A stretch of DNA of 64,000 bases from an uncultured Chloroflexia bacterium (GTDB lineage Bacteria > Chloroflexota > Limnocylindria > Limnocylindrales > CSP1-4): NCBI GenBank assembly GCA_963813305.1, contig CAWEYP010000019.1, positions 130,727 to 194,726 on the forward strand, in the 5' to 3' direction. The notes beneath the pieces were generated by a model. It made no database searches. It saw nothing but the letters and a program-made list of their open reading frames with translations, and was not told the DNA's origin. Positions within the stretch are counted from its first letter, which is position 1; every line of letters begins with the position of its first letter. Below are positions 1 to 64,000 of the stretch, piece by piece. Position numbers and translations under genes: made by a program.

Positions 1-65
1 ACGACGCCGACGAGCAGGCCCACGATCCGCAGGAGGCTGATGTCGGCGAACATCGGTCCGGTCAC
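1..65 (-). CDS. N-terminus of a membrane protein running off the window edge (partial)
   Basis: GTG at 65 overlaps the upstream TGA (GTGA coupling). Manual translation gives MTGPMFADISLLRIVGLLVGV, which is hydrophobic. Confidence 0.45.
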   Translation of the reverse strand, partial: MTGPMFADISLLRIVGLLVGV

Positions 66-2169
66 CCTCCCATGGTGGCTGGCTCCGCGACGGCGTAGAG
101 GAGCAGGCGGCCGCCGTCGAACGAGCGAACCAGAGTGTAGCCCGCGCTCTGATCGAGAGCCTCGATGTCGGTCACGAACGGCAGGTACCCGCCGAGATCC
201 GCCCCGGTGGCCCCGTCGCCGGCGACGAGCAGGTGGGTGACGCCCTCGCGAGCCAGGTACCGTCGCGAGCCCTCGCCATCGGGATCGAGGAAGACCCGGC
301 GCGCGCCCAGGACGAGGTTCGTGGACTCCCCGAGGAACGCCATGTTCTCGAGGTAGACGGCACGCCCGTCGACGATCCCGGTGCGCCGGGCGAGGGCGGC
401 AACCGAGCCGTCCGTGTAGGCGTTGGCCAGGAGCCGCGCTTCCGACGGCAGGTTCGCATCGATCCAGCGGTAGGTGTCGTACCCCGCCACCGTGAGACCC
501 GGTTCCGGGTCCTCGTCGAGCACGACGCCGGGCGCCGGCGCGATCATCCCGATCGTGAGCACCAGGAGGGCAAGGGCGGAGGCGACCGGGGCGCCGCGGG
601 GCAGAAGGGCGCGCCAGCCGGATCGCAGGAAGCGGTCGGCGAGACCGAGCAGGACGCGCGGCCGCCACCACCGGCAGCACCAGCACGTACGGCATCAGCC
701 GCCGCGGCCCGGTGCGCATCGGGACGTAGGTGTCGGAGATCGCGAACAGCAGGTAGGCGCCGGCCACGAGGGCAGCGCCGAAGACCGCGGTTGCCAGCGA
801 CCAGTCGCCGGCGGCGAGCGTCGAGGAACGGCCAGGCCAGCAGCGGGGCCAGCAGGAGGCCCGCCAGGACCACGAGGAAGTAGGACGAGACGCGCATCGA
901 GGCCCGGCCAGACGAGCAGGATCGAGCGCGGCAGCAACCGCCGATCGGTGAACGAGCTCGGCGGCTCGCGGCCCTGCTGGCCCGGAGCGACAGCCGCCAC
1001 GTAGAAGTCCCACGTCGGGTCGTCGGTGAACGTCCAGCCGGGCGGCATCTCGTCCGCCGACGGAGGGGCCGGAGCCTCCGTCGCGGCGCGATCGCGGGCG
1101 ACGTAGCCCAGCACCCGGAGCTCACCGGTCAGGCCGTAGGTCGCGACCGCCCCGACGAGCAGGCCGCCGGCCAGCACGGCGCCGGCCACGGCCGCGACCG
1201 GGACGAGGGTGGTCCGGGGAGGGACCCGCAGCCCCAGGCGGCCGCGCGTCGCGAGGAGCCGCGCGGCGGCCAGGCCCACCACGCCCGGCCCCAGGAGGAG
1301 GAAGACCTCCGCGTGGGCGAGCCAGACGACGGCGGCCGCGACGGCGGCGGCAGCGGCGAGGCGCCAGGAGCGCTCGACCATCGCCCGGTCGGCCAGCCAG
1401 AGCGTGAACAGGGCCGGGACGAGCGCCCAGGTCTCCGGCCGGTAGGCGAGGAACTTCCCCTCGAGGCGCACCGTCGCGAGGAGGAGGCACGCGCCCAGCA
1501 CCGCGAGCCAGATCGAGACGAAGCGCCGGAAGAGGAGGACGGCCGCCGCGAACGCCGCGGCCGAGCACGGCCAGCCGGTACGCCTCCAGCGTCACCCGCA
1601 CGTCGAGGTCGGGCAGGAGGGCGAATGCGGCCGCGGTGTGCGCGGTGACGGGGAGGTAGTCGGTCTGGAACGGCCGCAGGGTCCCCCACTCCGGCAGCTC
1701 CGTCGGGAAGCCTGCCCCCAGCGCGCGTCTCGCGGGCCAGGTTCGCGTAGTACCAGACCGTCGAGCTGAACGGCAGGAGCGCCTCGCCGACCGCGGCCCG
1801 CGACGGGAGGATCACCAGCGCCAGCGCGACGCCGACCCCCACCACGCCGAGCACGACGGCCACGGCGTGCCGGCTGCGCATCCGGCTCGCGACGCCGTGG
1901 AGCCACCGCGCAGCGTCACGGCGCCGCCCGGGCAGGAGGAACGGGAGGCCGGTGAGCGCCACCAGGGCGGCGACGATCGCGACCGGCGTGAGGACGCCCA
2001 GGCAGGCCAGCACGGTGCAGGTGACGGCGGCCACCAGTAGACTGGCCGCGGCCGCCCGTCCGGCGGTGACGATCGGAGACCCGGATCCGGGCGCCAGCAC
2101 GGGGCCCCAGGCGAGCCCCGGCAGGACGAAGAGGAGGGCCAGGACGAGCGCGGCCTGGACGAGCTGCAC
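62..2169 (-). CDS. Large polytopic membrane protein, probable GT-C-fold glycosyltransferase (several apparent indels)
   Basis: Coding segments in ORFs 1129..2721, 695..1501, 544..1125 and 62..562 join into about 690 aa with many TM helices. There is a first extracytoplasmic loop (SSTVWYYANLA...FQTDYLP) and a soluble C-terminal domain (YDTYRWIDANLPSEARLLAN...GVTHLLV) typical of GT-C/PMT-like proteins. Confidence 0.6.
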
Positions 2170-2220
2170 GCCCGTGGCGAGCGGATCCGAGGACAGGGTG
2201 ATGAGCCTCCGGTGGAGCCG

Positions 2221-4326
2221 ATGACCGCGGCGCCGACCGATCAGGGACGAGACCCTCCGCGCGGCCACGCCCGAGTGTACGGCACGGCGGCGTCCCGGCC
2301 GGACCCGCGCCGGCCTGGCGGCCTCCTCGTGCTCGCGGCCGTCGTCTTCGGCTTCCGCCTCCTGGCCCCGGCCTACCCCGGCGGCGACCTCCTCTACCAC
2401 GGGGCCCTGGCGCTGGACCTCCTGCGCGACGGCTTGCCGATGGAGGGAGCCTACGCGGGGCTGCCGACCTACTACCCGCCGGGGTACCACGTCCTCCTCG
2501 CGGCGCTCATCGGCGCGTTCGGGGCCTCGCCGGTCACGGCGCCGACCATCCTGTTCGTCCTGCTCCTCCCGGTCCTTCCGCTCGGGACCTTCCTGCTGTC
2601 CGACCGGCTGACCGGCCGGCCATGGGTGGCCGTCCTCGCGGTCGCCCTCACCCTGTTCGGCGGCGCCTACGACCTGAACGCCGGCCGGCAGTGGGTCAAC
2701 AGCCTGTTCATGGGCGGCCACGCCGCCTGCACGGTCTACCCGCGTGACCTCGTCTTCGCGATCCTGCCCTTCGCCGCCTACGCCTTCGTGCGGGCCCTCG
2801 AGCCCGCCGTGGCCCGGGGCGGGGACTCGCGTGGGCGGTAGCCGCCGGCATCCTGCTCGGCGTCGCGGCGCTCGTCCAGGTGCAGCTGCTGCTGCCGATC
2901 CCGTTCGCCTTCGCCGCGGCAGCCCTCGTGGTCGCCGTCCGCGATCCGGCCCGCCGCGGACGCGCGCTCGTCGCGCTGGCCGTCACCGGCATCCTGGCCC
3001 TGCTCCTCGCGGCGCCGTGGCTCGTGCGAGACCGCCGACACGATCCGCCAGAACGGCGGCGTGGCCCTCGACTCCTCGGACCAGCTGGAGCCGGCCCAGT
3101 TCGGCTTCTGGAGCTACCCGCGCGAGTTCGGCCTCCTGCTCCCCTTCGGGCTGCTCGGCGCGGGCGCCGCCCTGCTCTTCCTGCGGCGCCCGGATGGACC
3201 GCGGCCACTCGGCCGAGCCCGGACCCTGGCGACCCTCGCTGCCGGAGGCAGGAGTCCTCCTCGCCACGTGGTGGGCCGTCCCCTTCGCGCTGGGGGTGCT
3301 CTACGACCCGACGTGGCCGCTCGAGGACGCCCTGCGCCCCCAGCGCCTGTGGCTGATCGCCTCGCAGCCGCTCGCCATCCTCGCCGCGATCGGGCTCGTC
3401 ACCGCCAGCCGAGCACGTGCTCCTCCGCCGGCGCTCGCGACTGGGTGGTCCCGGCCATCGTGGTCGTCGCAATCGTGGCCTCGGTGCCGGCGACCTACGC
3501 CACGGCCTCGCTGGTGGCCCGCTCGTGGACGCGGGACGTCTACGCGATGCTGGACCGCGAGGCCGACCGGGTGCCGCACTTCGACCAGCTGCTCGGGCGC
3601 ACGGGTCCCCGCGAGACCGTGCTCGCGCCCGAGGACTGGTCGGCACTGGCCTGGTTCGAGACGGGCCTGCCGGTCGTCGCCCTCGTGCCGCCCGGGTACG
3701 CCAAGCTCGCCTTCGACCCGGCCGTCTTCACGGGGGCCTCGCAGGCGGAACGGCGCGCCGCCCTCGTCGCGGCGTGGTCGGGCGACATCGGCGCGCTCGC
3801 AACGGTGGCCGATCGGTTCGACGCGCGGCGGATCGTGATCCCGCGCGACGGCGACCGATGGTCCCTCGTGAGCGTTGCCGCGGCCGCGGTGGCGGGCGTG
3901 GATCCCGGCGCGGCGCCGGGCGGCCAGATCGTCGAGGGCAACGGCTGGGACGCGGTGGCGCTCGAGGCAGGCGAGCGCCTCGTCCTCCCCGCCACGGCGG
4001 CGGGGCCGCTGGAGGTGGCCGTCCGCGTACCCCAGCTCGGTGGCGGGGTGGCGCCCGCCGCGAGCCTTCGCCTCGTCGCCTTGCCGGCCGGCGGCGAGGG
4101 GGCCGGCCGCTCGCTGGCCGTCATCGACATCCCTGCCGGCGCCGACGCCTGGCGTCGCGGGAGCGCCGCGGTGACCCTGGCGGCGGGCGAGCGCCTTGCC
4201 GTCGAGGCGATCACGCCGACCGTCCTCCAGGCCGTCGCGGGCTGGGCCGCGCGCCCTGACCTGCCGGCCGGCTGGCGCATCGCCTCCGAGACCGACGAGG
4301 CCACGGTCCTGGAGCGGCTCCCGTGA
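2221..4326 (+). CDS. GT-C glycosyltransferase, AftA-like N-terminal loop, C-terminal beta-rich domain (several apparent indels)
   Basis: Segments of ORFs 2212..2841, 2880..3356 and 3061..4326 join into about 700 aa. Motif GDLLYH...YAGLPTYYPPGYH, then multiple TMs and a soluble C-terminal domain. Confidence 0.65.
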
Positions 4327-5386
4327 CCCGCTGGCTGCGCCGGCCGGTCGTCTGGCTGCCGGTCTCGGGGCGCTCCTGGCCCTCGTCGCGTGGCGCTCCC
4401 GGGTCTGGGAGGCGGGGGAGATCCTCGGGACACCCGATCCGGTGCCGCTCCTCGTCGCGATCCTCCTCAACGGGGGCCTCGCTCTCCTGTGGGCCGTCCG
4501 GTCGGCCGACCTGCTGGCGGCAGCCGGCAGCCCCGTGGCCATCGCCCCGCTCATCCCGATGACGGTCTTCGCGAACACGATCAACAACCTGACGCCCGGC
4601 TCGGCCGGCGAGGTGGTGCGCGCCTGGATGCTGCGCGTCCACCACGGCGTGCCCTACGCGACGGGCGGCGCCGTCATCGTGATCGAGCGACTCGTGGCGA
4701 TCGCCTACCTCGGCGCCAGCGCGGCCATCGTCTGGTTCGCCCGCCCGCTCGCGCTGCCCGGCCCGGTCGTGGTGGCGCTCCTCATGCTCCTGGTGATCCT
4801 GCCGGGCCTCCTGTACCGCATCGGCCTGCGACCCGCCGCCCTCCTTGCCCGGCTGCCGCTCGGCCGGCTGGTCGGAACGGAGCGCTGGGCGCGGATCGGG
4901 GGCGGGCTCGTGCGGATGGACGCCACGATCGCGAGCCTCGTCACCCATCCGCGCCATCTCGGTGTCTTCGCCGTGACCAGCACCCTGGTCTTCGCGTGCT
5001 ACACGGCGCAGCTCTGGCTCGTCGCGCAGTCGGTCGGGATCGTGCTCGACCCGCTCCTCTGCTGGGGCGCGCTGGGCCTGGCGATCGTGGCCGGCGTCCT
5101 CTCGCTCCTCCCGTTCGGCCTCGGGGCGGCCGACCTGGTGCTGGCCGCGCTCCTCACCTCGCTGGGCGTCCCGGCGCCTGCCGCGGGCGCCATCGCGTTC
5201 GGCTACCGGCTCGTCTCCACGCTGCCGCTTGGCCTCCTGGGCGGCGTCTCGTACGCCTGGCTCAGCGCCCGCCTGCCGGAGGGTGGCCCGTCGGCGGCCA
5301 TGGCGACAGCCCGAGCCGCGATGGCCGACGAAGCCAGCGTCGTCCCGGCCGATCGGGCAGGCGAACCGGCCGAGGCCAACCCGTGA
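4323..5386 (+). CDS. Lysylphosphatidylglycerol-synthase TM / UPF0104 flippase-like membrane protein (indel near 4365)
   Basis: Family motifs ANTINNLTPGSAGEVVRAWML, VIERLVA, LSLLPFGLGAAD and AFGYRLVS. GTGA overlap with the upstream gene. Confidence 0.8.
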
Positions 5387-6672
5387 CGCCGGCCGGGCTC
5401 GTGGCAGGTGCCGCCGTCGCGGTGGCCCTGGCCGCCGGCGCGTTGCTGACGCTCCCGGCCGTTCGCCGCACCGGCCTCGGGATCGTGCACCCGGCGCCGG
5501 CCTGGCTGGCTCTGCACGCGGTCTTCTTCGGCGTCGGTGCGGCGATCCTGGCCGCAGACGGGGCCATCGCCCCCGGAACCGCCTGGTACACGGCGGGTGC
5601 CGCCGTCGCGACGGCCCTCGGGGTCGCCGCGTCGAACCTCCTCGCCCGCCGGCGCGGCGCCGGGCCGATCCCGCGCGATCCCGGCGTGACCGTCGGGGCG
5701 CCGGATCCCGCGCCGGCGCGCCCGGTCGTCGTCGTCGTCCTCGTGGGCATCGCGCTGGCCCTGATCGCGCCCGGGATCCTGGCAACGGGGCTCCCGCTCC
5801 TGGCCGACGACCCGACGGGGGCCCGCCTCGAGCTCGCGGGGTTCGTCGTCCAGCCGCTGCGGGTCGCCCTCCCGGCCGCCGCCGTGGTCGCGGTGCTGGG
5901 CGCGGCGCGGAGGCCGACACGGCGCCGCGTCGCCGGGGCTGGCATCGGGGTCGGGCTCGCCATCGCGTTCACCCTCCTCCTGGCCAGCCGCTACCTCGCC
6001 GCGGAGTTGGCGGCCGCCCTCGTCGTAGGGTGGCTGCTCGCCGGGCGCCGCATCCCGGCGCGGATCGTGGCCCTCGTCGGGATCGCCGTGGTGCTCGCCT
6101 TCGGCGCCGTGCAGGTCGTGCGCGCTCCCGAGCTCTCGACCGGCCGGGAGCTCGTCTTCGCGATCGAGCGGACGATCTCGCGGGTGCTCTTCGTCCAGCC
6201 TCGCACGCTCGACGCCCTCATGGAGGAGATCCCCGCGGAGACGCCGTTCTTCGGCGGGCTCACCTGGGCGCGGCGGCTCGGACCGGCGCTGGGCCGCGAC
6301 GAGATCCCGAACCTCGGCTACTGGATCTACCCGGAGGTCTTCCCGGACCAGGATCCGGCGATCCCCGGCTACGCGGCGCCGGGCCTCATCGGCGAGGCAT
6401 GGGCGAACTTCGGCGTCGCGGGGCTGGGGATCTTCTTCGCCCTTGGGGTCGCCCTGGAGCGACTGGGCGCCCTCCTGGCCCGGAGGCGGGCCGGGACGGG
6501 CGACGTGGCCGCCGGCGCGCTGGCGATCGTCGTGCTGGCCCGCACGCACGCGCTGGGCCTGAACGGCGCCCTCCTGCTGGTGGGCCTCGTCGTCGGCTGG
6601 CGCCTCCTCGCCGCGTCGGGCACGCGCGACCTCGCGGCCGACGTGGCGCGAGTCGCCCGCTGGCGCACCTGA
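5383..6672 (+). CDS. Wzy-like oligosaccharide repeat-unit polymerase (about 10-11 TM)
   Basis: 429-aa polytopic protein with LLASRY and a late loop ending YAAPGLIGEAWANFGVAG, resembling Wzy. Polysaccharide context and GTGA overlap. Confidence 0.55.
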   Translation: MTPAGLVAGAAVAVALAAGALLTLPAVRRTGLGIVHPAPAWLALHAVFFGVGAAILAADGAIAPGTAWYTAGAAVATALGVAASNLLARRRGAGPIPRDPGVTVGAPDPAPARPVVVVVLVGIALALIAPGILATGLPLLADDPTGARLELAGFVVQPLRVALPAAAVVAVLGAARRPTRRRVAGAGIGVGLAIAFTLLLASRYLAAELAAALVVGWLLAGRRIPARIVALVGIAVVLAFGAVQVVRAPELSTGRELVFAIERTISRVLFVQPRTLDALMEEIPAETPFFGGLTWARRLGPALGRDEIPNLGYWIYPEVFPDQDPAIPGYAAPGLIGEAWANFGVAGLGIFFALGVALERLGALLARRRAGTGDVAAGALAIVVLARTHALGLNGALLLVGLVVGWRLLAASGTRDLAADVARVARWRT

Positions 6673-6678
6673 GATCGG

Positions 6679-7836
6679 CTACGGCGCAGGCGTGGCCGAG
6701 GGCGCGGCGCTGGCGGCGGGGGACGGGGCCGGCGGCCATGTCGCACCCTTGCGCACCGGCGGGAAGTTCTTGGCGATCCAGGCCCGACAGATCTTGAGGT
6801 CGAGCTCGAACGCCGAGCCGCCCAGCTCCACCGTGTACGACCGCGGCCCGAAGACGACGCGCCTCGCCGATCCGAGCTTCGCCCGGCTGACGATGTCGTA
6901 GATGTCCTTGACCTTGTCGGATGGCAGGTCGGTGCGGACCGTGTCCGCGGCGATCCGCAGCAGCTTGGGAAGGACGGCCGGGCCCCGGTCGCGGACCTTC
7001 TTGAGAGCGGCCATCACGAGCAGCTGCTGGCGGCGAGCGCGCCCGAAGTCACTGTCGCCCTTGCGGCTGCGGGCCAGGACCAGGGCGGACTTCCCGTTGA
7101 GCTTGCTCGAGCCGGCCGGGAGGCCCCAGCCCTGCACCTTCGAGGTCACCCAGTAGTACGGGTCGTAGTACGCCTTGTCGAGCGTGACCGTCACGCCGCC
7201 GACCGCGTCCACCATGCGCCGGACGCCCTCGAAGCCGATGAAGACGAAGCCGTCGAGCTCGATGCGGAACGCCTTCTCGACCGCCTGCTCCATGGCGGTG
7301 TTGCCGTTCTTCGACGTCGCAAGCAGGTGCTGGTAGAGGGCGTTCGCCTTGCCGGCGTAGACGCCGCCGGCGGGCAGCGGGAAGTTGAGCGTGTCCCGCG
7401 GGATGGAGAAGGCGGCGGTCTTGCCGGTCACGGGATCCACCGACACGACCATGATCGCGTCCGTCCGGTTCCCGGGATGGGCGGGTCGATAGTCCGAACC
7501 GAGGAGGAGGACCGTGAACCGCCCGTCGGTGCCGAGGACCGGGTCGGCACCGGCGGGCGCGGGAGACGGTGTCGTCACGGCCTCCACCGAGGGAGCAGGG
7601 CTGGGCTCGGGGGGCAGGGCGGGCGGCGTCTCGCCCGGGGCGAAGCTCTGGGGGGTCGGCTCGGGCTCCTCCGACGCCGCGGCGGCAGGCGGGGAGGTCG
7701 GGGCCGGGCCTGCCAGGCCGGCGGCGAGGGCGAGGCCCAGGCCGCCCACGGCCACGGCCGCGACGACGAGGCCCCCGACGGCGAGCGCGCGGCTCGCGGG
7801 CCGCATCGCGCGCCAGGTGGTGCGAAGGTCGCTCAT
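6679..7836 (-). CDS. LCP (LytR-CpsA-Psr) family glycopolymer transferase
   Basis: N-terminal TM and Pro-rich linker, then LLLGSDYR...RTDAIMVVSVD, SIPRDT and ARSRKGDSDFGRARRQQ. Confidence 0.92.
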   Translation of the reverse strand: MSDLRTTWRAMRPASRALAVGGLVVAAVAVGGLGLALAAGLAGPAPTSPPAAAASEEPEPTPQSFAPGETPPALPPEPSPAPSVEAVTTPSPAPAGADPVLGTDGRFTVLLLGSDYRPAHPGNRTDAIMVVSVDPVTGKTAAFSIPRDTLNFPLPAGGVYAGKANALYQHLLATSKNGNTAMEQAVEKAFRIELDGFVFIGFEGVRRMVDAVGGVTVTLDKAYYDPYYWVTSKVQGWGLPAGSSKLNGKSALVLARSRKGDSDFGRARRQQLLVMAALKKVRDRGPAVLPKLLRIAADTVRTDLPSDKVKDIYDIVSRAKLGSARRVVFGPRSYTVELGGSAFELDLKICRAWIAKNFPPVRKGATWPPAPSPAASAAPSATPAP

Positions 7837-8007
7837 GTCACCGGACCGTAGCACACGTCACCGCACCCAACCCCGGGACGAAGGTCCCGCCGGCAAAGGA
7901 CATCCGGCCATGGGCGCGCGCGGTACGATGGCACCCTCGCTGGGGGCGGCAAGGAGGCGCATGCGCGTCCCGGGCGCAGAAACGACCACACGCGGAGGCC
8001 AGCGCGG

Positions 8008-9457
8008 ATGATCCGCCGGCACGCGACGACGCTCCGGCTCAGCCTCGCGGCCGTCGACTTCCTCTCGGCCATCGTCGTCTTCGTTGGCGTCAGCATCGTC
8101 CGCTTCGGGCCGGCATGGCGCGAAGCGTGGGACGCGGCCGCGGCCGATCCGTGGCTCCTCGCCCTCTCCTACGGCGCCGGATGGGTCGGGATCCTGTGGC
8201 TGCTCGGGCTGTACCGCCTGCGCGCCCGGTGGTCCTGGCGCACGGAGTGGACGGACCTCCTCCGGGCGATCCTCCTCATCGCCTTCCTCACGTTCGCCTT
8301 CCTCTTCGTCGTCAAGCTCCCGAACGTCAGCCGGCTCTTCCTGCTCTGGCTGTTCGTCACCCAGGCGGTGGTGGCGTTGGCCTCGCGCGGCATCCTCCGG
8401 CTCCTCTTCGCCCGCGCCCACGAAGCGGGGCGCAACTCCCGGTTCGTCCTGGTCATCGGCGACGGCCCCGGGGCCCACGACTTCGCGGCCAGGCTCGAAC
8501 GCAACGCGTATCTCGGCCTGCGGGTCGTGGGCTTCCTCGCGGATCCGCGGCCGGATGACGCGCGACCCGGTGCCGCCCCCGCGGCCACCGAGCCTGGACC
8601 ACTCGGGGGGTCCGCTCCCCCTTGGGACGTTGGGCCGGATCGGCGAGATCGAGGCGGTCCTGCGGTCGACGGTCGTCGACGAGGTCGCGATCTGCCTGCC
8701 GCCCGAGCACGGTGCATTCGTCGAGCCTGTCGCCCGCCTGTGCGAGGAGGAGGGGCTGGTGGTCCGCGTTCCGCTCGTGGCCGGTAGCACGGCGGTCCCC
8801 GGTGGGCGCCTCGAGGACTTCGAGGGGATCCGTCTCCAGTCGCTGGCTTACGGACCGGATCGGTCCCTGTGGTTGATCGCCAAGCGGCTCATCGACATCG
8901 TCGGCGCCGCTGCCGTCCTCGCCGTCCTGGCCCCGCTCCTCATCGGGGTCGCGGTCTTCGTCGCGGCTCGGGATGGGCGCCCGGTGCTCTTCCGGCAGAT
9001 CCGCGTGGGTGTCCGCGGGAGACCCTTCAAGATCTACAAGTTCCGAACGATGTACCGCGACGCCGAGGATCGATACGAAGAGGTAGCCGCGCTGAGCGAT
9101 ACCAGGGGAGCGGCCTTCAAGATGACCGATGACCCGCGGATCACGTCGTGGGGTCGAGTGCTGCGCAGGGCGAGCATCGACGAGTTCCCGCAGTTCCTCA
9201 ATGTGCTGCGCGGGGAGATGAGCATCGTCGGCCCGCGCCCAGCGCCGCCGCGAGAGGTGGCCGAGTACGACGTCTGGCATCGGCGACGCCTGTCCGTGAA
9301 GCCCGGCATCACCGGCCTCTGGCAGGTGGAAGCCCGGCTCGACGAGGACTTCGACCGACGAGCGCGCCTCGACCTGGACTACATCGACCGCTGGTCGCTC
9401 TGGCTCGACGTCAAGATCATCCTGCGGACGGTCCCCGCGATGTTCCGCGGCCGCTGA
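8008..9457 (+). CDS. Priming polyprenyl-phosphate sugar-1-phosphate transferase, WcaJ/CpsE-like (indel near 8600)
   Basis: N-terminal TMs and CoA-binding-like domain (VLVIGDG), then KRLIDI, FRQIRVG...FKIYKFRTM, DDPRIT, SIDEFPQFLNVLRGEMSIVGPRP, KPGITGLWQV and DLDYIDRWSLWLDVKII. Confidence 0.9.
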
Positions 9458-9471
9458 GGGCGGCGGAGCGC

Positions 9472-10872
9472 CTACGGGGCCGGAGACGCGGCTCCCGACT
9501 CCTTCTTGAAGTAGCGGCTGTCCTCGCCGAAGAGGCGGATGGACGCCTGCGCGAACTTCGCCATGTCGGGGACCAGGATGTAGGAGCCCGCGTTTCCCGG
9601 GTTCGTGGCGTAGGGCGGGCCCAGGACGATCTTCTTGATGTCCGCTTCCTCGATCGACCTGCCGAGATCCAGCATCTCCGAGAGCCGCGAGGCGGGGAAG
9701 TTGGTCTTGAGCGTGTCGCCGGCGGCATCGAGGATCGCCGGGAGCTTGGGGAGCATCGCCGGGTCGGTCATCTTCTTCTGGAGCGCCAGGAGGAGCTGCT
9801 GCTGGCGGCGCGCCCGGGTGAAGTCGTTGTCGCCGGCGCCCTTGCGCGAACGTACGAAGGCGAGGGCCTCCTGGCCGTCGAGACGCTGCTTGCCGGCGGG
9901 AAGGTAGAAGCCGATCTTCCGGCCGTCCGTCCAGCCGCCGTAGGAGGGGTCGTTGATCGCCCGCTCGTTGTTCACCGTGACCCCGCCGACCAGGTCGATG
10001 AGGGTCACGAAGCCATCCAGGTTGACAGCTGCGTAGTAGTGGACCGGGACGCCGACCAGGTAGCTCACCTCCTTGACCAGCGTGGTGGTCGGCCCGTCGG
10101 GGAACTCCTCCCGGTGGCGCCCCGCGTACGACATGAGGCTGTTGATCTTGCCGGTGAACGTGCCGCCCTTCCAGAGCGGGAAACGGGCCAGGTCACGCGG
10201 GATGCTGGCCATCGCGCCGGTCTTCGCCTCGGGGTCCACGCTGACGACGAGCAGCGTGTCCGTCAGGGCATGCGTCCGCGTCTCGGACGAATCGATCCCG
10301 GTGAGCAGGACGGTGATCCGGGACGCGACGGTCTCGGGCGTCTCGATGGGTGTTGCCCCGGCGATCGGGTCCGTGGGCGAGGTGGCGAGAGATCCGCCCG
10401 GCGATGCGCCGGGGTCGGTCGTCGGCAGGGGCACGTCGCCGCCACCGCCGCCCACGAAGATCTGGCTGCCGGCATCGTAGAAGGACCACGTGAGATACCC
10501 GAGGTACCCGTGCACCCCGACGACGGAGACTCCGAGGACAGCCAGAATGCCGGCGGCGAGGAGCATCCGGCCGCCGGATCGGCGGGCGAACAGCCAGGCG
10601 TCCGCCATCGCGACCAGGCGCCAGGCTCCCATGATGAGGCCGAGGATCAGCGCGGTCTGGGCGTAGCTGGGGTCGAAGAGATCCAGCGCCATGCCCTCGA
10701 GGCCACGAGAGGCAATCTGGACGGCCGCCCAGCCGAGCACCACGGCAACTGGCAGCGCGTAGAGCAGGGCCGAACGGTTGCGGCGCTGGTAGGCCTGTCC
10801 GAGGCCGGGCCAGAGGAAGGAGAGGAAGACGGCAACGGATGCCGAGCGGCCGCGCGCGGAAATCGAGGTCAA
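9472..10872 (-). CDS. LCP family glycopolymer transferase with a multi-TM N-terminus
   Basis: LLTGIDS...LTDTLLVVSVD, SIPRDL, YYAAVNLDGF and FVRSRKG..DNDFTRARRQQ. Confidence 0.92.
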   Translation of the reverse strand: MTSISARGRSASVAVFLSFLWPGLGQAYQRRNRSALLYALPVAVVLGWAAVQIASRGLEGMALDLFDPSYAQTALILGLIMGAWRLVAMADAWLFARRSGGRMLLAAGILAVLGVSVVGVHGYLGYLTWSFYDAGSQIFVGGGGGDVPLPTTDPGASPGGSLATSPTDPIAGATPIETPETVASRITVLLTGIDSSETRTHALTDTLLVVSVDPEAKTGAMASIPRDLARFPLWKGGTFTGKINSLMSYAGRHREEFPDGPTTTLVKEVSYLVGVPVHYYAAVNLDGFVTLIDLVGGVTVNNERAINDPSYGGWTDGRKIGFYLPAGKQRLDGQEALAFVRSRKGAGDNDFTRARRQQQLLLALQKKMTDPAMLPKLPAILDAAGDTLKTNFPASRLSEMLDLGRSIEEADIKKIVLGPPYATNPGNAGSYILVPDMAKFAQASIRLFGEDSRYFKKESGAASPAP

Positions 10873-11124
10873 GATAGATGCACTCTGACGGGGGAACGGC
10901 CGGGGCCGTGTGTCGTGGGTCGTGGGTCGTGGCAGGAACGCTACCGCATGGGACGGTGGCTGTCATGCACTCGTGACGCTGCCACGCCAGGGCGCCGCGG
11001 GCGGCGCCGCGCGCGATGCCGTCGCTGGCGACGGCGAGTCGCGTGGTCGTCAGGCTCCTCGCCACCGGGCGCACAGCACCTCCCGTGCGGACACGACATG
11101 CGTCATCACGCCGACGATACAGTA

Positions 11125-11295
11125 GTCGGTGATGTTGAAGCCCGGCGTGATCGCGTTGGCGGTCCCCCAGCCCGCGACCTCGCGGGCGACCGCCCTGGCC
11201 AAGCCGACGAGCCCGGGTCTCGATAACGAGTAGTTCGCCTGGCCGGCCTGGCCGGCCAGGCCCGAGACGCTCGACATGTTGATGATCCGGCCGGA
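11125..11295 (-). pseudogene. Decayed internal fragment of a FabG-like SDR
   Basis: SGRIINMSSVSGLAGQAGQANYSLSRPGLVGLARAVAREVAGWGTANAITPGF aligns to fabG at 19813-19974, with 37 of 54 columns identical by manual count. No N-terminal Rossmann motif; catalytic YxxxK reads YSLSR. Confidence 0.75.
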
Positions 11296-11328
11296 GGCCC
11301 ACAGTCCGACCGACACTCGCGCCGAAGG

Positions 11329-12432
11329 TCATAGATCGGTCAGCACTTCCCTGTAGACCATGGCCGTTTCGCGTGCCACCCTGGCCCAGCTCAGGCTGCT
11401 CACGCGATGCTTGCCCAGCGCGATCAGCTCCGCTCGTTGGTTCATCGCAGCCTCAACTCCCGCCGCGATCTCCGGGACCGAGAGCGGGTTCACCAGCACG
11501 GCCGCGCCGGCCGCCGCCTCCGGCAGGGACGATCGGCAGCTCGTGATCACCGGAACGCCCGCCGCCATCGCCTCGAGGACCGGAAGGCCGTACCCCTCGT
11601 ACAGGGAGACGTACGCGAACGCAGTTGCACCGTCCAGGAGCGCCTGCCGGTCGTGGTCTGACACATACCCCGGGAGGATGATCCGTTCGCGATATGGGCT
11701 GGCCTCGATGGCTCGCTCGATCGATTGCCACTTCCAGCCGCGTGCGCCAAGCAACAGGAGCCGGAGATCGGAACGGGCTTCAGCAAGGAGCTCGAAGGCG
11801 TGGATCAGCCTCACGAGGTTCTTGCGGGGTTCCAGGGTCGCGATCGACAGGACGTACGGCAGCTCCGCGAGGCGCAGCCGTTGCAGCACCGCCTGGCGAT
11901 CCGCGGCGGTCACCTCCGGCCCCGGAACGGGGGCAAGCTCGATCACATGGATCCGGCGCGGATCGACTCGCATGAGTCGCCGCAGCTCCACGGCGGTGGC
12001 CGTGGAAGGGACGATGAGGGCACGTGCACGACGAGCGGCCGCAATGATGATCGGGATCGTCGCGAGGCGGGGGAGCGGGTGCGAGCGAGCGTGCCTGATC
12101 AGGGATAGGTCCTGGACCGTCAGCACGAACGGGGTACGCGCGATCAGTGGCGCGCTGGCATTCGAGTAGTGCACGAGATCCGCGCCCACTCGCCGCGCGT
12201 CGCGGTCGGCCTCCCGCTGCAGCCATGCCTGGTAGAGCCTTCCGGACATGAAGGTCCGGTCGACGGCGCGGGACGCCGCGGTGGCGAGCGGCCCGTCGGG
12301 ACGAACGCCGATCAGCGCCGTCGCCTCGTACGACCCGTCGATCAGGGCCACTCCGAGCTCCCGGACGTAGACGCCCACACCGGTGGGCCGGACCTTGGCG
12401 GGACCCGCATCGAAGGCAACGGTAGTGGTCAT
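11329..12432 (-). CDS. Glycosyltransferase family 4 (group 1)
   Basis: FDAG...TGVGVY, TVQDL, TLEPRKNL and YEGYGLPVLEAMAAGVPV. ATG at 12432 overlaps the wzx stop. Confidence 0.9.
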   Translation of the reverse strand: MTTTVAFDAGPAKVRPTGVGVYVRELGVALIDGSYEATALIGVRPDGPLATAASRAVDRTFMSGRLYQAWLQREADRDARRVGADLVHYSNASAPLIARTPFVLTVQDLSLIRHARSHPLPRLATIPIIIAAARRARALIVPSTATAVELRRLMRVDPRRIHVIELAPVPGPEVTAADRQAVLQRLRLAELPYVLSIATLEPRKNLVRLIHAFELLAEARSDLRLLLLGARGWKWQSIERAIEASPYRERIILPGYVSDHDRQALLDGATAFAYVSLYEGYGLPVLEAMAAGVPVITSCRSSLPEAAAGAAVLVNPLSVPEIAAGVEAAMNQRAELIALGKHRVSSLSWARVARETAMVYREVLTDL

Positions 12433-13655
12433 GCCGTCATTCGCCACCGACCGCGCAGGGCGAGGAAGAAGGTGCCGAACAGGACGATCTCGATCCCGAC
12501 CGAGCACGCCGCGACGCCTTCGACGCCTGCAACCTGCAGTGCGAGCGGTTGCGCGACGACCGCAACCAGGAGGAGGACGATGCTCGTCCAGAAGGCGACG
12601 ATCGCCTGGCCTCGCGCCGCGAGCGCCTGGTTCATGAGGTAGCTCGGAAAGCCGAACATCGGGATCAGGGCGAGGATCCGGAGAATCGAAGCGGCGCCGG
12701 AATATGCGGGACCGAAGACGACCGTCATGAGCGTGGACGCCGTCACGAACAGGACGAGCGTGACCGCCAGGCCCGAACTGAACGCCACGAGCAGCCAGGA
12801 ACGCAGCGTCGACGTACCTGCCCGGCCGCCTGTCGTCGCCGAGGAGAACGCCGGGTAGAAGACGTTCGCGAGGGCTGCCGGGATCAGGTACGTCGGATCC
12901 AGCAGCCGGGCGGCCGCAGCGTACAGTCCGACCTGCGGGCCGGGCACCATCACCTGCAGGATCACGAGCGCGACGCGCGAGTAGAGCATGGCCGCCACGA
13001 CGGAGCCCCCGATCGGCCAGCTCCTCGCGAGGAGCTGGCGCGCCCGAGCGAGGCTCGGGCCACCGAACGGGACGAGGCGACTCAGGACCACCAGAGCGAA
13101 TGCCGCGGAGGCCGCACTGCCAAGAAGCCATGCGCCACCAATTGCCGCCGCGCCGAGACCAGCCAGCGCGACCGGCACGACGACGATGGCAACAGCCAGC
13201 CTCGGCACGATCGCGACGACCCAGTCATAGCGGAAGTGCCCGCCAGCGCGAAGCAGCCAGCCCGCGAACTGAACGATCGAGTCGAGGGCAAGGGCGAGCG
13301 CCACCATCGCGGCGCCGATGACCGGCCCGGTGCCGCCACCGAGCGCCACGACGCCCGCGAGCCCGAGGGCCACGAGCCCGAGGAGCCCGAGCTTCACGAG
13401 GAGAGCCGACGCGATCCGGCCGGGCAAGCCCTCCTCGGCCCTGGCTGCGTCGGCGGCCACGATGAGGCTCAGGCCGAGATCGCTCACCTGACCGAGCACG
13501 AGCCCTACCGCGAAGCCGACCATGAGCAGGCCGAACTGCTCGGGGGGGAGCGTACGGGCGACGACCACGACCACGACGAACTGCGTGGCACGCCCGGCGA
13601 TCTCCGCGCTGAGTCGGAGCCCAACCCGCCCGGCGGCGAGACCTTTCGCGCTCAC
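12429..13655 (-). CDS. wzx: Wzx-type oligosaccharide flippase
   Basis: 408 aa, about 12 TM, with ARTLPPEQFG, SDLGL, LYSRVALVIL and VGLYAAAARL. Confidence 0.82.
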   Translation of the reverse strand: MSAKGLAAGRVGLRLSAEIAGRATQFVVVVVVARTLPPEQFGLLMVGFAVGLVLGQVSDLGLSLIVAADAARAEEGLPGRIASALLVKLGLLGLVALGLAGVVALGGGTGPVIGAAMVALALALDSIVQFAGWLLRAGGHFRYDWVVAIVPRLAVAIVVVPVALAGLGAAAIGGAWLLGSAASAAFALVVLSRLVPFGGPSLARARQLLARSWPIGGSVVAAMLYSRVALVILQVMVPGPQVGLYAAAARLLDPTYLIPAALANVFYPAFSSATTGGRAGTSTLRSWLLVAFSSGLAVTLVLFVTASTLMTVVFGPAYSGAASILRILALIPMFGFPSYLMNQALAARGQAIVAFWTSIVLLLVAVVAQPLALQVAGVEGVAACSVGIEIVLFGTFFLALRGRWRMTA

Positions 13656-15376
13656 CGGCGGGCCGAGGGGATGAAAGCAGCAGCGAACAGCAGGTACATC
13701 GCGGTCGAGAAGGTCAGGAATGAGTCGAACATGCCGTGCGCCAGCAACGACGCCAGGAGTATCACGGCGATGATGCTTCCACCGCGTCCGAGCGTGGCTG
13801 CCGACCGAAGGTGGCGCGCGCCGACGACGCCAAGCCAGATGAAGAAGGCCAAGCCGGTGACAAGGCCCACCCCGGTCAGCACCTCGAGGTAGAGATTGGT
13901 GGCGTTGAAGTCCTGATCCCAGGCCGTGAGGCCGATGCGTTCGCCATAGCCAATCCGGAAGTTGTCAGGTCCGATCCCGATGAGCGGTCGCTCTGCCAGG
14001 TAGCCGACAGCGATACGCCAAAGGTCGCTCCGCGTGAGCGCGCGGCTGCGCGCAATGTCCCGCTCCTGTTGACCGTGAGGTGGGCCCGTCGTCCCGCCAG
14101 GTGCGTCGGGTCTCGCGACCCGGAAACCCACCGTGGATGTCGACGGAGATGCCTCGCTCGCGGACAGGTCACGGAACCAGCCCGAGCCCTCCAGCACGAG
14201 GTCCCATTCGACCAGGTACGTGCCCGCCACCGCTGGCGCGTCAATCTTCGCGTCGACGGTCAATGTGGATCCCGGCGCCAAGTCGGCGGGCAGCTCGGTC
14301 CGCCGACCGTCGTACGTCACGAGCCGGCCCTGTTCGTCGTACAGGTGGTAGGAGAGCCTGGGGTTGCCCTCACTCCCGGCATGCCACGTCAAGGGCCCGT
14401 CGTTGCGAACCGGGACCGGCACGGTGGTGCTGGTGCCCGAAACCTCAACGCGCTCCGGGGCCAGGATCGTGACCCGATACCACTCGAGGACCGTCTCGGC
14501 ACCCAGCCGCGCTGCCACAACTGGCGACAGGAGCGCGGCGACGAGGACGATGCAAGGGAGAGCGAGGAGGATGAGCACGGCATACGGAGGCCGGCGGCGA
14601 ATCTCGGGGACTGCAACAACGGCAACGAAGGCTGCCACCTCCGTGGCCACCAGGGCCCCGCGGCTCAGTGCCAGGGTGGTCGCGACGAGGAGGACGGCCG
14701 CCGACAGGGCCGCCAGAAGCCGGACGCGACCGGACGACCGGGCCACAAGCGCCAGCGCCAGGATCCCGCAGACCCCCCAGTACCAGCCCGCCAGGTTCGG
14801 GTGAAGCAGAGGGCCGGTCGCCCGGAAGGTGAGGCCACCGATGGAGACGGGCGCCGAGCGAAACAGGTCGAAGCCCGGGCCGAGCGTTGCCCAACCATCG
14901 ACGAATTCGATGATCCCGAGCACGGCCGAAACCACCGCAGCGGTCAGGCCGACGCCGACGATCCACGGCCTGGCCTGGGGGATCCTCCACTCGGCGGCGA
15001 GGGCGGCCCCTACGAGCGCTGCTCCCAGGAGCCTGAGAGAGACCTTGACCGACAGCTGCGGGTCGTACAGCGCAAGAAGCGAGGTCATCAGTAGGCCGCC
15101 GACCAGGAGGATGCCGGCCGCCACGCCTAGCCGCGAAGGACGACTCACGGCGAGGTCGCCACGAATGAGGGACGCCAGCCACAAGATGATGAGCACGTAG
15201 CCGGTGAGCTCGAGATTCGTGACCCCGACCGGTCCGATCGCTATGAGCGGGTAGCGGACCTCGAACGCGATCTGCGCGACGAACGCGCATGCGACCCCGA
15301 GCCTCAGAGCCCCCAGCGTCGATCCGCCGGCGATCGATCGACGAGCCGGGGTGACTCGACTAGAGTTCGCAGGCAT
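13652..15376 (-). CDS. O-antigen ligase (WaaL/Wzy_C)-like protein with an inserted Ig-like domain; start uncertain
   Basis: RATGPLLHPNLAG, LSRGAL and R..LWRIA...ERPLIGIGPDNF. Inserted beta domain VRNDG..TW...RLSYH...LPADLAPG...PAVAGTYLVEWDLVLEG..WF. Confidence 0.75.
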   Translation of the reverse strand: MPANSSRVTPARRSIAGGSTLGALRLGVACAFVAQIAFEVRYPLIAIGPVGVTNLELTGYVLIILWLASLIRGDLAVSRPSRLGVAAGILLVGGLLMTSLLALYDPQLSVKVSLRLLGAALVGAALAAEWRIPQARPWIVGVGLTAAVVSAVLGIIEFVDGWATLGPGFDLFRSAPVSIGGLTFRATGPLLHPNLAGWYWGVCGILALALVARSSGRVRLLAALSAAVLLVATTLALSRGALVATEVAAFVAVVAVPEIRRRPPYAVLILLALPCIVLVAALLSPVVAARLGAETVLEWYRVTILAPERVEVSGTSTTVPVPVRNDGPLTWHAGSEGNPRLSYHLYDEQGRLVTYDGRRTELPADLAPGSTLTVDAKIDAPAVAGTYLVEWDLVLEGSGWFRDLSASEASPSTSTVGFRVARPDAPGGTTGPPHGQQERDIARSRALTRSDLWRIAVGYLAERPLIGIGPDNFRIGYGERIGLTAWDQDFNATNLYLEVLTGVGLVTGLAFFIWLGVVGARHLRSAATLGRGGSIIAVILLASLLAHGMFDSFLTFSTAMYLLFAAAFIPSARR

Positions 15377-15419
15377 GGCTGCCAATGGTACGGGACGCGA
15401 CGTCGACTCCGATCGAGCG

Positions 15420-16529
15420 GTGATCATCGACGCCACTCCACTTCAGAACGAGCACCGACGTCGAGGCATCGGACGCTACGTGGCGTCAATCGTCGATGCC
15501 CTTGTGGCGGCGCAGGTGTCGGGCTGGGGCCTGCTGGCCTACCCTAGCCCCCGGCTGGGGACCTCGACCTTTCGGATCGCCACGCCGACTCCCCGACGCC
15601 TGGAGTTCCATGGCGGATGGCTCGCCAACGAGATCGTCATTCCGATTGTCCTCCGTAGGGGGCGCGCGCGCTCATTCCACGCGACAGATCCGCGAGCGGT
15701 CCCGGATCCTCGTCTCGTTCGTGAGATCGTCACGGTGTACGACCTCACGCCGTTGCGCGATCCCACGGTGAGGCGGGCGATGTGGCCGGACCAGCGACTC
15801 GGCTTCCGGAGGATGCTCGCCAACGTGCGTCGCGCTCCCGTGATCGTGGCCATCTCGTCGACCGTGAGGGCCGACCTGATCGAGCACCTTGGCATCGATC
15901 CGAGCCGGATCCACGTGGTCTACCCGGCCGTCGACGTGGACCGCTGGTCCGCTGGTGAAGCCCTTGTGCACCGCTCAGGCCTCCTCTTCGTCGGCGCCCC
16001 GGACCCGCACAAGAACTTCGACTTTGTGCTCCGGGCCCTGGCGCTCATCCGGTCCGCCGGCCGCCCGGCGCTCACCGTCGTGGGACCTTGGGATGCGGCA
16101 TCGATCGGACGCGCCGCTGCGGTGGCGGAGTCGCTCGGCCTGCCCACTCCACGATTCGAGCCCATGATCGCAGACGCGCGCCTCGCCGAGCTGTATCGAG
16201 CCTCGGCGGCGCTCGTCATGCCGTCGCGTCGCGAGGGCTTCGGGCTTCCGGTCGTGGAGGCGATGGCGGCCGGGTGCGCGGTGATCGCGGCCGACATCCC
16301 GTCGCTTGCCGAGGTGGCCGGCTCCGCCGGCCTCCTCTTGCCCTTGGATGCCAGCCGATGGGCGGAGGCCATTTCGTCGGTGACAGGGGACGAAGTCACC
16401 TGCAGCAACCTGGCGCAGGCGGGGCGCCAGCGCGCATCGGAGTTCTCGCCGGCGAGGACCGTCGAGCAACTTCGCTCGGCGTACCGGGCACTGGGCGTCG
16501 ACCTGAAGTCCCGACGGGATGCGGCGTGA
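15420..16529 (+). CDS. Glycosyltransferase family 4 (alternative start 15375)
   Basis: IDATPLQ...RGIGRYV, TVYDLTP, PHKNF and EGFGLPVVEAMAAGC. Confidence 0.88.
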   Translation: MIIDATPLQNEHRRRGIGRYVASIVDALVAAQVSGWGLLAYPSPRLGTSTFRIATPTPRRLEFHGGWLANEIVIPIVLRRGRARSFHATDPRAVPDPRLVREIVTVYDLTPLRDPTVRRAMWPDQRLGFRRMLANVRRAPVIVAISSTVRADLIEHLGIDPSRIHVVYPAVDVDRWSAGEALVHRSGLLFVGAPDPHKNFDFVLRALALIRSAGRPALTVVGPWDAASIGRAAAVAESLGLPTPRFEPMIADARLAELYRASAALVMPSRREGFGLPVVEAMAAGCAVIAADIPSLAEVAGSAGLLLPLDASRWAEAISSVTGDEVTCSNLAQAGRQRASEFSPARTVEQLRSAYRALGVDLKSRRDAA

Positions 16530-17692
16530 CCGGTGCAGAATCCACGCTTCCGAAGTCGCGCACCCTGGAGAAGCAGCCGGTCGGTCGGCGTGTCGCGATC
16601 GTCCACGACTTCATGGTGACGGAGGGTGGGGCCGAGCGCTGCGCCCTCGAGTTCGCGGAGCTGTTGCCGTCGGCCATGCTGCACACGACGTTCTTCGACG
16701 CGGGGCGCTTCGGAGATCGCATCGATCCGGCGCGAGTCCACCCGTGGCCGCTCAACCGGGTTCTCGGCCCGACGAGCAGGTTCCGCTCCCTGCTCCCCCT
16801 CTACCCGGCCTACTTCACCAGCCTGGACCTGCGGGGGGCCGATCTCGTGCTCAGCAGCTCGATCGCGTTCTCGAAGGCCGTCCGCACGAGGCCGGATGCC
16901 CTGCACGTCAGCTATGTCTACACGCCCCTGCGATACGCCTGGGACCTCGACACGTATCTCGACGGCTCCAGCTACGGCGCTGCCGCCCGGGTCGGGGCAC
17001 GCTTCCTGCGGCCGCCGCTCCAGCGCTGGGACCGGTGGACCTCCGCGCGGCCCGACGTCGTCGTCGCGATCTCCCGGACCGTGCAGGAGCGCATCCAGCG
17101 CCTCTGGGGCCGCGACAGCGAGGTGATCTACCCGCCTGTGAACGTCGGCGAGGTGGAGCGATCCGGACGTGACGAGGGATACTTGCTGGTTGCCTCGAGG
17201 ATGCTGGCCTACCGGAGGCTCGACCTGGTCGTGGGCGCATGCCGGAGGCTCGGCCGGCGCCTCGTCCTCGTCGGCGACGGGCCCGAGCGCGCGCGGCTGG
17301 AAGCCCTTGCCGGCCCCGAGGCGACGTTCCTGGGCCACGTGGGCAGGGCCAAGCTTCTCGAGATGTTCGCCGCCTGTTCCGCGTACGTGGTCCCTGGCGT
17401 CGAGGACTTCGGGATCGCCCCGGTCGAGGCGATGGCGGCCGGGAAGCCGGTGATCGCCTTCCGGGCCGGCGGCGCCACCGAGACCGTGGTCGAGGGCGTC
17501 ACCGGTGTCTTCTTCGATGAGGCGACCGTGGAATCGCTCGCCTCGGCCATCGAGCGTGCCGGGCGCGTCTCCTTCGATGCACCGGCAATTCGTCGACACG
17601 CCGAGCGGTTCGACCGCGGCGTGTTCCTGACCGCGTGGCGCGATCTGTTCAAGCGTCTCGGCGTGGACCCGTCGCTATACTCTGCCGGGTGA
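16526..17692 (+). CDS. GT4 glycosyltransferase, WbaZ-like
   Basis: VAIVHDFMVTEGGAERC, DLVLSSSIAFSK, YVYTPLRYAWD and EDFGIAPVEAMAAGKPVIA. Confidence 0.9.
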   Translation: MTGAESTLPKSRTLEKQPVGRRVAIVHDFMVTEGGAERCALEFAELLPSAMLHTTFFDAGRFGDRIDPARVHPWPLNRVLGPTSRFRSLLPLYPAYFTSLDLRGADLVLSSSIAFSKAVRTRPDALHVSYVYTPLRYAWDLDTYLDGSSYGAAARVGARFLRPPLQRWDRWTSARPDVVVAISRTVQERIQRLWGRDSEVIYPPVNVGEVERSGRDEGYLLVASRMLAYRRLDLVVGACRRLGRRLVLVGDGPERARLEALAGPEATFLGHVGRAKLLEMFAACSAYVVPGVEDFGIAPVEAMAAGKPVIAFRAGGATETVVEGVTGVFFDEATVESLASAIERAGRVSFDAPAIRRHAERFDRGVFLTAWRDLFKRLGVDPSLYSAG

Positions 17693-18675
17693 AGACCGCG
17701 CTCATCACGGGGATCACCGGCCAGGACGGGTCCTACCTCGCCGAGTTCCTGCTGGAGAAGGGCTACCGCGTCGTGGGGGTGACGCGGCGGTCGAGCACGG
17801 CGTCGGACGAGCGGATCGCCCACATCCGCGACCGGATCGAGATCGTGCAGGGCGATCTTCTCGACCAGGCCTCGCTTGTCGAAGCCCTGCGCAGCGTCGA
17901 GCCGAACGAGGTCTACAACCTGGCCGCGCAGAGCTTCGTGCCGACGTCCTGGAACCAGCCCGTCCTGACGGGCGAGTTCACCGCCCTGGGCGTGACCCGG
18001 ATGCTCGAGGCCATCCGCCAGGTGGATCGGGCACATCCGGTTCTACCAGGCGTCGTCGTCGCGAGATGTTCGGCAAGGTGCGCGAGGTGCCCGCAGACCG
18101 AGGCCACGCCGTTCCACCCGCGGAGCCCGTACGGCGTCGCCAAGGCGTACGGCCACTTCCTGACGGTCAACTACCGCGAGACCTACGACCTCTTCGCCGT
18201 CTCCGGGATCCTCTTCAACCACGAGTCGCCGCGGCGCGGGCTCGAGTTCGTGACCCGCAAGGTGACCGACGGCGCCGCCAGGATCAGCCTGGGTCTCGCC
18301 AGCGAGCTGCGCATGGGCAACCTGGACGCTCGGCGCGACTGGGGCTACGCCGGCGACTACGTGCGCGCGATGTGGCTGATGCTCCAGCAGGACGAGCCGT
18401 CCGACTTCGTCGTGGCCACCGGAATCGACCACTCGGTGCGCGACCTGTGCCGGGTGGCGTTCGAGCGCGTCGGGCTCGACTACGAGCGCCACGTCGTCGT
18501 GGACCCCGCGTTCTACCGACCGGCCGAGGTCGACCACCTCCTCGGCGACGCCGGACGCGCCCGCAGCGTGCTCAGCTGGGCTCCAGATGTCGGCTTCCGG
18601 GAGCTCGTCGAGATGATGGTCGACGCCGACGTGGCACGCGTCCGCGCGGGGATCTCGGCGCCGGTCGCCGGCTGA
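17689..18675 (+). CDS. gmd: GDP-mannose 4,6-dehydratase (three +1 indels at about 18030-18095 that restore frame)
   Basis: ALITGITGQDGSYLAE, YNLAAQSFV, SPYGVAK, GILFNHESPRRG and RDWGYAGDYV. Confidence 0.95.
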   Translation: MKTALITGITGQDGSYLAEFLLEKGYRVVGVTRRSSTASDERIAHIRDRIEIVQGDLLDQASLVEALRSVEPNEVYNLAAQSFVPTSWNQPVLTGEFTALGVTRMLEAIRQVDRAHPVLPGVVVARCSARCARCPQTEATPFHPRSPYGVAKAYGHFLTVNYRETYDLFAVSGILFNHESPRRGLEFVTRKVTDGAARISLGLASELRMGNLDARRDWGYAGDYVRAMWLMLQQDEPSDFVVATGIDHSVRDLCRVAFERVGLDYERHVVVDPAFYRPAEVDHLLGDAGRARSVLSWAPDVGFRELVEMMVDADVARVRAGISAPVAG

Positions 18676-18690
18676 GGACCGGGCGACTCG

Positions 18691-19619
18691 GTGAGGGTCT
18701 TCGTCACCGGCGCCATCGGCTTCGTCGGTGGATGGCTCCGGCGTGAGCTGGCGCAGGCGGGCCACGACGTGGTCATGGCCCCCGGACCCGACGCCCTGGA
18801 CATCGCAGACCGCGAGGCGCTCATCCGGTGGTTCTCCGACGGTCCGGACGCCGTCGTCCACCTCGCCGGGATGGCCTTTGCGCCGGACGCTCGCGGCGAC
18901 CCGGCGGAGGCGTTCCGTGTCAACGTCGGGGGGACGGTCGCGGTCTTCGAGGCGCTTCGCGCACTGGGCCTTCGACCGCCGGCCCTCGTGACCGGCTCGT
19001 CGGAGGTCTACGGTGCACCGCGGGCCCGAGGACCTCCCTCTCCGGGAGGAGGCGCCGCTCGCACCGCGGCAGCCGTACGCCGTGTCCAAGGCGGCCCAGG
19101 AGGGCGTGGCGATCGAGGCGGCCGTGCGCTGGGGCTTCCCGGTGGTCGTGACGCGGTCGTTCAACCACAGCGGACCCGGCCAGCGGCCGGTGTTCGTCCT
19201 GCCGGCCCTGGCGCGGCGCGTCGCCGCCGTCAGGCGGGGCGACTCGCCGTTGCTGATCGCCGGCAACGTCGACGTGCGGCGCGACATCGGGGACGTGCGC
19301 GACGTCGTGCGGGCCTATCGGCTCCTGCTCGAGGGCCTGGCCGAAGGCAGGCTCGGCCCGGCGCCGATCGTCGTGAACGTCGCGACCGGGCGTGCCGAGC
19401 CGATCCGCTCGATGATCGCCCAGCTCTGCGAGCTGGCGGGCGTCTCGCCGGAGCTGCGCATCGATCCTGCGCTCGTCCGAGCCGACGATCCGCCGGAGAT
19501 CAGGGGCGACGCGACGCTGCTCAGGGAGCTCACCGGCTGGCGGCCGGAGATGCCGCTCGCGCAGACCCTCGCGGATGCTCCTCGCCGAGGCGGAGGCAGA
19601 GGCGGCCATTGGTCGGTGA
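18691..19619 (+). CDS. rmd: GDP-4-keto-6-deoxy-D-mannose reductase-like (indels near 19030 and 19577)
   Basis: TGAIGFVG, GSSEVYG, PYAVSK, RSFNHSGPGQ and RRDIGDVRDVVRAY. Directly downstream of gmd. Confidence 0.78.
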
Positions 19620-19626
19620 CCTTGAC

Positions 19627-20385
19627 CTACATCATCGCGAGGCCGCCGTCCACGCCGAGGACCTGGCCCGTGATGTAGGCCGCCTCGTCGGAGACCAGGA
19701 AGGCGACCGCGTTGGCGATCTCGTCGGGCGTGGCGAACCGGCCCAGCGGGGTGGCGGCCTTGATCGCGTCCTTGACGTTGTCCGGCAGCCCCTCGGTCAG
19801 CTCCGTCAGGACGAAGCCCGGGGCGACGGCGTTGACCGTGATCCCGCGCGAGGCGACCTCGCGGGCGAGGGCCTTGGTCAGCCCGATCAGCCCGGCCTTG
19901 GAGGCCGAGTAGTTGGCCTGGCCGGCATTGCCCATCTGGCCCGACACGCTGGACATGTTGACGATCCGCCCGGAGCGCTGCTTGAGCATGGGGCGCAGCA
20001 CGGCGCGGGCCATGTAGAAGGAGCCGGTCAGGTTCACGTTGAGGACGTCGGCCCACGCCTGGTCGCTCATCCGCATCGCCAGGTCGTCGCGCGTGATCCC
20101 CGCGTTGTTGACGAGGATGTCGATCCGGCCGAACTCCTTGAGCGTCTCCTCGACGGTCTCGGCGCAGGAGGCCGGGTCGGTCACGTCGCCGCCGACGCAG
20201 ATGGAGCGCCGGCCCATCGCCTCGACGTCGCCCTTGGTGTGGTCGTCGAGCAGGCACGCCGCGCGGTCGATGAAGGCCACGTTGGCACCCTGGCGGGCGA
20301 GCATGAGCGAGACGGCGCGGCCGATGCCGCGCGAGCCGCCGGTGACGATGGCGACCTTGCCGGTGAGATCGAGCATGCGGGTCAT
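19627..20385 (-). CDS. fabG: 3-oxoacyl-ACP reductase
   Basis: TGGSRGIG, LVNNAGITRD, NYSASKAG and VNAVAPGF. FAS context. Confidence 0.95.
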   Translation of the reverse strand: MTRMLDLTGKVAIVTGGSRGIGRAVSLMLARQGANVAFIDRAACLLDDHTKGDVEAMGRRSICVGGDVTDPASCAETVEETLKEFGRIDILVNNAGITRDDLAMRMSDQAWADVLNVNLTGSFYMARAVLRPMLKQRSGRIVNMSSVSGQMGNAGQANYSASKAGLIGLTKALAREVASRGITVNAVAPGFVLTELTEGLPDNVKDAIKAATPLGRFATPDEIANAVAFLVSDEAAYITGQVLGVDGGLAMM

Positions 20386-20732
20386 CCTTTCGCCTGGCTG
20401 TCGGCCGCCAGGAAGCGTCGGACGGAGTCCACCAGGACCGGGAGATCATCGTCGAGCGTGGAGGCGATGATCTCCACCACGACGGCGGGGTAGTTGTGGG
20501 CCAGGAAGTCGCGCAGCGCCTTGAGGCCGCGCCAGTCCACCTCGGGCATCTCGAGGAGCAGGTCCGGGGACAGGAGCTTCGCCTGTTCGCCGGTCTCCTC
20601 GAGGCGCTTCGCGATCGCGTCGACGGCCATGTCGTCGCCCTGCCAGCCGGGCCCGGCCGCAGCGACGTAGGCCTCGATCTTCGCGCAGTGCTCGAGGATC
20701 GCCTCGAGCGCGCGCCTATGCCGCGGGTCCAT
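20382..20732 (-). CDS. HepT/DUF86 HEPN ribonuclease toxin
   Basis: 116 aa with DAIAKRLEETGE, W.GLKALRDFLAHNY (Rx4H plus Tyr). Follows a nucleotidyltransferase gene. Confidence 0.9.
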   Translation of the reverse strand: MDPRHRRALEAILEHCAKIEAYVAAAGPGWQGDDMAVDAIAKRLEETGEQAKLLSPDLLLEMPEVDWRGLKALRDFLAHNYPAVVVEIIASTLDDDLPVLVDSVRRFLAADSQAKG

Positions 20733-21591
20733 GGAGCACGACGCCCTCGCGGGCGATCCGCTCGGCGAGCGCCGGCCGAACCTCGCCGGCGGCCACGACG
20801 TCGACGTCGCGCTCGAACAGCGTCTCCGCGTCGGCGGCGAGCGCGGCGCGCTGGCGCAGGCCGAGCCGATGGCCGGGGATCGGCTCGACGAGGAGGTCGA
20901 GGTCGGAATCCGGCCGGAAGTCGGCCCGGGTGGCCGAGCCGAACGCGACCACGCGCCGGAGGCCGTGGCGCCGGACCAGGGCACGCAGCCGCCGGTCGCT
21001 GGGGACCGCGATGCCGTCGTGGAGGCGCCGCAGGAGCGGCGCGTTCTCGTCGCCGTGCCGGGTCCGGTCGGGGAACGAGCGGTCCACGGATCCCGCCAGG
21101 ACGCGCATCCGCAGGGCGCGGTCGCGCGGCGCCCGGTCGTCGAGCAGGCGGTTGCGCAGGGCGGACTTGTCGAGGAGCTCGACGCGGAACGCCGGGTGGA
21201 GGGAAGCGATGTCGGCGAGGGTGCGCCGCAGGAGCGCCTCGTCCGCCGGCTCGGCGTAGCGCCGGATCACCAGGACGGCGCCCTGCCGGTCGGTCCCGGC
21301 GAACTCCACGGTCCGGTTGGCACGGGCCACGACGGCCAGCGCCTCGATCGGCTCGACCATCGCGAGCGCGAACTGGACGGCCGCCCGTGCGCGTGCATCC
21401 GCCAACGGTGCGAACCGGCGGTCCCTGCGCTCGATGAGCCCGTCGTCCTCGAGCACGCGAAGGGCCCGCTCGGCGCTCGAGAACGGGATCCCGAGCATCG
21501 TCGCCACCTCGCCGGGCCGCAGGCCCTCCGGTCGCTGCGAGAGCGCGAAGAGGGCTCGCAGGCCATGTTCGGACGCGACGAGACGGCTCAT
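20716..21591 (-). CDS. MntA-like minimal nucleotidyltransferase antitoxin with N-terminal wHTH and extra middle domain (291 aa)
   Basis: C-terminal FGSATRADFRPDSDLDLLVE (GSx10DxD) and DVDV. N-terminal LRPGEVATMLGIPFSSAERALRVLEDDGLI (HTH). Confidence 0.88.
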   Translation of the reverse strand: MSRLVASEHGLRALFALSQRPEGLRPGEVATMLGIPFSSAERALRVLEDDGLIERRDRRFAPLADARARAAVQFALAMVEPIEALAVVARANRTVEFAGTDRQGAVLVIRRYAEPADEALLRRTLADIASLHPAFRVELLDKSALRNRLLDDRAPRDRALRMRVLAGSVDRSFPDRTRHGDENAPLLRRLHDGIAVPSDRRLRALVRRHGLRRVVAFGSATRADFRPDSDLDLLVEPIPGHRLGLRQRAALAADAETLFERDVDVVAAGEVRPALAERIAREGVVLHGPAA

Positions 21592-21626
21592 GGACGGATA
21601 ATGACGCTGACAGCGTGATCTGTCAA
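21592..21626 (-). promoter_or_regulatory. Sigma70-type promoter for a leaderless MNT-HEPN mRNA with overlapping palindromic operator
   Basis: TTGACA (21626-21621)-N17-CATTAT (21603-21598)-N6-ATG. Inverted repeats TGACAG-N6-CTGTCA (21608-21625) and ACGCTG-A-CAGCGT (21604-21616). Confidence 0.7.
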
Positions 21627-21733
21627 CGCATCCGCCGTGCCCACGGGATCGAGCGTGCCTTCATGTACGACGCGGATCTCGCCATCGCGGGCCTCGCGCC
21701 GGTTCACGCGGGGATCCTGAGGACGGGCGGGGA

Positions 21734-23224
21734 TCAGTCGCCGGCATAGAGGCGCTCCACGTCGACGAGCACCACGTCGGAACGGCGGGTCGCCTCATCC
21801 CGCAGGTCCGCGGTGAAGCCGCCGGCCGCGAAGACCGCAAGGCGAGTCCGTTCCACGCGCGCCCGACCCGCGAGCAGCTCCCTCGCCCGCTCGAGTCGGT
21901 GCAGGTCCGCCATGCCGCGCGGGTCCGGCCCGCTCTTCGCCTCGCCGATCAGGAGGAGCGTCGGGTTCACGCCGACCTCGTCGTCGGACCGGGCCTCGAG
22001 CGCGACCACATCGATCTCCACCCGGGAGCGACCGGCGCTGTCGTTGACGACGGTGGAACCGACGCGGGCCGCGATTCCGCCCAGCGTCTCCGCGGAGGCG
22101 TACCGCGAGGTCCAGGCTCGCGCGATTTCCTCGAAGGCTGGTCCCGCGACCCCGGACTCGAAGCGCGCCGTGGCGTCCGACCACGCCGCCAGCGTCTGGC
22201 GCGACTCGAACCGATGGAGCGTCCGGGCGGATGACGGCATGCTGGAAGCGGAGCATGGCGTCCGTGATCCGCAGCGTGGGCCGGCGCGAGCGGAAGACGT
22301 CGTCTGCCCGCTCGATGAAGCGCGCCCGTTCGAGGCCGTCGATGACGTGGGTGACGGATGTCTCCGGCCGACCGAGCGCTCCGGCCACCGCGCCGGACGT
22401 CGTTCGGCCTGCAGCGATCGCCGCGAGGGCCGACTGGTAGATCGCGCGGTCCGTGAGGCTGGGCTCCTCGGCCAGCAGATAGTCCGTCTCACGGAACATC
22501 GCGTGCGACGGATTGAGGACCCCTCTCGCCAGCCAGGCCGGGAAGGCGGCGACCGAGGTGGGCGGACCCATCTCGAGAAGGTCCCGGTAGCCGGGTGTGC
22601 CGCCGACGACACAGAACAGGAGGAACGCGAGCTTCGAATCTCCCTGGACCCCCCAGAAGGCTGCCGCCTCCCGGTAGTCGAAAGGGTCGACGACAAGGTC
22701 GAGGACTGCACGCCCCCGAAGCGCCCGTTGCCCGGAGAGCAGTCCAGCCATCACCGACATCGCCGAGCCGCACAGGATCAGGCGCAGGGGCAGCTGCCGC
22801 CCCAGCCGCGAGGCGTCATACGCGAGCTGGATCGCGGACGCGATCTCGGGCGACTTCGCGAGCAGGTACGGGTACTCATCGATCACCACGAAGCGCGGAG
22901 ATGGGGTTGCGGCGGCTGCCGGCCCAGGGTCCGCAGGAGGGCGGACCAGTCCGGGAAGGAGAGGGAGCCGCCCGGCAGGCCCCGGTCAGCCGCCATCGCC
23001 GCCCCGAGCCGCTCGAGGGCCGGGGCTCGCTCTTCCTCGAGGGCCTGGTAGTAGAAGCCGCCGACCTGGCGGGCGACCTCGTCGAGGATGAAGCTCTTCC
23101 CCTGGCGGCGACGCCCGGAGACCACCCCGATCCGGAATGACGTGGTCGGCTCGGTGGCGAAGCGGACAAGGTCGTCCCATTCCGTCGCGCGGTCGAAGAG
23201 GGCGGCAGGTCGCTCAGTGGCCAT
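21734..23224 (-). CDS. Archaeal-type AAA ATPase (ATPase_2/DUF234-like) with wHTH and C-terminal PD-(D/E)xK nuclease-like domain (two indels)
   Basis: Walker A GRRRQGKS, Walker B VIDEYPYL, GGTPGY and EIDVV...LIGEAKS. Assembled from ORFs 22883..23224, 21795..22889 and 21734..22711. Confidence 0.85.
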
Positions 23225-23266
23225 GACCGAGATATACGACCAGAGTGCTAAGAAGTCAAGTCGTAT
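23225..23266 (-). promoter_or_regulatory. Promoter/operator of the ATPase gene
   Basis: AT-rich gap with TTGACT-N17-TATATC-N6-ATG (imperfect -10) and an ATACGAC-N19-GTCGTAT inverted repeat (23234-23266). Confidence 0.5.
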
Positions 23267-24501
23267 CTATGCCCGTAGGGACGGCGGCTCGCCCGGCGTT
23301 CCGATTGTCGCCGGGCGACCGGGCTCGCCCGGCACGACGTCGTCGAGGGGCACGTCCACCGGTCCCGGGGCGGCCAGGACGGCGGCGAGCTGGGGCGGGA
23401 TCGGGTCGACCGAGTCCCAGTCGACCGGCAGCCGGACCCGGATCGCATCGGGGTCGATGGAGGCCGCGCGGGCGCCGTTGGCGGGGTCGACCGACCACTC
23501 CATGGCCACGGCGCCCGACGTGAAGCCGGCCCCGAAGGCGACGAAGACGATCCGGTCGCCGACCTTGATCCGGCCGCTGTCGACGGCCTCGGCCAGGGCC
23601 AGCGGGACCGACGCGGCCGAGGTGTTCCCGTAGCGGTCGACGTTGACGAAGATCTTCTCCATCGGGAAGTCGAGGCCCTTGGCGACGGCCTCGATGATCC
23701 GGATGTTCGCCTGGTGCGGGATGACCAGGTCGATGTCGTCGGGGTGGAGGCCGGCCCGCTCGATGGCCGCCAGCGCGGAGGAGGCCAGCGTCTTCGTCGC
23801 GAAGCGGTAGGTCTCCTTGCCCTCCATCCGGATGAAGTGCTCGCCGCGGGCCACCGTCTCCGCCGACGAGGGGCTCTTCGAGCCGCCGGCCGGCAGCCAG
23901 ATCATGTAGGCGCCCTGGGGGTCGGTCGTCAGCTCGATCCCGTGCGGCCCGGTCGGCTCGTCGGAGGCCGAGACGACCACCGCCCCGGCGCCGTCGCCGA
24001 ACAGGATGCACGTGCCCCGGTCGGTGTAGTCGAGGAAGCGGGTCAGGAGCTCGGCGCCGATGACCAGCACGTGGCGGGCCATGCCCGAGGTCACGTAGGC
24101 GTGGGCGGTAGCGTAGGCGTAGACGAACCCGGAACAGGCCGCGGCGACGTCCATGGCCGCCGCCCGCGTGTTCCCGATCGCCTCCTTGACGAGCGCCGCG
24201 GTGGACGGCATCCAGTAGTCCGGCGTGAGCGTCGCGACGAGGATCAGGTCGATCTCGTCCGGCTCGATCCCCGCGACGGCGATCGCCCGCGCCCCGGCCA
24301 CCGCCGCCATCGAGGCGGTGGTCTCGTGGGCGGCCGCCACGTGCCGCTCGCGGATCCCGGTGCGGGTCACGATCCACTCGTCGTTGGTGTCCACCATCCG
24401 CTCGAGATCGGCGTTCGTGAGGACGGCGGCGGGGGCGTAGTTGCCCCAGCCGCTGATGCGGGCCCAGCGCCCCGCGGGGGGCGTGCGGAGGGGACGGTCA
24501 C
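23267..24501 (-). CDS. fabH: Beta-ketoacyl-ACP synthase III (indel near 24480)
   Basis: VLTNADLERMVDTNDEWIVTRTGIRER, AACSGF, ILFGDGAGA, PHQANIRII and YGNTSAAS. Confidence 0.95.
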
Positions 24502-25112
24502 AGTGGCTCCACCTCGATGAGCGGGTGCTTCGCCTTGACCAGGGTGCCGTTCTCCGCCACGACGCGGACGACCCGGCCCGGACTTGTCGGACTTGATCTC
24601 GTTGAAGAGCTTCATGGCCTCGATGAGCCCGATCACCTGGCCGGCGACCACCTCGCGCCCGACGGCGACGAAGGGCGGCGACCCGGGGCTGGGCGAGGCG
24701 TAGAAGATCCCGGTCAGCGGGGCCAGCACCGCCGTTCGCGCGGAGCTCGCCGCCTCGCCCGCCGCGGTCGCGGCCGCAGCCGCCGTCCCGGCGGCCGGGG
24801 CGGCTCCAGCGGGATCGGCGGCGGCCGGCGGGGCCCCCGGGCCCGCGGCCGGCGGGAGCGCGCCCAGCGCGGCGGCCTTGCGGAGGACGATCCCCGTGCC
24901 GCCGGCCTCGACCTCCAGCTCGAGGAGGTCGCTCCGCTCGAGGAGGCCCGCGAGGCGGTCCACGAGGGCGAGCAGCGAGGCGTCGGCCGCGGGGAGGGAC
25001 GCCGCGACGGCGCGGGAGGGGCTGGTCGGCGGCGAGGGCCAGGTCGCGGTGCCTCCGCCGCGGGCGCGCCGGGCGCTTCGATGCCGGGATCGCGGGCGAG
25101 GTCGTCGGTCAT
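24498..25112 (-). CDS. accB: Biotin carboxyl carrier protein (indels near 25030 and 24580)
   Basis: APLTGIFYASPSPGSPPFV...GLIEAMKLFNEI, with the biotinylated Lys and thumb loop present. Confidence 0.92.
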
Positions 25113-26377
25113 TCGTCCCACCGGGTGAAGACGAGGGCGCTGTTCTGGCCCCCGAAGCCGAACGAGCTGCTCACGGCGACCCGGATCGGTCGCTCGCGGG
25201 CGACGTTGGGGGTCAGGTCCAGCCCGGCGGCGGCGTCGTCCGGGTCGTCCAGGTTGATCGTCGGCGGGATGATGCCGTGGCGCAGGCTCAGGATCGTGGC
25301 CGCCGCCTCGATCGAGCCGGCCGCGCCCAGGGTGTGGCCCAGCATGCTCTTGTTGGCGGTCACGCTGACCTCGCCGGCGCGGGCGCCGAAGAGCCCGCGC
25401 AGCATCTCCAGCTCGGTGCGGTCGCCCTCCGGGGTCGACGTGGCGTGGGCGTTCACGTGCTCCACGTCGTCGAGGGGGATCCCGGCCTTCTCCAGCGCGC
25501 GCCGGATCGCCCGGATCGCCCCGATCCCGCCGGGCGCCGGGAGCGTGATGTGGTTGGCGTCCGCCGAGGCCCCGTAGCCCACCAGCTCGGCCAGCACGAC
25601 CGCGCCGCGAGCCCGCGCGTGCTCGAGGTCCTCCAGGATCACGACGCCGGCTCCCTCGCCGATGACGAAGCCGTCGCGGCCCCGGTCGAAGGGTCGCGAG
25701 GCGGCGGCCGGGTCGTCGTTGCGGGTGGAGAGGGCGCGCATCGCGGCGAAGCCGCCGACGAGCGCCTCGGTGATGCCCGCCTCGGACGAGCCCGCGATCA
25801 TCATGTCGGCGTCGCCGCGGCGGATGATCTCCCAGGCCTCGCCCAGGGCGTGGCCGCCGGTGGCGCAGGCCGAGGAGACCGCGAAGTTCGGCCCGAGCGC
25901 CCCGAAGACGATGGCGGCCTGGCCGGCCGCCAGGTTCGGGATCGCCATCGGGATGAAGAACGGGCTGATCCGGTCCGGGCCCCGCTGGATGTCGATCGTC
26001 ACCTGCTCGGCGAACGTCGTGCCGCCCCCGATCCCCGTCCCGAGGAGGATCCCCGTGCGCTCCGCGAGCTCGCCGTCGAGCCGCTCGGGAAGGCCCGCCT
26101 GGGCCATCGCCTCGTGGGTCGCGACCAGGGCGAGCTGGGTGTAGCGGTCGTTGCGGCGCTGCTCCTTGCGGTCGAGGACGACGGACGGATCGAAGTCCGG
26201 CACCTCGCCCCCGATCTGCGAGGCGACGCGGGCCGGGTCGAAGGCGGTGATCCGCCGGATCCCCGAGCGCCCGGCGACCAGCCCGTCCCAGGTCGAGGCG
26301 ACATCCACCCCGAGGGCGGTCACGAGGCCCAGCCCGGTGACGACGACCCGCCGGTCGGCGCCGCCCCCGCCGGTCAT
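25109..26377 (-). CDS. fabF: Beta-ketoacyl-ACP synthase II
   Basis: RVVVTGLG, SSACATG, NAHATST, KSMLGHTLGAAG and SFGFGGQN. Confidence 0.95.
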   Translation of the reverse strand: MTGGGGADRRVVVTGLGLVTALGVDVASTWDGLVAGRSGIRRITAFDPARVASQIGGEVPDFDPSVVLDRKEQRRNDRYTQLALVATHEAMAQAGLPERLDGELAERTGILLGTGIGGGTTFAEQVTIDIQRGPDRISPFFIPMAIPNLAAGQAAIVFGALGPNFAVSSACATGGHALGEAWEIIRRGDADMMIAGSSEAGITEALVGGFAAMRALSTRNDDPAAASRPFDRGRDGFVIGEGAGVVILEDLEHARARGAVVLAELVGYGASADANHITLPAPGGIGAIRAIRRALEKAGIPLDDVEHVNAHATSTPEGDRTELEMLRGLFGARAGEVSVTANKSMLGHTLGAAGSIEAAATILSLRHGIIPPTINLDDPDDAAAGLDLTPNVARERPIRVAVSSSFGFGGQNSALVFTRWDE

Positions 26378-27120
26378 CGAACGAGCTTCCCCGTCCTGAT
26401 CGTCGCCGCGCGATAGACGTCGCCGGGGAGCCCGCGGTCGGCGACCGCGTCGGCGGCCGCCAGGGCGTCGAACTCGGTCCGCTTGATCTCGGCGGTCACG
26501 CTGCCGTCCACGACGTCGATCAGCGCCCACGAGGCGGTCGCGTCGCCGTCGAAGACGTAGCCCGCGCTGCCGCTGTTGACGATCATCTTCCAGCCGAAGT
26601 CGCGGACCTCCGGGACGTGGGTGTGGCCGCAGCAGATCACCCGCGCATCGGTCCGCCCCAGGCGATCCACGATGACGCTCTCGTCGAGGCCGCGGTCGAA
26701 GCCGGCGGTCTGCGACCCGGGCGACGCGTGGGTCACCAGCACCAGCGTGCCGTCGTCGCAGCGGACCCGCCGCTCGGCCGGGAGGCGGCGCAGCCAGTCG
26801 ACCCGCTCCGGGCCGAGGGCGTCGTGGGCCCACTCGGCGGCCGCCTTGAACGACTCGGGCACGCCGTCGCCGAGCCACGGGAACGCCGCCCCGTAGTCGA
26901 AGTCGGCCACCGCGATGTCGGTGTTGCCCTGGACCACGAGGGCGCCGGCCGCCTCGAGCTCGCGGATCCCGTCGACCGTCGCTGCCGGGTCGCCGCCGTT
27001 GAAGGCCAGGTCGCCGGCGATGGCGATCACGTCCGGGGACGCGGCGGCCACGGCCTCGCGCACGGCGGCCAGGGCCTGGGCCACCCCGTGGACGTCGGAG
27101 AAGAGCGCGATCCGGGTCAT
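26374..27120 (-). CDS. Calcineurin-like metallophosphoesterase, YfcE-like
   Basis: SDVHG, GDL, GNTD, THAS and GHTH motifs. Confidence 0.9.
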   Translation of the reverse strand: MTRIALFSDVHGVAQALAAVREAVAAASPDVIAIAGDLAFNGGDPAATVDGIRELEAAGALVVQGNTDIAVADFDYGAAFPWLGDGVPESFKAAAEWAHDALGPERVDWLRRLPAERRVRCDDGTLVLVTHASPGSQTAGFDRGLDESVIVDRLGRTDARVICCGHTHVPEVRDFGWKMIVNSGSAGYVFDGDATASWALIDVVDGSVTAEIKRTEFDALAAADAVADRGLPGDVYRAATIRTGKLVR

Positions 27121-27575
27121 CAGCGAAGGACGGAGGCGTCGGGGATGATGAACGACAGGGTCGCCTCGCAGCAGACCTCGCCGTCGACGCTGGCGACGCC
27201 CCTGCCGCGCCCGAACCGCTTGCCGAGCTTCTCCATCGTGACCTCGAGGCGGATCACGTCACCGGGCTTGACGACGCGCTTGAAGCGGCAGTCGTCGACC
27301 CCGGCGAAGAGCCCGATCCGGTCCCCGAAGCCCTCCTGCTTGGCCACGAAGACGCCCATCGTCTGGGCCAGCGCCTCCACCTGCAGGACGCCCGGCATGA
27401 CCGGCATGCCCGGGAAGTGGCCCTGGAAGTACCACTCGGTGGCGGTCACGGCCTTGACCCCGACGATGCGCATCGCCTCCTGGTCGTACTCGTCGATCCG
27501 GTCGACGAGCAGGAACGGCCAGCGGTGCGGGAGCAGGTCCTGGATCTCGCGGGTGGTGTGGATGGGCTCGGTCAC
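27120..27575 (-). CDS. fabZ: 3-hydroxyacyl-ACP dehydratase
   Basis: LLPHRWPFLLVD and FQGHFPGMPVMPGVLQVEALAQ. Confidence 0.95.
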   Translation of the reverse strand: MTEPIHTTREIQDLLPHRWPFLLVDRIDEYDQEAMRIVGVKAVTATEWYFQGHFPGMPVMPGVLQVEALAQTMGVFVAKQEGFGDRIGLFAGVDDCRFKRVVKPGDVIRLEVTMEKLGKRFGRGRGVASVDGEVCCEATLSFIIPDASVLR

Positions 27576-27664
27576 GGTGGGCTCCGGTACAGGCGGTCAG
27601 TGTCGCGCGGCGCGGGAGCGCCGAGCGGGTGGATGGGTGCAGGGCTGCACGGGTCGCGGTCGCA

Positions 27665-29029
27665 TCAGGTCCGCGGGGCGAGGAACGCGGCCCCGCCGAC
27701 GCGGTCGATCAGGTTGGTGGTCACCTGCCCGTCGACGAACGCGGCGTTGTCGAGCATGGCACGGTGGAAGGCGCGGTTGGTGATGATGCCGTCGACCACC
27801 AGCTCGTCGAGGGCGGCCCGCCCGCGGGCGATCGCCGCCGCCCGGTCGGGTCCCCAGACGATCAGCTTCCCCAGCAGCGAGTCGTAGTAGGGCGGCACCT
27901 CGTAGCCGGCGTACAGGTGGGAGTCCAGGCGCACGCCGGGTCCGCCCGGGGCGTAGAAGCGCTCCACCGCCCCGGACTGCGGGCGGAAGTCGTGCGCCGC
28001 GTCCTCGGCGTTGATCCGGAACTCGATGGCGTGGCCCCGGAACGTGACGTCCGCCTGGCTGAAGCCCAGCGGCTCGCCGGCCGCGATCCGCAGCTGGGTG
28101 GCGACGAGGTCGATCCCGGTGAGCATCTCCGTCACCGGGTGCTCCACCTGGATCCGGCAGTTGATCTCGATGAAGTAGAAGCTCTGGTCGCGGTCGACCA
28201 GGAACTCCAGGGTGCCGAGGTTCTCGTAGCCGGCCGCCACGACGGCCCGGATGGCGCGCTCGGCGAGCTCCTCGCGGGCGGCCTCGGGGAGCGCCGGCGT
28301 CGGCGCCTCCTCGATGAGCTTCTGGTGCCGGCGCTGGACCGAGCAGTCGCGCTCGCCCAGGTGGACGCCGTGGCCGTAGCGGTCGACGACGACCTGGACC
28401 TCGACGTGGCGGTTGTCCTCCAGCCACTTCTCCAGGTAGAGGGAGTCGTCGCCGAAGGCGGCGCGGGCCTCGGAGCGGCAGACCTGGATCGCCGCCTGCA
28501 GCTCGCGGGCGGTGCGGACCATCCGCATCCCCTTGCCGCCGCCACCCGCCGATGGCTTCAGGAGGACCGGGTAGCCGACCCGCTCGGCCTCGGCGAGGGC
28601 GTGGTCGTCGTCCTGGAGCATCCCCTCGGACCCGGGGATCGTCGGCAGGCCGTGGGACGCGAGGAGTCGGCGGGTCCCCTCCTTCGAGGCGAACCGCTCC
28701 AGCACCTCGGCGGTGGGACCCACGAAGGCGAGCCCGTGGGCCGCGACCGCCTCGGCGAAGCCGGAGTCCTCGGAGAGGAAGCCGTAGCCCGGGTGGATCG
28801 CGTCGCAGCCGGTCACGACCGCGGCCGAGATGATCGCCGACGCCGAGAGGTAGCTCCGCCTGGCATCCGCCGGGCCGATGCAGATCGCCTCGTCCGCCAG
28901 CTGGGCGGCGAGCGAATCGCGGTCGGCCTCGCTGTACGCCAGGACCGCACCGATCCCCAGGGTCCGGCACGCGCGCAGGATGCGCAGCGCGATCTCGCCG
29001 CGGTTGGCGATGAGGACGCGCTCGAACAT
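27665..29029 (-). CDS. accC: Acetyl-CoA carboxylase, biotin carboxylase subunit
   Basis: VLIANRGEIA, HPGYGFLSE, GGGGKGM, RDCSVQRRHQK and NCRIQVEH. Confidence 0.96.
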   Translation of the reverse strand: MFERVLIANRGEIALRILRACRTLGIGAVLAYSEADRDSLAAQLADEAICIGPADARRSYLSASAIISAAVVTGCDAIHPGYGFLSEDSGFAEAVAAHGLAFVGPTAEVLERFASKEGTRRLLASHGLPTIPGSEGMLQDDDHALAEAERVGYPVLLKPSAGGGGKGMRMVRTARELQAAIQVCRSEARAAFGDDSLYLEKWLEDNRHVEVQVVVDRYGHGVHLGERDCSVQRRHQKLIEEAPTPALPEAAREELAERAIRAVVAAGYENLGTLEFLVDRDQSFYFIEINCRIQVEHPVTEMLTGIDLVATQLRIAAGEPLGFSQADVTFRGHAIEFRINAEDAAHDFRPQSGAVERFYAPGGPGVRLDSHLYAGYEVPPYYDSLLGKLIVWGPDRAAAIARGRAALDELVVDGIITNRAFHRAMLDNAAFVDGQVTTNLIDRVGGAAFLAPRT

Positions 29030-29635
29030 CAGCCGCCCTCCCCGTGTGCCGTCGCCGAGGCGCCCAGCAGCTCGATCTCGACGACCTGCTGGCCGTACTC
29101 CACGGGGTCGCCGGGCTCGACGAGCGTGGCCCCGACGAGGCCGTCGGCGGGCGCCACCACCTCCTGCGGGACGCCCAGGACGTCGACCGTCCCGAGGCGA
29201 TCGCCGGCCCGCACGCGGGCGCCGGCCGCGAGGTCGGAGCGCGGCCGGAAGAACCCGACCGCCGGCGACGTCGCCACGGCGCGCGTCGGCGCCTCTTCCG
29301 GGTCGGCTCCCGCCGCCGGTCCCGGCGAGCCGCTGGCGTGGGACCCCGGGCCGTGGGCAGCTCCGCCGGGTCCCGCGTGCCCCAGGGTCGAGGCGTGCGA
29401 CTCGGCGCGGCCCGGCCCCCGGGCCTGGCGTCGTCCGCCGAACGCCGCGGCCGTCGCCGGGCATGCGCAGCCGGACACGCCAGCCTCCCTCGCGCACGTC
29501 GAGCTCGCCGAGCCCGCTCGCGCCGAGCTTCGCGACGAGCGCCGGCAGCAGCTCGTCCGCGAGGCGATCGATGGCGGCATGGTCGGCGCGCCGCTCGTCG
29601 GGCGTGCGCTCGGGCGCGGCGTCGTGATGGGTCAC
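29029..29635 (-). CDS. BCCP-like protein lacking the biotinylation lysine (indel near 29450)
   Basis: BCCP-type N-terminus (LGASGLGELDVREGGWRVRL) and biotinyl-lipoyl domain SPAVGFF...GDRLGTVDVLGVPQEVVAPADG...VEYGQQVVEI. DVLGV replaces EAMKL. Confidence 0.85.
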
Positions 29636-29638
29636 CGA

Positions 29639-30661
29639 TCAGACCTCCTCTCGCGCCGGGGGCTCGTCGCGGCTCTCGCGCCCGTCGCGCGCTCCAAGGC
29701 CGCCAAGCGTCTTGCCGCCAGCTTCGATGGCACGGCGCAGGCGGTCGGCGAGCCCCTGGCGCTCGGCGGCCTCCGGGACCTCCGGGCCGCCCAGGTCGTC
29801 GAACGCCCCGAAGTCGCGGTAGCGACCCAGGCGCGCCGCCAGCAGCTCGTCGACGGGCATCGCGCCCAGCCGGTCCAGCTGCTCGACGATCACGGCCCTG
29901 AGGCGCCGCGCCGTCTCGGCCGGGTCGGTGTGGGCGCCGTCACCCGGCTCGGGGACCACCCGGTCGACCACGCCGAGCTCCAGCTGGTCAGCGGCCGTCA
30001 TTCGCATCGCCAGCGCCGCGTCGGGCGCCTTCTCGCTGGTGCGCCACAGGATCGACGCGCAGCCCTCGGGGCTGATCACGGAGTAGACGGCATTCTCCAG
30101 GGCGACCACGACGTCGCCGGAGGCGATGGCGAGCGCACCGCCCGAGCCGCCCTCGCCGGTGATGAGGGTCACGATGGGAACGCGGATCCGGCACATGACC
30201 ATGATCGCGTTGGCGATCGCGTCGGCGATGCCGCGCTCCTCGGCCTCCGCGCCGGGATAGGCGCCCGGCGTGTCGACGAAGGTGACGACGGGGATGCCGA
30301 AGCGGTCGGCCAGCTCGAACAGGCGGATCGCCTTGCGGAGCCCTTCCGGCTTCGCCATCCCGAAGTTGCGCCGGATGTTCTCGTCGGTGTCGGCGCCCTT
30401 CTGGTGGCCGACGACCACGACCCGCCGGCCGTCGATCCGGCCCAGCCCGCCCACGATCGCCCCGTCGTCGCCGAAGAGACGGTCGCCGTGGAGCTCGGTG
30501 AAGCCGTCGGCGATCCCGGCGACGAGCTCCAGGGTGTGCGGCCGGCGCGCGTTGCGGGCCAGCAGGACGCGGGCCCAGACCGCGTCGCGCGGATCCGCGG
30601 GCGGCCCGGGTGCCGGCGCGGGCTCGCGCTCCTTCGTCCGGCCGAGGAGCCGGTCAACCAC
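29639..30661 (-). CDS. accA: Acetyl-CoA carboxylase carboxyltransferase alpha subunit
   Basis: ELHGDRLFGDD, NFGMAKPEG.RKA, DTPGAYPG, GEGGSGGAL and YSVISPEGCASILW. Confidence 0.96.
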   Translation of the reverse strand: MVDRLLGRTKEREPAPAPGPPADPRDAVWARVLLARNARRPHTLELVAGIADGFTELHGDRLFGDDGAIVGGLGRIDGRRVVVVGHQKGADTDENIRRNFGMAKPEGLRKAIRLFELADRFGIPVVTFVDTPGAYPGAEAEERGIADAIANAIMVMCRIRVPIVTLITGEGGSGGALAIASGDVVVALENAVYSVISPEGCASILWRTSEKAPDAALAMRMTAADQLELGVVDRVVPEPGDGAHTDPAETARRLRAVIVEQLDRLGAMPVDELLAARLGRYRDFGAFDDLGGPEVPEAAERQGLADRLRRAIEAGGKTLGGLGARDGRESRDEPPAREEV

Positions 30662-31520
30662 GGCGCACGCTCCCGGCGACAGCCTCGGCCGGCGCCGGCG
30701 GGCCCAGCACGTCGAGGATCGCGGCCAGCTCGTCGCGCAGCTCGGCCCGCGCCGCGATCCGGTCCACGAAGCCGTGCTCGATGAGGAACTCGGCGCGCTG
30801 GAACCCGGGCGGCAGCTCCTCGGCGATCGTCCCGGCGGAGACCCGGGCCCCGGCGAACCCGATCAGGGCGTTCGGCTCGGCCACGTTCACGTCGCCCAGC
30901 GCCGCGAAGGAGGCGAAGACGCCGCCGGTGGTCGGATCGGCCATGACCGAGATGTACGGGATGCCCGCCGCCCGCAGCGCCCCGAGGGCGGCGATCGTCT
31001 TCACGAGCTGCATCAGGGCCAGGGTGCCCTCCTGCATCCGGGCCCCGCCCGAGGCGCTGACGACGACGAGGGGGATCCCTTCCGCGAGCGCGCCCTCGGC
31101 GGCCCGCGTCACCTTCTCCCCGACCACCGATCCCATCGACCCGCCCATGAACGTGAAGTCGAGGGCGCAGATCGCGACGCGGCGGCCGGCGAGGGAGCCG
31201 AAGCCCCAGATCGCGGCGTCGCGCCGGCCGGTCGCCGTCTGGGCCGCCACCAGGCGGTCGCGGTACGGCTTGCTGTCGACGAAGCCGAGCGGGTCGCGGG
31301 ACACGAGGCCGGGATCCTGCTCGCGGAAGGTCCCCGGGTCCAGGAGCTGGGCGAGGCGCGCCGGGGCCGAGATGCGGAAGTGGTGGCCGCACGACGGGCA
31401 GACCCGGAGCGCCTTGTCGAGGTGCTTGTTGAAGAGCATCTCGCTGCAGCCGGGGCACTGCGTCCACAGGTCCGGCGGGTAGCTCTCCCGGCGCGGCCGG
31501 AAGGGCAGCGTGATCGGCAT
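30654..31520 (-). CDS. accD: Acetyl-CoA carboxylase carboxyltransferase beta subunit
   Basis: Zn finger CPGC...CPSC, FMGGSMG, SGGARMQEG, PTTGGVFASFA and FQRAEFL. Confidence 0.96.
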   Translation of the reverse strand: MPITLPFRPRRESYPPDLWTQCPGCSEMLFNKHLDKALRVCPSCGHHFRISAPARLAQLLDPGTFREQDPGLVSRDPLGFVDSKPYRDRLVAAQTATGRRDAAIWGFGSLAGRRVAICALDFTFMGGSMGSVVGEKVTRAAEGALAEGIPLVVVSASGGARMQEGTLALMQLVKTIAALGALRAAGIPYISVMADPTTGGVFASFAALGDVNVAEPNALIGFAGARVSAGTIAEELPPGFQRAEFLIEHGFVDRIAARAELRDELAAILDVLGPPAPAEAVAGSVRRG

Positions 31521-32125
31521 CAGGCGAGGCCCCCGGGGAAGGCGTCGCGCCCGGCCCGCGCGGCACGCGCGAGACGGACGGCGCGGGCCATCGGGTCGGT
31601 CGGGGCGCCCCGCGTGAGGCGCCACGCGACGAAGGCGGCGCCCGCCAGGCTGAGGGCGGCGGAGGTGACGGCGCCGCCGACCAGGAGCGGGCGGTGGGCG
31701 GGCTGGCCGGTCGAGACGCGGGACCTCCCGCCGGGACCGTCGGCGGCGGCCCCGGCCGCATCGGCCGGCTCCCCGAGGAGCGCCGCCAGCTCGGGGTTGG
31801 CGAGCTCCTCGGCGAGGACGCCGTCGCCCAGGAGCGGGGCCGGGAACGGGATGACCGTCGCGTCGCCGCCGGACGCCGCGGCCAGGCGCATGCCGGCGGC
31901 AGCCTCCGCCAGGCGGCGCGCCAGGCGCTCCTCGAAGCGGAAGGACGGGTGGACCCGCACCAGCTCGTCGCGGAGCCGTCGCGCGGCGCTCCGGAGCGCC
32001 GGGTCGAGGGCCGGGTCGGCGGGAGCGTCGGGCGCGCCGCGCTCGGCGGCGACCAGGAGCGCCTCGAGGTAGCGGTCGGTGACGAGCGCCTCGACCTCGA
32101 TGGCCTCGAGGGCCGTGGCGCTCAC
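31520..32125 (-). CDS. Hypothetical protein, probable anti-sigma factor with one C-terminal TM
   Basis: Coupled to the ECF gene (GTGA). Helical N-terminus with HPSFRFEERLARRL and a TM segment LLVGGAVTSAALSLAGAAFVAW. Confidence 0.6.
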   Translation of the reverse strand: MSATALEAIEVEALVTDRYLEALLVAAERGAPDAPADPALDPALRSAARRLRDELVRVHPSFRFEERLARRLAEAAAGMRLAAASGGDATVIPFPAPLLGDGVLAEELANPELAALLGEPADAAGAAADGPGGRSRVSTGQPAHRPLLVGGAVTSAALSLAGAAFVAWRLTRGAPTDPMARAVRLARAARAGRDAFPGGLA

Positions 32126-32748
32126 CGGCCGCCCCCGCTCGCGTCGAGGTCGCGGGCCACGGTCCGCAGCGCGCGGTGGAGCAGGACCCGGACGGCCCCC
32201 TCGGAGCGGCCCAGGATGCCGGCGATCTCGGCGGTGCTCATCTCCTCCACGAAGCGCAGGACCACGGCCCGGCGCCGGTCGCCGGGGAGCCGCGCGACGG
32301 CGGCCCAGGCGGCCGTGGCGTCGGCCCGGGCCAGGACGCCGCGCTCGAGATCGTCGGGGGAAGCGGCCGCCTCGGCCGATGACAGCGGGGAGGTCGGGCG
32401 GCGGCGGAGGGTGCGCCGGTGGTTGGCCACCACGTTGCGGGCGATCCGGAAGAGCCAGACGCGGAAGGTCGACGCCTCCGGCCCCGCGTCCGCCGGCGCC
32501 TCCTCGCGGAAGCGCGGCAGCGCGCCGAGGGCGAGCAGGAACGTCCGTTCCGTCACGTCCTCGGCCTCGTGGTGATCGGCGAGCTCGTGGTAGGCAAAGC
32601 TGTAGACCTGCGCGACGTACTTCCGGTAGAGGGCGTCGAACCGGGCCGGGTCGGCCTGGGCCGCCCGGACGAGGCTCCGATCCGGGTCGAGCGGGACCAC
32701 CCGCCCGGCCGAGCCGGCTGCCTCCCCTCCCTTCCTCCGTCCAAACAC
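32122..32748 (-). CDS. ECF sigma-70 factor (true start may be 32700)
   Basis: FDALYRKY, AEDVTERTF, FRVWLFRIARN and region 4 LRFVEEMSTAEIAGILGRSEGAVRVLLHRAL. Confidence 0.93.
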   Translation of the reverse strand: MFGRRKGGEAAGSAGRVVPLDPDRSLVRAAQADPARFDALYRKYVAQVYSFAYHELADHHEAEDVTERTFLLALGALPRFREEAPADAGPEASTFRVWLFRIARNVVANHRRTLRRRPTSPLSSAEAAASPDDLERGVLARADATAAWAAVARLPGDRRRAVVLRFVEEMSTAEIAGILGRSEGAVRVLLHRALRTVARDLDASGGGR

Positions 32749-32764
32749 CGCTCGGGCCGCTCCG

Positions 32765-33619
32765 TTACACGCCGACGGCAGCGTCGGCCGGCGGCGCGCT
32801 CGCCAGACGCACGTGGGTCACGTCGCCGGCGTGGATCGCCCGCTCGCCGCCGGGGACCGACGCATCCGCCACCAGGAGCGCCCCAGTCGCCGGATCGAGG
32901 CCCAGTGCGCGCGCCTCGACGGGCTCGCCACCGTGCTCCTCGAGGCGGACGATCCGGCCCGTGGTGATCTGGCGGACCGTCCAGTCGTCGATGGCAAAGT
33001 AGCCGGCACGCAGCGCCTCGACGCGCGCCTCCAGGCGGCCCAGGAAGCCGTCGAGGAGGATTGCCCGGTCGATCGGCCGGCCGCCGGACGCTTCGGCGAG
33101 GCTGGTCATCTGTGGGGCGAGCTCCGGCGGGAAGTCACGGCGGTCCCAGCCGGCGTTGACGCCGATCCCGACGATGACCCGCGGGTCGCCCGTCCCCAGG
33201 CCGTCGGCCTCGCCTAGGACGCCGCCCAGCTTGCGGATCGGGCCGCCGCCGAGGCCGGTCCCTTCGTGCTCCGGGGCGTCCGCCTCCATCACGAGGTCGT
33301 TGGGCCACTTGAGCCGGACGGCGTGATCGCGAAGCCCCGCGGCGTCCTCGGCCGCGTCGGCCATCGCCAGGCTCACCACGGCGGCCAGGCGCCAGGCGTG
33401 GCCGGGCTCGAGCCAGGTCGGCCGGAAGCCGAGCGACAGGAGGAGCGCGACGCCCGGCGGGGCGGTCCAGGTCCGGCCGGCGCGCCCCCGGCCCGCGGTC
33501 TGCTCGTCGGCGACGGAAAGGCAGACCTCCGGGGTGCCGGTGGCGAGCCACGCCCGGACCGCGTCGTTGGTCGACTCGATCCGGTCGAACCGTTCCTGCC
33601 GGGCGAGGAATGCCGTCAC
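32765..33619 (-). CDS. birA: Biotin-[acetyl-CoA carboxylase] ligase, no N-terminal HTH
   Basis: STND, ADEQTAGRGRAGRTW, LKWPND, RKLGGVL and VGIGVN. Confidence 0.93.
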   Translation of the reverse strand: MTAFLARQERFDRIESTNDAVRAWLATGTPEVCLSVADEQTAGRGRAGRTWTAPPGVALLLSLGFRPTWLEPGHAWRLAAVVSLAMADAAEDAAGLRDHAVRLKWPNDLVMEADAPEHEGTGLGGGPIRKLGGVLGEADGLGTGDPRVIVGIGVNAGWDRRDFPPELAPQMTSLAEASGGRPIDRAILLDGFLGRLEARVEALRAGYFAIDDWTVRQITTGRIVRLEEHGGEPVEARALGLDPATGALLVADASVPGGERAIHAGDVTHVRLASAPPADAAVGV

Positions 33620-34899
33620 CGGCTCGTGGCCGCTCCGGGCGTCGCGCCCGGTCCGTCGACCGGGTCAGGCGTCGCCAGCTCGAAGGCGGCGTGGAGGGCG
33701 CGGACGGCGGCCTCCAGGTCGTGCTCGGCGATGGTGCAGGTGATCCGGACCTCGGAGGTCGAGATCATCTCGATGTTGACGCCGGCATCGGACAGCGCCC
33801 CGAACATCCGGGCGGCGTAGCCCGGGGCGTTGTGGAGCCCGGCGCCCACGATGGAGACCTTGGCGATCGAGGCGTCGGTGGTCATGTCCCGGAAGCCGAG
33901 GTCGCGGACCACGGGCTCCAGGATCCGCTTGGCATGCGCCAGCTCGACCCGCGGCACCGTGAAGCTCATGTCGGTCGTGCCGCCGTGGCCGACGTTCTGG
34001 ACGATCATGTCGACGCTGATGCCGCCGTCGGCGAGCGGGGCGAAGACGGCGTGCGCGACGCCCGGCCGGTCGGGAACGTCGACGAGGGTGATCTTGGCGA
34101 CGTTCCGATCGCTGGCGATGCCCCGCACCTTGTTGCGCTGCTCCACGAGCGGGTCCTCCCTGATCAGGGTGCCGGGGGCGTCCTCGAACGAGCTGAGGAC
34201 CTCGATGACGACGTCGTTGACCCAGCCGAGCTCGACGGCCCGGACCTGCATCACCTGGGCGCCCTGGTGGGCCAGCTCCAGCATCTCCTCGTAGCCGATG
34301 ACGGAGAGCTGGCGGGCGTCCGGGACCAGCCGCGGGTCGGCCGTGTAGATGCCCTTGACGTCCGTGTAGATCTGGCAGCGGTCGGCGCTCAGGGCAGCCG
34401 CGAGGGCGACCGCCGTCGTGTCGGAGCCGCCGCGCCCCAGGGTGGTGGTCTCCATGAGCTCGAGCGCCTTGGCGCTCTGGCCCTGGAAGCCGGCCACGAT
34501 CACGACCCGGCCGTCGGCCATCTCGGCGCGGATCCGGACAGGGTCGATCCCGGCGATCCGGGCCTTGCCGTAGGTCCCGTCGGTGACGATCCCGGCCTGG
34601 GCGCCGGTGAGCGAGATCGCCGGCACGCCCAGGGCCTGGAGCGCCATCGACATGAGGGTCGCGCTCTGGTGCTCCCCGGTGGCCAGGAGCATGTCCAGCT
34701 CGCGCGGCTGGGGCTCCTCGGTGATCGCGGCGGCGAGCGACAGGAGCTCGTCGGTGGTGTCGCCCATCGCCGACACGACGACGCACAGGTCGGCGCCCTC
34801 GGCGCGGGCGGCCGCGATCCGGCGCGCGACGCGCCGAATCCGGTCGGCGTTGGCGACCGAGCTGCCGCCGAACTTCATGACGACGAGGGGGTGCGACAT
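33616..34899 (-). CDS. lysC: Aspartate kinase with two ACT domains
   Basis: VMKFGGSS, VVSAMG, TTLGRGGSDTTA, YTDVKG.YTADPR and ISTSEVRI. Confidence 0.95.
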   Translation of the reverse strand: MSHPLVVMKFGGSSVANADRIRRVARRIAAARAEGADLCVVVSAMGDTTDELLSLAAAITEEPQPRELDMLLATGEHQSATLMSMALQALGVPAISLTGAQAGIVTDGTYGKARIAGIDPVRIRAEMADGRVVIVAGFQGQSAKALELMETTTLGRGGSDTTAVALAAALSADRCQIYTDVKGIYTADPRLVPDARQLSVIGYEEMLELAHQGAQVMQVRAVELGWVNDVVIEVLSSFEDAPGTLIREDPLVEQRNKVRGIASDRNVAKITLVDVPDRPGVAHAVFAPLADGGISVDMIVQNVGHGGTTDMSFTVPRVELAHAKRILEPVVRDLGFRDMTTDASIAKVSIVGAGLHNAPGYAARMFGALSDAGVNIEMISTSEVRITCTIAEHDLEAAVRALHAAFELATPDPVDGPGATPGAATSR

Positions 34900-34964
34900 C
34901 GGCGCGGATTGTACTCTGCGCACGCACCGGCGCCGGCGACGGCCGATTGCCGCCAGAAGGCCGA

Positions 34965-35330
34965 TCAGCTCTCTCCGAGCACCCGCCTCGTCGCCGCATC
35001 GTCTTCGAGATCCACCGATGCGTCCATCGGCCGTGCCATCCAGTCGAGTGGCGAGGAGCGCTCCGCCTCCAGGACGAGCTCACCTCCAGGAGCATGCCCC
35101 TCCGGCCACGTGTCCTTGTCGAGCTCGTACTCGGCGATGAAGAAGCCCCCGCCGGGATCGCCATCGTCGTCAAGCAGGCGCGCTCGGTCGCGGAAGCCCG
35201 GCTTCCCGCCGAGACGGCGAACGGCGTCAACGGCCGCGGCCTGCGACGAATAGGCGCCGACGAGCTCTGGATCTTCGTCCTCCTCGCCGTGGACATGCCA
35301 CAGGAGGAAGACCCACGACTTCAGCCTCAT
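34965..35330 (-). CDS. Small hypothetical protein
   Basis: 121 aa, VFLLWHVH...ELVGAYSSQAAAVDAVRRL..KPGFRD...FFIAEYELDKDTWPEG, which resembles a widespread small uncharacterised family. Confidence 0.6.
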   Translation of the reverse strand: MRLKSWVFLLWHVHGEEDEDPELVGAYSSQAAAVDAVRRLGGKPGFRDRARLLDDDGDPGGGFFIAEYELDKDTWPEGHAPGGELVLEAERSSPLDWMARPMDASVDLEDDAATRRVLGES

Positions 35331-35464
35331 TTCGCCATCGTAGCGGGGGTTCGCTCCGTCGCCCGGCACCTTCCGGCAGGCCACCGCGCCGCTATCGACG
35401 TCACGCGATACGATCCGCCCGGTCGTCCGCCACTCAGCCCCCGCCATCCAGGAGCGCCACCCGC

Positions 35465-36241
35465 ATGTGCTTCGACCTCGACAGCCGGCCGCCCATCACG
35501 CCGATCGCCGGCGGCGCCATCGACAGCGAGGAGGTCGTGCTCCGGGCCGGCGACGGCGGGCGGTTCGCGGGCCTCCTGGCGCGGGCGGAGAAGCCGACCG
35601 GCGCCTCGATCATCGTGCTGCCGGACGTGCGCGGGCTCCATCCCTACTACGAGGAGCTGGCCCTGCGGTTCGCCGAGGTCGGCGTCGACGCCCTGGCGAT
35701 CGACTACTTCGGCCGGACGGCGGGCATCGGCATTCGCGAGCGTCCCACCGACTTCGACTTCATGAGCCACGTCGGCGAGACGCGCTTCTCCAACCTGTCG
35801 TGGGACGTCCAGGCGGCGGCCGAGAAGCTACGCGACCTGGGGCCGGGCCGCGGCCGGGCCGTCTTCTCGATCGGCTTCTGCTTCGGCGGCCGGCTCGCCT
35901 TCCTGGCCAACACGCTGGGCCTGGACCTGGCCGGCGCGATCGGCTTCTACGGCTGGCCGGTGGGCGCCCGCGGCGACATCCCCGCCCCTGCCGATTCGAC
36001 CGGCCTGATGACCGCCCCGGTGCTGGCGATCTTCGGCGGCGCGGACCGGGGCATCCCTCCCGAGGCGGTCGAGACCTTCGGGGACGCCCTGGCTGCCACC
36101 GGGCTTCCCCACGAGGTGGTGTCCTACCCGGGTGCCCCTCACTCCTTCTTCGATCGGAAGGCGGAGGACTTCACCGACACTTCGACGGACGCCTGGGAGC
36201 GGGTGCTCTCCTTCATCCGGACGAACACGCCGGACGCCTGA
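35465..36241 (+). CDS. Dienelactone hydrolase family protein
   Basis: PDVRGL, GFCFGG nucleophile elbow and YPGAPHSFF. Confidence 0.92.
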   Translation: MCFDLDSRPPITPIAGGAIDSEEVVLRAGDGGRFAGLLARAEKPTGASIIVLPDVRGLHPYYEELALRFAEVGVDALAIDYFGRTAGIGIRERPTDFDFMSHVGETRFSNLSWDVQAAAEKLRDLGPGRGRAVFSIGFCFGGRLAFLANTLGLDLAGAIGFYGWPVGARGDIPAPADSTGLMTAPVLAIFGGADRGIPPEAVETFGDALAATGLPHEVVSYPGAPHSFFDRKAEDFTDTSTDAWERVLSFIRTNTPDA

Positions 36242-36283
36242 CGGGACGCGGGGCAGCTACCGCGGGGAGGCCGGAGACCTGAC

Positions 36284-36814
36284 GTGGCGAACCCGGGCGA
36301 CGACACGGCGCTGATCGTCCCGGTCCGCCTGCCGCGGCCGCTCGAGGCGCTCCGACGACGGGCGATCGCGGACGCTCGCTTCGGGCTCCCGGCCCACGTG
36401 ACGCTGCTCTACCCGTTTGCGCCGCGCGATGCCCTCGATGGCGACCTGCGCGCGCTCCTGGCGGGCGTCCTGGCCGACGCGGCCGCGTTCGCGTTCGAGC
36501 TGCGAGGCCTGGGCACGTGGCCGGATGTGCTGTTCGCGACCGTCGAACCCGTCCTTCCGTTCCACTCCCTCCACGATCGCCTCGCGGCTGCCTTCCCTGC
36601 CTACCCGATCTACGGCGGCCGGTTCGACTTCGTCCCCCACGTCACGATCGCCGAGGGACCCCTGGCCGCCGGGCCGGCGATCGCCGACGATCCCGCATGG
36701 GGCACGCTGCCCGCGGGGCGGATGGCCAGGTCAGCGGACCTGGTCGTCCGGGACGGCGATGCCTGGAAGGTGCGGTGGCGGTTCCGGTTCCACGACGTCG
36801 ACCGGTCGGCCTGA
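36284..36814 (+). CDS. 2H phosphoesterase (2'-5' RNA ligase family)
   Basis: Two HxT motifs, AHVTLLYPF and PHVTIAE. Confidence 0.9.
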   Translation: MANPGDDTALIVPVRLPRPLEALRRRAIADARFGLPAHVTLLYPFAPRDALDGDLRALLAGVLADAAAFAFELRGLGTWPDVLFATVEPVLPFHSLHDRLAAAFPAYPIYGGRFDFVPHVTIAEGPLAAGPAIADDPAWGTLPAGRMARSADLVVRDGDAWKVRWRFRFHDVDRSA

Positions 36815-36842
36815 TCCCGGCCGCCGCGGACCATCGCCTCCC

Positions 36843-37808
36843 CTACCCGCCCAGCGGCTGCTCCACGCGCGCGCCTGTGTTGCGCGGCGCGACCAGCTCC
36901 ACGCGGCCCGGCAGGTCCAGGTCGGCCGCCGCGGCGCGCATGGCGGCTTCGATCCGGGTGAGCACCGAGAGCGAGTCGGCGAAGGCGATGATCGTGCTGC
37001 CCGCTCCCGAGAGGCAGGCCCCGAGCGCCCCGGCGCCGCGGGCCGCGGCGACGAGCTGCGGCAGCTCCGGGTAGACGATTGCGCGGTAGGGCTCGTGAAG
37101 CCGGTCGACCGTCAGCTGGCCCAGGCCGGCCACGTCGCCGACAGCGAGGGCCGCGACCCCGAGGGCGACCCGCTGGATGTTCGAGACGGCGTCGGCGAGC
37201 GGGACCATCTCCGGCAGCGCGGCCCGCATGTCGCGGGTCGCAAGCCGCAGGTCGGGGATGAACAGGATCGCCCGCAGGTCGCGCGGGATCTCGAAGCGGA
37301 TCGCGGTTGGCGCCTCGCCGTGGGCGGCGATCGTGAAGCCGCCCATCAGCGCCGCCGCGGCATTGTCGGGGTGGCCCTCGAGCTCGGTCGCGAGCGTCAG
37401 GGCACGGTCCACGTCGAGCGTGCCGCCACCCAGTGCGGCGCCCGCGAGGAGTCCGCCGACCGTCGCCGCGGCCGACGACCCGAGGCCCCGGGCCAGCGGG
37501 ATCCGGTTGCGCATCTGGATCCGCCAGCCCAGGTCGCTGGCGCCGTCGCCGCGGATCTCGGAAAGGCCTCGTTCGAGCGCGACCACGAAGGCGTTCGTGC
37601 GGTCGCCCGCCAGCTCGCCGGCCCCTTCGCCCTCGACAGCGATCTCGACCCCGGCGCCGGGCCGGGCAAGGCATTCCACCTCGACCCGGTCGACGATCTC
37701 GAGGGCCACGGCGACGCAGTCATAGCCGGCCCCGAGGTTCGCGCTGGTGGCCGGGACCTCGACCGCGATCCAGCGACCGTCGAGGTCGGCGAAATGGCTC
37801 ATCGTCAT
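36843..37808 (-). CDS. thrB: Homoserine kinase
   Basis: PATSANLGAGYD, IPLARGLGSSAAA, EGHPDN and LSGAGST. RBS AAGGAG upstream. Confidence 0.95.
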   Translation of the reverse strand: MTMSHFADLDGRWIAVEVPATSANLGAGYDCVAVALEIVDRVEVECLARPGAGVEIAVEGEGAGELAGDRTNAFVVALERGLSEIRGDGASDLGWRIQMRNRIPLARGLGSSAAATVGGLLAGAALGGGTLDVDRALTLATELEGHPDNAAAALMGGFTIAAHGEAPTAIRFEIPRDLRAILFIPDLRLATRDMRAALPEMVPLADAVSNIQRVALGVAALAVGDVAGLGQLTVDRLHEPYRAIVYPELPQLVAAARGAGALGACLSGAGSTIIAFADSLSVLTRIEAAMRAAAADLDLPGRVELVAPRNTGARVEQPLGG

Positions 37809-37845
37809 CGGGTCTCCTTTGCCGGCGCCCCGCCGGTTGCCGCGT

Positions 37846-38940
37846 TCACCGCCATCCCAGTGCCGCCGTGATCGCCGGGAGCGTGGCATCGGCCTCGAGC
37901 AGGGGCTGGGCGAGTCGCCCCCCGCTGTCGGGATCCTTCAGGCCGTGCCCCGTGAGCACGCAGACGACCCGGGCGCCCGGATCCAGCCGGCCCTCCGCGC
38001 GCAGCTTGCGGACCCCGGCCAGGCTGGCGGCTGATGCCGGCTCGCAGAAGATGCCGGCCAGGCGCACGACATCGCGGTAGGCCGCGAAGATCTCGTCGTC
38101 GGTCACCGCCTCGATGAGCCCGCCGGATTCGTCGCGGGCGGTCGTCGCCTTCTCCCACGACGCCGGGTTGCCGATCCGGATCGCGGTCGCGAAGGTCTCC
38201 GGGTGCTCCACCGGACGGCCCAGCACGATGGGCGCGGCACCGGCGGCCTGGAAGCCCCACATCCGCGGCAGGCGGTCGATCACGCCGGCCTCGCGATAGG
38301 CGCGGAAGCCCATCCAGTAGGCGCTGATGTTGCCGGCGTTGCCGACCGGGATGGCGAGCACATCGGGCGGCCCGCCGAGGTCATCGCAGACCTCGAAGGC
38401 GGCCGTCTTCTGGCCCTCCAGGCGGAACGGGTTGACCGAGTTCACGAGGGTGACCGGATGCTCGTCCTGCTCCGCGAGGGCCCGAACGGCGGCGAGGGCG
38501 GCATCGAAGTTGCCGCGTACGGCCAGCACCTTCGCCCCGGCGACCTGCGCCTGCAGGAGCTTGCCGGCGGCGATCTTGCCCACCGGGAGGACGACGACGA
38601 CCTCCAGCCCGGCAGCCGCCCCGTACGCCGCCGCGGACGCGGACGTGTTGCCCGTGGAGGCGCAGACGATGGCGGTCGCCCCCGCTTCGACCGCCTTCGC
38701 CACGGCCATCACCATGCCGCGGTCCTTGAAGGAGCCGGTGGGGTTGGCGCCCTCGAGCTTGAGATGGAGGTCCGGGATCCCCCACGCCTCTCCGAGGCGG
38801 ACCGCGTGGACGAGGGGCGTGGCGCCCTCGCCCAGCGAGAGGCGGGGCGTGGCGCCGGTCAGGGGGAGGTGACGGGCGTAGCGGTCCAGCAGGCGCGGCC
38901 GCGCCGGCGACCCGGCCACCGCGCGCTCCAGCCCGCCCAT
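37846..38940 (-). CDS. thrC: Threonine synthase
   Basis: [40 protein letters not shown] and PVGNAGNI. Confidence 0.96.
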
Positions 38941-40214
38941 CAGTCGGTGACCGGGTAGAGCGTGACGTCGACGCCGTCCGGCAGATGCGGCTCGATCGCC
39001 GCCCGGACCCGCTCGAGGGGGAGCGGTCCGGTCCGGACGACCGTTCCGTCCTCGATCTCCTCGAGGGCCGCCGTCTCGCCGAGCTCGACCCCCTCGGGCC
39101 CGATCCCGGGCAGGAAGGCGAACCACGGCCGGTCGACGGCGAACGGATCGACGACGTTCGCGCGGGTTGGCGTCTCGTCGGCCGGGACGAGCCCCGCCCA
39201 GGTGCTCCCGCCGTGGCGCGCGATCGCCAGGAGGTCGCCGAGGACGGCGCTGCTGGTGGGATCGCCGCCGGCTCCCGGGCCGGAGAAGGCGACGTTGCCG
39301 ACCGGCTCGGCCCGGACCTCGACCCGGTTCAGGACGCCGTCGGTGCCGCCGAGTGCCCCGTTCCCCGGCACCGCCGTCGGCAGGACCGTTGCCGCCAGCG
39401 TCCCGGCCGGGCCGGGCTCGACGACGGCCAGGAGCTTCAGGTCGAGGCCCAGGTAGCCCGCACCCTCGATCTCCGCGGACGTCACGCCGGTGATCCCGGG
39501 CCTGCCCCAGCCCCGGACCGAGGGCGGCGTGCGCAAGACGCTGCCCGGCTCCAGCCACGAACCGAACGCCAGCCGCGCCAGCAGGACCAGCTTGTTGACC
39601 GCGTCGTCACCCTCGACGTCACCGCGCGGGTCCGCCTCCGCGTAGCCGCTCGCCTGGGCCTCGGCGAGGACCTCGTCGTAGGGCTGCCCCAGCTCGCCCA
39701 TCGCGGTGAGGATGAAGTTGGTGGTCCCGTTCACGATTCCCCGGACCCGGGAGACCACGTTGACCGCGAGGTCCGACGCCAGCGGGGAGAGGATGGGAAT
39801 CCCACCGGCGACGGCCGCCTCGTAGCGCAGCGCGCCGCCGGTCCGCCGGGCGATCGCCTCCAGCTCCGGGCCGTGGTGGGCGATGACGTGCTTGTTCGCG
39901 GTGACGACCTGCTTGCCGGCACCGAGCGCCGCCGCGACCAGCGTGTGCGCCGGCTCGTCGCCGCCCATCAGCTCCACGACAACGTCGATCTCCGGATCGG
40001 CGACGAGGTGGGCCGGGGCGTCGGTCAGGAGCTCGGCCGGGATCCCGCGTCCGACGGCTTTCGCGATGTCGCGCACCGCGACGCCGGCCAGGACGAGCCG
40101 CGCGCCGTCGAACGGGGCGAGCTTCTCCGGGTGCTCCAGGAAGACGCGCACGACGGAGCCGCCGACGGTGCCAGCGCCGAGCACCGCGACGCGGAGGGGG
40201 GCTCGAGTGGACAT
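38940..40214 (-). CDS. hom: Homoserine dehydrogenase
   Basis: [41 protein letters not shown] and [13 protein letters not shown]. Confidence 0.95.
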
Positions 40215-40372
40215 CGGGGTGATCGTAACGGACGGAGCACGCCCGCGGAGGCTTGCTCGACCCCGGGGGGGGTCCGTTCGACTCTAGACGCCGCCAGGGT
40301 CGCTGGCGAAGGTCTGGTCCGTCAGCACTCAGCACCGCACGGGACTCCTCCGGGAAGACTTGCCCGGCCGAC

Positions 40373-40397
40373 GGGACACTTGGCCTTCCAGGGCGTA
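40373..40397 (+). promoter_or_regulatory. Putative ECF autoregulatory promoter
   Basis: GGGAC-N16-CGTA ends 10 nt before the ECF ATG and resembles the GGAAC...CGTN ECF consensus. Confidence 0.45.
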
Positions 40398-40407
40398 TCT
40401 CTGTAGC

Positions 40408-40947
40408 ATGACCGGCTCCGTCCTCGACTCCAGTGCCACCACGACGACCGTGGAACGCGCCGTGGCCGGGGAGGAGGCAGCCTTCGCCCGGATCGTCGCC
40501 GCCTACCACCTCGACCTCGTGCGGGTCGCCTACGTCATCTGTGGTGACGAGGGCCTGGCCGAGGATGCGGCGCAGGCGTCTTGGTGGATCGCCTGGCGCA
40601 AGCTCGGCTCGCTCCGCGACCGCGACCGCCTGAAGCCCTGGCTCGTCGCGATCGCCGCGAACGAGGCGCGCAAGCTCGTCGCGCGCGAGCACCGCCATCC
40701 GGTCGTCGAGATCGACCTCGGCCGGCCGTCCCTCGGCTCGGACCCAGCGGGCGGGATCGACCACGTCGACCTGGCGAACGCTCTCGGCCACCTAAAGCCC
40801 GAGGACCGGGCGCTCGTCGCCATGCGCTATGGAGCGGACCTGGATTCGTCCGAGCTCGCGCCCATCCTGGGAATGTCCCCGTCCGGCGTGCGCAGCCGGC
40901 TGTCCCGCCTGCTCGACCGCCTCCGGGAGGAGCTCGGCGATGACTGA
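40408..40947 (+). CDS. ECF sigma-70 factor
   Basis: AFARIV, AEDAAQ, LKPWLVAIAANEAR and LAPILGMSPSGVRSRLSR. Confidence 0.93.
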   Translation: MTGSVLDSSATTTTVERAVAGEEAAFARIVAAYHLDLVRVAYVICGDEGLAEDAAQASWWIAWRKLGSLRDRDRLKPWLVAIAANEARKLVAREHRHPVVEIDLGRPSLGSDPAGGIDHVDLANALGHLKPEDRALVAMRYGADLDSSELAPILGMSPSGVRSRLSRLLDRLREELGDD

Positions 40948-43690
40948 GCACGAGCCCTTCGAGGCCCGCTTCCACACCGCCGTCCGGGACTACGCCGGAC
41001 GCGTCTCGTCCGACCTCGACCCAGTCGACCTCGCCCGGCGTATCGCGTCCGCGGAGCCGCGGCGTGGCCGACACGGCGCCGTCATGCCCTGGGCCTTCGC
41101 CCCTGCCCGCCGCACCTGGACCGTCCTCCTGGCGGCGGCCCTGCTCGCCGCGCTTGCCGGCGGGCTGCTCCTGGCAGGCTCGCCGCTCTGGCAGCGGTTC
41201 CCGGCCGTGGTGCCCCCGGTCGTGTCGCCGACCGGCATGGCGGAGGCCACGGCGAGCGAACCGGCGACCACGTCGCCGAGCCCCAGCCCGGCCGCGAGCC
41301 CGGAACCCTCGGGGTCGGGGGCGATCCCGCCCGCGTTGACCGCCGGGTTCTCGTCGGCGGGCTCCATGGCCGTGGCTCGCACGAGGCACACGGCCACGCT
41401 CCTCGCCGACGGCCGCGTCCTCGTTGCCGGCGGATGGGACGGCGCGACTCAGGTTGCCTCGGCCGAGCTCTACGACCCGTCGACCGATACCTTCAGCCGG
41501 ACCGACTCGATGCGCAGGGCGAGGGAGTGCCACACCGCCATGCTGCTCCCGGACGGACACGTGCTCGTTGCCGGCGGCTCAGGTGCGGGCGAATACACGG
41601 CCGCGGCCGAGCTCTTCGACCCGGCGTCCGCCACGTTCAGCCCGACCGGGGGGATGTCCGTGGCACGCTGCCGTGCCACGGCGACGCTGCTGCCTGATGG
41701 GCGGGTGCTGGTAGCGGGCGGGACAAGGGACGCCGGGGCACCGCTCGCCTCGGCCGAGGTCTACGACCCCGTCACCGCCACCTTCAGCCCGACGGGTTCC
41801 ATGGTGCACTGGCGATACGATCACACGGCCACGCTGCTGGGCGACGGCCGCGTCCTTCTCGCGGGCACCAGCAACGCCGGACAGGCCGAGATGCCATTGT
41901 CGGCCGAGCTGTACGACCCGGGGACCGGCACGTTCACCCTGACGGGCTCGATGAACACCGGACACTCCTCCCACACGGCGATCCTCATGCGCGACGGCCG
42001 GGTCCTCATCGCCGGCGGGGGTTCGTCGACCGAGATCTACGACCCGGGGAGCGGCACCTTCACCCCGGCGAGCTCGATGACAGAGAACCGCTGGGACCAC
42101 ACGGCAACGCCGTTGCCCGACGGGCGCATCCTCGTAGCGGGCGGCGAGGGCCAGACCATCTTTGCCTCCACCGAGCTGTACGACCCTGCCGCGGACTCCT
42201 TCAGCCCGACCAGCCTCATGGCCAGCCCGCGGTCCGCCCACACGGCCACGCTCCTGCGCGATGGGCAGGTGCTCATTGCGGGGGGCAGTGCCGCCTACGG
42301 CAACGGTGCGCTGAAGTCCGCGGAACGGTACTTCGTCGCCCCGGGCTCCTCCGGCCCCGCGCCGCTCGTCCCGATGCCTGCGGCCGCAGAGCTCCCGCTC
42401 AAGGGCAGCGCAACGACGGTCGGCCTTGCGGCCCAGGCCGACGGTGGCCTGTTCGTCGCGGTGCCGTCGGCGCGAGGCACGACTTTCGCCTCGCTGGACG
42501 CGAAGGGCGGATTCCGCGCGGGCTGGCCCCTGTTGCTCGCGCGCTCCTCAGGCTGCCGGATCCACGCGGACCCGGGTGACGGCTCGATGCGCGCGGTCTG
42601 CCGACGCGATGGGACGTCGATGATCACCGCCTATGCCTTCGACGCCGCCGGCCGGCTGCTCAACGGCTGGCCCGTCCACCTTCCCGGCAAGGGGCTGAGC
42701 TCCTGGCTTAGCGAACCGACGCGACTCATCGACGGCGATCTCTACGTGGTCTTCCTCGGCACCGAGCCGGCCACAGCGACGCTGCTGCGCGTCGCCCGGG
42801 ACGGCTCGCTGCGCGTCGGGGCGATGGTCGAGGGCGTGGCGGGCAGTCGCACGACCATCGGTCCCGACGGGACTGCGCACGTCCTCGACAGCGGCGATGA
42901 GTCGACCATCACGGCGATCACGCTCGACGGAACGATGCCCGGCTACCCGGTCCGCCTCGACGGTCTTGCCTCCCTTCCCGCCTTCGCGCCCGACGGCCGC
43001 TGGTTCGCCACGGTCGAGGAGGCGGCCGCTGGGGACGCGGTGACGGACGGGACGGCGCGGGTGTTCGCGTTCACGACAGCCGGCCGCCCGCTCGACGGGT
43101 GGCCGGCGCAGGTCCCGATCGACACCTGGACGCGCGTCGGTGACGGCGGAGCCGTCGTGGACCCGCCCGTCGTCACGCGCGACGGATGGATCTACGTTGT
43201 CGCGGGATCGCAGCGAGGCAGTGGAGAAACGCCCGGCACCATCGCGTACGTCTTCGGCCCAGACGGCGGCGAGCGCGCGGGTTCGCCCTACGAGTCGGCG
43301 GACGAGCTCGTCGCCAGGTGGGGCGGGGGGGTCACAACAATCGAGTGCGGTCCTAGCATGACCGCCTCCTCACCGCCCATCGGCGGTCCGGAAGGCACCC
43401 TCTTCCTCGCCGTTCGGAGCTCGGGCAGCAAGGCCGGGGGCGGCGATCGGATCGTGTCGGTCGGTGCCTCCGGGAAGGTCAACGCGGGTTGGCCGGTCAC
43501 CCTCGCCGAGAAGGGCGCCTGGTTCGAGACGTTCGAGGTCGGAGACGCCGGCACGCTGTTCGGATATGCGCTCGAGCCCGCCGGGACCACCTCCAACCCG
43601 TGCGGGAAGGCCACCACCTACTCCGGCACCATCCTCGCCCTCGATGGGCATGGCGACGCCATCTACACGACGACGATCACCGTGCCGTAG
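40940..43690 (+). CDS. Probable anti-sigma factor: small cytoplasmic N-domain, TM, 7 Kelch repeats, second GWP-repeat propeller (916 aa)
   Basis: Overlaps the ECF stop. TM WTVLLAAALLAALAGGLLLA, then Kelch units M..AR..HTATLL.DGRVLVAGG...SAELYDP. Confidence 0.85.
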   Translation: MTEHEPFEARFHTAVRDYAGRVSSDLDPVDLARRIASAEPRRGRHGAVMPWAFAPARRTWTVLLAAALLAALAGGLLLAGSPLWQRFPAVVPPVVSPTGMAEATASEPATTSPSPSPAASPEPSGSGAIPPALTAGFSSAGSMAVARTRHTATLLADGRVLVAGGWDGATQVASAELYDPSTDTFSRTDSMRRARECHTAMLLPDGHVLVAGGSGAGEYTAAAELFDPASATFSPTGGMSVARCRATATLLPDGRVLVAGGTRDAGAPLASAEVYDPVTATFSPTGSMVHWRYDHTATLLGDGRVLLAGTSNAGQAEMPLSAELYDPGTGTFTLTGSMNTGHSSHTAILMRDGRVLIAGGGSSTEIYDPGSGTFTPASSMTENRWDHTATPLPDGRILVAGGEGQTIFASTELYDPAADSFSPTSLMASPRSAHTATLLRDGQVLIAGGSAAYGNGALKSAERYFVAPGSSGPAPLVPMPAAAELPLKGSATTVGLAAQADGGLFVAVPSARGTTFASLDAKGGFRAGWPLLLARSSGCRIHADPGDGSMRAVCRRDGTSMITAYAFDAAGRLLNGWPVHLPGKGLSSWLSEPTRLIDGDLYVVFLGTEPATATLLRVARDGSLRVGAMVEGVAGSRTTIGPDGTAHVLDSGDESTITAITLDGTMPGYPVRLDGLASLPAFAPDGRWFATVEEAAAGDAVTDGTARVFAFTTAGRPLDGWPAQVPIDTWTRVGDGGAVVDPPVVTRDGWIYVVAGSQRGSGETPGTIAYVFGPDGGERAGSPYESADELVARWGGGVTTIECGPSMTASSPPIGGPEGTLFLAVRSSGSKAGGGDRIVSVGASGKVNAGWPVTLAEKGAWFETFEVGDAGTLFGYALEPAGTTSNPCGKATTYSGTILALDGHGDAIYTTTITVP
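41345..42334 (+). repeat. Seven coding Kelch repeats (about 47 aa each)
   Basis: Recurring TFSPTGSM...HTATLL.DG.VL.AGG...AELYDP. Confidence 0.9.
42510..43505 (+). repeat. Six irregularly spaced coding G(W/Y)P repeats
   Basis: AGWPLLL, NGWPVHL, PGYPVRL, DGWPAQV, AGSPYES and AGWPVTL. Confidence 0.7.
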
Positions 43691-43810
43691 CGCACCGGCC
43701 TGCGAGCTCCGGCGGCCAGCTGCCCTCGGCGAGCGGCTCCGCGCCCCGCCCGGTGGTCGCGCCTCGCCCATCGCCCGCCCCACGGTTCGACCCCGCTACA
43801 CTTCGCGGCG

Positions 43811-44800
43811 ATGGCCAGCACGCTTCCCACCCGGGTCCGCTGCTTCAGCGGCATCCAGCCCTCGGGCGCCCCGCACATCGGCAACGACCTGGGCGCGATC
43901 CGCAACTACGTCGCGCTGCAGGACCAGTACGAGTCGATCTACTGCATCGTCGACTTCCACGCGCTCACCACGGTCCACGACGCCGACCGCCTGCGCCGCC
44001 AGACGCGCGAGATGGCGGCGGCGCTGCTGGCCCTCGGTCTCGACCCGTCAAAGTGCGCCCTGTTCGTGCAGAGTCATCGCCCCGAGGTCGCCGAGCTGAT
44101 GTGGCTCTTCTCGACCGTTACGCCGGTGAGCTGGCTGCTGCGGACGCCGACCTACAAGGAGAAGCGGGCCAACCAGCCCGACGACGTCAACCACGGCCTG
44201 CTCACCTACCCCGTCCTGCAGGCCGCCGACATCGTCCTGTACAAGGCCTCGGTCGTCCCGGTGGGCAAGGACCAGGCCGCCCACCTGGAGCTCTCGCGGG
44301 AGATCGCCCGGGCGTTCAACAACCGCTACGGCGAGACATTCCCCGAGCCGCAGGCGGTGCACACCGAGGCTCCCGTCGTCCTGGGCACCGACGGCGCGAA
44401 GAAGATGTCGAAGTCAATCGGGAACACGATCGAGATCTTCGCCCCCGAGGACGAGATCCGGCGCCAGGTGATGGGGATGGTCACCGACACGCTGCGGATC
44501 AAGCGGACCGACCCCGGGCACCCGGAGCGCTGCAACGTCTGCCAGCTCCACCGCTTCTTCGGCGACGACTACGCCGAGATCTGGGAGGGCGAGCGCACGG
44601 CGCGGACCGGCTGCGTCGACACCAAGAAGCTCCTCGTGGAGCGGCTGCTGCGCTACTACGCCGACGCCCGCGAGCGGTATGTCGAGTTGATCGCCCACCC
44701 GGCGCGGGTCGACGGAATCCTGGAGGACGGCGCGGCGCGCCTCAAGCCGATCGCCGACGCGACGCTCGCCGAAGTCCACGCGAAGATGGGGCTGCGGTAG
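43811..44800 (+). CDS. trpS: Tryptophanyl-tRNA synthetase
   Basis: SGIQPSG..HIGN, YPVLQAADI, VPVGKDQ..HLE and KMSKS. Confidence 0.97.
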   Translation: MASTLPTRVRCFSGIQPSGAPHIGNDLGAIRNYVALQDQYESIYCIVDFHALTTVHDADRLRRQTREMAAALLALGLDPSKCALFVQSHRPEVAELMWLFSTVTPVSWLLRTPTYKEKRANQPDDVNHGLLTYPVLQAADIVLYKASVVPVGKDQAAHLELSREIARAFNNRYGETFPEPQAVHTEAPVVLGTDGAKKMSKSIGNTIEIFAPEDEIRRQVMGMVTDTLRIKRTDPGHPERCNVCQLHRFFGDDYAEIWEGERTARTGCVDTKKLLVERLLRYYADARERYVELIAHPARVDGILEDGAARLKPIADATLAEVHAKMGLR

Positions 44801-44973
44801 CCCAGGCGCCGGCGCGCGGGGTGGCGGCCGGCTCGTCGGCAGACGCGCGGCGAGGCGGTTCGGGCACGGGAAGGCTCCGCGGGCACGGGCAGCCCTGCTA
44901 CGATCGGCGGAGGCCGGGCCCGCCAGGCCCGCCCGACCGGCACGGCCGGACGACCGAGGGTCACGCCACGGAC

Positions 44974-46477
44974 GTGGAGCAGCCCGCCGCGCAGCCACCC
45001 GCCACCGAGGAGCAGGCGTCGTCCGCGCCGCCGACGGTGCCGTCGGGGCAGGCCGGCCTGCAGCCGGCGGCGCCTCCCGCGGCGACGCCACCCACGACGG
45101 TGTTTCTCACCGCCGCGCGAGCGCCGCTGGCTGACGATCCTCATGACCCTGGGGTCGATCGCCCTCTTCTTCGTCGTCCTCAACCAGGTCGCCGCCGTCT
45201 GGCTGATCTTCTCCGACCTGATCCTGACGTTCTTCTTCGCCTGGCTCCTCGGGTTCATCCTGGAGCCGGTCGCGGGGTGGCTCACCCGCTTCATGCCCCG
45301 CGTCCTCGCCGTGACGATCGCCTACGGGTCGGTCGCGCTGGTGGCCTTCGGGCTGGTCGTGGTGGCCGCCTCCGCCCTCTTCGCGTCGATGACCGACTTC
45401 CTGAACAACCTGCCCCAGTTTCAGCAGGACCTGATCGCCCTCGTCAAGCCGATCTCGGACTGGCTCACCTCGGCGGGCTTCGACCGGATTGACCTGTCCG
45501 CCCAGGTCGAGACCCTGCTGGGCACGCTGGCCGCGCAGGCACAGAACGTGCTGGGCCCGCTGCAGGACGTCGCCGTCGCCAGCGTCGGGTTCGTCGGCAA
45601 CCTGCTGATCGTCTTCTTCCTGGCCATCTTCATCTCGATCGACCGGGCGGCCATCGGCTCGTTCCTGCTGCGCCTCGTGCCGCCCTCGTACAGCAACGAG
45701 GCGCACCTCCTGACGGAAAGCGTCGGGCGCTCCTTCGGCGGCTTCATCCGGGGCATGGTCGTGATCGGCGGGTCGTACGCGCTCGTCGCGCTCCTGTGCA
45801 ACGTGGTGCTCGGCCTGGACTACGCGGCGTTCACCACGACCGTGGCAGGGATCCTCATGGCGATCCCCTTCTTCGGGCCCTTCGTGGCATGGTCGCCGCC
45901 GGTGATCGTGGCGGCCGTCACGCAGCCCGACGCGCTGCTGCCGGCCATCGCGATCATGGGCGTCGGGTGGTTCCTCAACCAGAACATCCTGCAGCCGCGC
46001 GTGCTGGCCAACGCCGTGGGCCTCCACCCGGTCGTGGTGCTGGCATCGGTGCTCATCGGCACCAAGCTCTTCGGCATCCCCGGCGCGCTCTTCGGGCTGC
46101 CCGTCGCCGCGGTCATCTCGTCATTCTTCTTCTACTTCCTGCGCCGCAACGTGAATCCCGACGAGCGCTCGGTCGCGGCGCGGGCGGCCCAGCGACTCTC
46201 CGAGCGCGAGGGGCGGCCGAAGCGGGTGCCGCGCGAGCCGCGCCCGGGCGAGGAGGAGGAGATCCTCGCAGAGCAGGTGGGCCTGCAGGTGGACGGGATG
46301 CTCGGGACGACGCGGGCGCCCGACGGGACGCCGATCGTCGACGGGGGTGGCCGGCGGAGGTGCAGCCACCGGCGGAGCCACGCCGGCGCTGGCGGACGCC
46401 GCGCCCGGGCCGGCCCACGCCACGGGCGCGTCGGCCCACGCTTCGCCGGGTCCGCCGACCGGCCCGCGCCCGGATGA
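44974..46477 (+). CDS. AI-2E (PerM) family transporter with low-complexity termini (indel near 45120)
   Basis: FFAWLL.FILEP, GFIRG, IPFFGP, QNILQPRV, GLHPVVVL and FGIPGALFGLP. Confidence 0.88.
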
Positions 46478-47250
46478 CCCCCCGACCCAGGATCCTCGTC
46501 ACCAACGACGACGGGATCGAGTCGCGCGGGCTGCTGGCGCTCAAGCAGGCGCTGGAGCCGCTCGGCGAGGTGCTGGTCATCGCCCCGGACACGAACCAGA
46601 GCGCGGTCGGCCACTCGCGGACCATGTGGCGGCCGCTCCGCGTGCGGGAGAGGACCCTGGCTGACGGCTCGCCGGCCTGGTCGATCGACGGCTCGCCGTC
46701 CGACGCGGTCGGCCTCGTCTTCCTGGGGCTGCTGCCGGGCCCGATCGACCTGGTCGCGAGCGGGATCAACCACGGGGCCAACCTCGGCGACGACATCACC
46801 TACTCGGGCACCGTGAGCGCGGCGATGGAGGCGGTCCTCAACGGCTGCCCGGCGTTCGCGATCAGCCACGACGACTACGCGCCGGCCGACTTCGAGCTGG
46901 CAATTGCCGCGGCGCGGGTCGTCGCCGAGGCGATCCTGGCGCGTGGCCTGGAGCCCGGCCAGCTGCTCAACGTCAACGTGCCCGCGATCCCGAAGGCGGC
47001 CTGCGCCGGCTTCGAGGTGGCCCGGCTGGGCAAGCGCACCTACCAGGACGAGCTCATCCGGCGCGAGGATCCCCGCGGCGTCCCGTACTACTGGGTCGGC
47101 GGCTCGCCCCCCAAGGGGCACGCGATCCCGGGCACGGACGTCGACGCGGTGCTGAACAACAAGGTCTCCGTGACGCCGATCCAGCTGGACCTGACGGCCG
47201 ACCGCTTCCTGGAGCGCCTGCGCGGCTGGGAGCTGACCCTCGGCGAGTAG
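46474..47250 (+). CDS. surE: 5'/3'-nucleotidase SurE
   Basis: ILVTNDDGI, NQSAVGHS, DGSPSDAV, SGINHGANLG and YSGTVSAA. Confidence 0.96.
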   Translation: MTPRPRILVTNDDGIESRGLLALKQALEPLGEVLVIAPDTNQSAVGHSRTMWRPLRVRERTLADGSPAWSIDGSPSDAVGLVFLGLLPGPIDLVASGINHGANLGDDITYSGTVSAAMEAVLNGCPAFAISHDDYAPADFELAIAAARVVAEAILARGLEPGQLLNVNVPAIPKAACAGFEVARLGKRTYQDELIRREDPRGVPYYWVGGSPPKGHAIPGTDVDAVLNNKVSVTPIQLDLTADRFLERLRGWELTLGE

Positions 47251-47389
47251 GCCGACCGACCGACCGCACGCGGCGACAATCGGCCCGTCTTCGTGGCGAC
47301 CTCAGACCGGTTCGCCCGGGCTTCGGTGCGCGTACCCTCGGACGTGCAGGCCACGCTGCGCGTGCGCGCGAACCGATCGGAGACAGGCG

Positions 47390-48688
47390 ATGGGCGACGT
47401 CCTCGCGGTCGTGCTGGCGGGTGGCGCCGGCGAGCGCCTCTCCATCCTGTCGGCGATCCGCTCCAAGCCGGCGGTCCCGTTCGGCGGCAAGTACCGGCTG
47501 ATCGACTTCAGCCTCTCGAACTGCGAGAACTCGGGCATCGACGACGTCCTGGTGCTCACTCAGTACAACCCGCGCTCCCTGAACGACCACATCGGCACGG
47601 GGCGTCCGTGGGGCTTCGACCGGCCCCGAGGCCTGGGCATCAAGCTGCTGCAGCCGTACGTGTCGGCCCAGACCAGCGGCTGGTACCAGGGCACGGCGGA
47701 CGCCGTCCGCTACAACCTCCACGAGATCGACCAGGCCGGCGCCGACATGGTGCTCATCCTGGGCGGCGACCACGTCTACAAGATGGACTACCGCCCCATG
47801 ATCGCGGCTCACCAGCGCAGCGGCGCCGACGTGACGATCGGCGTGCTGACCGTGTCGCCAGAAGAGGCATCCCGGATGGGGATCTGCAGCCTCGACGAGG
47901 GAGGGCGCGTCGTCGACTGGGAGGAGAAGCCGGCCGAGCCGAAGAGCGATCTCGCGTCGATGGGCATCTACGTCTTCTCGCGGCCCGCGCTCCACGCCTG
48001 GCTGACCGGGGAACGGAGCGACTTCGGGCACGATGTGATCCCGGCCATGCTGGCCGGCGGCGCGGCCGTCTTCGGCCATCGGTTCGGCGGCTACTGGCGC
48101 GACGTGGGAACGATCGAGGCCTACTGGAAGGCCAACCTCGACCTGGTCGGCCTGGTGCCGCCGCTCGACCTCTTCGACCGGACATGGCTCATCCACACGC
48201 GCTCGGAGGAGCGCTCACCCGCCAAGATGGGCCCCGACGCCCTCACCCGCCATTCGCTGGTCAGCCACGGCTGCATCGTGAACGGCACCGTCCTCAACTC
48301 GGTCCTGTCGCCGGGCGTGCGGGTCTCCGAGGGGGCGCTCGTGCGCGACTCGGTCATCCTGCTCGACACGGAGATCGGCGCCGGGGCCGTCGTCGACACG
48401 GCCATCATCGACAAGTTCGTGCAGGTCGGCGCCGGGGCGGTGGTCGGTGCCTGGGACGACCGGGGAACGGCCAACGTGGATGAGCCCGAGCGCCTCTTCA
48501 CCGGCATCACGGTCGTCGGCGAGCGGTCCCGCATCCCGCCCGGCGCCCGGATCGGACGCAACTGCCTCGTCGCGCCGCGGACCGACGAGGCCGACTTCTC
48601 CGCGTTCCCGGGCCTGGTCGTCCCGTCGGGCGCCTCGGTCGCGCGCCGCGAGCCCGGGGGTCAGCCGGAGGCGCCCAGCCGGGCCTGA
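47390..48688 (+). CDS. glgC: Glucose-1-phosphate adenylyltransferase
   Basis: LAGGAGERL...RSKPAVPFGGKYRLIDFSLSN, GTADAV, GDHVYKMDY, ASMGIY, DFGHDVIP and YWRDVGT. Confidence 0.92.
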   Translation: MGDVLAVVLAGGAGERLSILSAIRSKPAVPFGGKYRLIDFSLSNCENSGIDDVLVLTQYNPRSLNDHIGTGRPWGFDRPRGLGIKLLQPYVSAQTSGWYQGTADAVRYNLHEIDQAGADMVLILGGDHVYKMDYRPMIAAHQRSGADVTIGVLTVSPEEASRMGICSLDEGGRVVDWEEKPAEPKSDLASMGIYVFSRPALHAWLTGERSDFGHDVIPAMLAGGAAVFGHRFGGYWRDVGTIEAYWKANLDLVGLVPPLDLFDRTWLIHTRSEERSPAKMGPDALTRHSLVSHGCIVNGTVLNSVLSPGVRVSEGALVRDSVILLDTEIGAGAVVDTAIIDKFVQVGAGAVVGAWDDRGTANVDEPERLFTGITVVGERSRIPPGARIGRNCLVAPRTDEADFSAFPGLVVPSGASVARREPGGQPEAPSRA

Positions 48689-48708
48689 TCGCGCCCTCCC
48701 GACTGCCG

Positions 48709-50337
48709 TCAGCGGCGCCTGCGTCGGTCGGCCAGGATCTCCTTCACGGCGTTGTGCGCCGGCGCGCCGGTGACGCCGCCGCCGGGGTGCGCCCCCGGGC
48801 CGACGAGGTAGAGCCCCTCGACCGGCATCCGGTAGCGGGCCCAGCCCACGAGCGGCCGCCAGGCGAACCAGGCGTCGAGCCCGGGCTCCTGGTGGTAGGG
48901 ATGGCCGCCGGTGAGGCCGTACTCGGCCTCGAGGTCGGCCGGCGTGAGGACCTCGCGTGCCGTGACGAGCGACCCGATGCCCGGCGCGACCTCCTCGAGG
49001 GCGGCCACGACCCGTTCGCCCAGGGTGGTTCGCGCCGTCTCGTCCCAGGCGCCGTCGCGGAGGTGGTGCGGCACGTACTGGGCGACGATGCTCACGACGT
49101 GGCCGCCCTCGCGAGCCGCCAGCGACGGGTCCACCAGCGTCGGGATCGTCGCCTCCATCACCAGCCGGTCGGAGACCCGCCCGTACTTGCTCGCGTCGAA
49201 GGCGCGCTCCAGGTCGTCGATCCCGGTCGCCCCGACCAGGATCCTGCCCCGGAGCCGCTTCGCGGCGTCGTCGCCGTCGCCGGCGGCCGGGAAGCGCGGC
49301 AGGGCCGAGAGCGCGAGGTTGACCTTCGCGACCGTGCCGGGCTGGCGGATGTTGCCGGCCCGCCAGCGCAGGTGCGGGCCGAGGTCCAGCGGTCCGAGGA
49401 GCCCGAGCAGCGTCCGCTTCGGGTCGAGGCCCGAGGCCACGATCGGCGCCGCGATCTCCTCGCCGGAAGCCAGCGCGACGCCCGTGACGCGGCCGTCGTA
49501 CGACGTCACGGCGGCCACCTCGGCCCCGGTCCGGAGCTCGGCGCCGAACGCCAGCGCCGCCGCCGCCAGGGCGTCCGTCAGCGCGCCGGGACCGCCCTTC
49601 GCGAAGACCGCCTGGCCCGCCCCGCCGCCGTCGTTGCCGGCGGAATCGGCGAGCAGCGTCGCGGTCGTGCCCATCGACCAGGCACCCAGCCCGGTGAACA
49701 GGATTGCCCGTGCCGCGACCGTCGCCCGGACCGCGTCCGTCTCGAAGGATTCGCCGACGAAGTCGGCCACCGCCATGGGCAGGACGCGGAGCAGGTTCCG
49801 CGCGTCGGCCTTGCTGAGCTTCTTGTAGGCCCGGCCGAGGAAGAGCCCCGTGATCGCGTCGGCCAGGCTCGGGCCGGACGTGGCAGGCGGCGCCTGCTCG
49901 CCGAGCGCGGCGAGGAACCCGGCCAGCACCCGGACCTGGCGGTCGAACGCCTCCCAGGCCAGCGAATCGGCGCCCGACCAGGTGGCCAGGTCGGCCGCCG
50001 TCCGGTCGTTGGCGGCCCACAGGGTGACCGCCCGGCCGTCGGGCTGCGGGGCGAAGGCGCGGACCTCGGGTGCCACCAGGGACAGCCCGCGGGCGCCCAG
50101 GTCGAGCTCGCGGTAGACGGCGGGGCGCAGGCGCCCGACCGTGTGGAACAGGCCCGGCGCGCGGGACCCGTCGTCGAGCGTGCGCGTCTCGACGGTCCCG
50201 CCGAGCGTCGCCCGCTTCTCCAGGACGAGCGTCCGAAGGCCGGCCTTGGCGAGGTACGCTGCCGCGACGAGGCCGTTGTGGCCGCCGCCGACGACGACCG
50301 CGTCGTAGCCGGCGGAAGGCTGCGTGCTCGCGGCCAT
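48709..50337 (-). CDS. FAD-dependent oxidoreductase, PYROXD2/phytoene-desaturase-like family (diverged copy)
   Basis: VVGGGHNGLVAAAYLAKAG, KGGPGAL and GAHPGGGVTGAP. Confidence 0.88.
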   Translation of the reverse strand: MAASTQPSAGYDAVVVGGGHNGLVAAAYLAKAGLRTLVLEKRATLGGTVETRTLDDGSRAPGLFHTVGRLRPAVYRELDLGARGLSLVAPEVRAFAPQPDGRAVTLWAANDRTAADLATWSGADSLAWEAFDRQVRVLAGFLAALGEQAPPATSGPSLADAITGLFLGRAYKKLSKADARNLLRVLPMAVADFVGESFETDAVRATVAARAILFTGLGAWSMGTTATLLADSAGNDGGGAGQAVFAKGGPGALTDALAAAALAFGAELRTGAEVAAVTSYDGRVTGVALASGEEIAAPIVASGLDPKRTLLGLLGPLDLGPHLRWRAGNIRQPGTVAKVNLALSALPRFPAAGDGDDAAKRLRGRILVGATGIDDLERAFDASKYGRVSDRLVMEATIPTLVDPSLAAREGGHVVSIVAQYVPHHLRDGAWDETARTTLGERVVAALEEVAPGIGSLVTAREVLTPADLEAEYGLTGGHPYHQEPGLDAWFAWRPLVGWARYRMPVEGLYLVGPGAHPGGGVTGAPAHNAVKEILADRRRRR

Positions 50338-51939
50338 CTACGCCACCCTCCCCTTCTTCGCCTTGAGGAGCTCAAGGGCGGCAAGCCGGCCGTTGGCCGC
50401 CATGATCCCGCCGCCGGGATGGGTCGACGACCCGGCCATCCAGTAGTCGCGGATCGGCGTCCGGTAGCGCGACCAGCCGGGCACCGGGCGGCTGAAGAAG
50501 AGCTGCTCCAGCGAGAGCTCGCCGTGGAAGATGTTGCCCTCGGTCAGGCTCCACTCCTTCTCCATGTCCCAGGGCGTCACCACGTACGTGTCGACGATGA
50601 CGTCCCGCAGGTTCGGGGCGAACTCGCTGATCGTGTCGATGACCGTGTTGCCGAAGGCCTCGCGCTGGTTCTCCCAGTCGGCCGGCCCCTCGGCCAGGTT
50701 GTAGGGCGCGTACTGGACGAAGCAGCTCATCACGTGCTTGCCCGGCGGGGCGACCGAGGGGTCGACGAGCGAGGGGATGACGATGTCGACGTACGGCCGG
50801 CGGCTGAAGCGCCCGTACTTCGCGTCGTCGTAGGCGCGCTCCATGTAGTCGACGGCGGGGCTGATGCTCATCGCGCCGCGGAGGTACTCCGTGCCGCCCG
50901 GGTTGGAGGTGAACGTCGGGAGCGCGTCCAGGGCGAGGTTGACCTTGCCCGAGGAGCCCCGGAACTTGAAGCGCCGGACGGCGGCCTCGAAGTCCTCGGG
51001 CAGGACGCCGGGCTCCAGGAACTGCAGGAAGGTGCGCCGGACGTCGGCCGACGAGACGACCACGCCCGCGTCGATCTCCTCGCCGGTGGCCAGGACGACC
51101 CCGGTCGCCCGGTCGCCGGCCGGGGAGAGGCGGACCTGGGCCACGTCGGCGTCCGTGCGGATCTCGGCGCCGAGGGCGCGGGCGGCGTTGGCGATGGCGT
51201 AGCTGATGGCGCCGGTGCCTCCCTTGTGGAGGCCCCACGCGCGGAAGGCGCCGTCGATCTCGCCCATGTAGTGGTGCAGGAGGACGTACGCCGTCCCCGG
51301 CGAGCGAACCCCGAGGAAGGTGCCGATGATGCCGGACGCCGACATCGTCGCCTTCAGGGGATCGGTCTCGAACCACTGGTCCAGGAAGTCGGCCGCGCTC
51401 ATCGTCATGAGCCCGATGAAGGCCGCCTGCTGGCGCTCGGGGAGCTTCGCGAAGTCGCGCGCCAGGCCCATGACGCCGAGCCACTCGCGGGGGTCGATGG
51501 AGGTCGGGTCGGGCGGGACGAGGCCGAGGATCGGCTTGATGAAGCGGGCCATGTCGGCCATGAGCTGGCCGTATTCCTCGTAGGCGTCGGCGTCGCTCTT
51601 CGACCAGCGGCGGATCTCGCGCATGGTCGCCGCGTGGTCGTCGCGGCGCCACAGGAAGTCGCCCGGCACCGGCGTGAACGTCCCGTCGAGGGGCAGGATC
51701 TCCAGGCCGTGCTTCGGCAGCTCCAGCTCCCGGATGATCTCCGGGCGCAGCAGGCTCACGACGTAGGACAGGACGCTGAACGTGTAGCCCGGGACGATCT
51801 CGTCGCTGGTCGTGGCGCCGCCCAGGATGCGGCGCTTCTCGAGGACCAGCGTCTTCCAGCCGGCCTTCGCCAGGTAGGCGGCGGTCGTCAGGCCGTTGTG
51901 GCCCCCGCCGATGATCACCGCGTCGTAGCGCTCGGCCAC
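50338..51939 (-). CDS. FAD-dependent oxidoreductase, PYROXD2-like
   Basis: IGGGHNGL, SYVVSLLRPEI, FLDQWFETDPLKA...PGTAYVLLHHYMG, GNIFHG and THPGGG. Confidence 0.9.
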   Translation of the reverse strand: MAERYDAVIIGGGHNGLTTAAYLAKAGWKTLVLEKRRILGGATTSDEIVPGYTFSVLSYVVSLLRPEIIRELELPKHGLEILPLDGTFTPVPGDFLWRRDDHAATMREIRRWSKSDADAYEEYGQLMADMARFIKPILGLVPPDPTSIDPREWLGVMGLARDFAKLPERQQAAFIGLMTMSAADFLDQWFETDPLKATMSASGIIGTFLGVRSPGTAYVLLHHYMGEIDGAFRAWGLHKGGTGAISYAIANAARALGAEIRTDADVAQVRLSPAGDRATGVVLATGEEIDAGVVVSSADVRRTFLQFLEPGVLPEDFEAAVRRFKFRGSSGKVNLALDALPTFTSNPGGTEYLRGAMSISPAVDYMERAYDDAKYGRFSRRPYVDIVIPSLVDPSVAPPGKHVMSCFVQYAPYNLAEGPADWENQREAFGNTVIDTISEFAPNLRDVIVDTYVVTPWDMEKEWSLTEGNIFHGELSLEQLFFSRPVPGWSRYRTPIRDYWMAGSSTHPGGGIMAANGRLAALELLKAKKGRVA

Positions 51940-51988
51940 CCGCGTCTCCTCCTTCGTCGTGCGGTTCGGATTCGGTTCGGGCGGCCCG

Positions 51989-53191
51989 CTACGCGCGCTT
52001 GCGCGGCGGGTCGAAGAAGGGCAGGTCGACGACCGTCGCGGAGACGAGCCTCCGCCGGGCCTCGACCGTCCACTCGACCTGGACGCGGCCCCCCGTTCGA
52101 GCGTGGGCGACCCCGACCGACGCGAGGGCGATCATCTTCTTGAGGATCGGGCTCCAGCCGGTGCTGGTGACGCGCCCCACCGGGCGCCCGTTGGCGAGCA
52201 GCGGGACGTGCGCGCGGCTCACGGTGGGCGGGGCGTACGGCGCCAGCCCTTCGGCCGCGTAGAGGACCTCGATGTCGGGCCAGCTGATGTCGAGCCCGAC
52301 GAGGCGGCGTGCCGGGCCGCCGGCGGCGACCTCGGCGACCAGGGCGCGGCGCCCGACGAAGTCGGCCTTGGCGAGGTCGACGAGCTTGCCGAGCCCGATC
52401 TCGTACGGGCTGAAGTTCTGGGCCGGGATGTGGGAGTGGACCGCGCTCGTGTAGTCGACTTCGATGAGGACCAGGCCGGCCTCGAGGCGCGTCACGTCGA
52501 GGGCCAGCATCCCCGCCGGGCGGATCCGGTACGGCTCGCCGGCCGCGACCAGGGCGTCCCAGGCAGCGACGGCCCGATCGGCCGGGATCCAGAGCTCGTA
52601 GCCGAGGTCGCCCGTGTAGCCGGTGCGGGACACGTCGACCGCGACGCCGCCCAGGTTCGAGGCCCGGCGCCGGAAGTAGCGCAGCTCGCCGAAGTCCTCG
52701 CCGGAGGCCGCCTCGAGCACCTTGCGCGCGAGCGGCCCCTGGAGGGCGATCGCGGCGTCGCGCTCGCTGACGTCCGCGATGTCCACGTCGAGGCCGTGGG
52801 CGTTGAGGTGCAGCCAGCGGTACTGCGGGTCCGCCGCGGTCCAGCGGATCACCTGCCCGCCGTCGGCGTCGTCGAGACGGTGGATGGTCCCGTCGTCGAT
52901 GACCTTCCCGTGCTCGTCGCACCAGGGCGTGTAGAAGACCCGGCCCGGCGTCAGCTTCGTCGCATCGCGGGTGATCAGCCGGTCGACGAGGCGGAGGGCG
53001 TCGGGGCCGCGGAGCTCGTACTTGAAGAGCGGGCTGACGTCGATGAGGGCGGCCGCCTCGCGGATCGCGTTGTACTCGATGACGTGGCTGTCGTGGTACT
53101 CGCTCGCGGCGAAGAAGCCGGACCATTCGCGCCACTGCATCCTCGCGTTGAGGGGCGCGGTCCGCGGATGGAATGCGGTCCCGACCGTCAC
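51989..53191 (-). CDS. GcvT-like aminomethyltransferase family protein
   Basis: EYNAIREAAALIDVSPL, YTPWCDEHGKVIDDG, SRTGYTGDLGYELW and RLEAG. Confidence 0.92.
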   Translation of the reverse strand: MTVGTAFHPRTAPLNARMQWREWSGFFAASEYHDSHVIEYNAIREAAALIDVSPLFKYELRGPDALRLVDRLITRDATKLTPGRVFYTPWCDEHGKVIDDGTIHRLDDADGGQVIRWTAADPQYRWLHLNAHGLDVDIADVSERDAAIALQGPLARKVLEAASGEDFGELRYFRRRASNLGGVAVDVSRTGYTGDLGYELWIPADRAVAAWDALVAAGEPYRIRPAGMLALDVTRLEAGLVLIEVDYTSAVHSHIPAQNFSPYEIGLGKLVDLAKADFVGRRALVAEVAAGGPARRLVGLDISWPDIEVLYAAEGLAPYAPPTVSRAHVPLLANGRPVGRVTSTGWSPILKKMIALASVGVAHARTGGRVQVEWTVEARRRLVSATVVDLPFFDPPRKRA

Positions 53192-53253
53192 GTCACATGC
53201 TCCTCCGCTGGGCACCGGCGCACGGCCGGATCTTCTGGGCGTGCGCGCCATTG

Positions 53254-53271
53254 TGCATGAAATCCTATGCA
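53254..53271. promoter_or_regulatory. Palindromic operator upstream of the GcvT-like gene
   Basis: TGCAT-N8-ATGCA in an AT-rich patch, overlapping a minus-strand -10-like CACAAT. Confidence 0.5.
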
Positions 53272-53310
53272 GGCCGGATGAAGCGCGGCTGGGTGCTCGG
53301 GCGCGTCAGC

Positions 53311-53707
53311 TCAGGCGGCGTCCGCCTCGTAGGCCAGCACCGGGACGCCCATGCGCACGAAGTCGTCCGGGTTGCGGGTCACGACTCGTCGCGCCGAGCG
53401 ACCATGCGACCGCGGCGATCAGGGCATCGCCGAGCGTCCGGGGGCCCGCCGCGCCGCGCAGCCGCCGCGCCTCGCCGGCCCACTTCGCAGCCGCGGGATC
53501 GGCGGCGACATACTCGACCGCATCGATCAGGTTGCCGATGATCCGACGTTCCCCCTCCGTGCCCTTCGAGAGCGCCTCGGCCACGACCGCGTCGCAGACA
53601 AGCAGTTCGTCAGCTTCCTCGAACAGGCGCCGGACGGTCGCGACGGCGCCCGGCAGGTTGATCGAGTAGTCGACCAGGAGCGTCGTGTCCAGGAGCTTCG
53701 GGGGCAT
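53311..53707 (-). CDS. VapC-like PIN-domain toxin (indel near 53385)
   Basis: LLDTTLLVD, VVAEAL, LGDALIAA and, after the shift, TRNPDDF..MGV. RBS GGAGG. Confidence 0.88.
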
Positions 53708-53987
53708 CGTTCCTCCGTTCGTCCCACAGGGCATCGACGTGTGGCCGATCCCAGCTGGCCCGGATCTCCTTCAGCGTCGCCAGGACCTCCTCCGGCGTGG
53801 TGCCCCAGGTCGTGGAGCCCTCGAGCGCGCCGCGGTTCTCCTCCCAGACCTTCTTCATGCGGTCACGCTTCGCCTGCCTGAGCAGCACCGCGGCGATCCA
53901 GGCGCTGCGGCCGCGCGGGCCGGCAACCTCGTCGATGATCGCGAGGGTCTCGGCGGGAAGCGTGATGTTCGTGCGAACCAGCGGCAT
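53610..53987 (-). CDS. VapB-like ribbon-helix-helix antitoxin (3' end uncertain)
   Basis: VRTNITLPAETLAIIDEVAGPRGRSAWIAA (RHH), directly upstream of the PIN gene. Confidence 0.8.
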   Translation of the reverse strand: MPLVRTNITLPAETLAIIDEVAGPRGRSAWIAAVLLRQAKRDRMKKVWEENRGALEGSTTWGTTPEEVLATLKEIRASWDRPHVDALWDERRNDAPEAPGHDAPGRLLDQPAGRRRDRPAPVRGS

Positions 53988-54020
53988 TGAGGACCTCGGT
54001 GTGCCGCGCAGTGTTCATCT

Positions 54021-54044
54021 GCGTGTGTCAAGCCTAGCACACGC
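54021..54044. promoter_or_regulatory. vapBC promoter/operator
   Basis: GCGTGTG-N10-CACACGC inverted repeat enclosing a minus-strand extended -10 (TGcTAGGCT). Confidence 0.55.
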
Positions 54045-54050
54045 GGTCCT

Positions 54051-55613
54051 TCACCTCCACAGCTCCGCCTGGCGCTTCCGGTTCGCCCGCCCCGTCCGTG
54101 TCCTCGCGCCCCGCCCGCGATCCGCCAGGGCCAGGGAGACGAGCATCAGCTCGTTGACCTTGCGCTCGAACTCGGGCACCGTCGCCTCCGGGATCGTCAC
54201 GCACACCTCACGGAGCGCCGTCTCGAGCTGGTACCAGAGGTCGCCACGCCGGACCTCGTAGAGCGGGTAGGCGCTGTTGATGACGACCCTGCGGACGCCG
54301 TCTTCCTCGACCAGGGCGCTGCGCAGCCGGGGATCCAGGCTTCGAACGACCACCTCGGCCGCTCCGCGGCGACGTGCAGCCCCGGCGCCCCCGGCGGCTC
54401 CGTCGCGGGGAAGTCGGGGAGCCCCTTCGCGCGTCGCCGTCGTATCCGCACCGGTTGGCCCGTCGCCAGCTGCGCCGCGTTCGTTCGCTTCGTCCGGCTT
54501 CTCCGAAGGTCGACGCACTCCCTCCAGCGCGAGCTGGCCCCCGGGGCCGTCCTCACCCACCGGCACCTCCGATTCGAAGAGCCGCCCTTCCTCCAGGAGC
54601 CGAAGGGCCTTCGCGAGAATGCGCCGCACCTGGTGGGCTGTGCGCAGTGCCTCCGGCGTGACGGATGACGCCGGCTCGCGGGTCAGGCGACGGACCGGGG
54701 TCGCCAGCAACACGTGCAGCCGCGCTTCCACCGCAACCCACGCTGCGCTGCCCCGGTCGACATCGGCCTTGTTCATGGTGACCGGCACGTGCGGCAGCTC
54801 GATGGCTCCGACCAGGCGATTGAGAGCCGGGTGTGCCGCAGGAGTCGGGTGGCCGAGCCACTCCGGGGAGCCGATGAGTCGGCCCAGGTGGTAGAGGCGC
54901 ACGCCGCCTTCGGGGGCGCCGGGCCCCGGCGGCTCGGGCAGGAGTCCCCACCAGCCGCGCACAATCCGGCCGCCGGCCCGAACGGCCACGTCGTGGCGCT
55001 CGGCGAGCTCCCAGGATCGCGGCACCACCGGGCCGCGGTTCACCGTCAGCCGGACCGCACCGGCTTCCAGCAGCGGCCGGTAGACCTCGGCGAGGCGGTC
55101 TCGCAGCCGGCGCGCATCGACCGCCCGGTCCATCTCGCCGATCTCGATGCGGACATAGCCGAGCGCAGACTCGACGGGCTTCTTCCGGGGATGAAGCTCA
55201 TACGTGCGCAGGCGGGCCCGATCGCGGTAGGCCGGGTCGTCGAAGCCGAACGCGTGGTCATCGCCAGCAGCCGAGGCCACGACCTCGAAGCGGTTGCCGA
55301 GATGCCCGATCGCTGCCTTGCCGCCCTGGCCATAGCGCCCGATGCGCTGGCCGGACTTCTTCGACGATACGCCCCAGCGCAGGTAGTCACGCTCGATCGC
55401 TGCCGGTCCCATCCCACTGCCCCCGACGGCAGTGATCACAAGGCGTCCCGGGTGGACGCCGAGGTCGAGCTCGAGCGGTCGCCCGTCCACCCGGCTGTCC
55501 ACCGCGTTGTCAACGAGCTCGAGGATCGCTTCGATCGGCGACCGGTAGTTCGCGAAGAGCGCGCCGGTCAAGCGCGGGTCGATGCGTTCTCGGACGACGC
55601 GGCGGGATGTCAC
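54051..55613 (-). CDS. GHKL ATPase, MORC/HATPase_c_3-like, with S5-like domain
   Basis: ILELVDNAVDS, GSGM, IGRYGQGGK, then GGVRLYHLGRLI...LVGAIEL..VPVTMNK and C-terminal VVINSAYPLY. Confidence 0.82.
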   Translation of the reverse strand: MTSRRVVRERIDPRLTGALFANYRSPIEAILELVDNAVDSRVDGRPLELDLGVHPGRLVITAVGGSGMGPAAIERDYLRWGVSSKKSGQRIGRYGQGGKAAIGHLGNRFEVVASAAGDDHAFGFDDPAYRDRARLRTYELHPRKKPVESALGYVRIEIGEMDRAVDARRLRDRLAEVYRPLLEAGAVRLTVNRGPVVPRSWELAERHDVAVRAGGRIVRGWWGLLPEPPGPGAPEGGVRLYHLGRLIGSPEWLGHPTPAAHPALNRLVGAIELPHVPVTMNKADVDRGSAAWVAVEARLHVLLATPVRRLTREPASSVTPEALRTAHQVRRILAKALRLLEEGRLFESEVPVGEDGPGGQLALEGVRRPSEKPDEANERGAAGDGPTGADTTATREGAPRLPRDGAAGGAGAARRRGAAEVVVRSLDPRLRSALVEEDGVRRVVINSAYPLYEVRRGDLWYQLETALREVCVTIPEATVPEFERKVNELMLVSLALADRGRGARTRTGRANRKRQAELWR

Positions 55614-55637
55614 GTGCCCCTCGTGATTCGTCGTGCG

Positions 55638-56344
55638 CTACTCGCCGACCTTGATGAACGCCGCCGTGTACCCGGCGAGCGTCGGGCCGTCCATGCCGGT
55701 CCCGCGCGCCTCCCAGCTGAGGCCGGCGCCACCGTCGGCGAAGACCAGCCACGCCCCGCCGCCGGCGTCGACCAGGCGGGCCGGCCGGCCGCCGAACGAC
55801 GCTGTGCCGGCGTCGGGGCCGGCGGGACGCAGCCGGTCTGCCCGGCGCAGTAGTGCCCCTCGCGGATCGCAAGCCGCTGGCCGCCGGGCCCCTTGTACGA
55901 GATCTCCATCGTGCCGCCGCCGGAGAGGCGGAAGGCGCCGGTGTCGACGAACCAGCCCGCGGGCAGGACGGGGCAGTAGACGTCCCAGGCCACGTCGGCC
56001 GCGACCCCGGCGTAGAACGCCCGGTTGTCGTCGCTGCCGGTGCAGTCGGCGGCTGCCGGCGACGCGGTTGGACGGGGCGATTTGGTCGGTTCGCCGGGCG
56101 ATTCCGTGGGCTCGCCGGGCGTCGCCTCCTCCGTGGGGGTCGCCTCCTGGGTCGGCTCCTCCGTGGGCTCCTCGCTCGGGGTCGGCTCGGCCGTCGGCGC
56201 GGACGGCGAGGGCGCGGGCGTCGGCGCTGACGTGGAGCCTGGCGAGGGCGTGGCCGTGCCGCCACACGCGGCAACGAGCAGGGCCACGATGGCGAGGGCT
56301 GCGATCGCGCGCCGGGCACCGCGCGCCTCGATGGCTGGGGTCAC
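55638..56344 (-). CDS. Lipoprotein with Pro/Thr/Glu-rich linker and Cys-containing C-terminal domain (indel near 55820)
   Basis: Lipobox LVAAC and PTEEPTQEATPTEEATPGEP linker. ORFs 55610..56344 and 55638..56267 join. Confidence 0.7.
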
Positions 56345-56376
56345 GGGTCCAGCCTAGCGGGGCGAGGTGCGTGCGG

Positions 56377-57205
56377 TCAACGCACCACGTCGGACGGGGC
56401 GCCCGCCGGGCCCCCGGCGTGCGCGAGGTCGACGCCGAAGACGCTCCGCACCCGCTCGCGCGTCAGCACGGCATCGGGCGGGCCGTCGGCCACGACCCGG
56501 CCGCCATCGAGCACGACGAGGCGCGGGAAGAAGTGGCGCGCCAGCGCCAGGTCGTGGAGGACGGCGAGGATCGTGGTGCCGTCCCGGGCGTTGAGATCGG
56601 CCAGGAGCTCCATGACCGCGACCTGGTGGCGCAGGTCGAGATGGACGGTCGGCTCGTCGAGGACGAGGAGCGGCGCGGCCTGGGCGACCGCCAGCGCCAC
56701 GAGCACGAGCTGGCGTTCGCCGAGGGAGAGCTCGCGGGCGTCGCGGCCGCGGAGCCGGTCGATCCCGACCCGCGAGATCGCCGCGTCGACCGCGGCGAGG
56801 TCCGCGGCGCGCGGGCCCCGGATCGGGTCCTCGTGGGGGAGCCGGCCGAGGGCGACGACCTCCTCGACGCGGGTCGAGAACGGGATGCTCGCCTGGCCGG
56901 GGACCGCCGCGAGGCGGCGGGCGATCGCCGGCCGGTCGAGCGACGCGACGGCGTCGCCTCCGAGCATGACCCGGCCGCTGCGCGGGACCACAAGCCCGGC
57001 CAGGACCCGGAGCAGGGTGGACTTCCCGGCGCCGTTCGGTCCGACCAGGGCGACCCGCTCGCCGGGGGCGATCGCGAGGTCGATGCCGCGCAGGACCGTC
57101 CGGTCGCGGTAGGCCACGACCACGTCCTCGAGGAGCGCGATCGGCGCCGGCCCAGCGGGCGGCCGCACGTCGAGCGCAGGGTTCGCCGCGCACGATCGCG
57201 GTCAC
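56377..57205 (-). CDS. ABC transporter ATPase, FecE/BtuD-like
   Basis: GPNGAGKST, LSLGERQ, LDEPTVHLD and VLHDL. Confidence 0.92.
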
Positions 57206-58281
57206 AGCTCGTACCCGCCGCGCGCCGAGCGCAGGAGGGCCAGGAAGAACGGCGCCCCGATGACGGCGGTCACGACGCCCACCGGGATCTCGCCGAGGAG
57301 GCGCGCCACCAGGTCGGCGGCCACGAGAAGGACGGCGCCCAGGATCGCGCTGAGGGGCAGCACGTTGCGCGCGTTCGGCCCGACGACGAGGCGCACGAGG
57401 TGCGGCGCGACGAGGCCGACGAACCCGATCAGGCCCGACACGGCCACCGCCGCGGCCGTGACGAGCGTGGCCAGGCCGAGCAGGATCCGGCGCTCCCGGC
57501 GGACGTCGATCCCGAGGTGCGCGGCGGCCTCCTCGCCCAGCAGGAGGCCGTTGAGCGACCGGGCCCGGAGCAGGATCGCGATGCTGCCGCCGATCACGAG
57601 CGGGGCCGCGATCGCCGAGGCGCATCCACGAGGCACCCTCGAGGCCGCCGAGCAGGAAGGCGAAGATCTGGCGCAGGTTGGCCCCCGACAGGTACATCGT
57701 CATCGCCAGGCCAGCGGCCAGGAGCGAGCCGACGGCGTAGCCGGTCAGCAGGAGGCCCGTCAGCGGCGCCAGGGGACCGCCGCGTCCCAGGCGATAGACG
57801 ACGGCAACGGCCGCGACCGCGCCGGCGAAGGCGAACACGTTGAGGAGCCCGACCCCGAGGAGCGCGACCCGGACCGGGATGAGCACCGCGATCGCCGCGC
57901 CGAGGGCGGCGCCGGACGCCGTCCCCAGCACGTACGGGTCGGCCAGCGGGTTGCGGAGGAGCCCCTGGAACGTGACGCCGGCGACCGCCAGGCCGGCGCC
58001 GACGACGACCGCCGTGAGGACGCGCGGGAGCCGGAGCTCCGTGACGATCGTCTCGGCGGCCGGGCGTCCACGTCCGCTCGACCGGCAGGCCGATGGCGCG
58101 GAGGAGGATGCCGATCGTGTCCCCGGGCGCGATGGAGACGCTGCCGGCGGCGATCCCGACCACGACCACCGCGGCGAGGACGAGGAGCCCGAGCGACGAC
58201 CAGGACGGCCGGACGGGGCCCGCCGGCGGGGCGCCGGACGCGCACCCGCCCGAGCGCCAGGCTCCGGCCGCCGATCGTCAT
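57202..58281 (-). CDS. FecCD/BtuC-type permease (several indels)
   Basis: LRLPRVL, FQGLLRNPLADPYVLG, LLLGEEAAAHLG, IGFVGLVAPH and EIPVGVVTAVIGAPFFL. Confidence 0.92.
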
Positions 58282-58290
58282 CCCGGTCCC

Positions 58291-59359
58291 CTACCCGCCG
58301 GTCGCCGGCACCGACGGCAGCGGAGCCGCCGGATCGATGGCCAGCGCCAGGGCCCGCAGGCCCTCCGACCAGGCGCGGGCCCGGCCGCGTCACGACCACG
58401 TCGTCGACGGGACGGATCGCGCCGGACTTCACCGCGGTCATGCCGCCCCAGCCGGGACGGGCCGCGACCTGCTCGGCCGTCGCCGCCGTAGGCGGCGTCG
58501 CCGAGGACGATCACCTCGGGATCGGCCGTCGACCAGCGTCTCCAGCGGGATCGAGAAGACCGTCGGGCTGCCGGTCGTGATCGGCTCGCCGCCGGCGAGG
58601 GTGATCATCTCGGCGTACAGCGACTCCGCGGCGGGGCCGTAGATCGTGCCCTGGTACAGGTCGAGCTCGTAGAAGACGCGCGGCCGCGGGCCCCCGGCCG
58701 CCGCGATGCCGCTCGCGATCGCGTCGATGTCGGTCCGCATCGCGCCGGCGAGCTCCGTGCCCGCTGCGCCCTCGCCGGCCGCCGTGGCGACGAGCTCGAT
58801 GTCCGCGAGGACGGTCGCCACGTCGGGCGCGTAGACGACGAGCACCGGGATCCCGACCGAGCGGAGCTTCGTGAGCGCCTCCGGGCTGTTGAAGCCGTTG
58901 CCGCCGGCGAGGACGAGGTCGGCTTCGAGGCCGACGATCTTCTCGACGTCGATCGCGCCCTGGGTCGACCACGCGGGTGATCGCCTTGGCCGCGGCGGGG
59001 TGGTCGTCGGCGTCCGTGGCGCCGACGACGCGATCCCCGGCACCGACGGCAAAGAGGATCTCGGTCGTGGCGGGCGTCAGCGAGACGATCCGCGCCGGCC
59101 GGGCCGGCAGGGTGACCGCCGTCCCCTCGTCGTCGGTGAGGGTCATCGGGTAGGTCGCCGCCGCGGGGGTGACGGACGGCGTCGGGGTCGCGGTCGCGGC
59201 GGGAGTGGCGGTGGCGGCGGGAGTGGCGGTCGTGGCCGGCGACGTCGTCGCGGCACCGCCGCACCCGGCCAGCATGGTGAGGGCCACGACGAGCGCGACG
59301 AGGGTCGCGATCGCGGGCGGAGTGGCGGCGCGGGCGCGCCGGGACGGGAAGTGACGCAT
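58291..59359 (-). CDS. Cobalamin-binding lipoprotein, BtuF-like (indels)
   Basis: Lipobox LAGC, YPMTLTDDEG, RIVSLTPATTEILFAVG, DVEKIV and RPGPR. Lies downstream of a B12 riboswitch. Confidence 0.88.
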
Positions 59360-59484
59360 GGGGAACCTCGCTGTCGGGATCGGAGGAAGCGGGCGCGCCG
59401 GGCGCGCCGACGGACGCGAGGTCCTAGGTGACGGTGTACACGCCTGCCTGCCCCTTTCTCTCGAGGGTGTGAGCGGCTGCACCG

Positions 59485-59585
59485 TGGGGCCGGCGACCGG
59501 ACTTCCGTCCCGGAGGGGACGGTCACCGTAGCGGGACTGTGCCGGATTCGCACCGGCTTCGCGACCACGCGGTGGGTCTGGATGA
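59485..59585 (-). ncRNA. Cobalamin riboswitch, compact form
   Basis: Minus strand GCGAAGCCGGTGCGAATCCGGCACAGTCCCGCTACGGTGA-CCGTCCC(ctcc)GGGACGG-AAGTCCGGTCGCCGGCCC matches the P4 T-loop, P5/P6 and B12-box layout. It lies upstream of btuF-like, with an extended -10 TGcTACGCT just upstream. Confidence 0.88.
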
Positions 59586-59624
59586 CGGGCGGAGCGTAGC
59601 ACGGCCGGGCTGGACGGGAGGGGG

Positions 59625-59652
59625 CCGAACGGCCCGGATTCGGTCCGTTCGG
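59625..59652. promoter_or_regulatory. Near-perfect 12-bp inverted repeat between divergent transcription units
   Basis: CCGAACGGCCCG-gatt-CGGTCCGTTCGG, 11 of 12 paired. Confidence 0.5.
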
Positions 59653-59781
59653 GCTTGCCACGGGGCAGCGTAAGCCGCCGATAAGTGCCGCCCGGCAGAC
59701 TCCGTCGGAGCGGCGTCGTCCGGCGCCGCAGGCCCCGCCTCCTCCCGCCCAGGCACGCCCCGCCGGAGGAGGTCTCACCAG

Positions 59782-60537
59782 ATGTCGCCAGGACGCTGGA
59801 CCCGCCGCTTTGCCGCCGTGCTCGTCGCCGCCTCGCTCGCCGCCTCGCTCGCCGGCCCGGCCCGCGCCGGCTACCAGGGCACGGTCGCCTCGAACGAGAG
59901 CGCGTTCGAGCCACCCTGCCTCACCTTTGACGATCCCTATCCCGAGAAGATGCAGAAGGCCGCGGCGACTGCGTTCGCCGCGCTCGGCTACGAGACCCGC
60001 TCGTACACCGGCGCCGCCTTCACCCGTGCGGCATACCTCGCCCGGACGGCCAACGACTGGGGCACGTACGTCCACAGCCATGGCGATCACTACTGGCATG
60101 CCGCGGACGGTCGCCGGTACGCGGGCTTCCGCGAGGACTCGGGCGACTGCAGCCAGGCGGTCGTCTACTCGAAGGACATCGCCCTCAAGCGGGCTGGCCG
60201 GCAGTCGAGCCTCGTGGTGATGTCGATGTGCCACGTCGGCGAGGACGGCTCGACCATGCCCGGCGCCTTCGGGATCGCGAAGAAGCGGTACGCCAGCGGC
60301 GCCTGGGGCGGGCCGGAGTTCTTCGTCGGGTATCTCGGCGCGGCCTGGGACAACGACGAGTGGACCTTCGAGGTCGCCTTCTGGGACGCCATCGGGCCCG
60401 GCTACGGGACGGGCGAGGCGTTCGACGTCGCGGCGGCCCGGGACTTCGCCCATCCGTTCGACGCGAACTGGTGGGGCTCCTACGACTACACGGGCCGGGC
60501 GGGGCCGCTCCCCTCCGGCTGCGACCGGTGCCTGTGA
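59782..60537 (+). CDS. Secreted caspase/CHAT-fold (clan CD) cysteine peptidase-like protein
   Basis: Signal peptide, YVHSHG (His100) and LVVMSMC (Cys150), FFVGY followed by FEVAFWDAI...GEAF, and C-terminal CDRC. Confidence 0.7.
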   Translation: MSPGRWTRRFAAVLVAASLAASLAGPARAGYQGTVASNESAFEPPCLTFDDPYPEKMQKAAATAFAALGYETRSYTGAAFTRAAYLARTANDWGTYVHSHGDHYWHAADGRRYAGFREDSGDCSQAVVYSKDIALKRAGRQSSLVVMSMCHVGEDGSTMPGAFGIAKKRYASGAWGGPEFFVGYLGAAWDNDEWTFEVAFWDAIGPGYGTGEAFDVAAARDFAHPFDANWWGSYDYTGRAGPLPSGCDRCL

Positions 60538-60547
60538 GGTGAACGCC

Positions 60548-61474
60548 ATGCCTGTCTTCCGACACGTCACTCCGACGCCCCCGCCGCCTCGCGCCGATCG
60601 CCCTCGCGGCGGCGGCCGCCGCCCTGCTGGCCGGCGGGCCGGCAGGGCCCACGCCCGGCGGCGCCGTCGACCGGTACCAGGCCGGGGAGGCGGCGATCGT
60701 ACGCTCCGCCGTTCCGGCGGGCGCCGCGGCCGGGATCCGCGAGCGAGGCCTCGCCCAGGCCCGCGCCCTCGGCGTGCCGGCCGGCGCCGCGCACGCGGCT
60801 GACCCGGCTCCGTGACCGGTTCTCCGGCGCGGTGCTCGACGAGGTGGTCACCACCGACGCCGGCGGGCGGAGGCTCGGGCCTCGTCCGCCTCGCGGCGGA
60901 CGGCCGCCTGGCGACCGCGATCCGCCTCGGCTGGCGCGCCCCGACGGGTCGCCGGATCGACGCAGGACGGGCGCGGGCGCGGGCGGTCGCGCTGGCGGCC
61001 GCCGCGGGGATCGCCGGCGCCGGCACGCCGCGCGCCACGCAGATCGCCGATGGAGGCTGGCGCGTCGCCTGGGAACGGAGCGTCGACGGCGTGCCGGTCC
61101 CCGGCGACGGCAGCACGATCACGCTGTTCGCCGACGGCACCTTCCACGCCGCCGTCCACCGGGAGCGGCCCCTCGCCGAGGCGCCGGCCACGACCCTGGA
61201 GCGCCGCGCGGCCGAGCGGATCGCCGGAGATCGCCTCGGCACGCTCCTGGGCGCCTCGCGCGGCCAGGCCCGGATCGTCGGGGCGCGCCTCGCCTGGGTC
61301 GCCCCCAACGACACGTTCGACGCGGCGGCGCCGGACGCCCCGGACCCGATCCTCCGCCTGGCGTGGATCGTCGAGGTGCGCACGGTCGCGCCGCTCGCCG
61401 GGCGCCTCCGCGCGCTCGAGCTGTACCTGGACGCCGGCGACGGGTCCCTGCTCGGCGGGGACCTCCTCCGATGA
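60548..61474 (+). CDS. Secreted protein with FTP/PepSY-like (or YcdB/C-like) domains (indels at 60570-60870)
   Basis: Ala-rich signal, WERSVDGVPVPGD..TITLFADG, and ARLAWV...LRLAWIVEV...LYLDAGDGSLL. Confidence 0.65.
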
Positions 61475-62607
61475 CCTGGCTCCCGCCGACCCCGCCCCCC
61501 TCCAGGCCCCCCGGACCTTCCGGACCTTCCGCCTCGCCGGCCGGAAGCGGCACGGTCCGCGGCATGGCTGCGGTGGCGGCCGCCGCGACGCCCGTCGTCG
61601 CGGCGGCCCTCCTCGCGGTCGCCCTCGTCGCCACGGGCTGCCGGCCACGCGTGTCCTCGCCCGGCCCGTCCGACGAGCCGTCCGGGGCGGCGACCGCGTC
61701 GGCGGCCGCATCCCGCCAGCCGGGCGTCGGCCCGGCGTCCCCGGACGCAACCGGGATGCGCCTGCTCCTGCTGGTCGGTGCGCCGGCCCGGCCGCGCGCC
61801 GCCGTCCACGACCTGGCGCAGCCCGGCGAGCCGGGTGTTCCCCTCGACCTGCCGGATCCGCTGCGCGATGGCGGGCTTGCGACCGTCGTGGCGGCCCCGG
61901 ACGGCCGGCTTGCCGCGGTCGGCCAGGACGGCGCCGCGTGGCAGGCGCCGCCACCCGCGCGCAACCCTGCCGGCGCGCCGGCATGGACGCCGCTCCCCTC
62001 GGTCGCGAAGGAACCCGGGCTGCCTGGGCCCGTGCTCGGCGGGACGTGGAGCATGGACGGATCCACGCTGGTGCTCGTCGCGGGCGGGCCCGGCTCGGGA
62101 ACGCGGCGGACCGCGATCGTGTCCGTTCCCGGCGATGGGTCCGCACCCATCTCGATCGAGGTCCCGCTCGAGGCCGACGGCCCGGCCATCGCGGCCCTGC
62201 CCCGCGGCGTCGTGGCGTTCGTCGGCCGCGACCTCCGCGACCGCGGCGTGCTCGCCCGGATCGCCGCGTCCGGCTCCTTCGCGACGCTGCCGGTTGCCGC
62301 GCGCGGGGTGGCGGCCGGCGGCGGGCTCGTCGCGATCGTCGCCGACGACGCGGTCCGGGTAGGCACGCTCGACGAGCTCGACCGCGGCAGGCTTCCCATC
62401 GAGCCGCTGCCCCTCGAGGGACCCGACGGGATCGGCGCCGTCGCGATCGCCCCCGACGGGACGGCCGTCGCGGTGGTGCGCCTCGACGACGAGGGGAGGG
62501 CCGCCCGCGTCGATGTCCTCCGCCGCACGGACGGCGCGTGGGCGGCGTCGTCATCCCTGGCGCTCGACCCGCGGGACGGCAGCGCGATCGTCGGGTGGCT
62601 TCCCTGA
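61471..62607 (+). CDS. Lipoprotein with probable beta-propeller
   Basis: Lipobox VATGC and blade-like units AAPDGRLAAV, WSMDGSTLVLV, IAPDGTAVAVV. ATGA overlap. Confidence 0.65.
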   Translation: MTWLPPTPPPSRPPGPSGPSASPAGSGTVRGMAAVAAAATPVVAAALLAVALVATGCRPRVSSPGPSDEPSGAATASAAASRQPGVGPASPDATGMRLLLLVGAPARPRAAVHDLAQPGEPGVPLDLPDPLRDGGLATVVAAPDGRLAAVGQDGAAWQAPPPARNPAGAPAWTPLPSVAKEPGLPGPVLGGTWSMDGSTLVLVAGGPGSGTRRTAIVSVPGDGSAPISIEVPLEADGPAIAALPRGVVAFVGRDLRDRGVLARIAASGSFATLPVAARGVAAGGGLVAIVADDAVRVGTLDELDRGRLPIEPLPLEGPDGIGAVAIAPDGTAVAVVRLDDEGRAARVDVLRRTDGAWAASSSLALDPRDGSAIVGWLP

Positions 62608-62613
62608 CGCGGA

Positions 62614-62642
62614 TGCGAAGGACCCGGCACAGGGCCGGGTCC
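62614..62642 (-). terminator. GC-rich hairpin between convergent genes
   Basis: GGACCCGGC-acagg-GCCGGGTCC, a perfect 9-bp stem with only a weak U tract on the minus strand. Confidence 0.55.
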
Positions 62643-62680
62643 AGGGCGGCGAGCGCGGCCGGCGGGGCCGGCAGGGTCGC

Positions 62681-62962
62681 TCAGTTCGCGGCGGCGGTCT
62701 CCTCGACGGCCGTGAAGATGGAGACCTGGGATGCCTCCGGGAGCATCTCGCCGAGGATCTTCTGCAGGGTCAGCTGGTGGACGCAGCTGTTCCAGCTCTC
62801 GAAGTAGTGGCACGTGCAGTGCCAGGCACCGGCGTCGAGGCTCACGTGATGCGTGTCGTTGTCACCCCGGAACGTGACGCCGAGGCGATCGAACGTCAGG
62901 CGGTCGCGCTCGCGGGCGTAGCGATTCGCCTTCTCGACCTTGCCGATGAGAGAGCTGTGCAT
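62681..62962 (-). CDS. Small standalone SWIM zinc-finger protein (93 aa)
   Basis: MHSSLIGKVEKANRYA...WHCTCHYFESWNSCVH (CxC-x8-CxH). RBS-like GGAGGG upstream. Confidence 0.8.
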   Translation of the reverse strand: MHSSLIGKVEKANRYARERDRLTFDRLGVTFRGDNDTHHVSLDAGAWHCTCHYFESWNSCVHQLTLQKILGEMLPEASQVSIFTAVEETAAAN

Positions 62963-63099
62963 CGTCGAGATCCCTCCGTGGCCCGTGGGCCGTTCCAGAG
63001 GCCGCCGGCCGGCCGTGCGCTCGTCGGTCGGGGAGGGCGGTCGTACCCGGAAGCTCGACGTACCCGGCGCCAGAGAGGGACCCGGTCGGCCGCGGAGGA

Positions 63100-64000
63100 T
63101 CAGCCGCGGACGAGCGCCTCCCCGGCGGCGAGGCAGGCATCGGCGACGTCGGCCGAGGTGGCCTCCGACGTAGACCCGGACCAGCGGCTCCGTGCCGCTG
63201 AAGCGGACCAGCAGCCACGAGCCGTCGCCGATGAAGAACTTGAAGCCGTCGTTCGTCGAGAGCTCGACGGTCCGGGTGACGGGCTGCCCGGCCAGCTCCG
63301 TCGGCGCCTTCTCGACGAGCTCGACGGCGAGGCGGTCCTTCATGGCGGGGTAGGTCGCCCGGTCCACGTGGACGTCCACGCGCTGGTAGAAGGACGGCCC
63401 GGCGATCTCGTGGAGGTGGGCGATCGCCGCGGAGACCGGCCAGCGCCCGGCGGCCCGCTCGCGCAGGAAGAGGTCGAGCAGGAGCAGGTCGGCGTAGATC
63501 CCGTCGCGCTCCGGCAGGTGCATCCCGAAGCCGTATCCGCCGGACTCCTCGCCGCCGTACATGGCCCCGGTCTCGATCATCTTCGGCCCGACGTACTTGA
63601 AGCCGACCGGCGTCTCGTGGACCGCGATCCCGTAGTGCGCCCCGAGCCGCTCCGCCATCGACGTCTCGTTGACGCTCTTGACGACCGGCTGGCGCATCCC
63701 GCGGTGCTCGGCCAGGTAGTACATCAGCAGCCCGTAGACCTGGAGCTGGTGGACGAAGACGCCCCGCTCGTCGATCGCGCCGGCCCGGTCGGCATCGCCG
63801 TCGAGGAGAAGCCCGAGGTCGAAGCCGCCCGCCGGCGACGAGGCGCAGCGCCTCGTCGATGTGCGGGCGGATCGGCTCCGGGTTGACTCCGCCGAAGTAC
63901 GGGTTGCGCTCCGTGTGGAGCTCGACGACCTCGATCCGCCCGCCCGCGAGGAGCCGGCTGATCCAGCCGGCGCCGGAGCCCCACATCGGCTCGACGAGGA
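63100..64000 (-). CDS. Phosphoglucomutase/phosphomannomutase family, 3' part (partial, indels)
   Basis: DGDADR metal loop, ETPVGFKY, GGEESGG, ERDGI, DGFKF and VRFSGTEPLVRVY. Confidence 0.92.

Follow-up and report, generated by a model that had tools for sequence, protein, structure and literature searches.

[quoted passage not shown] This two-module reading is based on which genes are present, their motifs and folds, the borders of the cassette, the occurrence in relatives, and conserved promoters and operators. Both modules belong to known kinds of mobile "conflict" genes; the locus is ordinary, with some interesting details.

The order of genes on the minus strand is fabH, a gene for an ATPase-wHTH-PD-(D/E)xK protein, a gene for a 291-aa wHTH-MntA antitoxin, a gene for a 116-aa HepT, and fabG. 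An accessory block of 2.9 kb separates fabH (23267-24501) from fabG (19627-20376, or to 20385 with an upstream ATG). The host is an uncultured soil Chloroflexota bacterium of a Limnocylindrales genus. The features are as follows.

23267-24501, minus strand: fabH, beta-ketoacyl-ACP synthase III (NCBIfam NF006829, E = 2.5e-117; TIGR00747)
21627-23286, minus strand: ATPase cassette (promoter, ATPase gene, and VapC 3' relic), a block of homology that is mobile as a whole (compared by blastn and MAFFT with G009, G018, G020, L053, and L054)
23231-23266, minus strand: ATPase promoter/operator (from the sequence; conserved in orthologues)
21734-23224, minus strand: gene for an ATPase_2-type Walker ATPase with wHTH and PD-(D/E)xK (DUF234-like) domains, PDC-S27-like (PADLOC, fold, motifs)
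21642-21713, plus strand: VapC/PIN 3' relic, the last ~24 codons of a convergent gene (75% identical in tblastn to L049 PIN protein residues 109-132)
21598-21626, minus strand: MntA-HepT promoter (-35 TTGACA, 17 nt, -10 CATTAT)
20716-21591, minus strand: tripartite antitoxin, 291 aa (Pfam Polbeta, NTP_transf_2, HTH_IclR, and MarR_2; PADLOC PDC-S09)
20382-20732, minus strand: HepT toxin, 116 aa, a HEPN RNase (Pfam HepT-like PF01934, E = 2.1e-12, 47.2 bits against a cut-off of 23.5)
19627-20376, minus strand: fabG, 3-oxoacyl-ACP reductase (TIGR01830, E = 2.1e-97, above the cut-off)

A preliminary description of this DNA had proposed that a 2.9-kb accessory block splits a run of fatty-acid synthesis genes, and an inspection of fabH-fabG adjacency in relatives confirmed this: fabH directly overlaps fabG in 10 congeners and is directly followed by fabG in all 16 sampled genomes of another family in the order. 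Long-contig MAGs from one survey ("MFD" isolates) make up the relatives. Seven congeners have the order fabH-MntA-HepT-fabG without the ATPase, one of them (G004) in a decayed form, and among 40 relatives searched, only G000 carries the ATPase at this site. The gene order of the window is common to a JGI metagenome contig (L054) and a MAG locus (L072), which points to a single insertion that a small clade has inherited. In the ancestral junction, the fabH stop would have overlapped the fabG start (gcATGAtc). Module 1, the type VII pair, would then have been put in such that the 3' end of HepT provides the fabG ribosome-binding site, and module 2, a segment of 1.66 kb excised from a site next to VapC, would have arrived later and in the lineage of the window only.

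The HepT/MntA pair and its operator

The call of a HEPN toxin pair in the preliminary description was borne out by the HepT-like score, the toxin motif, and the fold of the antitoxin's nucleotidyltransferase (MNT) domain. The toxin contains RDFLAHNY, which fits the RX4HXY motif of type VII HepT toxins (PMC7641770), and its gene shares 17 nt with that of the antitoxin. The antitoxin consists of a wHTH domain (residues 1-63), a conserved alpha/beta middle domain (about 64-178), and the MNT domain (196-291). The GS-X10-DXD motif of the latter (G218 S219 ATRADFRPDS D230 L D232) is almost invariant in 33 homologues. The predicted model of the antitoxin (pLDDT 92.8) matches MntA structures (7bxo/6m6u) in Foldseek, and its MNT domain superposes on Shewanella oneidensis MntA with an rmsd of 2.1-2.4 Å over 92-97 residues. 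No similarity between the middle and MNT domains was detected by hhalign.

The pair thus shares with known HepT/MntA systems an antitoxin-first overlapping arrangement, both motifs, and the MNT fold. It differs from them in the size of the antitoxin (291 aa vs. <150 aa) and in the antitoxin's N-terminal wHTH and alpha/beta middle domain, and the NCBIfam MntA equivalog model (NF047752) scores 45.5 bits, below its cut-off of 60, and covers only the C-terminal 83 residues. Further differences are the palindromic operator in a probably leaderless promoter and the occurrence in Limnocylindrales-type Chloroflexota, to which the tripartite MntA family is almost restricted. The two genes are adjacent and co-oriented, and they are conserved as a pair: HepT comes after the MNT gene at almost every one of 26 family loci as well as in G022 and G159. 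By analogy with type VII systems, HepT would be held inactive through AMPylation of its motif tyrosine by the MNT domain.

An operator of the form ACGCTG-T-CAGCGT (21616-21604) sits between and over the hexamers of the MntA-HepT promoter. A palindrome is found at this place in 22 of the 26 family loci, its half-sites covarying (ACGCTG/CAGCGT, CACTCT/AGAGTG, ATGACGC/GCGTCAT), and the -35 element lies at a constant 35 nt from the start across family loci. The ATG is 6 nt past the -10 element; judging from this spacing, the mRNA is probably leaderless. The wHTH of the antitoxin most likely binds this palindromic operator over its own promoter, which would make the pair autoregulated. The preliminary description had given the ATPase and the toxin pair each a TTGAC-type promoter and a palindrome. 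Both promoters are real, and relatives have kept them. Of the palindromes, TGACAG/CTGTCA is confined to the window, and the conserved operator is ACGCTG-N-CAGCGT.

The ATPase gene and its frame breaks

The promoter of the ATPase gene has a -35 element TTGACT (23259-23254), a 17-nt spacer, and a -10 element TATATC (23236-23231), with inverted repeats ATACGAC (23266-23260) and GTCGTAT (23240-23234) flanking the promoter elements. It was missed by our consensus scan because its -10 element ends in C. It is kept in five other contexts by orthologues that are 61%-98% identical. Here too the ATG lies 6 nt downstream of the -10 element and the mRNA is probably leaderless.

When its frames are joined, the ATPase product comprises ~496 aa; intact orthologues have 494 aa (P0001) and are 98% identical. 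It contains Walker A (GRRRQGKS), Walker B (VVIDEY), and C-terminal D...EAK motifs. Residues G37-K43, D114, E115, E401, and E426-x-K428 are invariant among homologues; in the C-terminal domain, where E401 never varies, at least 90% of sequences retain D403, E426, and K428. The predicted structure of P0001 (pLDDT 91) shows an AAA-like core followed by a wHTH and an alpha-beta-beta-beta-alpha-beta domain. The best structural matches to the N-terminal 340 residues are the ATPase_2 structures PAB2304 (2QEN) and SSO1545 (2FNA), with Foldseek E values of 1e-11 and 2e-10 and TM scores of 0.64-0.66 on the target, and a sequence profile match to 2qen (E = 8.7e-5) agrees with this. These structures, of ~350 residues, do not reach the C-terminal nuclease-like domain of the ATPase (about 340-494). 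Pfam ATPase_2 (PF01637) scores 24 bits on the ATPase, below the gathering score of 33.2; DUF234 (PF03008) gives no match on the window's protein, and for the nuclease domain Pfam returns only Mrr_cat (E = 0.17). The homologous ATPases of G159 and G022 do score for DUF234. Linked in this way by fold and profile to 2qen/2fna and to ATPases that bear DUF234, the predicted protein is a divergent relative of the ATPase_2 + DUF234 architecture.

PADLOC, run as the preliminary description had suggested, assigned the antitoxin to PDC-S09 and the frame-joined ATPase to PDC-S27 (PDLC04984, E = 2.6e-17 over residues 11-407; PDLC04985, E = 4.4e-10); in a search of the raw genome, PDC-S27 was matched only by the middle piece of the ATPase (E = 8.3e-8). 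PDC-S27 is a candidate, unvalidated single-gene system in which an ATPase is fused to a PD-(D/E)xK nuclease (PMC12988326). Like this system, the window's ATPase is a stand-alone gene with its own promoter, from a family found in TA/defense islands, and it combines a Walker ATPase, a wHTH, and a conserved E..D..ExK domain. It differs in being a divergent subfamily wedged in a fatty-acid synthesis operon, with two frame errors in the assembly. On its modeled domains, it is a PDC-S27-type candidate defense gene, an ATPase fused to a PD-(D/E)xK-like domain. Nucleotide-dependent DNA recognition or oligomerization would presumably license the nuclease, and any anti-phage role is putative.

Sensors built on STAND or ORC/Cdc6-type NTPases with nuclease effectors, such as those of Avs type, carry a C-terminal repeat sensor (TPR, WD40, or LRR). 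Like them, the ATPase joins a P-loop NTPase, a winged helix, and a nuclease-fold domain in one protein, and Foldseek also matches it to ORC/Cdc6 and to plant NLR NB-ARC modules (TM 0.4-0.47 on the query). It is much smaller (~495 aa), its nuclease domain is C-terminal and of DUF234 type, and its predicted structure ends in a compact nuclease-like fold with no TPR, WD40, or LRR repeats. The preliminary description of a single AAA/STAND-like ATPase-wHTH-PD-(D/E)xK protein is right as to the domains and the Walker A/B and D...EAK motifs, but the STAND repeat sensor is absent and the open reading frame is split into three pieces.

These pieces (23224-22886, about 22920-22220, and 22219-21734) arise from two frame errors, so that as assembled the ATG opens only 113 aa. 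The first error lies within 22907-22925, in a G run of a variable 15-nt-repeat linker, and the second is an extra C at 22219, outside any homopolymer. A true pseudogene with two real frameshifts, in a decaying block of which only the TA pair functions, is in our judgment unlikely. In its favor, both breaks stand in the assembled sequence, the second at a non-homopolymeric position, so that the gene may be a genuine pseudogene; the 3.5 kb of rpoB read without a break in this assembly, so errors are not uniform; in the sister MAG L072, the cassette at this site is badly corrupted; and decay of the TA pair at this site is seen in G004. Against this, the three pieces are free of stops apart from the two indels, which cancel (-1 and +1), and are 98% identical to the intact 494-aa protein, which comes from an independent sample. 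Moreover, comparison with five relatives reveals window-specific one-base insertions in G/C runs of essential genes of the same assembly, at 24579 in accB and at 24481 in fabH, where an extra C in a C6 run puts the N terminus out of frame. The assembly is 56% complete (2.85 Mb in 22 contigs). The breaks are thus probably homopolymer or indel errors of a long-read MAG. The genes gmd and rmd likewise appear divided between frames.

Past the 3' end of the gene, nucleotide homology covers 21627-21733 around the VapC relic, and a PIN open reading frame is present in L049. The relic came in with the ATPase cassette.

Relationship between the two modules

The preliminary description viewed the ATPase and the HEPN pair as one sensor-effector unit. 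In such a unit, the ATPase would sense invading DNA and free or activate HepT, perhaps through titration or displacement of wHTH-MntA, or else HepT would serve as an abortive back-up of the nuclease. The two lie adjacent on one strand with no terminator between them, and this assembly contains exactly one HepT-like and one PDC-S27-like gene, which are these neighbors. The genus contains three independent co-localizations of divergent ATPase_2/DUF234 genes with tripartite wHTH-MNT/HepT pairs, in the G000 lineage, at G022:C154, and at G159:C32; in G022 and G159, divergent representatives of both families are found within 1-2 kb of each other in other arrangements, which is above chance, and an MNT fragment adjoins the ATPase in G018 and G020.

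A check of the co-occurrence of the three genes nevertheless revealed no conserved unit across genomes. The seven congeners with the TA pair alone include the 95%-complete G005. Conversely, 21 genomes of the class carry 37 PDC-S27-type genes, of which 35 are without a HepT in the vicinity, and 13 of these 21 genomes lack any HepT. The ATPase is alone or elsewhere in G009, G018, G020, G007, L053, L062, L063, and L065; its cassette adjoins an intact PIN gene in G009, lies in a PIN/MazE island in L053, and is inverted and 12.5 kb from the TA pair in G018 and G020. Each module has its own conserved promoter and operator. The three co-localizations differ in order and orientation (same strand upstream; same strand downstream with a gene between; convergent), ~24 other MNT-family loci have no such ATPase within 5 kb, and the other neighbors of the ATPase are PIN, MazE, PemK, and TacA/GNAT pairs, indicating association with TA islands generally rather than with HepT. 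We therefore regard a single defense system as quite improbable. What survives is that in this genus members of the two families are neighbors more often than expected by chance; the three arrangements are independent, and all lie inside TA islands.

Expression of fabG

The preliminary description had the HEPN stop overlapping the fabG start. The letters ATGA are indeed present (20385-20382), but this upstream ATG is absent from relatives without the TA pair, and the start conserved in 14 of 14 relatives examined is the second ATG (20376-20374, MLDLTGK...), 6 nt past the HepT stop in the junction alignment. Its Shine-Dalgarno sequence, AAAGGA (20390-20385), lies within the 3' end of HepT. A scan with the sigma-70 consensus, which may not suit Chloroflexota, found the MntA promoter to be the sole promoter-like site in 19400-24700 (0.2 expected), and neither a promoter-like nor a terminator-like site between it and fabG. 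Dependence of fabG on the module's promoter, as had been suggested, is therefore plausible: fabG probably relies on read-through from transcripts crossing or starting in the insert.

It had further been suggested that such dependence could lock the module in place. We give very little credence to the related idea that the TA pair is kept as promoter and translational coupler of the essential fabG, with fabG expression or locus stabilization rather than conflict as its main role. The scan is compatible with it, as is the lack of a spacer of its own for the ancestral fabG, whose start the fabH stop overlaps; every genome with the TA pair has 6 nt from the HepT stop to the fabG ATG and a Shine-Dalgarno sequence encoded by HepT; and the decayed G004 copy retains the last 41 HepT codons adjoining fabG. 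However, the lock fails: the distribution of the pair is patchy, with at least 3-5 gains or losses on the fabF-accB-fabH tree, and the nearest relative, G011, has no insert. In another lineage (P0221), the pair sits between fabH and fabG in opposite orientation, and in more distant genomes it is found at unrelated loci. In G004, a 2-4-nt insertion in the operator alters the promoter spacing, and fabG is still present.

The boldest proposal, to which we attach hardly any weight, makes wHTH-MntA/HepT and PDC-S27-type ATPases recurrent functional partners on the strength of the three pairings in one genus and has the composite also capture essential fabG expression in the lineage of the window; membrane-lipid synthesis would then be tied to the state of a conflict system, and de-repression of the autoregulated TA promoter in infection or stress would shift fabG dosage too.

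On the other side of the two stacked modules, the TAG stop of fabH (23269-23267) falls within the left end of the ATPase cassette. The fabH product has a Pro-rich C-terminal tail of roughly 75 aa, and its GTG start overlaps the accB stop (GTGA).

The inserted genes and their products

The preliminary description had placed an ATPase-nuclease gene and a toxin-antitoxin (TA) pair between fabH and fabG, and gene layout and profile matches showed its coordinates and gene content to be correct. The window has a G+C content of about 72%, and the genes concerned are all on its minus strand:

Upstream of fabH, minus strand: accB, its stop overlapping the fabH GTG at 24501 (GTGA)
23267-24501, minus strand: fabH (NF006829, E 2.5e-117)
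21734-23224, minus strand: ATPase gene, in three frame pieces
142 nt: spacer from the ATPase gene to the wHTH-MNT gene
20716-21591, minus strand: wHTH-MNT protein (MntA antitoxin) gene, 291 aa
20382-20732, minus strand: HepT toxin gene, 116 aa, overlapping the MNT gene by 17 nt
Stop at 19627, minus strand: fabG (TIGR01830, E 2.1e-97)

HepT carries the sequence RDFLAHNY, an instance of RX4HXY, the defining motif of HEPN toxins that have an MNT partner (PMC7641770), and matched the Pfam HepT-like profile with 47.2 bits (cut-off 23.5); a sequence search of HepT against the PDB gave no meaningful match. Pfam matches to the antitoxin comprise an IclR/MarR-type wHTH (residues 9-57) and NTP_transf_2/Polbeta (residues 203-287), and its GS-X10-DXD motif (G218 S219 ... 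D230 L D232) is almost invariant among 33 homologues. In the structure model of the antitoxin (pLDDT 92.8), the C-terminal domain found its top PDB matches in Shewanella oneidensis MntA chains (7bxo, 6m6u, and 6m6w; rmsd 2.1-2.6 Å); the score against the NCBIfam MntA equivalog was 45.5, below the cut-off of 60. We conclude that the pair is a variant of type VII HepT/MntA with an extended, DNA-binding antitoxin. The middle of the antitoxin (residues ~64-178) forms a conserved alpha/beta domain, which drew no match when the whole model was searched with Foldseek; a degenerate second NTase was rejected for this domain, hhalign of its profile against the MNT-domain profile returning a probability of 0.1%.

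A consensus scan detected one promoter-like site in 5.3 kb, TTGACA-17-CATTAT at 21626-21598. The -35 hexamer is placed exactly 35 nt ahead of the start codon throughout 26 MNT-family loci, a fixed distance that implies a leaderless mRNA. A palindrome sits between and over the hexamers in 22 of the 26, and its half-sites change together by lineage (ACGCTG/CAGCGT, CACTCT/AGAGTG, ATGACGC/GCGTCAT); on this good comparative evidence, it is predicted to be the operator of a dimeric wHTH protein. The wHTH extension and its co-varying operator distinguish the antitoxin from that of type VII HepT/MntA, and provide a tractable variant of type VII TA regulation. At the ATPase gene, an ATACGAC/GTCGTAT repeat surrounds a different promoter, TTGACT-17-TATATC, with the ATG 6 nt downstream; this promoter is kept in orthologues down to 61% identity. 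An inverted repeat of ~120 nt (CCATGAAAGGAATCC ... GAATCCTTTCATGG) occupies the fabH-MntA spacer of relatives that have the TA pair only (L047 about 2580-2730 in genome G018, L051 about 3040-3190 in G013) and is absent from the window.

With its frames joined, the ATPase matched PDC-S27 of PADLOC (E 2.6e-17), as well as Pfam ATPase_2 and AAA_14 under threshold. PDC-S27 is a single-gene ATPase fused to PD-(D/E)xK, a candidate defence family listed without validation (PMC12988326). Intact orthologues of 494-499 aa are plentiful (1955 matches in total), and one of them, P0001 (494 aa, 98% identity), was modelled with a pLDDT of 91.3. The best structural matches of this model were the ATPase_2 structures 2qen and 2fna, followed by ORC/Cdc6, RuvB, and plant NB-ARC modules, and its final 150 residues fold as an alpha-beta-beta-beta-alpha-beta domain. 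All sequences have E401 in this domain, and at least 90% have D403, E426, and K428; when excised, the domain matched only Mrr_cat in Pfam (E 0.17). Related ATPases of genomes G159 and G022 gave DUF234 matches. The ATPase is thus a PDC-S27-type ATPase-nuclease, a known kind of accessory module.

Frame breaks in the ATPase gene

To place the frame breaks, the window was compared with L054, an independent JGI metagenome contig that is 97% identical, and with four other orthologous loci. Relative to these, an additional C stands at 22219 of the window, and its variable linker of 15-nt repeats (22907-22925) has a length not divisible by three; one missing base in a G run would restore the linker frame. 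The two errors cancel, and the three pieces are stop-free in their own frames. Single-base insertions specific to the window in a comparison with five relatives also break the essential genes accB (GGG run, 24579) and fabH (C6 run at the N terminus, 24481), and gmd and rmd are apparently split between frames as well (about 18060 and about 19010), which points to homopolymer errors in the assembly. This assembly is 2.85 Mb in 22 contigs with a CheckM completeness of 56%. One soil survey is the source of the relatives, which are MAGs with long contigs labelled "uncultured Chloroflexia bacterium isolate MFD..." or "Candidatus Limnocylindrales"; several carry single-base indels of their own. Given the cancelling indels and stop-free pieces, the damage to neighboring genes, the low completeness, and the indels in relatives, the frame breaks are probably long-read errors. 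The assembly is not uniformly error-ridden, as rpoB is intact; errors concentrate in G/C runs. The intact rpoB also favors a true ATPase pseudogene, as does the position of base 22219 outside any homopolymer, but in view of the signs of sequencing error we consider a pseudogene unlikely.

Another copy of the ATPase cassette, in MAG locus L072 (CAVQLA010000006.1, MFD00032.bin.1.157, 3560-5000), also lies at the fabH/MntA site and has lost most G from its sense strand (172 G-to-T, 82 G-to-C, and 55 G-to-A relative to the window). Its G+C content is 0.51-0.61, compared with 0.75 in the flanks, and the loss ends at the cassette borders; this may be either a long-read consensus artefact or real strand-specific hypermutation.

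Distribution of the ATPase gene and the TA pair

The preliminary description had treated the three genes as one defence module and had asked whether fabH and fabG are adjacent in relatives. Indeed, fabH is followed directly by fabG in 10 congeners and in 16/16 genomes that were sampled in a second family of the order. Seven congeners have fabH-MntA-HepT-fabG without the ATPase (G006, G013, G005, G020, G018, and G010, with a decayed pair in G004). Among 40 relatives searched, the ATPase occupies this site in the window's own genome only; the window's gene order is common to L054 and L072, implying one event in a small clade.

The ATPase sits in a 1.66-kb block (21627-23286) that includes its own promoter and ends, on the 3' side, with the final ~24 codons of a convergent VapC/PIN gene. 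Elsewhere, this block adjoins an intact PIN gene (G009), lies within a MazE-PIN/VapB-PIN island (locus L053), or is inverted and 12.5 kb away from the TA pair (G018 and G020). More distant ATPase homologues are found among glycan genes or beside MazE-PIN, PemK, and other TA genes.

Across the class, PDC-S27-type genes were present in 21/201 genomes (37 matches); 13 of these 21 genomes have no HepT, and just 2 of the 37 matches lie within 2 kb of one. Co-occurrence of the three genes as a unit is contradicted both by these counts and by the pair standing alone in seven congeners. A real partnership of ATPase and HepT/MntA nevertheless has points in its favor, since the sole HepT and the sole PDC-S27 gene of the window's genome adjoin, and two other genomes show similar proximity: in G022, an ATPase of 31% identity follows 1.5 kb downstream of a wHTH-MNT/HepT pair of 45% identity, both on one strand, and in G159 a further pair of this kind and a further ATPase of this kind are convergent. 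This closeness exceeds chance, but the G022 and G159 loci are TA islands (MazE, TacA/GNAT pairs, and a second ATPase fragment), and ~24 other MNT-family loci have no such ATPase within 5 kb. We therefore regard a partnership as quite improbable and read the association as probable island clustering. No evidence for a single system was found: two accessory modules, each of a known kind, are stacked in an ordinary way at a hotspot, and what resembles a defence operon of three genes consists of two modules, each mobile on its own. The current understanding of defence systems is left unchanged.

HepT and the ATPase_2/DUF234 gene of G022 are separated by a 165-aa ORF (L095 4390-4887, G022:C154) that contains His/Cys-rich motifs and drew no Pfam match.

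The fabG start and the history of the site

In relatives without the TA pair, the stop codon of fabH and the start codon of fabG overlap (gcATGAtc), preceded by AGGAGG. All TA-bearing genomes use the same fabG ATG (20376 in the window), with the HepT stop 6 nt upstream and AAAGGA supplied by the final HepT codons. The ATGA overlap of HepT and fabG involves an upstream ATG that is missing from relatives without the pair, and is rejected as evidence of their coupling. Since the consensus scan found no terminator-like and no further promoter-like site in 19400-24700, fabG probably depends on transcripts that pass through or start in the insert. The proposed reliance of fabG on the module's promoter is thus supported in part.

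The further proposal that this arrangement locks the module in place is at odds with the history of the site. To explain the TA pair on the fabF-accB-fabH tree takes a minimum of 3-5 gains or losses, and G011, the window's closest relative on this tree, has no insert. The copy in G004 is decayed, in the widespread P0221 lineage (named after a homologous protein) the pair between fabH and fabG is reversed and accompanied by other cargo, and in more distant genomes the pair occupies unrelated loci. In JGI metagenome contigs L058-L060 of the P0221 lineage, the gap holds inverted MntA-HepT, an HTH_17 (excisionase-like) gene, and a 56-aa gene, making it a multi-cargo hotspot.

Scanning the block and the surrounding sequence for Rfam families and tRNAs gave no match, and hence no tRNA-type integration site; the block contains no transposase or integrase. 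A search around it for direct or inverted terminal repeats turned up nothing but the promoter palindromes and, in the tail of fabH, a tandem repeat of 36 nt. The microhomology seen at its junctions (CG..TGAC) suggests illegitimate recombination.

The site and operator details are neat but unsurprising. One chromosomal site presents a series of states (no insert, TA pair alone, decayed TA pair, TA pair with ATPase, and inverted TA pair with other cargo), and every occupied state splits two essential fatty-acid genes that are translationally coupled. Such a series could help to show how insertions are tolerated by essential operons and how a housekeeping gene comes to take its ribosome-binding site from the 3' end of a toxin gene.

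FabH has a Pro-rich C-terminal tail of ~75 aa (window 23270-23500) that extends past FabH models and is kept across the genus and partly across the order; the 36-nt repeat within it (23286-23333) varies in copy number (two in the window, one in L054, three in G006). FabG of L008, L012, L014, and L007 (loci of G001, G022, G019, and G004) is 63-69% identical to that of the window, compared with 84-93% for FabH, a disparity suggesting either that the fabG allele was replaced or that a recombination boundary lies at the fabH/fabG junction. This junction adjoins a variable glycan gene cluster.

Follow-up and report, generated by a model that had tools for sequence, protein, structure and literature searches.

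Between the genes for the carboxyltransferase alpha subunit and biotin carboxylase, the window (the whole stretch of DNA analysed here, 64,000 nucleotides from an uncultured Chloroflexota bacterium of the class Limnocylindria) carries a gene, X, that appears to encode a conserved pseudo-BCCP, related to the biotin carboxyl carrier protein. Its most likely role, to which we give somewhat better than even odds, is to accompany the biotin carboxylase/BCCP sub-complex as a non-catalytic partner, in convergence with the BADC proteins of plants. Acetyl-CoA carboxylase (ACC) commits the cell to fatty-acid synthesis, is tightly controlled at this step, and is a target for drugs, herbicides and bio-engineering. 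Non-biotinylated BCCP look-alikes (BADC) have been regarded as a plant invention, and opinions differ on whether they serve as inhibitors or as assembly factors. If bacteria encode a counterpart, conserved and under selection, beside its putative partner subunits, this solution would have evolved more than once, and a four- or five-protein system, reconstitutable in E. coli, would be available for examining the effect of a lysine-less carrier on biotin carboxylase.

The gene lies on the minus strand within a run of ACC genes of the same orientation. The accD gene (30654..31625; carboxyltransferase beta with a Zn ribbon, PF01039 and PF17848) overlaps accA (29639..30661; carboxyltransferase alpha, PF03255, E 9e-113) by 8 nt, and is followed by X (29029-29635) and accC (27665..29029; biotin carboxylase, PF02786, PF00289 and PF02785). 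The X start codon is a GTG at 29635, 3 nt past the accA TGA, with a Shine-Dalgarno sequence, AGGAGG, 8 nt upstream (29644..29649, minus strand) and within the 3' end of accA. At the other end, the TGA of X (29029-29031) and the ATG of accC (29027-29029) overlap as TGATG, as an earlier note on this DNA had read. A canonical accB, with EAMKL at 24607-24621 and a full thumb, is found at 24498..25112 on the minus strand, where its ATG overlaps the fabF stop as ATGA; it is flanked by fabF (25109..26401, start approximate, minus strand) and fabH (23267-24397).

The earlier note had placed between accA and accC a second BCCP copy that keeps the N-terminal domain and the biotinyl fold, and both domains can be located on the minus strand. 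The interval 29029-29635 is not, as had been supposed, one gene frame: it is 607 nt long, not a multiple of three, and the two domains occupy two frames. A 5' segment (29429..29635), in a frame A that accC shares, contains the N-domain and the start of the linker and matches the N-domain of intact orthologues; its BCCP-type helix and hairpin (AAIDRLADELLPALVAKLGASGLGELDVREGGWRVRLRMP) lie at 29459-29578. A 3' segment in frame B (29029..29415) contains a Pro/Ala/Gly linker, a biotinyl-fold domain devoid of lysine (29062-29283), a short tail and the TGA. X has the three-part architecture of N-domain, flexible linker and C-terminal biotinyl domain.

When X is aligned by HMM to 4HR7_B and 1BDO, the hairpin is GTVDVLGVPQE (29161-29193, minus strand), the GGC glycine codon of VDVLGV (29173-29175) falls at the position of Lys122 of E. 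coli BCCP, and a six-residue gap marks a thumb six residues shorter than that of the E. coli protein; the substituted hairpin and the shortened thumb had both been pointed out before. X thus lacks two features of ACC-type BCCPs, the biotinyl-lysine in the (E)(A/V)MK(M/L) hairpin and the thumb loop. Judged from its sequence, X is a full-length BCCP paralog with glycine for the biotinyl-lysine and a truncated thumb, and because of these two changes we predict that it is non-biotinylatable. Biotinylation at another lysine was considered and ruled out, since the C-domain here contains none; the single lysine of the entire protein is that of VAKLG. The claim that the domain has no lysine anywhere is correct for this protein and fails for the family, in which relatives carry lysines elsewhere in the biotinyl domain. 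One read error as the cause of the lysine loss was also ruled out, in agreement with the earlier note, because the difference extends over the entire hairpin and is seen throughout the family.

Among solved structures, the best sequence match is to E. coli BCCP, over both domains (4HR7_B, E 1e-11). An AF2 model of a close homologue consists of a helix (residues 12-40), a hairpin (44-57), a disordered stretch (62-116) and a beta-sandwich with pLDDT > 90, and in a Foldseek search this model gave TM-scores of 0.80 to 1BDO and 0.87-0.90 to the thumbless P. horikoshii BCCP. On the strength of this model, the predicted fold of X is clearly the barrel-sandwich biotinyl/lipoyl fold. With PF00364 (Biotin_lipoyl, threshold 22.1 bits), hmmscan of the ORF returned 21.9 bits and a six-frame genome search 23.7 bits. 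The scores on TIGR00531 (cut-off 115.2 bits) are well under the cut-off, at 35.9 and 40.0 bits for intact X orthologues and 28.5 bits for the C-segment in the window, and X has therefore diverged far from functional AccB; by comparison, a relative's true AccB reaches 104.4 bits.

Matches to X with E<=1e-10 form 446 clusters at 50% identity. At least 146 of these have glycine where the biotinyl-lysine would be, the count among the top 150 representatives. It is also present in every same-class locus read. The lysine-less state is common to all orthologues examined and is far beyond chance; intact orthologues include proteins of 210 aa and 240 aa. X is under purifying selection, with dN/dS of 0.10-0.25, similar to true accB: the paired values are 0.13/0.10 for the N-domain and 0.25/0.14 for the C-domain of X, compared with 0.26/0.08 and 0.13/0.12 for the corresponding domains of true AccB. 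The N-domain is the most constrained part of X. The orthologues thus neither retain the lysine nor evolve neutrally, the two sequence-level outcomes that the earlier note had set against its own proposal. Public records name the X genes 'biotin carboxyl carrier protein', which overstates their capability.

We considered how the split of X between two frames should be understood. The N-domain and the linker/C-domain are separated in the assembly by a +1 frame break, one excess base, at 29416..29428 (minus strand), a G/C-only stretch that includes a run of five C residues at 29416-29420 on the plus strand, the excess base falling beside this run or inside it. The frame of the GTG at 29635 stays open into accC, giving a 656-aa ORF, and the linker and C-domain fall in the ORF 29029-29580. 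In comparison with the intact homologues P0036 and P0012, homology in frame A stops at ...RRTT and homology in frame B starts at (P/R)GPGRAESHAS; the codon-position GC pattern switches frame at this same site. We think it probable that the break is an assembly indel, because the gene is intact in relatives and no other decay is visible. The canonical accB bears on this point. Its identification in the earlier note is borne out by the EAMKL motif, but it too is frame-broken, by one extra base at ~24579-24581 relative to two relatives, with identical codons downstream, and its 5' part, rich in Pro and Ala, is probably broken once more, near 25000-25060. That an essential gene is broken in a like manner counts in favour of an indel.

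Relatives in the same genus are known from Nanopore MAGs of the Microflora Danica project (PMC12313526). An intact, one-frame X with the TGATG overlap is present in most same-genus genomes and in 8/8 Limnocylindrus loci read, and the breaks seen elsewhere in the genus differ from the one in the window: the N- and C-domains are in separate frames in G004 and G006, X is fused to accA in G020, and it runs on at its 3' end into accC in G017 and G018. Most of the broken same-genus genomes are low-completeness, few-contig assemblies.

The extra base might instead be real, in which case X would be a genuine, very recent pseudogene in this strain, and the N-domain (as a fusion in the accC frame) or nothing would be made. 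The break is, after all, present in the deposited sequence. The rpoB gene of the same genome is one intact frame of 1183 codons, which indicates that indel errors are not everywhere in the assembly; rpoC is cut by the contig end, and neither gene settles the error rate. A stringent comparison with two relatives found few other frame changes in the window, with indels located mainly in the relative G004, and a GC3-filtered comparison found frame changes in none of the 12 genes tested. Other comparisons were less informative. A tblastn search of the window with the stop-to-stop ORFs of two relatives was too noisy, because at 73% GC all frames are open and conserved at the DNA level, and blastn indel lists consisted mostly of compensating alignment artefacts, the sole clean case being the isolated extra base at ~24580. 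We nevertheless consider a pseudogene unlikely. Neither segment of X contains an in-frame stop, every family-invariant residue is kept, and the coding GC periodicity persists on both sides of the break. The purifying selection on the family, the untouched downstream codons of the similarly broken accB, and the breaks of other kinds in further long-read MAGs of the genus all argue in the same direction.

The genomic setting of X is widely kept. A search for accA-[lysine-less BCCP]-accC synteny, as the earlier note had advised, showed that this order and the TGATG overlap are conserved across the genus and the sister family, and that a modified form is conserved class-wide in Limnocylindria, where the order is birA..accD-accA-X-(fabD)-accC-fabZ-fabF-accB-fabH. 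Where the stop context of X was read in loci of the same genus, the gene overlaps accC in this way in all but the two with 3' run-ons. A Lys-bearing accB lies ~4.6 kb away in every X genome checked, and in Limnocylindria it is between fabF and fabH. In other Chloroflexota classes the lysine-less BCCP adjoins efp, and acc genes are absent from the surrounding 5 kb; in seven other families it comes after pepP-efp. The linkage of the lysine-less gene to ACC is therefore not universal. Across the phylum, the lysine-less form was found only in genomes that also have a fabF-linked accB (8/8 other-class genomes checked), and nine genomes whose efp-type accB keeps its lysine contained no second stand-alone BCCP.

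This distribution raises the question of whether the lysine-less BCCP serves some purpose other than ACC and entered the acc operon in Limnocylindria only secondarily. The seven families with a homologue after pepP-efp favour such an arrangement, as does the tree, in which the Limnocylindria X genes nest inside the efp-linked group. We regard it as quite improbable, however. True accB ordinarily lies next to efp in bacteria, and the efp context therefore carries no separate functional signal; indeed, sister families have a Lys-bearing accB linked to efp. In Limnocylindria, the stop and start codons that couple X to accA, fabD or accC overlap or all but touch. Finally, it is the BCCP N-domain, a domain without a known role outside ACC, that is the most constrained part of X.

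Two further explanations take the frames of the window at face value. That the 656-codon ORF (27665-29635) is real and encodes a biotin carboxylase extended at its N-terminus by a BCCP-like part would fit the frame that continues openly from the GTG into accC, but it is highly improbable, since the ~150 codons that would link the N-domain to AccC are Arg-rich, have the wrong codon-position GC and are not protein-like, the conserved biotinyl-fold domain lies in the other frame, and in intact relatives the two genes are separate and overlap at TGATG. Programmed +1 ribosomal frameshifting to join the two halves, which would account for the +1 shift needed by both BCCP genes in the window, is less credible still, given that most orthologues are single-frame (including those of three of the four most complete same-genus genomes read), that the site has no stop or rare-codon pause, and that the breaks in other genomes are of a different kind, with conservation of the shift site not seen in close relatives.

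The non-catalytic role that we prefer for X, alongside biotin carboxylase and BCCP, suggests the following mechanism. X would be expressed as part of accD-accA-X-accC, its translation coupled to that of accC; the two genes are probably co-transcribed, and X may be co-produced stoichiometrically with AccC, as the earlier note had proposed. The Lys-bearing AccB encoded in fabF-accB-fabH would be the real carrier. The N-terminal domain of X may provide oligomerisation or tethering to biotin carboxylase, with the linker remaining flexible, and X may bind via the same surfaces as BCCP. It would bind AccC/AccB and affect activity, either scaffolding or throttling the ACC enzyme.

In a tree without plant sequences, X arises among Chloroflexota AccBs as a sister clade to the fabF-linked AccB. 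A tentative evolutionary scenario, which we offer as possible rather than probable, is that in much of the phylum Chloroflexota an ancestral efp-linked AccB duplicated and biotin carriage passed to the fabF-linked copy; the original would have lost its lysine, possibly only once, been maintained by selection as an obligatory fifth, non-catalytic ACC subunit, and moved into the accD-accA-accC operon in Limnocylindria. Were this true, BADC-type control of ACC would have evolved independently in bacteria, and simple recombinant bacterial proteins would suffice for its study.

Among known systems, the best match in both sequence and fold is the AccB/BCCP family (E. coli; 1BDO, 4HR7; TIGR00531). 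X shares with it the N-terminal helix-hairpin, the Pro/Ala linker and the biotinyl beta-sandwich, ends, as bacterial AccB typically does, in a C-terminal G(D/E)PVEYGQ motif, and likewise lies directly upstream of accC. It differs in the glycine at the biotinyl-lysine position, the thumb shorter by six residues, and the separate Lys-bearing AccB in the genome. The latter protein, the fabF-linked AccB of Chloroflexota (24498-25112), has the same architecture and resides in the same genome; unlike X, it has EAMK, a full thumb and a C-terminal motif of its own (LVKAKHPLIEVEPL), and its biotinyl domain is more conserved (dN/dS 0.13 vs 0.25).

The actinobacterial epsilon 'glue' subunits (AccE/PccE) offer a functional comparison, in that these small proteins, themselves non-catalytic, promote the assembly or activity of a biotin carboxylase complex, as we propose for X. 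They are not known to be related to X in sequence or fold, or to derive from BCCP. These subunits have been cited as a bacterial parallel to BADC (PMC11926652).

The earlier note had proposed a bacterial analogue of plant BADC and knew of no characterised bacterial equivalent; our literature search likewise found no paper on a bacterial lysine-less BCCP, and BADC has been termed 'unique to the plant htACCase' (PMC11926652). X resembles BADC in being a BCCP copy without the lysine for biotin. The plant and green-algal proteins (Arabidopsis BADC1-3) are, like X, BCCP paralogs that lack the AMKL motif, exist beside a true BCCP and have a genetic tie to ACC; X differs in being bacterial and operon-encoded. 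BADCs bind both BC and BCCP and have been called inhibitors or assembly 'glue' (PMC11926652), and because the plant literature is split between inhibition and assembly (PMC11926652), the analogy leaves the mechanism unfixed. The part of the proposal that stands is a lysine-less BCCP homologue coexisting with a true BCCP. Membership of the BADC family does not follow, since the tree places X among Chloroflexota AccBs; we therefore describe X as convergent with BADC, and its sequence grouping with the efp- and fabF-linked BCCPs of Chloroflexota points to an origin independent of the plant proteins.

The lysine-less BCCP gene lies at 29029-29635 in the window (73% GC), on the minus strand. Read from high to low coordinates, it is preceded by birA (32765-33619), an ECF sigma/anti-sigma pair, accD (30654-31625) and accA (29639-30661), and followed by accC (27665-29029), fabZ, a metallophosphoesterase-like ORF (26374-27120, minus strand; DVHG...GNTD...GHTH), fabF (about 25109-26401), the canonical accB (24498-25112, minus strand) and fabH (23267-24397). 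The metallophosphoesterase-like ORF, which is within this run of ACC/FAS genes, has a counterpart in both relatives compared (G004 and G007). Translation from GTG 29635, with AGGAGG 8 nt upstream and the accA TGA 3 nt upstream, gives a BCCP-type N-terminal domain, VTHHDAAPERTPDERRADHAAIDRLADELLPALVAKLGASGLGELDVREGGWRVRLRMP. The C-terminal half, in the frame of ORF 29029-29580, consists of a Pro/Ala/Gly linker and then RAVATSPAVGFFRPRSDLAAGARVRAGDRLGTVDVLGVPQEVVAPADGLVGATLVEPGDPVEYGQQVVEIELLG; this domain contains no lysine, and the TGA of the gene overlaps the accC ATG (TGATG). The earlier note's description of a biotinyl domain free of lysine, in a gene starting just after accA and overlapping the accC start, is thus borne out.

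Among solved structures, the best match over both domains to a profile built from 14 intact homologues is E. coli BCCP (4HR7_B, E 1e-11), with a Gly aligned exactly to Lys122 and six gap positions in the thumb. In an AlphaFold2 model from the homologue alignment, a helix (12-40) and a hairpin (44-57) at the N-terminus are followed by a disordered linker (62-116) and then by a beta-sandwich whose pLDDT exceeds 90. In Foldseek the sandwich matches 1BDO (TM 0.80, 36% identity) and fits the thumbless P. horikoshii BCCP better (TM 0.87-0.90). These results agree with the proposal that the protein keeps the BCCP N-terminal domain and biotinyl fold with a shortened thumb. Pfam Biotin_lipoyl scores of 21.9 and 23.7 bits straddle the cut-off of 22.1, and TIGR00531 gives 36-40 bits against a cut-off of 115.2, where the true AccB of a relative reaches 104.4. 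By profile, fold and family scores, the protein is BCCP-derived but lacks the features that define a functional AccB.

The gene itself is genuine, but the earlier description of it holds only in part, because its reading frame is broken in the assembly: the interval measures 607 nt, its N- and C-halves are in different frames, and the position-specific GC pattern changes by +1 from one half to the other. A 656-codon ORF, in which the N-domain frame runs open into accC, exists only in the as-assembled frame and was rejected as spurious. The intact homologue P0036 reads ...RLRMPGDGRGARRAAAAGRGPGRMEPHAS... across the junction, from which a single surplus base can be located to 29416-29428, in or next to a C5 run. 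We consider it probable that this break is an assembly indel. Both segments carry every family-invariant residue, lack internal stops and keep coding periodicity, and the canonical accB, presumably an essential gene, is damaged likewise. That gene is lysine-bearing, as the earlier note had it, and lies between fabF and fabH, but is frame-broken in the assembly. After EAMKLFNEIKSDKSG, its conserved ending RVVRVVAENGTLVKAKHPLIEVEPL (last 25 codons) is in the +1 frame, and one base at about 24579-24581, absent from two relatives, is extra in the window (TCCGGGCCGGG versus TCGGGCCGGG in G004, with the following 30 nt identical). Its ATG at 25112, which shares bases with the fabF stop (ATGA), opens a conserved MTDD start that matches the MTDE of relatives; since the frame of this start differs again from that of the N-domain, a second break is likely in the Pro/Ala-rich 5' part, near 25000-25060.

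The same-genus loci also argue for an assembly error. The gene is a single intact frame in 14 of 20, and the six broken loci, including the window, differ in kind: N- and C-domains in different frames (window, G004, G006), fusion with accA (G020) or a 3' run-on into accC (G017, G018). Most of the six are in few-contig, low-completeness assemblies, and the same-genus records are 'MFD...bin' MAGs from a deep Nanopore survey of Microflora Danica samples (PMC12313526). Compared with the window and G007, G004 (95% complete, 9 contigs; locus L061) has single-base indels of its own in fabF and the adjoining metallophosphoesterase gene (window-equivalent positions 25611, 26184 and 26819). However, rpoB of the window's genome is one intact frame, and stringent comparisons found few other breaks in the window, both of which speak for a genuine frame break.

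Frame errors occur in essential genes in long-read MAGs of this genus. At 57200-58650 (minus strand), the window matches a 587-codon single open frame of G004 piecewise in alternating frames, with about six single-base differences within 57615-58528, a pattern that reflects either clustered indel errors or decay of the gene. Elsewhere in the window's genome, rpoC is cut by a contig end after about 138 codons (C18:35-448) and its remainder was not found in the assembly, so part of the 56% completeness reflects real missing sequence.

With the C-domain as query, orthologues were found in 19 of 24 same-genus genomes and in 15 of 16 genomes (about 1.1 Mb) of the sister family, Candidatus Limnocylindrus, within Limnocylindria/Limnocylindrales. 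The accA-paralog-accC order is kept in both groups, with a (fabD) variant class-wide; the stop overlaps accC in the loci whose stop context was read, and a lysine-bearing accB lies about 4.6 kb downstream in all but three of 40 relatives. The earlier note had named retained lysine and neutral evolution as outcomes that would speak against its proposal; neither was found. In all orthologues read, EAMKM is replaced by the Gly motif [VI][DE]V[LV]G[VI], and Nei-Gojobori dN/dS is 0.10-0.25 (genus and sister family: 0.13 and 0.10 for the N-domain, 0.25 and 0.14 for the C-domain; true AccB, 0.26 and 0.08, 0.13 and 0.12). Searched against 1.84 billion 50%-identity representatives, the profile found 446 proteins at E<=1e-10; among the best 150, Gly occupies the lysine position in 146 and in the remaining four the hairpin could not be usably aligned. 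Public sources name such proteins 'biotin carboxyl carrier protein'. In the Ca. Limnocylindrus loci L021-L028, accD and accA are fused in one open frame of about 596 codons directly upstream of the paralog.

In a survey of 400 Chloroflexota genomes, all genomes sampled from the window's family, order and class contain the paralog, and the order accD-accA-paralog-(fabD)-accC-fabZ-fabF-accB-fabH recurs in two further families of the class. In a second family of the class, a fabD-like gene (GHSVGE; L122, 5617-6567) lies between paralog and accC with overlapping stop/start codons on both sides. Separately, fabF-accB-fabH, with a lysine-bearing accB between the two FAS genes (window 23267-26401), is kept in at least eight Chloroflexota families (L123-L130). 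In other classes the best matches are either lysine-less or ordinary lysine-bearing BCCPs. In the former (L113-L116, L099-L111, L224), the biotinylation site is N, M, S, R or G and a long, full-length thumb is retained; in 7/9 loci these genes come immediately after pepP-efp, the surrounding 5 kb being free of acc genes, and thus occupy the classical efp-accB slot with a dead carrier. A lysine-bearing accB lies between fabF and fabH in all eight such genomes checked. Ordinary lysine-bearing genes follow efp at three of five neighbour-checked loci, and no second stand-alone BCCP was found (E<=1e-6) in nine genomes with one.

In a maximum-likelihood tree of the N- plus C-domains, which is a lead rather than a result given its 119 columns and the long branches among lysine-less rows, support for the fabF-linked clade is 100/99. 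The lysine-less proteins all group together, though not with strong support (96/68), with the Limnocylindria proteins nested among efp-linked ones; lysine-bearing efp-linked genes fall outside both groups. On the simplest reading, an ancestral efp-linked accB would have been duplicated, the fabF-linked copy would have taken over the carrier role, and the original copy would then have lost its lysine and persisted.

The paralog cannot carry biotin at the canonical site, keeps its BCCP N-domain and biotinyl fold under selection, exists only alongside a real carrier and, in Limnocylindria, is tied to accA, fabD or accC through stop and start codons that overlap or abut. From this combination we infer a non-catalytic subunit that would use the interfaces of BCCP itself to bind biotin carboxylase and/or AccB. 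It may either promote assembly or compete with holo-BCCP, a question that also divides the plant BADC literature (PMC11926652).

Our literature search turned up no paper on a bacterial lysine-less BCCP. A 2024 study of Chloroflexus ACC covers only a fused BC-BCCP, in which EAMKM is kept (PMC11077971). Plant BADCs, homologues of BCCP, lack the AMKL motif and bind both BC and BCCP; they are described in a 2025 paper as 'unique to the plant htACCase' (PMC11926652). The proposal of a bacterial BADC analogue is partly supported: in every respect testable from sequence the paralog is BADC-like, rather than an established BADC family member, and its origin is probably independent of the plant proteins.

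Follow-up and report, generated by a model that had tools for sequence, protein, structure and literature searches.

The locus and its three products

In the window, the 64,000-nt stretch of DNA analysed here, an uncultured soil Chloroflexota bacterium of the class Limnocylindria carries a conserved three-gene operon whose products are an exported compact caspase-fold protein, a membrane-tethered partner shaped like a pro-peptide and a beta-propeller lipoprotein. Export signals are present in the sequences of all three proteins. As far as profile searches can tell, none of the three appears to be covered by a catalogued family. A scan for promoters and terminators found none.

Gene 1 (59782–60537, + strand), delimited by its ORF and translation and supported by homologues, an AF2 model and Foldseek, encodes a secreted protein of 251 aa (P0001; approximately 222 aa when mature), as the earlier note had claimed. 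GC3 in its frame is approximately 0.9, and its 254 homologues are all about 251 aa long. The hydrophobic N-terminus (residues 1–29, 59782–59868, +) represents a signal peptide ending in A-R-A before G30-Y31; an AxA-type triplet likewise precedes a conserved A-Y-Q across the family, reading ARA in 44 of 94 members. In the AF2 model, a low-confidence N-terminal helix is followed by strand β1 (residues 31–37), which begins two residues past the signal cleavage site, and the protein has no pro-domain of its own. The putative catalytic His100 lies within YVHSHG (codon 60079–60081), and the His100-Gly101 pair (cat ggc, 60079–60084, +) occupies the loop after β3 (residues 92–98), while the putative nucleophile Cys150 (tgc, 60229–60231, +), within LVVMSMC, sits in the loop after β4 (residues 144–148). 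DSSP of the model thus places both residues at strand ends, where they had been predicted to lie. Among 152 near-full-length relatives (31–90% identity), H100, G101 and D102 are each kept in 149 and C150 in 151, and this near-invariance indicates that the motifs are not chance features; the earlier reading, which stood or fell with the conservation of His100 and Cys150, passes with at least 149 of 152 relatives for either residue. The terminal CxxC is also present (C247-x-x-C250). Relatives contain five cysteines, or three where C247 and C250 have been lost together, an odd number that leaves one cysteine unpaired; two disulfides, C46–C123 and C247–C250, are likely.

The AF2 model of gene 1 (pLDDT 91.4, pTM 0.84) has the element order β1-α1-β2-α2-β3-[three short strands]-α3-β4-β5-α4-α5-β6 according to DSSP. 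Clan CD is described as having six strands and five helices in this same order, with the His on L3 and the Cys on L4 (PMC4357240), so that the predicted gene 1 structure has the clan CD fold, with its six main strands and five helices in order, and carries the conserved clan CD dyad of His-Gly after β3 and Cys after β4. Foldseek returned 43 PDB matches at E ≤ 1e-3, the best being SAVED-CHAT 8tl0 (E 1e-7); those among the matches listed are all caspase-fold proteins (procaspase-8, DdvA, caspases 9, 7, 1 and 11, GSU0716 and MALT1), with moderate TM-scores of approximately 0.5. The caspase/CHAT-like fold suggested from the sequence is therefore recovered with the dyad in canonical places, and on the strength of the model we describe gene 1 as a predicted caspase-hemoglobinase fold protein with a putative His-Cys dyad. 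Sequence profiles place it in no named family. Pfam and NCBIfam gave no match to P0001 at E ≤ 1, a sequence-profile search of the PDB with gene 1 returned nothing relevant, and none of the named clan CD family HMMs (C14 PF00656, C13, C11, C25 PF01364, C50, C80 and CHAT PF12770) was matched above cut-off; Peptidase_C25 gave weak, sub-threshold Pfam matches in 2 of 94 family members (best E 0.0016). Comparisons by hhalign of the gene 1 family with one CHAT protein (E 0.57) and with an alignment of 45 CHAT sequences (E 0.11) were not significant, and we therefore do not assign gene 1 to CHAT. Long distant matches (P0142, P0150, P0163, P0215 and others) were searched for domain fusions and contained no informative domains; several of them resemble frame-fused gene calls.

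Gene 2 spans 60548–61474, with its ATG (60548) lying 11 nt past the end of gene 1. The earlier note had recognised a gene here as the ORF 60812–61474, but this ORF comprises only the C-terminal two thirds. In the assembly, the coding path begins in frame 2 (60548–60572, +; MPVFRH...), as seen by three-frame translation and matched by orthologues that begin with M-x-x-F-R there too. It continues in frame 0 (60573–60791, +) with a piece, detected by tblastn, that holds the signal or anchor segment (RRLAPIALAAAAAALLAGG) together with the first part of module 1 and is 62–73% identical to residues 12–84 of intact orthologues. A frame 1 piece follows (60793–60879, +; TRLTRLRDRFSGAVLDEVVTTDAGGRRLG), aligned by tblastn to orthologue residues 85–113, and the path returns to frame 2 (60878–61474, +) for an FTP-like module (GWRVAWERSVDGVPVPGDG) and a C-terminal PepSY-like module (LDAGDGSLLGGDLLR), supported by tblastn, the orthologue model and Foldseek. 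Gene 2 orthologues are single uninterrupted ORFs of 290–335 aa, and the window's copy contains three frame changes inside approximately 330 nt. Because BtuF (three shifts), FecCD (two) and PGM (one), all lying within 8 kb, show the same kind of break, we consider assembly indels the most likely cause; among the genomes compared to locate the indels, the closest are only approximately 76% identical in DNA.

Structural analysis of gene 2 made use of an intact orthologue (AF2 pLDDT 89), whose model contains three modules, each consisting of a helix and four strands. The only significant PDB matches of this model in Foldseek are the pro-peptide chains 3nqz_A, 3nqy_A and 4k90_B, from vibriolysin MCP-02 and Aspergillus fumigatus Mep, and the second and third of its modules can be superposed on M4/M36 metalloprotease pro-peptides of the FTP-PepSY type, showing the tandem fold of a helix on a four-stranded antiparallel sheet. 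This agrees with the FTP/PepSY-like partner postulated in the earlier note. At the sequence level, the Pfam HMMs for FTP and PepSY (PF07504 and PF03413) gave weak, sub-threshold matches, FTP in 6 of 71 orthologues (best E 0.0066) and PepSY in two (E 0.16); in the one case with a listed bit score, the partner in a distant cassette (L099), FTP matches residues 192–215 with 12.8 bits, the cut-off being 21. Pfam gave no match for a representative orthologue (L004) or for the C-terminal piece in the window, and a sequence-profile search of the PDB with gene 2 gave nothing useful. All 71 orthologues carry an N-terminal hydrophobic anchor and five a lipobox. The gene 2 product is thus predicted to be tethered to the membrane at its N-terminus, as a lipoprotein in some lineages, and to consist of three PepSY/FTP-type modules. 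The conserved tail (GGD-x-x-R) was considered as an active-site plug and rejected: it forms the last β-strand of module 3, and its final residue varies (R, E, S or D). This residue covaries with gene 1 position 187, a signal confounded by phylogeny, as the classes are separate clades.

Gene 3 (61471–62607, +), recognised by its ORF, family profile and lipobox, encodes a 378-aa beta-propeller lipoprotein (P0004), and its start overlaps the gene 2 stop in ATGA, a 4-nt overlap repeated in 58 related loci. A signal peptide with a lipobox (LVATG-C57; Cys codon 61639–61641, +) predicts lipidation; C57 is conserved to at least 90% in the gene 3 alignment (A5), and 49 of 59 orthologues carry a motif resembling a lipobox. 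The profile of these 59 orthologues matches the WD40 protein 2ymu in the PDB over 12 stretches (E 1.8e-19) and TolB at approximately 1e-8, which is the pattern of repeated four-stranded blades. Pfam recognised PD40 in 14 of the 59, WD40 in six and the LpqB propeller family in one, and neither Pfam nor NCBIfam matched the window's gene 3 protein alone. The family evolves fast (mean identity 25%). The coupled propeller lipoprotein that had been read from the sequence is thereby supported by profile, lipobox and overlap.

Conservation and genomic neighbourhood

Genes 1 and 2 stand side by side in 80 of 80 related loci, with a gap of a few to approximately 40 nt or an overlap, and are also paired in five distant cassettes, where the homology of gene 2 is supported by hhalign probabilities of 100 and 99.8. 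The pair stays together even where flanking genes differ. Operon conservation and co-occurrence of the partner, both of which the earlier note had made a test of its reading, are upheld by these data, and its interpretation is supported with regard to fold, motifs and synteny. The module is predicted to be extracytoplasmic, and the gene 1–gene 2 pair is its obligate core. Judged from the sequences sampled, both families seem to be confined to one order of Limnocylindria.

The propeller gene is usually present beside the pair. In one distant cassette (L095), a Kelch propeller lipoprotein stands in place of gene 3, and in another (L098) the propeller is possibly Asp-box-like, an unconfirmed assignment. 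Streamlined genomes of 1.1 Mb keep the pair and lack the propeller, which indicates that the propeller is neither obligatory nor essential to the mechanism.

Upstream, the operon diverges from a btuF-fecCD-ABC operon controlled by an AdoCbl riboswitch (59441–59587, −), and btuFCD lies divergently beside it in 67 of the 80 related loci and also in the streamlined family. A module for cobalamin capture, with gene 3 binding B12 in the manner of BtuG and gene 1 freeing it from carrier proteins, could be read from this proximity. However, the riboswitch faces the other operon, and genes 1 and 2 remain together where btuFCD is not adjacent, namely in at least six loci whose upstream sequence is long enough to judge and in each of the four distant cassettes with three genes (L093, L095, L098 and L099). 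Synteny within this taxonomic order extends over the region as a whole, up to PGM and a SWIM gene on the opposite flank. We rejected the B12-uptake link as mere synteny and regard a role in cobalamin capture as very improbable.

Proposed mechanism and alternatives

We propose that the locus encodes an extracytoplasmic clan-CD-type cysteine peptidase or transpeptidase whose folding, tethering and restraint are provided in trans by the gene 2 product, the propeller being an adaptor that can be exchanged, and we give this proposal a somewhat better than even chance of being correct. In such a system, (i) gene 1 would be an active enzyme lacking a pro-domain of its own; (ii) gene 2, as its synteny and its analogy to pro-peptides suggest, would act as folding chaperone, membrane tether and latch or inhibitor of gene 1 in trans, in the manner of the pro-peptides that serve thermolysin-type enzymes in cis and of YpeB, which acts in trans on SleB; and (iii) the propeller would bind the substrate or a releasing ligand. 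Because gene 1 relatives share many invariant acidic residues and a metacaspase-like S-T-C-H-x-G motif, we would guess that the enzyme prefers Arg or Lys at P1 and might be activated by a cut at a conserved K-x-K in the loop past Cys150. We favour a housekeeping role in the cell envelope over nutrient scavenging, since the pair is retained in the 1.1-Mb streamlined genomes. A proteolytic switch, in which the PepSY/FTP latch silences a minimal caspase-fold protease at the cell surface until the interchangeable propeller senses a ligand or envelope signal and the protease is set free to cut specific envelope proteins, strikes us as unlikely.

The same components can be arranged differently. Gene 1 might be a sortase-like transpeptidase that processes or anchors surface proteins, with the propeller presenting the acceptor and gene 2 serving as a scaffold. 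A clan CD fold and dyad would allow transpeptidation, two family members give weak Peptidase_C25 matches, propeller lipoproteins are repeatedly coupled to the pair, retention of the pair in 1.1-Mb genomes suggests envelope housekeeping, and PorU/PorZ provide a precedent (PMC8545088, PMC5121618). However, the C25 matches are rare and below threshold, no substrates with sorting signals were identified, the genomes in which one would most expect housekeeping are the ones that have lost the propeller, and gene 2 resembles protease pro-peptides and is unlike any part of the PorU/V/Z complex; we consider such a transpeptidase improbable.

The second component could also be a membrane anchor or sensor, or a substrate of gene 1, rather than its inhibitor or chaperone, as PepSY-like folds are found in non-inhibitory envelope proteins as well, for example those of the YycH/YycI type. 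The hydrophobic anchor shared by all 71 orthologues, the lipobox in five and the sub-threshold FTP/PepSY sequence matches are consistent with this, but the structures that match significantly are all genuine pro-peptide chains spanning both FTP and PepSY, gene 1 enters its first core strand directly after the cleavage site with no pro-domain, and tight translational coupling suits a stoichiometric partner. We doubt that gene 2 is no more than an anchor, sensor or substrate. The three frame changes in the window could alternatively mark gene 2 as a true pseudogene and the module as decaying and non-functional in this genome. Against this, the gene 2 pieces are 62–73% identical in amino acid sequence to orthologues and free of in-frame stops, the neighbouring genes carry similar breaks, and the 2.85-Mb assembly is only 56% complete, compared with 91–95% for relatives of similar size. 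Together these observations indicate assembly indels rather than decay, and we hold a pseudogene to be quite improbable.

Relation to known systems

Clan CD enzymes, such as caspases, metacaspases, gingipains, legumain and CHAT proteases, are central to cell death, immunity and virulence, and the exported bacterial members known to us are large, multidomain proteins carrying their own pro-domains. In contrast, the locus described here exports a near-minimal caspase fold alone, and its constant companion is a second protein folded like the pro-peptide of a metalloprotease. The coupling of an FTP/PepSY-type "safety-catch" partner to a caspase-type enzyme appears not to have been described before. 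If the partner is a chaperone-inhibitor, the safety-catch principle would reach cysteine proteases, beyond zinc proteases and a spore lytic enzyme, and the locus would offer both a clean case of a pro-domain encoded in trans and a small, tractable scaffold for studies of caspase-fold catalysis. Genes 1 and 2 are dark-matter families of Limnocylindria, an abundant uncultured lineage of soil and freshwater, and their survival in 1.1-Mb genomes hints at an envelope function there.

CHAT proteins (PF12770) such as SAVED-CHAT 8TL0 and the anti-sigma factor DdvA (8ROT) are the best structural matches of gene 1 (E 1e-7 to 7e-5). Gene 1 shares with CHAT the His-Gly after β3 and an S-x-C after β4, the local motifs being FHYSGHT and FSACNSG in a Limnocylindria CHAT protein and YVHSHGD and MSMCHVG in gene 1, and the best hhalign path sets Cys150 on the CHAT cysteine in an alignment of E 0.11. 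To our knowledge, CHAT proteases are cytoplasmic and form parts of defence or signalling systems, whereas the gene 1 protein is exported, has predicted disulfides, comprises approximately 222 aa without sensor or repeat domains and matches no CHAT HMM. With caspases, paracaspases and metacaspases (MEROPS C14), gene 1 shares the order of six strands and five helices, the three-stranded mini-sheet between β3 and α3 and the dyad on L3 and L4, and the S-T-C-H-x-G of its family resembles the metacaspase motif D-S-C-H-S-G. It differs from them in being secreted, in lacking a sequence-level relationship and in showing no sign of β6 dimerisation or inter-subunit linker cleavage. Gingipains and PorU (MEROPS C25) are bacterial extracytoplasmic clan CD enzymes, as gene 1 is predicted to be, and PorU works with the double-propeller protein PorZ in the attachment complex of type IX secretion (PMC8545088, PMC5121618). 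In contrast, gene 1 is far smaller, has neither Ig-like domains nor a T9SS C-terminal domain, comes from a different phylum with a different envelope and is accompanied by a PepSY/FTP-like partner. As for gene 3, its profile matches to WD40 and TolB and its predicted lipoprotein anchoring relate it to the envelope propellers of the TolB/PD40, WD40 and LpqB types, while it differs from TolB in lacking the N-terminal domain and the Tol-Pal context.

The partner finds its structural kin among the M4/M36 pro-peptides of the fungalysin/vibriolysin type (vibriolysin MCP-02, 3NQZ chain A; A. fumigatus Mep, 4K90 chain B). Superposition of the gene 2 model takes in the pro-peptide over its full length of 175 aa (probability 1.0, 17% identity), with the same succession of an FTP-like and a PepSY-like module. 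A chaperone-inhibitor role has been proposed for FTP-PepSY pro-peptides, with precedent both in cis and in trans (PMC13556211). Unlike these, the gene 2 product is a protein in its own right, tethered to the membrane and extended by one more module at its N-terminus, and its presumed enzyme is a Cys/His caspase-fold protein rather than a zinc metalloprotease. The SleB-YpeB system of Bacillus spores is spore-specific and bears no sequence relationship to the proteins described here, and its enzyme SleB is a cortex-lytic peptidoglycan hydrolase and not a protease. What it shares with them is an enzyme gene followed in the same operon by the gene of a membrane-anchored PepSY protein, YpeB, whose PepSY domains have been proposed to embrace, stabilise and inhibit SleB in trans (PMC13556211).

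The three-gene module and its genomic setting

At the 3' end of the window, where G+C content is approximately 75% overall, codon-position GC3 and ORF analysis delineated three co-directional genes on the forward strand. Gene 1 (59782-60537, 251 aa) is preceded by the ribosome-binding site GGAGGAGG 10 nt upstream; gene 2 (60548-61474) begins at an ATG at 60548, 11 nt past the gene 1 stop; and gene 3 (61471-62607, 378 aa) starts within the gene 2 stop (ATGA). Genes of other orientation flank the cluster on both sides, divergent upstream and convergent downstream. The upstream neighbour, in 67 of 80 related loci, is a btuF-fecCD-ABC operon (approximately 56377-59300, reverse strand), headed in the window by an AdoCbl (B12) riboswitch (Rfam RF01482, 50.8 bits; 59441-59587, reverse strand). 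At the end of this operon, a gene on the reverse strand (55610-56344) encodes a 244-aa lipoprotein of unknown family with the lipobox LVAAC, a Pro/Thr/Glu-rich linker and a Cys-containing C-terminal domain; in at least six loci devoid of btuFCD (e.g. L049, L053, L055, L058, L066 and L080), its homologue lies immediately upstream of gene 1 in divergent orientation. Downstream, a small SWIM-like gene (62714-62962, reverse strand; about 91 aa, motif C-x-C-x9-C-x-H) converges on gene 3, and a phosphoglucomutase (PGM) gene lies beyond it. The SWIM-like protein is 69-100% identical across 70 of the 80 loci, always with the PGM gene adjoining.

The 80 genome loci retained for synteny are nearly all titled as Chloroflexota/Limnocylindria MAGs, and two bear other phylum labels (Methylomirabilota and Verrucomicrobiia). 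In every one of them gene 2 comes next after gene 1, at a spacing of a few to about 40 nt or with an overlap, and the gene 3 start lies 4 nt ahead of the gene 2 stop in 58. The operon conservation considered in the earlier note extends to divergent cassettes, which are the more telling because most of the 80 loci share the same flanking genes. In these cassettes, the gene 1 homologue is 30-37% identical and sits beside thrS-infC, transposases or fatty-acid genes. It is nevertheless accompanied by a true homologue of gene 2 (hhalign probability 100 and 99.8; E 1e-41 and 1.5e-30) and by a lipoprotein gene in third place. The cassette of locus L095 (1-12756; gene 1 homologue at 6001-6756) is flanked by an integrase, Mrr, and Mu-type and mutator transposases, and may be mobile; an additional 297-aa PepSY protein (Pfam E 4.4e-10) is encoded 2 kb upstream. 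A sister family with streamlined genomes of 1.1-1.4 Mb has kept just genes 1 and 2 between btuF and the directly adjacent PGM gene; gene 3 and the SWIM-like gene are both missing. As read from these genomes, genes 1 and 2 are obligately paired and translationally coupled. Sampling 301 genomes of the class showed the gene 1 family in 54, including 10 of 11 from the genus of the window as well as the streamlined family, and among 401 genomes sampled from the phylum it is confined to the window's order.

Fold and conserved residues of the gene 1 protein

Searches of Pfam, NCBIfam and PDB sequences gave no match for the gene 1 protein. It has 254 homologues, each of about 251 aa, and 97 cluster representatives in a library of 1.84 billion proteins. 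The AlphaFold2 model (94-sequence alignment; pLDDT 91.4, pTM 0.84) gave 43 Foldseek matches in the PDB at E<=1e-3, the best being the filament-forming SAVED-CHAT protease 8tl0 (E 1e-7); those listed are all caspase-fold proteins, among them procaspase-8, the CHAT anti-sigma factor DdvA, caspases 9, 7, 1 and 11, GSU0716 and MALT1. The modelled elements follow the order β1 (31-37), α1, β2, α2, β3 (92-98), three short strands (101-129), α3, β4 (144-148), β5, α4, α5 and β6. The same order is described for clan CD (PMC4357240), in which five helices accompany six main strands, a mini-sheet of three strands lies between β3 and α3, and loops L3 and L4 carry the His and the Cys, respectively; the model places His100-Gly101 and Cys150 exactly at the L3 and L4 positions. 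The caspase-like fold and putative catalytic pair that had been read from the window alone are supported here. Among 152 near-full-length relatives (identity down to 31%), 149 retain H100, and the same number G101 and D102, while C150 is present in 151; the remaining His of HSHGD, His98, is more variable (145/152). Signal cleavage is predicted (ARA|G) only two residues ahead of β1, so the modelled protein has no pro-domain.

By sequence, the proteins fit no named clan CD family. The sole traces of such families are two sub-threshold Peptidase_C25 matches among 94 members; hhalign against a CHAT alignment was non-significant (E 0.11), with a path that aligns Cys150 to the Cys of CHAT. Members have five cysteines, or three where C247 and C250 are lost jointly, a pattern that fits two disulfides (C46-C123 and C247-C250) and a free Cys150; gene 1 of the streamlined family (L105-L107 and L097) is without the C-terminal CxxC. 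A K-x-K site (residues 168-172, KKRYA; 60283-60297), with K169 at least 90% conserved, lies ahead of the part of the Cys150-β5 loop that varies most and is a candidate activation-cleavage site, should the enzyme be Lys/Arg-specific.

The gene 2 partner and the third position

The gene 2 family is annotated solely as hypothetical protein, in records solely from Chloroflexota/Limnocylindrales. An orthologue model (71-sequence alignment, pLDDT 89) comprises an N-terminal hydrophobic anchor and three repeats of one helix and four strands. Its significant PDB matches are exclusively pro-peptide chains, of vibriolysin MCP-02 (3nqz_A, 3nqy_A) and Aspergillus fumigatus Mep (4k90_B), and the alignment covers the complete 175-residue pro-peptide. 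Together with weak Pfam matches to FTP (6/71 orthologues) and PepSY (2/71), these matches to M4/M36 pro-peptides support the free-standing FTP/PepSY-like module of the earlier note. The FTP match in one distant orthologue falls on module 2 (WR.EW.R.DG.PV.DG), so the module order is PepSY-like, FTP-like, PepSY-like.

That note had confined the partner to an ORF at 60812-61474, which is the same gene but incomplete: all-frame translation and tblastn with intact orthologues place the start at ATG 60548 and trace the forward-strand gene through frame 2 from 60548, frame 0 (60573-60791), frame 1 (60793-60879) and frame 2 (60878-61474), each piece with 62-73% identity to orthologues. A true pseudogene in GCA_963813305.1 is a less likely reading; gene 2 is a single unbroken ORF of 285-336 aa in 72 related loci, and the closest genomes compared with the window are only about 76% identical. 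Its breaks are most likely assembly indels rather than gene decay, because the same 8 kb hold three shifts in BtuF, two in FecCD and one in PGM, compared with three in gene 2, and because the assembly is 56% complete, compared with 91-95% for similar-sized relatives. Such completeness at 2.85 Mb probably reflects many single-base indel errors. Conserved genes are pervasively frame-broken across 56400-64000, and ORF-based readings elsewhere in this genome call for frame-tolerant checking.

The gene 3 protein of the window, searched alone, gave no match. A profile of 59 orthologues matched WD40 proteins (2ymu, E 1.8e-19, 12 stretches) and TolB (about 1e-8), PD40 repeats occur in 14 of the 59, and the lipobox Cys57 is at least 90% conserved, in agreement with the β-propeller lipoprotein proposed earlier. 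Among the divergent loci, L093 carries a distant gene 3 homologue and L095 a Kelch propeller lipoprotein (Kelch_1, E 3e-34). The 420-aa lipoprotein of L098 (5788-7050), without a Pfam or PDB match, shows by eye six Asp-box/BNR-like S-x-D-G-x-x-W motifs and could represent a third propeller type in this place.

Proposed mechanism and known counterparts

Export signals are predicted on all three proteins, and the models show a caspase fold for gene 1, in which the dyad is conserved, and a pro-peptide-like fold for gene 2. The propeller is frequent yet dispensable, and of another type in one lineage. We propose that gene 1 would be an active cysteine peptidase or transpeptidase of clan CD type, which gene 2 would help to fold and inhibit in trans, as pro-peptides do in cis for M4/M36 enzymes, while also anchoring it at the membrane; the propeller could recruit a substrate or a releasing ligand. 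Gene 1 might instead be sortase-like, by analogy with PorU and its propeller protein PorZ. Likewise, gene 2 might merely be an anchor, a sensor or a substrate, and its N-terminus is hydrophobic in all 71 orthologues, with a lipobox in five. A tie to B12 uptake was rejected, the btu neighbourhood being a matter of synteny.

The individual folds (caspase, FTP/PepSY and propeller) are already known, and we consider the model-based structural reading of the module solid. To our knowledge, and within the literature searched, three features are new: a caspase-fold family that is minimal, exported and uncatalogued, the obligate partnership of that family with an FTP/PepSY protein from a separate gene, and the differing β-propeller types at the third position. 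For the proposed folding and inhibition by gene 2, the closest functional precedent would be SleB-YpeB, in which the PepSY domains of a membrane-anchored protein have been proposed to embrace, stabilise and inhibit the enzyme encoded just upstream, an arrangement explicitly compared to M4 pro-domains (PMC13556211).
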